Origin: Candidatus Hydrogenedentota bacterium
Lineage (GTDB): Bacteria > Hydrogenedentota > Hydrogenedentia > Hydrogenedentales > SLHB01
Assembly: GCA_034408725.1 (NCBI GenBank)
Contig: JAWXCN010000017.1
Coordinates: 1-17,215, forward strand
Direction: 5' to 3'
DNA: 17,215 nucleotides
Shown here: piece after piece, positions 1 through 17,215 of the stretch
How the letters are laid out: each line of letters opens with the position of its first letter
Numbering within the stretch: position 1 is the stretch's first letter
Program-made: the position numbers and the translations under genes
Notes under the pieces: model-generated
Database searches by the model: none
What the model was told of the DNA's origin: nothing
What the model saw: the letters and a program-made list of their open reading frames with translations, nothing else

Positions 1-992
1 GGTTCGAAGCGCGCGCGCATTTCGGGCGTCATTTCATCGAGCGTCCATGTTTTGCTCGTTACCTGGGGTTCGCCAATCATGGTCCCGGCGATCCACGGCG
101 CGGTAGAAGTGCCGGCGACTACATGGCGCCGGTTGAACCACGGTCCGCGTTTGCCTTGGTAATCCATCAGTACCAGGGGTTCGGCCGTAGCGCCGGTCAT
201 ACGCTCCAGCGCACCGGTTAGCTGCCGGACCCGGGCAGGCAATGGCATTTCCGGGACGGGCCGATCTTTCTGATGCTGAATCCAGAATTCGATACGGTTG
301 CCTTCCGCTGTATCGACCAGCACCTGCATGTCTGGATCAAGGCTTACGATCCACCGATGGCCCAGCCGCATTACGCCACTGTTGCGGTGGCTATGAATTC
401 TTTCCTGGGCTCTTACCGCGAGACGCGGAAAGTCATGCGTGGATACTTGTAGGGTCGAGCTCCAGACGCCGCGGGAATGAATCGTGATCATGTTCGAGCC
501 GATTTGGGCGATTGAAACACGACGCCACAGGCAAGTGAGCGGCGACATGATTCCCGCAAAAGCCAGCAACGCCGCGATACCCGCGGCGATACCCGTGACG
601 ACGTTTTCGATGAGCGCTCGTCGCGCATTGAACTCCGCGGCCATCGCTTCACGTTCGGCGCGCATGCCCGCGGCTTCCGCTTCGATGCGCTCCCATTCCT
701 CCGTAGAAACCGACTCCCGAAGAGTGGCCTTAAGCGCCTCGGCGTCGCGCAGCATGGTTTCCATGATTTCGGTGTCAAGCGGCCGCCCGGAATTCGGCGT
801 CAGGATCGGCATCAGAACGCTTGCGAGTAGTCCGATTGCGCAGACCGCGAGCAACAGGTACCCGATTCGGCGTAGCAGCGTGCGACCGCTGGGCCGGTAC
901 GCAATACTGTCCTGACGCTCGTCCACGCAGGTCCAATCATGAATGTCAAAGACTCGCGCCTTCAGCCGCGCCTGCACGCTTTTTGATTTCAT
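1..992 (-). CDS. Hypothetical membrane protein, two predicted TM helices, 3' end beyond the window (>330 aa)
   Basis: My own translation shows ATG at 992 preceded by GAGGG and a frame open to position 1. It reads MKSKSVQARLKARVFDIHDW..., then hydrophobic IGYLLLAVCAIGLLASVLMPIL, a charged helical loop (EEWERIEAEAAGMRAEREAMAAEF), a second hydrophobic stretch VVTGIAAGIAALLAFAGIMSPL, and a soluble region ...MRLGHRWIVSLDPDMQVLVD...EMTPEMRARFE. It is probably absent from the ORF track because it has no stop codon in the window. Confidence 0.8.
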   Translation of the reverse strand, partial: MKSKSVQARLKARVFDIHDWTCVDERQDSIAYRPSGRTLLRRIGYLLLAVCAIGLLASVLMPILTPNSGRPLDTEIMETMLRDAEALKATLRESVSTEEWERIEAEAAGMRAEREAMAAEFNARRALIENVVTGIAAGIAALLAFAGIMSPLTCLWRRVSIAQIGSNMITIHSRGVWSSTLQVSTHDFPRLAVRAQERIHSHRNSGVMRLGHRWIVSLDPDMQVLVDTAEGNRIEFWIQHQKDRPVPEMPLPARVRQLTGALERMTGATAEPLVLMDYQGKRGPWFNRRHVVAGTSTAPWIAGTMIGEPQVTSKTWTLDEMTPEMRARFE

Positions 993-1087
993 ACATGCGC
1001 CCTCGCTGGTTCAACATTCCCGCTCGTGTATCTTATACAACATTCCCAGTCCGTTTCCCGTCCCGTGCGTTGACGGCTTGTCCTGCA

Positions 1088-1093
1088 TATAAT
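1088..1093 (+). promoter_or_regulatory. Consensus -10 box TATAAT upstream of the 1102 gene
   Basis: Perfect TATAAT ending 8 nt before the GTG start. There is no obvious Shine-Dalgarno and no correctly spaced -35. Confidence 0.5.
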
Positions 1094-1101
1094 CGAGTTC
1101 C

Positions 1102-2652
1102 GTGAACGCACATTTCCAAAACATTGAACCGTTGCTGTGCCTTGCGCGCGACTTCGCGCGTGAGCGGAGTTGGTCCGATGCGCACGCGGTATTGCGCGCG
1201 GCCCGCGACTACGCCGAAATCTACCGCAGCCCTGTGCCGGCAGAAGTAGATGCTGTCGCAATAATTCACCGCGCCCTGTCGGCCGCGGCCCTGCGCCCTA
1301 CGGTCAGTGGACCGGCGTCGTTGAATGCGCGCGGCGACGAAGAGCAAATGGCGGTTGTTATACGGTTGCTCGTGAATTCCGCGCGGCTCGAATTTGATGC
1401 AACCCTGGAATGCGCGTTGATCGATTTGGATGGCGTGCCTGCCATTCGCATCAGTATCGACGGGCCGGGCCAATTTCCGAGCGTTGTGGATTTGGGTTTT
1501 TCGTTTCGCGTGGCACGTGACATCATTGACGCGGCTTGGACCAATGCGACGTGCGGTGGCCGGATTGATGCGCAGGCGTCCCAACTCGAGCTTCGGATAA
1601 AGGGCGTTCGGATGTGCACGGACATGATGGGTCTGAATCCCGCGCTGCTCGATTCCATCCGCAGAGCGGAGCGATGCTCGCGCCTGTTGGCGTCGGCGGA
1701 TGCCGGTGCAAAAGCGACTGCCGCGGTGGACGATCTGCGCACCGCATTGCAAGAAGCGTTGGCGGACATTGACGTGGCCGACGACCCATTGCAACCGGGC
1801 GACGTTGCGAAGTTTGTGCGCGATGCGGCCAACACGGATGCGCCGGAGAATCCGGTGAGCGTAACTGTGAGCGTGGAAGGGACGGTGCCACCTATAGCAG
1901 TCCGGCGAAATCGAATTGCGCGAATGATTGAACTATTTCGCAACTTGGCCGGCGAATCACTTCCGCATGGAGGTGAGATGGGAATCTCGCTGGAACTCAA
2001 TGCAACGTCCCGCGCCTTGAGTATAAGCGTACACACAGTTGGAATGACTGAGCCCGAACCGGTCGGATGGTTCATGCCTTCGATTCAACGTTGTATCGTG
2101 GAAACGCACCGCGGAGGAATTGAATCGGACATAGGCGCTCGGGGCGTCACCGTACTCATGTCGATGCCGGATACAGTAGCGCGCACGCTTGACGATTGGT
2201 TGCCGGGCTGGGACACCTTCACGCCGCGATCAATCCAGATGCTGCGTTTACTAAAATCGGGAGGTCCCGTTCCGCCGGAGGAGATTATTCTTGCCGGTGT
2301 GCTGGAAGACGAGTTGGAACGGCGGCTGCTCCCGAGACTCGGTGTAGCGCCAGCAAGCCATCTCGCCCATGATTTGAAGGCGCGACCGGGTTTACCGGGG
2401 TCGTCGCCCGCACGGGTGGAGAAGGTTCTGGGCCAGATTCGGCGTGGTAAACCGAAGAAGGAGATATGCTCGGCTGCGTATGCGGGCGAGTTGCTACATC
2501 TATATTCGATAGATGACAGACACAAAAAATCAATCGGAATAATTTTATCAGAGAAAGACGCACTGGAAACACTATCGCGCGAATTAGTAAAGAATAATAT
2601 AAATTACTATCTATGTCTGAAATTAGTGCCAGCGGTTTTGAATCCGCCATGA
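1102..2652 (+). CDS. Hypothetical protein with two degenerate histidine-kinase-like ATPase (HATPase_c/GHKL-like) folds
   Basis: 516-aa ORF. Repeat 1: GDEEQMAVVIRLLVNSA...IRISIDGPG...GGRI. Repeat 2: VPPIAVRRNRIARMIELFRNLAGESLPHGGEMGI...IVETHRGGIESDIGARGVTVLMSMP. Both follow the HATPase_c pattern but lack canonical N, G1 and G2 boxes. The gene call is solid and the fold call is inference. Confidence 0.6.
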   Translation: MNAHFQNIEPLLCLARDFARERSWSDAHAVLRAARDYAEIYRSPVPAEVDAVAIIHRALSAAALRPTVSGPASLNARGDEEQMAVVIRLLVNSARLEFDATLECALIDLDGVPAIRISIDGPGQFPSVVDLGFSFRVARDIIDAAWTNATCGGRIDAQASQLELRIKGVRMCTDMMGLNPALLDSIRRAERCSRLLASADAGAKATAAVDDLRTALQEALADIDVADDPLQPGDVAKFVRDAANTDAPENPVSVTVSVEGTVPPIAVRRNRIARMIELFRNLAGESLPHGGEMGISLELNATSRALSISVHTVGMTEPEPVGWFMPSIQRCIVETHRGGIESDIGARGVTVLMSMPDTVARTLDDWLPGWDTFTPRSIQMLRLLKSGGPVPPEEIILAGVLEDELERRLLPRLGVAPASHLAHDLKARPGLPGSSPARVEKVLGQIRRGKPKKEICSAAYAGELLHLYSIDDRHKKSIGIILSEKDALETLSRELVKNNINYYLCLKLVPAVLNPP

Positions 2653-2780
2653 CCGATTCTGGGTTGCGGGAAGGTCGGCGGGCTGGCAAACCAAAACCTC
2701 TGGAATGCAGGGAGTGGATCGGGGTACTATAAGGGTGCAGCGGGGCTATGACTTTATTCATTACGTGAGGTTTCTTGGGT

Positions 2781-3965
2781 ATGAAGTATGGTATTCGTAT
2801 TTGTTGCGCCATAGCCGTGACTATTTTCATTCTGCAACCTCCCACGGCAACCGCGGGTGGGCCGGGGTTCAGGACAGAGTTGTTCATGTCGGGGTTCGAG
2901 AATCCCGTTTTTCTAACGGCGCCACCGGATGACACAACGCGGATCGTTGTGCTTGAGCAGGAAAGCGGTTCGGTTTTTCTGATAAAGAATGGCGTTCGGC
3001 AGGCGACGCCCTTTCTGAATATCGACAAGAAGGTCGGTTCTGAGGATGGCGAACAAGGTCTATTGGGCCTTGCGTTTCATCCTGATTACGCCAACAACCG
3101 TTTCTTGTACGTGAACTACACGGACAACAATGGCGACACGGTCATCGAACGGTACAAAGCGAAAAAGAGTTTCGACAAGGCGGGGAAGAAGAGCAAGAAA
3201 CGGATTCTAAAAATTGCGCAACCGTACTCAAACCACAATGGCGGTATGATTGCGTTTGGTCCGAACGATGGATACCTCTATATCGGAATGGGCGACGGGG
3301 GCGACGCCGATGATCCACACAACAATGGGCAGACGTTAAACACGCTTCTCGGCAAAATGCTTCGTATCGACGTCGACAATGGCGATCCATACGTCAACCC
3401 CTCGAGCAATCCCTTTGTACCGATCTCGGCGGCGAGATCCGAAATATGGTCCATAGGCTGGCGCAATCCCTGGCGCTGGTCCTTCGATCGTCTTACTGGC
3501 GATATCTATGTCGGCGACGTTGGGCAGGACAACGTTGAAGAGATTGATTTTCAACCGGCCGACAGCGAGGGTGGCGAGAACTATGGTTGGAAGATTGCGG
3601 AAGGGTTTTCATGCCGCGGCGGTTCCGGCACGTGTGGAACGGACGAAGGTTTCACGCCGCCAATAATCGACTATGGACACAACGAAGGCCAGGTGGTAAT
3701 TGGAGGCTATGTGTACCGGGGCACTGCGATTCCCGCGCTGGCCGGCACCTATTTTTATGCCGACTACAGTTTCGGGACGATTTGGTCGCTGAAATACGAT
3801 GGAAACACGGTTTCTGACTTAACGGAACGGACAGATGACCTTGATCCTGTGGGCACGCCACGGATATCAGGCCCCTGCTCGTTTGGCGAAGACGCCGCTG
3901 GCGAGTTGTACATCCTCGACCGCGACGACGGAGAAATCTACAAGATCGTTCCAGACGTCCGGTAG
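2781..3965 (+). CDS. Secreted PQQ-dependent sugar dehydrogenase (glucose/sorbosone dehydrogenase family, beta-propeller)
   Basis: Signal peptide MKYGIRICCAIAVTIFILQPPTATA. Family motifs EQGLLGLAFHPDY, NHNGGMIAFGP.DGYLYIGMGDGG, GKMLRIDVD, EIW..GWRNPWRWSFD, DVGQ...EEID, GENYGW...EG, GGYVYRG, SFGED..GELYI. Start moved to ATG 2781 because GAGG lies at 2767-2770. Confidence 0.92.
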   Translation: MKYGIRICCAIAVTIFILQPPTATAGGPGFRTELFMSGFENPVFLTAPPDDTTRIVVLEQESGSVFLIKNGVRQATPFLNIDKKVGSEDGEQGLLGLAFHPDYANNRFLYVNYTDNNGDTVIERYKAKKSFDKAGKKSKKRILKIAQPYSNHNGGMIAFGPNDGYLYIGMGDGGDADDPHNNGQTLNTLLGKMLRIDVDNGDPYVNPSSNPFVPISAARSEIWSIGWRNPWRWSFDRLTGDIYVGDVGQDNVEEIDFQPADSEGGENYGWKIAEGFSCRGGSGTCGTDEGFTPPIIDYGHNEGQVVIGGYVYRGTAIPALAGTYFYADYSFGTIWSLKYDGNTVSDLTERTDDLDPVGTPRISGPCSFGEDAAGELYILDRDDGEIYKIVPDVR

Positions 3966-4043
3966 GAACCGTCACGAGGTCGTGCGTCGCCCTCTCCATG
4001 AGGGTTCGTGTATCGTACTCGACACGATGCACGGAGGTCTGTA

Positions 4044-4634
4044 ATGTCAATCCCGGTGTTCGAGAATCCCATTGATCTTTTCAACGCATGGTTTGCGGAG
4101 GCCCTCGAATGCGGCCTGCAGGAACCTACTGCCATGTGCTTATCCACCTGCGATGCAGCCGGCCAGCCTTCTTCGCGCATGGTGCTGCTCAAAGGCGTGG
4201 ATGATCGGGGATTCGTATTCTATACCAATTTCCAGAGCCGGAAAGGGCGCGAACTTTTGGAGAATCCAAAGGCGTCGCTCTGTTTCTACTGGATGCCCCT
4301 TGGCAAGCAGGTGCGTATCGCTGGCGACGTCACGCGCGTGAGCGATGAGGAAGCGGACGCGTATTTTGCAACCCGCGATCGGCAGAGTCAGATTGGAGCG
4401 TATGCTTCCAATCAGTCGCAGCCCTTGAACACAATGGCCGGGCTTGAGAAACGTTTTGAAGAGTTCTCAAACAAATTTGAAGGTGTGGAGATACAGCGTC
4501 CCGGGCATTGGTCAGGGTTTCGCGTGCGGCCCGATGAAATCGAGTTTTGGATGAACAAACCATTCCGATTGCACGAGCGGCTTTTGTATACACGCGACGG
4601 GCAGGAATGGCGGACGGCGTTATTGTATCCATAG
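4044..4634 (+). CDS. pdxH: Pyridoxamine 5'-phosphate oxidase
   Basis: Motifs PSSRMVLLK, GFVFYTNFQSRKG, QVRI.G, YF.TR...SQIGAYAS.QS, RP.HWSGFR..P..IEFW, RLHER and C-terminal LYP. GGAGG at 4033-4037 supports ATG 4044 rather than 4008. Confidence 0.96.
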   Translation: MSIPVFENPIDLFNAWFAEALECGLQEPTAMCLSTCDAAGQPSSRMVLLKGVDDRGFVFYTNFQSRKGRELLENPKASLCFYWMPLGKQVRIAGDVTRVSDEEADAYFATRDRQSQIGAYASNQSQPLNTMAGLEKRFEEFSNKFEGVEIQRPGHWSGFRVRPDEIEFWMNKPFRLHERLLYTRDGQEWRTALLYP

Positions 4635-4671
4635 CAATTGGCAAGGCCGGCTCGGATGGACAGTATCAACC

Positions 4672-4699
4672 GTGGCCCACTCGCAGTCGAGTGGGCCAC
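4672..4699. terminator. Perfect 12-bp hairpin between convergent genes (probable terminator or REP-like element)
   Basis: GTGGCCCACTCG-cagt-CGAGTGGGCCAC lies between the stops of pdxH (4634) and the large lipoprotein (4722). There is no U-tract on either side. Confidence 0.6.
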
Positions 4700-4721
4700 C
4701 AGACTCCCCCTCGCAAACTTC

Positions 4722-7700
4722 TTACGGCGTAATCGTCACACTTACGGGTATTGTCGTGTTGCCGCCGTCGCTGAGCAACGTGATGTTGGTCGAATACACG
4801 CCGGGTGCGACCGTGGTGGGATCGATTGTTACGGTCACTGTTTCCAATTCACCGCCAACGGTTGAACCGCTCGCCGGCAGCACGCTTTCGATCCACACGG
4901 GCAACGCGTTTGTAACGAAGGCCCAGTCCAGCGTGCTCTGACCGGTGTTCGTGACCTGGAAGTCAGCGAACACGTTACCACCGCCCTGGGGCACGGACCC
5001 AAACGCAAGGTTTGCCGTGTTGACCGTTCCGAGCACCGGCGGGAGGATCGTTATCGACATTACGATGGGCCAACTACCTTCGATGTCTAACGTGCCGCCA
5101 AAGTAATCGATCATGAGCGTGCCCGAATACGTTCCGGGATCCAGCGCGCGATTGACCAGAATCTGTGCCGTATCAACCTCGGTTGTGTTCAACAACATGC
5201 CGTTGTCTGGCGTAACGCTCAGCACGAAACTTGGCAGATCACCTGCTTGCCACGTCAACAAGACTTCTGGCGAAACGACATAGGGATATGTTCCGCCAAT
5301 ATTGCGGATATCGATAGTCGTGGAGTTCGTTGCCGTGCCAAGCGCAATCAGGCTGGGGGAGACGTCTGGCGTCGGAAACGCCGGGGCGAGGAACGGATCG
5401 GCACCGACCGTCATCGTATCGGGATAGATGAAATACTTTGGTTCAGTGTCGCCCGAATAGATCGTATTGTCAACGGTAAGTTCCAGTATGAACGGCGTGA
5501 CCCCAACGGACGCGAATGAAAGCCGCAACAGGTCGCCATAGCTTCCATAAGGAAGCACTTCCGCTGGCGTGGGGGCGATCAACGAGTATACGCCACCGCC
5601 AAGTGGCGTAAGCGTCCATCCTTCCACCAATCCGCCTTCGTTGAGGGGCACGATTGAAACGGTGAAGGCTTCGGTGCTCGACAGCGTAAACTCGAATTTG
5701 TTCACATTCCGCGGAATATAGTCGGCGCGCACGGTTGCCTGCGTTGCGCCTGACTGCACGCCGGTTGTGCGCATCGAAACCTGGCCCATGAGAATGTCGC
5801 CGGTGAAGCTGCTCAGGGACACGTTCTGCTCGTCGGAGATTCCCTGAATGATTCCCTGATCAGGCGAATCGTTTGGATCGTTCAACGCGCCGTCGAATCG
5901 AATCGGCACATTCTCTTCTTCGCCCAGCGAAACATAGCTGAGAACAGTGTGCGAAGCCAGATCGAGGTTTAAATCTTCGACGCGGTTCGCGAGATTTGCT
6001 ACGACGGGATTGCCATCGCCATCGGGTTTCGTGAGGTAATAATGGCCACCGGTGCCGGATGCGAGCCGCGCAAGCGGTTCATGGTTTACTTCGGTACCCC
6101 AACCAATTGGAACAAGCCGGACGCGTTGGGACACGAGGACGTCGACGTAGTCCTGAATTTCACCCGGCGGCGTGGTCAAGCGTCCGTCCGAGAGCAACGC
6201 GACGGAACGCACGTCTGCATCGTCGAAACCGATATGGGGGAAGTCCTCGTTGACAAGGCGTGAGCCGGCCGCGGCGACCGCTGGTAGAATCGCCGATGCG
6301 CCGTTGTCTTCGATGAAGATATTCTGCAATGCGGTTTTCAATGCCGTTGGGTTATCTGTAAAGTCTAGGACGAGGGTCGCCGGGGCGTTGCGATCATGGA
6401 ACTCCATGATCGCTATGGTCGCGAACCCGCGCTCCGTATTTGCAAAGTAATCGAAGTAATCGTCGATGAACTGCGAACCCGCCAATTCATAGAGCGACTG
6501 TAGATCAGTTCCCGCTGCTTCCGCGGCGTCCACCATGCTTCCGGAGTAATCGAGCAGTAGGACGGTGCGCATTCTCAGATCGATCCGCAAATCCGAAAGC
6601 GGTTCGGTCACGATGCTGTTTTGGAGATAGACCTGTTGCGTCGTTTCGCTGGGTTCTTCGATTTGAATGCCATCCTCGAAGATGCGGAAAGCATTCGTAA
6701 GCAATGCGGGGTCCATTACGAACGATTCGTCCTGGATATCGCGCATGACCATCGAATATCGCAGCAGGGACGGTATGCGGGTGCGCACTAGCGCCGTCTG
6801 GAACGACAATTCCGTTGCTTCCACCGAGACGGTGATGGTTTCTGGCGCGATGTCGGGATTGATTTCGCCAAGCGCGTCGAGCGCGTAGACCGTGATCGTG
6901 CCTGTCGCGCCGGTGCTTTCCAGTTCGCTGCGGTCTATGGACACGTTGATGGTTTGATAGTCCTTGATAACGCTGGCGGTGCCGATGCTGGTGCCGGTTT
7001 GCGGGCTCACGAATAACCAGTCCCGATCCGTGACAACCAGGAAGTTCAATACCGTTCCGGGGTCACCTACGTTAGCGACCGAGACCGCGCTCGAATCGGC
7101 ATTCAATCCGAAATCCAGATTCGTGGGCAACACGCCAATGACGGGGCGCAGTGGGACCTGCATGGTCACTTCGATGGTCTTGTTGCCGCCGTTAGACGTT
7201 ACCGGGATAAGCGCGGAGAACCCGCCTGCGGACAGCAGGGCGCGGCTAACGGTAATGGTGACAGTGTCAATCTGCGCGCCTTGGACGTCACCCGCGACCG
7301 GCGTCATGCTCAACCAGAGCGGAAAGTCCGCGGGGTCGATATTCCAGTTGAGGGTGCCGGTGCCGGTGTTCGTGATCGTGAAATCGAAAGTCGTTTCTTC
7401 ATCGCCGAGGGGTGCGAGCGCATTGTTGTTCGGGTTTACGAATCCCGTGTCGATGGTGAGCACGGGTACTTCCGCAACGGTCATGTTGACCGTAACGTTT
7501 TCGTTTCCGGCGTCAGAAGTTACCTGGAACGTGAACGAATACTGGCCAGGAATCTGGCCGATGCGGTTGACGGAAACAATCACCGCATCCGAATCGCCGG
7601 CAACCGAGCCGGAAGTGGGCGCCGCCAGGGACAACCATCCCGGCAATCCGGCGGTGCTGATCGACCAGTTCACCGTGCCGGTGCCGCCGTTGCTGATGAT

Positions 7701-8735
7701 AATGAGTTTGTCCGTTGCGAATTTTCCAAAGTTCAGCGTCGTGGGAGTGACCACGAGTTCAGCGGGCGCAACCGTCATGTCTACGCTGATGTTTGCGGCC
7801 CCGCCGTTCGACGTGATTGCGAGCGTGCCCGAGTAATCCTTGGCCGCGAGCGCGCCGCGGTCTACAGTTGCAGTAATGGTTTCCGTTTCGCTGGTGGTGG
7901 TTCCGGTGGAAACGTCGAGAGAAAGCCACGGGATAGATTCGGTAATCGTCCAGTTTAACGTGCCGGTTCCCGTGTTGCGGACCGTAAATTGAAGCTGTGC
8001 AGTGTTTGTTTCAAAGTCGAGCGCCGTCGGATTGATACCCAGCAGCGGCGTCGGGCCCGGTACGGTCATCGAGACCGGTAAGGTAATGTCGCCGCCATCC
8101 GAAGTAAATTCGATGTTGTCAGTGTACGCGCCGGGGGACATGCCTGTACGGTTCACCGTGACAACGACCGTCGTCGGCGTGGCCGATGTCGCGCCATTGG
8201 CGAGCGAGGTCGTCAACCACGGGATACTTTCCTCGAGCGTCCAGGTGACTGTGCCTTCACCGGCGTTTTCGACATCAAGTTCTTCCACGGTATCCGTTGT
8301 TCCGAAATCGAGTCCCGCCGGATTAATTTGAAGCGTGGGAGGGAGAGGGTCTTCGCTGACGCGCATGCTGACCGATACCGTGCGGCTGCCGCCATTCGAT
8401 GCGATGAGGAATTCGTCGGAGTAGAGGCCGGGGTCAAGACCTGTGCGGTCTACGCTAATGTCGACGACGGTTGGTCCGCCGACGGGCGTGCTGCCGTTAT
8501 CCGGCGTGACATCTAGCCAATCCGCGAGCCCACTGACGTTCCATATAAGCACGCCGGTGCCGGCGTTCTGAATCGCGAAACTGTCGTCGTCTTTATTCGG
8601 GCCAAAATTGAATGCCGCGGGTATAACCGAAAGGACCGGATCGACGCCAGTGCCGCCCGTAGATGGACAACCAGTCGCGGCGATCATGACAATCGCGGTC
8701 GCGGTGTACAGCGCTACTGAAATCCCACGTTTCAT
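4722..8735 (-). CDS. Large surface lipoprotein: about 6 BACON-like Ig repeats, VWA domain, beta-sandwich, 2 more BACON-like repeats (1337 aa)
   Basis: ATG 8735 after GGGAG. Lipoprotein signal MKRGISVALYTATAIVMIAATG|CPS. Repeats of about 95 aa follow P.L.(V/I).P..L.FG...I.N.G.G.L.W......WL.....G......V.V.R.GL..G.Y...I.S.GG...V.V.M.V. VWA motifs VLLLDYSGSM (MIDAS DxSxS, about 6537-6551), LLSDGR, PIGWG...LA..TGGHYY. Confidence 0.88.
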   Translation of the reverse strand: MKRGISVALYTATAIVMIAATGCPSTGGTGVDPVLSVIPAAFNFGPNKDDDSFAIQNAGTGVLIWNVSGLADWLDVTPDNGSTPVGGPTVVDISVDRTGLDPGLYSDEFLIASNGGSRTVSVSMRVSEDPLPPTLQINPAGLDFGTTDTVEELDVENAGEGTVTWTLEESIPWLTTSLANGATSATPTTVVVTVNRTGMSPGAYTDNIEFTSDGGDITLPVSMTVPGPTPLLGINPTALDFETNTAQLQFTVRNTGTGTLNWTITESIPWLSLDVSTGTTTSETETITATVDRGALAAKDYSGTLAITSNGGAANISVDMTVAPAELVVTPTTLNFGKFATDKLIIISNGGTGTVNWSISTAGLPGWLSLAAPTSGSVAGDSDAVIVSVNRIGQIPGQYSFTFQVTSDAGNENVTVNMTVAEVPVLTIDTGFVNPNNNALAPLGDEETTFDFTITNTGTGTLNWNIDPADFPLWLSMTPVAGDVQGAQIDTVTITVSRALLSAGGFSALIPVTSNGGNKTIEVTMQVPLRPVIGVLPTNLDFGLNADSSAVSVANVGDPGTVLNFLVVTDRDWLFVSPQTGTSIGTASVIKDYQTINVSIDRSELESTGATGTITVYALDALGEINPDIAPETITVSVEATELSFQTALVRTRIPSLLRYSMVMRDIQDESFVMDPALLTNAFRIFEDGIQIEEPSETTQQVYLQNSIVTEPLSDLRIDLRMRTVLLLDYSGSMVDAAEAAGTDLQSLYELAGSQFIDDYFDYFANTERGFATIAIMEFHDRNAPATLVLDFTDNPTALKTALQNIFIEDNGASAILPAVAAAGSRLVNEDFPHIGFDDADVRSVALLSDGRLTTPPGEIQDYVDVLVSQRVRLVPIGWGTEVNHEPLARLASGTGGHYYLTKPDGDGNPVVANLANRVEDLNLDLASHTVLSYVSLGEEENVPIRFDGALNDPNDSPDQGIIQGISDEQNVSLSSFTGDILMGQVSMRTTGVQSGATQATVRADYIPRNVNKFEFTLSSTEAFTVSIVPLNEGGLVEGWTLTPLGGGVYSLIAPTPAEVLPYGSYGDLLRLSFASVGVTPFILELTVDNTIYSGDTEPKYFIYPDTMTVGADPFLAPAFPTPDVSPSLIALGTATNSTTIDIRNIGGTYPYVVSPEVLLTWQAGDLPSFVLSVTPDNGMLLNTTEVDTAQILVNRALDPGTYSGTLMIDYFGGTLDIEGSWPIVMSITILPPVLGTVNTANLAFGSVPQGGGNVFADFQVTNTGQSTLDWAFVTNALPVWIESVLPASGSTVGGELETVTVTIDPTTVAPGVYSTNITLLSDGGNTTIPVSVTITP

Positions 8736-8794
8736 TGCAAACTCCCTACCAGCGAATTCCATTTGTCGCTTGCTGTATCCATGTCCGCCGTCTT

Positions 8795-11293
8795 TCAGGA
8801 TTGGTTCGGATCATCGGGAAAAAGGTCGTCGAAATCCGGCACACTGTCCACGTCGCGGTCCCATGCGTCGAGTGCGTCCGGATCGAATCCATCCGCGATT
8901 TGTATCGGAACTTCCGATTCCTGCGCCGATCCTTCCTGCACAACGATGCCTTCGGGATATTGAAAAAACTTTGTGAAAGGAGGATTGACGTAAACCTGGT
9001 TGTCCACGCGGAACGCGAGGGGAAGGACATCGGTTGTGTTCAGTCCCGTGTACCGGACGCGGAACAGATTTCCGAACGAACCGTAGGTCAGAGGCGTCGT
9101 TTCGGAAGTGAGCGCGGTGAACACGCCGCCGCCGTTGTCTACAAGGAACCAATCGCTGATCAATCCGTTGGGATCGAGCTCGACGGTTATTGGGACGCCA
9201 GAAATAAACTTCACCTTAATCTGGCTGACGTTGCGCGGCACGTATTCGCTTCGCACAAACAGTTCCGCCGTGCCGTCAGGCTGAATGCCGGCAGTGCGCA
9301 ACGACAGTTGACCCGCGCGCACATCGCCGCCCGTGGCAAACACAGCGTCCCGTTGAAAGGAACCGGAGATGCCGTCATATTCCGCGGATACGAGGTAGTT
9401 GTGCGAACCTTCCTGGAAGAGCGAAACATAGGTCAAGACCAGTTGACGCTGAAGTTCCGTGATGATCAATCCTGGCGCATTGCCCGGCGCGCCCGCTTCA
9501 CTCTGAAGCAGGTTCACAAGCTCGGCGGCGGTCGGCGCGGCGTAATAATGGCCGCCCGTCTCCGTAGCCAATTGAATCAGCGGCGCGGCGTTGACGTTTT
9601 GGCCGAACCCGATCGGATAGAGCCGCACCCGGTTGTTCACGGCGTGTGTAATGGTCTCATCAAGGCTTGCAATGCTCGAGGTGTCGCGTCCGTCGGACAC
9701 AAATATGAGCGCGCGCACGTCCGCGTCATCGAACGGCAAAGCCCCAATGTCTTCATTTGCGATTCGCGCAACACCGTCCATGACGGCGTCGTAGACTTCC
9801 GACGCGCCGTTATCGCCGAACGGCACCGAGAAGGCTTGCAGCGCGTCTTTCAGCGAATCCTTGGACGTCGAAAAATTGTGTACGAGCCGGTTGGCCTGTT
9901 GCCGATCGTGATACTCCATGAGCGCGAGGCGGTAGGAAGCCGGCACGTCGTCAATAAAGTCGGCTGATGCGTTCACCATCTGCTCGATGACCGAACCGTT
10001 ACCCGCGCCGGCGCTGTACATGCTTCCGGTGTAATCGAGCATGAGCGCGAGATTGTAGCGGAGGCCTTCCGCATTCGTGACGAACAGGCTTGTCTCGTCG
10101 GTGTCGAGCGGGATGCCATCTTCCTCAATTGTGAAACCAGCGCTGAGCTCGTCAAACACGTCCGCATCGGTCGTGTCGATGGCGTTGCCCAGCGCGTCGC
10201 GCATGAGGAACACGAACCGCAGTATGAATGGGGGTCGCGAACGGTTCTGCGCCCCTTCGAACCCAAGCGGGGCCGCTTCGATGTTTATAACCACATCCAC
10301 GGAATCAACGCCGAGGCCGGCAATGGTGATGGTCCCGCCGTCCACGGAACCGGTGAGCGCGTTGCGGTCAATTGTGACCGAGATTGGCACACGGTCATAG
10401 TTCAATGGATTGTTCGTGCCGACGCTTGTGCCTTCGGCGGGATCGAAGAAGATGAGGTCGGGTCGGTCGGTGGACAGTGTGAAATCAAGTACGCTGCCCG
10501 GTTCGCCCGAATTGAAGACGTCGAAGCTCAGCGTGTTTTCCGTCATCCCGAAGTCCAGCACTGTCGGTTCCGCGCTGATTTCCGCGCTCAATCCCTGGGT
10601 GATATTTACCGCGACCTGTGCGTCGCCGCCATTCGATTCGATGAGCAAAACAAAGCCGAATACCCCTTCATCAAGCAGCTCACGGTCTATCTCGACTGTA
10701 ACCACCGTCGAATCGCCGACCGCGGTCGTCCCGCCATCGGGATCAATCGTGAGATACGCGGGAAACGGAATTGTGTCCGAAGGATCGTCGGAGTCTTGCA
10801 AACTAATGTTCCAGGTCAACGGGCCTTCACCGTTGTTGGTGATGGTGAACTGCGCCGTTTCCTGGTTGTTGAGAAAGTTGATGGTGCCCGGATCGACTTC
10901 AAGACCCGGATCGCCCGCGACCGTCATCGCCACGTTAACGTTGCGCGTTCCGGAAGCGGACGAAACTACCACGAGACCGTTATACGTGCCTGGCGCGAGG
11001 CCATCGCGGTCCACCGTGAGTTTCGCGTGATCAATTTCCGATGTAACGGTTCCCGAAGTGGTGTTTGCGGAAAGCCATGCAATGTTTTCCGTAAGCGTCC
11101 ATGCGACGGCGCCCGCGCCGTTGTTGAAAATGGACAACGTTTCCTGTGTGCCATTGCTTCCGAAGTTGAGCGCGACGGGGGTGACGACGAGGTTGGGTAA
11201 TGTCCCGCCGCCTCCGCCGGATGGGCATCCCAACAATCCGGCACAGCACAGCGCGACGGCCATCGCCTTTGCGCATCCAATCATTCGTTGCAT
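8795..11293 (-). CDS. Surface lipoprotein: 3 BACON-like repeats, VWA domain, beta-sandwich, C-terminal acidic TSP3-like Ca-binding motif (832 aa); paralog of the downstream gene
   Basis: ATG 11293 after GGAGGT. Signal MQRMIGCAKAMAVALCCAGLLG|CPS. VWA motifs LALMLDYTGSM (about 10022-10036), FVSDGRD, PIGFG...LATETGGHYY. C-terminus DRDVDSVPDFDDLFPDDPNQS. Confidence 0.88.
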   Translation of the reverse strand: MQRMIGCAKAMAVALCCAGLLGCPSGGGGGTLPNLVVTPVALNFGSNGTQETLSIFNNGAGAVAWTLTENIAWLSANTTSGTVTSEIDHAKLTVDRDGLAPGTYNGLVVVSSASGTRNVNVAMTVAGDPGLEVDPGTINFLNNQETAQFTITNNGEGPLTWNISLQDSDDPSDTIPFPAYLTIDPDGGTTAVGDSTVVTVEIDRELLDEGVFGFVLLIESNGGDAQVAVNITQGLSAEISAEPTVLDFGMTENTLSFDVFNSGEPGSVLDFTLSTDRPDLIFFDPAEGTSVGTNNPLNYDRVPISVTIDRNALTGSVDGGTITIAGLGVDSVDVVINIEAAPLGFEGAQNRSRPPFILRFVFLMRDALGNAIDTTDADVFDELSAGFTIEEDGIPLDTDETSLFVTNAEGLRYNLALMLDYTGSMYSAGAGNGSVIEQMVNASADFIDDVPASYRLALMEYHDRQQANRLVHNFSTSKDSLKDALQAFSVPFGDNGASEVYDAVMDGVARIANEDIGALPFDDADVRALIFVSDGRDTSSIASLDETITHAVNNRVRLYPIGFGQNVNAAPLIQLATETGGHYYAAPTAAELVNLLQSEAGAPGNAPGLIITELQRQLVLTYVSLFQEGSHNYLVSAEYDGISGSFQRDAVFATGGDVRAGQLSLRTAGIQPDGTAELFVRSEYVPRNVSQIKVKFISGVPITVELDPNGLISDWFLVDNGGGVFTALTSETTPLTYGSFGNLFRVRYTGLNTTDVLPLAFRVDNQVYVNPPFTKFFQYPEGIVVQEGSAQESEVPIQIADGFDPDALDAWDRDVDSVPDFDDLFPDDPNQS

Positions 11294-11427
11294 GGTAGAA
11301 CTACCTCCGAACACGAAACGGCCGCCAACGAATGACCGCTTCACTCCGGCGAACGCCATGTACGCCGCGCGTTCAAGCCCAAACGCGCTTGTTGCGTCCA
11401 CTGTGTTCGCGTGTGGTGACGTGTTGC

Positions 11428-12006
11428 CTAGCCCTCGCTACCGCAACACACAACATTGACACCGGCGGATTCAAGGAACGGGATGTCGAAATCGTTCGCC
11501 TGATCGCCGAGTGAATCACAGGAAAGGTTGACAAAGTCGCCCGTGCCGAGACCACCGTTCACCGAATTCGTGACCAAAGGCTGAATATCGGTAATGAGAG
11601 AGCCGCACAGGCTTGCGGAATCAAGATTTGTCAGGCCGGCAAGCGGGGAAATCTCGAATACGTCGGTGCCGTCTAAATTCAGATTGAGGAGGTTGACCAG
11701 GTTCGCGACAGGCGAAATATCCGAAATCGGATTGCCGCTGAGGTCGAGGAAGGTCAGATTCGTCGCGACTTCAAGCCCGGTGAGATTGACGATGTTTATC
11801 GACCGCGCGTCCAACTGGCGGAGACGCAACATGTCCCCGCGCGTGAGGAAACCAAGCGGATGACCAAGCTCGTTACGAATTGCCGCTTCGAGCGCAGCGT
11901 CCGGGATGCTCACAATGGCTTGGTTCGACGGACACCCCGACCCGAGGCCTATGAGCCCGAGCAGTGCCAGTGCAGTTGCCAGTCTATTCATTCGCGTCAT
12001 TCCCAT
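11428..12006 (-). CDS. Internalin-like leucine-rich-repeat lipoprotein (192 aa)
   Basis: ATG 12006 after GGGGG. Lipobox LIGLGSG|CPS, internalin-type N-cap IPDAALEAAIR, and 22-aa LRRs such as NLTFLDLSGNPISDISPVANLV and NLLNLNLDGTDVFEISPLAGLT. Confidence 0.88.
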   Translation of the reverse strand: MGMTRMNRLATALALLGLIGLGSGCPSNQAIVSIPDAALEAAIRNELGHPLGFLTRGDMLRLRQLDARSINIVNLTGLEVATNLTFLDLSGNPISDISPVANLVNLLNLNLDGTDVFEISPLAGLTNLDSASLCGSLITDIQPLVTNSVNGGLGTGDFVNLSCDSLGDQANDFDIPFLESAGVNVVCCGSEG

Positions 12007-12103
12007 GATGCCCCCAGGGCTAGTTAGCATCAGCACCCCCCATCGTATCTTAGGGGCTGATAGATAATTCCGGTCCTAAAACGTGACTTCCTCAGTCGAA
12101 GGC

Positions 12104-12133
12104 ATTATGAAGCAGCTTGGTCCATATTGTCAA
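12104..12133 (-). promoter_or_regulatory. Sigma70-type promoter for the LRR/VWA lipoprotein operon
   Basis: Minus strand TTGACA (12133-12128), an 18-nt spacer, then CATAAT (12109-12104), with an A-rich tract upstream. It lies about 100 nt before ATG 12006. Confidence 0.65.
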
Positions 12134-12372
12134 TAATTTTCCTCTCCATTGCGAGCCGCTTCTGAAATTATACACCGAAAACTCCGCAATGTTAACCAGT
12201 CGCAATTGATTTTTCAAAATTTTAGGCGAAAAGGTGTTAGATTAAACTAATAATTATATAATTAATGATGTACATAGAATGTTCAAAAGGAAAAGTATAG
12301 ACTCCAACTTGCCTTGTAAAAGCTTGTCCCTACTGTATTTGTCACGACTACGAAAAGTCCGCCCCGCAGTTT

Positions 12373-12381
12373 TGCTATAAT
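12373..12381 (+). promoter_or_regulatory. Extended -10 promoter for the 12409 gene
   Basis: Perfect TGnTATAAT (TGCTATAAT) 27 nt before ATG 12409, followed by an AGGGGA Shine-Dalgarno-like sequence. Confidence 0.65.
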
Positions 12382-12408
12382 GGCATTGGCGTAAAGCAGG
12401 GGATTGCA

Positions 12409-12816
12409 ATGGATCAATCTACGTTCCCATTCATATTCATTGGATTGGTCATTATCGGTTCAATCTCCGCCATTGGAAGTCGGCTCGTTGCTGGTGGACG
12501 CGACAAGAAAAGAATCGCGGAGTACCTTGCGTCGCGTGGAAGCCACGCTCATTCCATCCGGTGGGCGCCGTTTTCCATCGGTTTTTTATCGGAACGGACG
12601 GCACGCTTCTATCAGGTCCAGTATGTGGATGTTGATGGGAACGAACATGACGCGACCAGCAAGACGAAAATGTTTTCAGGCGTGTACTGGACAGAGGACG
12701 AGAATACCCACCACGCGAGAATACTCCCAGTAGAACAGTCGCATGAAGAGTTGGCGCGTGAAAATGAGAGGCTGAGAGAGGAACTCGATCGGCTGAATAG
12801 CAATCGCCAACCGTGA
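12409..12816 (+). CDS. Small hypothetical membrane-anchored protein with a C-terminal coiled coil (135 aa)
   Basis: N-terminal hydrophobic helix FPFIFIGLVIIGSISAIGS, an aromatic-rich core (IRWAPF...YQVQYVD.DG...FSGVYWTED) and the tail EELARENERLREELDRL. Promoter and Shine-Dalgarno are present. Confidence 0.8.
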   Translation: MDQSTFPFIFIGLVIIGSISAIGSRLVAGGRDKKRIAEYLASRGSHAHSIRWAPFSIGFLSERTARFYQVQYVDVDGNEHDATSKTKMFSGVYWTEDENTHHARILPVEQSHEELARENERLREELDRLNSNRQP

Positions 12817-12830
12817 CCTTGACACAAGGA

Positions 12831-12863
12831 CGCGCCGCGAGCGACTGCTTATCTCACGGCGCG
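12831..12863 (-). terminator. GC-rich hairpin downstream of the 56-aa ORF (probable terminator)
   Basis: Minus-strand RNA CGCGCCGUGAG-N11-CUCGCGGCGCG forms an 11-bp stem with one G-U pair. That pair is a C-A mismatch on the plus strand, which favours minus polarity. It is followed by a weak UCCUUGUGU tail. Confidence 0.55.
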
Positions 12864-12882
12864 AAGAAAGTTTCAGGAATGT

Positions 12883-13053
12883 TTAGGATTCGAGGATCGT
12901 GCTGGGCTGGCATTTATCGTCTAGCCAGGTCAGCCCGGGGATATTGCCATTTTTGAATCCGAGCAAACCGACGATTGCGCTCGAAACGGTGCACAGAATG
13001 TCCTGCCAGACGTCAGCGCGCTTCGGGCTGGACACATGCTTGAGATGCTTCAT
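12883..13053 (-). CDS. Small 56-aa protein or peptide precursor with two Cys (not in the ORF track)
   Basis: AGGAGGT (13067-13061) sits 7 nt before ATG 13053, and the stop TAA is at 12885-12883. Translation: MKHLKHVSSPKRADVWQDILCTVSSAIVGLLGFKNGNIPGLTWLDDKCQPSTILES. An upstream promoter and downstream hairpin bracket it. Confidence 0.8.
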   Translation of the reverse strand: MKHLKHVSSPKRADVWQDILCTVSSAIVGLLGFKNGNIPGLTWLDDKCQPSTILES

Positions 13054-13110
13054 CAACTGAACCTCCTACGTCGTTCGATTTGACCGCGACAGGGTGCTGA
13101 AAAAGCGGCC

Positions 13111-13163
13111 AACTTGTCAATAGATTACCTAGGACTCGATAGCTTGTCAATAGTTTTCCTTGG
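13111..13163. repeat. Imperfect 23-bp direct repeat, period 30 nt
   Basis: AACTTGTCAATAGATTACCTAGG (13111-13133) versus AGCTTGTCAATAGTTTTCCTTGG (13141-13163), 19/23 identical. Confidence 0.8.
13122..13150 (-). promoter_or_regulatory. Sigma70-type promoter for the 56-aa ORF
   Basis: Minus strand TTGACA (13150-13145), a 17-nt spacer, then TAATCT (13127-13122, TAnnnT). Confidence 0.55.
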
Positions 13164-13207
13164 GCCCCTGTAGCATATCTACTCCAACGATCCTGTTTCG
13201 TCACGCC

Positions 13208-14794
13208 TCATACAACTTTGGCCGTCTTGTAAACTCGCGGATCGATGTTGTGCTTGCCACAACGCAGTCCCATGATGCGCTCGGTAATTCCAAGGGTTTC
13301 GGCGGCTTTCGCTTTGTTGCCGCGCGTATTCTTGAGGGCTTCGATGATCAACTCGCGTTCGAGCCGTTCTAATGCGCCATCAAGGGTTTCTTTCAGCACG
13401 GTGCCGCTGGCTTCCGCTGATTGCAGGGTGGGCGGAAGATGGTGCCCGTGGAGCACGTCGTCGGAGGTGAGCAGGATTGCGCGCTCAATGCAGTTTTCCA
13501 GTTCGCGGACGTTGCCCGGCCAATGGTAGCTGCAGAGCATGTCGATTGCCGGCGTCGAGATGCGGCGCACGTTTTTGTGGGTAGATTTGCTGTACTTCTC
13601 GACAAAGTAGTTCGCGAGGTCGAGTATGTCCGTGCGGCGTTCGCGCAGGGGAGGGATGTGAATGGGAAATACGTTGAGCCGGTAATAGAGGTCCTGGCGA
13701 AACGAGTTGTCGGTCATTGCGTTTTCGAGATCGCGGTTGGTCGCGGTGATGATGCGCACATCGACCTTGATGGTGTCCGTACCCCCGACGCGTTCGAACT
13801 CGCGTTCCTGAAGCACCCGCAGCAGACGGATTTGCATCATCGGCGCAAGATCGCCGATTTCATCGAGAAAGATCGTGCCGCCGTCGGCGAGTTCAAAGCG
13901 GCCCTTGCGCTGCGCAACCGCGCCGGTAAACGCGCCTTTTTCGTGGCCGAACAATTCACTCTCGATGACGGTTTCCGGCAAGGCCGCGCAGTTTACTTTG
14001 ACAAATGGTTTGGAGGCTCGGAGGCTGTTGTAATGAATGGCGCTGGCGACGAGTTCTTTGCCGACGCCGCTCTCACCGCGGATCAGAACTGTAGCGTCGC
14101 TTTTCGCGACCTGGGCGATGAGGTTGTACACCTGCTGCATGCCGCGGGAATTGCCGATGATGTTCGCGGGACGGAACCGATCCTTGAGTTCATCCTGCAA
14201 GCGGCGATTTTCCGCGATGAGGCGTTGGCGTTCTTCGATGGCTGACTGGCGCATCCGAACGGCCTGGGCGATCATCGACCCGATAATTGTCAGCAGCCGG
14301 AGGTCTTCGCTGAGGGACACCGAATCGCCAAACAACCGGTCCACGCTCAGCGCGCCGATGGTTTCCGCGCCAAGTTTAATGGGCACGCAGATGAACGAGA
14401 TGTTTTCCTTCTGCTGCTTGCGCGCCCCCGTGCGGTCGAGGAAGGTAGGCTCCTCGGAAATGCGCGGGATGACCGCCGCGCGCCCGGTTTGAATGACCTT
14501 GCCCGTAACCCCTTCACCCGGGCGGTAGCGTCCGCGTTCCTGCTGGCTTTGGGACAGGCCATGCGCGGTTTCGATGTAAATCTCTTCCGTCTCGCGATTT
14601 ACAAGGGTCAAAGTGCCGCGCACCATTCCGGTGTTGTCGGCGATGGACTGGAGCAGTGAGCCGACGACATCGCGGAGGTCGATGCTTTCGTCGAGGCGCT
14701 GGCTGATATCGAACAGGAGGGCGAGCTCGCCGACTTCCCGCCGTATTTTAGGTTCGGCGGATGCGCGAGAACTGGCTTGATGTGTAGCTTCCAT
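13208..14794 (-). CDS. Sigma54-dependent enhancer-binding activator, NifA-like architecture (GAF, AAA+, Fis-type HTH)
   Basis: GAF region ([10 protein letters not shown]...ISFICVPI...IGALSVDR), Walker [24 protein letters not shown], Walker [29 protein letters not shown] and [24 protein letters not shown]. Confidence 0.95.
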
Positions 14795-14882
14795 AGTTCA
14801 AATGACCCTATTGGTATGTAGGACAGGTAAAGATTACCGAATTGTAGGTATTTTACAGTCGGAAATCAAGTGTCCGTCCAAG

Positions 14883-16979
14883 TTACTTCGGGGGAAGCGT
14901 TACGGGCGTGCCCCGCTTGCCATTCACTGTATCGTCCGCGTTTTCAACCGTGAACGAGTCGCCTTGAACGTGCACGGAGAAATCGTGGCCGCGGAGTTTC
15001 ACATTGCGGAGCGTCATTTCTTTTGCGATGGATGGCAGATGCGGGTTGATGGTGATGGAGCCGTCGGCATTTGGCGTGATGCCAAACAAACCGTAGATCA
15101 TCATTTGCGCAACGGCCAGTCCATCGATCATGGATTGCAGCGGGGTGTCTTTGCGATAGTCCGGGCGGTCGGCGTAGAGGGAGTCGCCCCAGTAGGGGAG
15201 CTTTTGTCCCCACCAGAGAATGCTTTTCAGCATTTCATCGGCTTCGGCGGTGTGCCCGCTTTTGTAGAGGCGCTCCATGATTTGTGGGGCGAAGCCGGTA
15301 CACGCGCCGGGACCGCCGTTGTCGACGTCGTTTTCGTCGTACGCGGGATCGCCCTTGGCGAGGCTGTGCAAGCCGTAGTCACCGAGAAACTCGTTTGTGT
15401 TCCAGTGCGACAGCAGGCCAGCGAGGGATTCGTCATTCAGCACGGGAGAGTTGAACAGCTTGAACATCTGACAGGTGTACCGCAGTTCTTTTTCGCCTTT
15501 GTCATTGCGGAACGCAAACCATTTTGCCTGCGGGTCCCAGAGCTCGGCGTGAAGCACTTGTTTCAATTCTTCGGCGCGTTGAACGAGATCGGGACGTGGC
15601 TTGCCCATTAGTTCAGAAAGTTTAGCCGCGAAGACGAAGTTGTTATAACGTCGGCCATTGAGATCGGGCATGACGTGGTTGTATTTGAGTTCTTTTCGCA
15701 GTTCGAGATGGCTGTTCGACGCGCCATAATCCATCAACGCTACGGGTTTCGTTGCGTCGTCGCCGTAGGTGGCGTGTTCGATCATGTGATCGAGAATGCT
15801 GCGGCCGTTGAGCATTTCATTTAGAAATGCGGTGTCGCCGGTGATCATGACGTAGTAATAGACGAGACCGATGATCTTTTCCTGGTTGACCATGTACCAC
15901 GGGCCGAAGCCTTCGCCGGTGAGGGGGAGAAAGGCGAAGTGTTTTGTGAGGTCGATGCTGAGGAATTGTTTGATGTGCGCCTTGGTGGCGGCGGGATCGA
16001 GTAGCGGGAGCATTTCCCAGACTTCGCCGAAGTCCCAGAGGTAATTGCAGACACATCCGCCTTTGATGCTGCCGGTGGAGTAGTAGGGGTTCAGCTTGAA
16101 TTCAGGCACTTCCCATCGGTTCAGAAAACCATGAGCCAGCGAGCGGGAGTAGAGTTTTTCCAGTTGTTTGTTGTCGCTCGTGAAGCGGGGAACCGGCGCG
16201 AGGTATTGCGCAACGCGATTGACGAGTTCACTGTTGCTTTGGGTCTTCGTGTTCGCGCCGAGGATTTCCTTACACGTCGCGCGGGCTTCATCCGCAGGAC
16301 CGATGGCTACGACGAATCGGACCGTTAGCGGGGCGTTTGCGTCGAGGTGCGTTGAGAGCGTCCACGTGCCATCGGCGTTCCATTGCACCAGATCGTCCGC
16401 GCCAACGATGATTGCGAGGTCGCCCTGGGTCAACCCGAGTATGCTTGCCTCGATGGTGGGCGTGACCATAATTTCCTCGATGGCCGCGGTGGTGGCGGTG
16501 GAGCTTTCAGGGCGCGCGAATTCCCAGCGCTCGTTTTTGTCCAAGGTGCCGCCGGCGCTGCCGGTGAGCACGATGTCTCGTGCGATTCCACCCGAGTGCA
16601 AAGTTATGGAAATGACGGCCGCGCGATTGCCGTAAGGCAGGATCGTTTCGCTGCCGATGGACAGCCTGTCGGCGGAATAGTTGTCGGCCACGCAGTTGGG
16701 CCACCAGTTTCCGGTGTTTGACGCGGGTATGGGTTTGCCGTCCATGAGGCAGGTGAAGCGAAAATCGGAACTGACATAGGGCGGGGCGAACAGGCCGGAG
16801 ATGTCCGCCAACGATTTGTAGTTCACGCCGATGGTCATGCGGCCATTGATGATGCCGAATTCCTCTTCGCGGTGGACGAGGTCTGAAAGCGGAATGGCAA
16901 AGGTTTCCTGGGCCGGTTCGGCGGTCGCGGCGGTTAGTATGAACAGCAAGCTCGTGGCAAACATGGGAATCGTGCGCAC
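14883..16979 (-). CDS. Secreted six-hairpin (alpha/alpha)6 glycoside hydrolase, GH63/MGH1-like, with a GH65-type C-terminal beta domain
   Basis: GTG 16979 after GGAG. Signal peptide MRTIPMFATSLLFILTAATA. Motifs NYLWDFG, ELWDPQAKWF, EFLGDYGLHSLAKGDPAYD...GGPG and C-terminal GLFGITP...ITINPHLP...LRNVKLRG. The exact family and substrate cannot be determined by eye. Confidence 0.75.
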   Translation of the reverse strand: MRTIPMFATSLLFILTAATAEPAQETFAIPLSDLVHREEEFGIINGRMTIGVNYKSLADISGLFAPPYVSSDFRFTCLMDGKPIPASNTGNWWPNCVADNYSADRLSIGSETILPYGNRAAVISITLHSGGIARDIVLTGSAGGTLDKNERWEFARPESSTATTAAIEEIMVTPTIEASILGLTQGDLAIIVGADDLVQWNADGTWTLSTHLDANAPLTVRFVVAIGPADEARATCKEILGANTKTQSNSELVNRVAQYLAPVPRFTSDNKQLEKLYSRSLAHGFLNRWEVPEFKLNPYYSTGSIKGGCVCNYLWDFGEVWEMLPLLDPAATKAHIKQFLSIDLTKHFAFLPLTGEGFGPWYMVNQEKIIGLVYYYVMITGDTAFLNEMLNGRSILDHMIEHATYGDDATKPVALMDYGASNSHLELRKELKYNHVMPDLNGRRYNNFVFAAKLSELMGKPRPDLVQRAEELKQVLHAELWDPQAKWFAFRNDKGEKELRYTCQMFKLFNSPVLNDESLAGLLSHWNTNEFLGDYGLHSLAKGDPAYDENDVDNGGPGACTGFAPQIMERLYKSGHTAEADEMLKSILWWGQKLPYWGDSLYADRPDYRKDTPLQSMIDGLAVAQMMIYGLFGITPNADGSITINPHLPSIAKEMTLRNVKLRGHDFSVHVQGDSFTVENADDTVNGKRGTPVTLPPK

Positions 16980-17079
16980 TGGGTTTACTCCAAATAGAAC
17001 CTGGGGTTGGGCTGCCCGCGTATTGGTCGTATCTTAGACGATGGAGCGTGGTGGTCCAATTCCCCGGTTTGGATAGGGC

Positions 17080-17118
17080 ATGGACGTGGTGGACGGATTG
17101 GACACGCCGGACAATTGG
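17080..17118. repeat. Short 9-nt-period GGAC repeat array
   Basis: GGAC occurs at 17082, 17091, 17100 and 17109 (atGGACgtggtGGACggattGGACacgccGGACaattgg). Confidence 0.5.
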
Positions 17119-17215
17119 GTGAAGGGGGGTGTCGGCAAATCTTTATCAACGATTCAAGGGGAGGGCGCACGGGGGGGCTCATGTGCGGATTGGTTGGCGT
17201 GGAATGCCAGCGCAA

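Follow-up and report, generated by a model that had tools for sequence, protein, structure and literature searches.

We are nearly certain that a minus-strand open reading frame (ORF) of 56 codons, located in an apparently empty gap of the 17,215 nt stretch of DNA analysed here (hereafter the window), is a genuine gene with the family, transcription unit and synteny described below. Within what was searched, its product belongs to a small-protein family restricted to Candidatus Hydrogenedentota, which is a less striking picture than the secreted peptide proposed in a preliminary description of this DNA. We infer the localisation, the cysteine chemistry and the partner of the peptide; the reading that we prefer, at a probability of about 0.4, is that it forms a cytoplasmic helical hairpin whose accessory or regulatory function depends on thiol or metal chemistry and which is genetically tied to an envelope lipoprotein module and to the activator encoded beside it.

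The literature on Hydrogenedentota, in the portions available, consists of genome-based predictions with almost no experimental biology. Here a single-copy, strongly constrained 56-residue protein, encoded by about three in four genomes of the phylum and largely missed by gene callers and family databases, offers three targets for initial expression studies and biochemistry of these bacteria: the peptide itself, its three invariant residues, and its promoter, in which the tandem box is unusual. Because its promoter is conserved and its place beside an envelope lipoprotein operon is fixed, the peptide is likely to be part of the core, lineage-specific physiology of the group.

The gene and its surroundings

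The sequence was read directly, with the ATG at 13053-13051 and the TAA at 12885-12883 of the minus strand. A TTG triplet stands one codon 5′ of this ATG, and a start there would read MMKH.... The preliminary description had placed a complete minus-strand gene in this gap, preceded by a perfect Shine-Dalgarno sequence, and both hold: the translation is identical to the peptide as originally given, and the AGGAGGT is found at the expected spacing. In related loci GGAGG-like sites occur at the equivalent position, ahead of a start codon (ATG, GTG or TTG) and the K-H that comes after it. The features of the region are listed in Table 1.

The gene is flanked by convergent genes, a 135-aa plus-strand ORF on the one side and the activator gene on the other. 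The 135-aa ORF is accompanied by an AT-rich stretch (12001-12400, GC 0.41), and the two together constitute an insertion in the region 12037-12816, for which the nearest relative (G003) has no counterpart at the corresponding position. Family searches with this ORF gave nothing beyond weak PHROGs rows (E 0.002-0.01). Its product has a coiled-coil-like C-terminal tail.

Table 1. Coordinates of the peptide gene, its signals and its neighbours in the window.
Feature	Position	Strand	Remarks
7x BACON + VWA (DxSxS) + Ig-like lipoprotein, 1346 aa	4722..8762	-	
BACON + VWA lipoprotein, 868 aa	8795..11401	-	
Internalin-type LRR lipoprotein, 202 aa, lipobox ...GSGC-P	11428..12036	-	Usual downstream neighbour of the peptide gene
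Putative promoter of the lipoprotein operon, TTGACA-N18-CATAAT	12104..12133	-	AAAATTA 5′; also in G003
135-aa ORF with one N-terminal hydrophobic segment	12409..12816	+	Separates the peptide gene from the LRR operon
Hairpin 3′ of the stop, 11-bp GC-rich stem	12863-12831	-	T-run absent
56-aa ORF	12883..13053	-	MKH... N-terminal tail, predicted helix 15-33, turn, predicted helix 39-48, variable acidic/Pro tail
Shine-Dalgarno AGGAGGT	13067-13061	-	7 nt 5′ of the ATG of the peptide gene
Conserved box TAATCTATTGACAA (TAAWCTnTTKACAA)	13114..13127	-	-10 and, directly after it, a second -35-like TTGACA; 21 of 32 loci
Putative -10 hexamer TAATCT	13127-13122	-	17-nt spacer after the -35; TAAACT in most relatives
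Putative -35 hexamer TTGACA	13150-13145	-	AAAACTA just 5′, extended -35-like
NifA-like sigma-54 activator (GAF + AAA+ + Fis HTH), 528 aa	13208..14794	-	Directly upstream of the peptide gene

Coding evidence and distribution

Used as a query against 61 related genomes, the peptide matched open frames. In six pairwise comparisons the nucleotide changes fall mainly at third codon positions, and dN/dS, which had been proposed beforehand as a check and was expected to be below 1, is 0.04-0.18 in five of the six pairs, the synonymous sites of the sixth being saturated. A profile built from 26 orthologues (alignment A1) matched 102 of the 135 Candidatus Hydrogenedentota genomes, among them 74 of the 86 high-quality ones; two of the 102 (G005 and G015) are weak partial matches. 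This agrees with the suggestion in the preliminary description that similar short proteins occur in Hydrogenedentes-like genomes. The same description had suggested a search for paralogs conserving an MKH...PxxA segment and both cysteines, and none was found: the gene is present in one copy per matching genome, with the exception of G023, and there is no paralog in the window's own genome, where the weak matches on contig C142 (E 0.3-0.4) lie inside long ORFs and were rejected.

A search of 1.84 billion representative proteins with the profile returned 173 matches at E≤0.001. Among the 150 matches listed, 140 are small proteins and 10 are proteins of more than 1000 aa with 4-19 partial stretches each. 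We take the latter to be spurious, since the two that were read (P0008 and P0110) are Ser/Thr-rich tandem repeats with a recurring C...GG..P spacing. A match in a Magnetococcales locus (L042) was likewise set aside as a chance VTWLDDKC similarity within a 314-aa protein, and the longer forms of the peptide in the database (76-104 aa) are gene-calling artefacts in which the normal [MVL]-K-H start lies inside. Where the source gives a name, members carry only the label 'hypothetical protein'. The close relatives with the gene are Candidatus Hydrogenedentota/Hydrogenedentes, two of them labelled otherwise by their depositors.

Conserved residues and predicted fold

Residue conservation was tabulated for 144 members, all small proteins that re-matched the profile and most of them drawn from the search of 1.84 billion proteins. 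The most constant positions are Cys21 (99%), Cys48 (98%), His3 (97%), Ala13 and Lys47 (95% each), Pro39 (92%), Pro10 (88%), the Gly-Gly pair (88% and 80%) and Gln17 (81%). A putative His/Cys/Cys site is deduced from this conservation alone. AlphaFold predicts a disordered or mobile N-terminus, a helix at 15-33, a turn from Gly36 to Pro39, a second helix at 39-48, and a loose tail, with a mean pLDDT of 70.6 from 26 sequences and 77.0 from 123 sequences; the helix, G-x-x-P turn and second helix of the preliminary description are thus also predicted here. Seven of the ten strongest covarying pairs between the two helices fall in one antiparallel register, compared to a background of 35%, with p about 0.02, a value to be read with the knowledge that the register was picked after the data had been seen. 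The Cys21-Cys48 pair falls in this register, which lends weak support to the earlier suggestion that the two cysteines are positioned to clamp a helical hairpin.

The N-terminal segment fits the preliminary description less well. Residues 1-13 had been taken for a cleavable leader, and conserved residues do occur there, but inspection by eye of alignment A1 and of the 144-member profile revealed no hydrophobic core, lipobox or twin-arginine motif before Cys21. Only six to eight mostly polar residues (A-x-x-W-Q-D-[IV]-[LIV]) join the basic tail to Cys21. Helix 1 contains charged residues in most members, and is therefore probably amphipathic rather than membrane-spanning. Nothing in our analyses supports cleavage of residues 1-13, or a secreted, membrane-active, signalling or filament-forming peptide.

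Searches for known families and folds gave little. The window's peptide matched 0 families in Pfam (E≤0.01), NCBIfam (E≤1), PADLOC and PHROGs, and seven relatives compared with Pfam at E≤10 yielded a single row, Phage_Coat_A, at E 0.083 and under its cut-off. No metal-binding or redox family was matched in Pfam, NCBIfam or the PDB sequences, against which the best profile match has E 0.086 (CFAP36). Foldseek returned no match at E≤0.001, and in a wide VIA-align search the best Z was 4.5, with none at or above 5 and only generic hairpins among the hits. The best feature matches in the ESM Atlas (0.87-0.89, below the 0.9 mark) are unrelated phosphodiesterase-like clusters and were dismissed. Rfam gave no match at gathering score across the whole window and none at E≤1 in 12750-13250. 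Listings and abstract openings of the literature on the phylum together with small proteins, micropeptides, bacteriocins or RiPPs contained no paper on the peptide. No described family or system was matched, although the peptide may still be an ordinary small regulator.

Promoter and transcription unit

From the window sequence by itself, the regulatory signals of the gene are only suggestive. The preliminary description had reported a minus-strand unit bounded by a TTGACA-17-TAATCT promoter and a hairpin; both elements are present as described, but a consensus scanner called 0 promoters on either strand of 12300-13700 and 0 terminators at the hairpin, which is not followed by a run of T residues. 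The -35 hexamer has no mismatch and is separated by 17 nt from the -10, whose TAATCT by eye matches TATAAT at three of six positions. It is followed by an A and then by a second TTGACA at 13120-13115 of the minus strand.

Comparison with related loci strengthens the case considerably. A TTGACA-N16-18-TAA[AT]CT arrangement is found within 250 nt upstream in 23 of 32 related loci, with 0.005 loci expected from shuffles, and TT[GT]ACA directly follows it in 21 of those 23. The distance from the end of the -10 to the start codon varies from 50 to 132 nt across these loci, and in the window's genome the full arrangement occurs at the peptide locus only. To judge from its sequence, this would be a near-consensus sigma-70-type promoter, and the arrangement has been kept across the phylum.

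The predicted folding energy of the 71-nt hairpin stretch is -25.5 kcal/mol (z = -2.9), a value equalled by 2 of 200 shuffles, and the hairpin at 12831..12863 may be a two-way terminator shared with the convergent plus-strand gene. Several relatives (e.g. L004, L005, L006, L011, L013, L019 and L022) have a GC-rich hairpin with a T-run directly 3′ of the stop, and since terminators follow the gene in many relatives we regard it as its own transcription unit. This assignment, already made in the preliminary description, is well supported by comparison through the recurrent promoter, the terminators of relatives, and the separate promoter of the LRR operon. A survey of public sequencing runs listed eight DNA runs and no RNA run for this sequence.

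The 14-mer TAAWCTnTTKACAA is not peculiar to the peptide gene. It is present in a few copies per genome in 118 of the 135 Hydrogenedentota genomes, far above a reversed control, and a TAnnnT-type -10 stands about 17 nt after it at most of the 20 other sites read (L058-L077); it looks like a general, phylum-typical extended -35 element. The peptide promoter appears unusual in that the first half of the box doubles as the -10 of an upstream TTGACA. In the window, sites of the 14-mer class are seen at 13114-13127 and at 12127-12140, both on the minus strand.

Lipoprotein neighbours

Downstream of the peptide gene in the window are three lipoprotein genes (Table 1), and the signals of all three products end in G-C-P, as do those of the LRR orthologues of 21 other genomes. 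The 868-aa VWA protein has no match among PDB sequences. Neighbourhoods were compared in the 100 genomes that have a full-length peptide match. An LRR orthologue lies no more than 1.5 kb downstream of the peptide gene in 87 of them, at a median distance of 577 nt; in seven it is elsewhere, and in six, five of which are in genus g4, it is not listed. Ten of the 12 long loci compared retain the gene order peptide, LRR, VWA, BACON, with differing genes upstream, and the only neighbours conserved in the 12 are the LRR, VWA and BACON lipoproteins, plus the activator in some.

The association is not invariable. In two genomes (G001 and G002) the peptide gene and the lipoprotein operon are on different contigs. 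These two are of the same genus as the window, and in both the peptide gene stands away from the activator and the lipoprotein operon and is followed by a gene (L029 9874-10374 in G001 and L027 9794-10303 in G002, both plus strand) for a protein of about 170 aa with a ribbon-helix-helix-like C-terminus. Lineages that do not encode the peptide (most of f3, g29 and g26) are also without a clear LRR orthologue; this joint absence is not independent evidence of a link, because one deletion would remove both neighbours. Complex prediction for the mature LRR lipoprotein (A3) with the peptide (A1) gave a score of 0.00 in two runs, in which the fold of the partner was itself uncertain, so that the result speaks neither for nor against an interaction.

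Possible roles of the peptide

The explanation that we prefer is that the peptide remains in the cytoplasm, a localisation suggested by its having no Sec, Tat or lipoprotein signal. There it would be abundantly made and would fold into an antiparallel helical hairpin, with Cys21 and Cys48 close to each other beside the N-terminal Met-Lys-His. Its accessory or regulatory function would depend on thiols or metal; it may sense redox state or metals, or serve as an adaptor for a larger protein. The conserved position of the gene, with the activator on one side and the lipoprotein operon on the other, suggests a part in modulating the expression or the assembly of the LRR/VWA/BACON envelope module.

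There are parallels to known small regulators. Sda, SinI, RicA (YmcA) and anti-sigma hairpins such as RsiG are small helical-hairpin regulators that bind a larger protein, and they share with the peptide a size of about 50-60 residues, two antiparallel helices (predicted for the peptide), a lack of signal peptide and a small transcription unit of their own. RicA, YmcA and RsiG are among the tied weak VIA-align rows, where the superposition of a generic hairpin reaches Z 3.9-4.0. The peptide is not related in sequence to Sda, SinI, RicA or RsiG, however, the Z values below 5 are tied with those of hundreds of unrelated hairpins, and the His3/Cys21/Cys48 pattern is absent from all four. Sensors of the CsoR/RcnR/FrmR type use an N-terminal residue together with Cys or His residues on helices to bind metal or formaldehyde, and the peptide resembles them in being predicted to be all-helical, with a conserved His3 and cysteines on its helices; FrmR is found at Z 3.9, tied with unrelated rows. 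The peptide differs from these sensors in having two helices and not three, no evident DNA-binding surface and no Pfam match.

The adjacency to lipoprotein genes (87 of 100 genomes) suits a role outside the cytoplasm at least as well as one within it. The peptide could leave the cell by a non-classical route and, as a disulfide-clamped hairpin, bind, cap or be displayed by the lipoprotein complex, perhaps by docking as a ligand on the concave face of the LRR protein or by placing its acidic tail on a VWA metal site. Besides the close spacing and the retained order of the LRR, VWA and BACON genes behind varying upstream genes, the lipoprotein signals on all three neighbours favour such a partnership, as does the joint absence of peptide and LRR gene from the lineages named above, albeit one deletion of neighbouring genes would be expected to produce the same pattern. 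The in-register cysteine pair would suit a disulfide, and disulfides are stable only when outside the cytoplasm. Genes for abundant structural subunits or precursors usually have a strong promoter and a terminator of their own and are followed by accessory genes, a layout that the peptide gene fits; the Braun lipoprotein (Lpp), an abundant small envelope protein that is helical and monocistronic with a strong promoter and terminator, is comparable in size, helicity, gene organisation and, for the peptide, a location beside envelope lipoprotein genes. Unlike Lpp, the peptide has neither signal peptide nor lipobox, the residues at -3 to -1 before Cys21 being D-[IV]-[LIV], and no Sec or Tat signal or clustered exporter provides another way out. 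The peptide is also kept under purifying conservation without the operon in five of the eight genomes of genus g4, is separated from it by contig in G001 and G002, and has beside it, in the window and in G003, an operon with a promoter of its own. On balance we consider export as a partner of the lipoproteins the main rival to the cytoplasmic reading, but the less likely of the two. The more specific proposal that a leaderless, very abundant, disulfide-clamped hairpin reaches the envelope and belongs, as small subunit or ligand, to a surface complex that is specific to the phylum and built from the LRR protein and the two BACON/VWA proteins is more doubtful still; if true, it would represent an envelope structure of a new kind and a new mode of export for a signal-less peptide.

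Small size, a strong promoter of its own, a conserved N-terminal segment and the Gly-Gly pair (88% and 80% of the 144 members) could also describe the precursor of a ribosomal natural product, a bacteriocin or a signal peptide, with a leader cut at P-x-x-A or at the G-G before Pro39, and two ORFs with a Peptidase_C39 domain are encoded elsewhere in the genome (contigs C98 and C88). Double-glycine-leader peptides, which are exported by ABC transporters with a C39 peptidase, are likewise small and have Gly-Gly after an amphipathic helix. In the peptide family, however, no transporter is linked, the C39 domains being on other contigs only, and in agreement with the preliminary description no modifying enzyme (radical SAM, LanM, YcaO, MNIO or the like) or transporter is found among the ORFs of the window; no protease is found there either, and none of these is conserved in the 12 long related loci. 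Twelve of the 144 members have N, Q or E instead of the first Gly, and the window's peptide has N, so that it reads N-G and not G-G. Gly36 and Pro39 are at the predicted turn, so structure would explain their conservation. The gene is single-copy and phylum-wide, and purifying selection extends over its full length, including a would-be core in which the residues after G-G are as conserved as the would-be leader, whereas the cores of natural-product precursors usually vary. A precursor is accordingly very improbable. Even less credence can be given to a cis-acting leader ORF or small RNA controlling the lipoprotein operon: the gene is on the same strand as the operon and upstream of it in most genomes, with a hairpin between them, but we exclude this reading because the amino acid sequence is itself under strong purifying selection, with invariant residues. 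Moreover, about 200-500 nt separate the peptide gene from the LRR gene, with the operon's own promoter in between in the window's genus, the peptide gene persists in genomes whose operon is missing or lies elsewhere, and there is no Rfam match.

The sigma-54 activator and genus g4

In the preferred reading, that of a cytoplasmic accessory or regulatory protein, the activator gene is a second point of reference. Its product scores 552 bits against TIGR01817, the NifA equivalog (cut-off 528.85), and we call it only NifA-like because no nifH was found above its cut-off in the window's 92%-complete genome. Automatic annotation would probably misname it as NifA. Orthologues are present in 118 of the 135 genomes as a single-copy core gene with 53-93% identity over the GAF domain, and in 20 of the 100 genomes, from families f1, f3, f5 and f10, the activator gene lies just upstream of the peptide gene.

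Against the preferred reading, the activator is also a core gene in genomes that have no peptide (e.g. G029, G032 and G038, and 14 of 14 in family f3), and outside g4 no sigma-54 promoter is found ahead of the peptide gene. The pattern TGG-N9-TGC occurs upstream of the peptide gene in one of 26 loci, and a general sigma-54 promoter for the gene was rejected, there being no consistent site in the window or in the 12 long loci.

Genus g4 is different in this respect. None of its eight genomes has the lipoprotein operon. Each of the four g4 loci examined (L049-L052, from G134, G007, G133 and G035) has a sigma-54-like TGGYRC-N5-TTG[CT] element some 70 nt before the start of the peptide gene, two of the four elements ending in TTGT and not TTGC, and the activator is directly upstream in three of the four loci. 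In L052, the sole g4 locus that is annotated, the peptide gene is followed by genes for an RnfB-like Fe-S protein and a 1500-aa pyruvate:ferredoxin oxidoreductase (PFOR).
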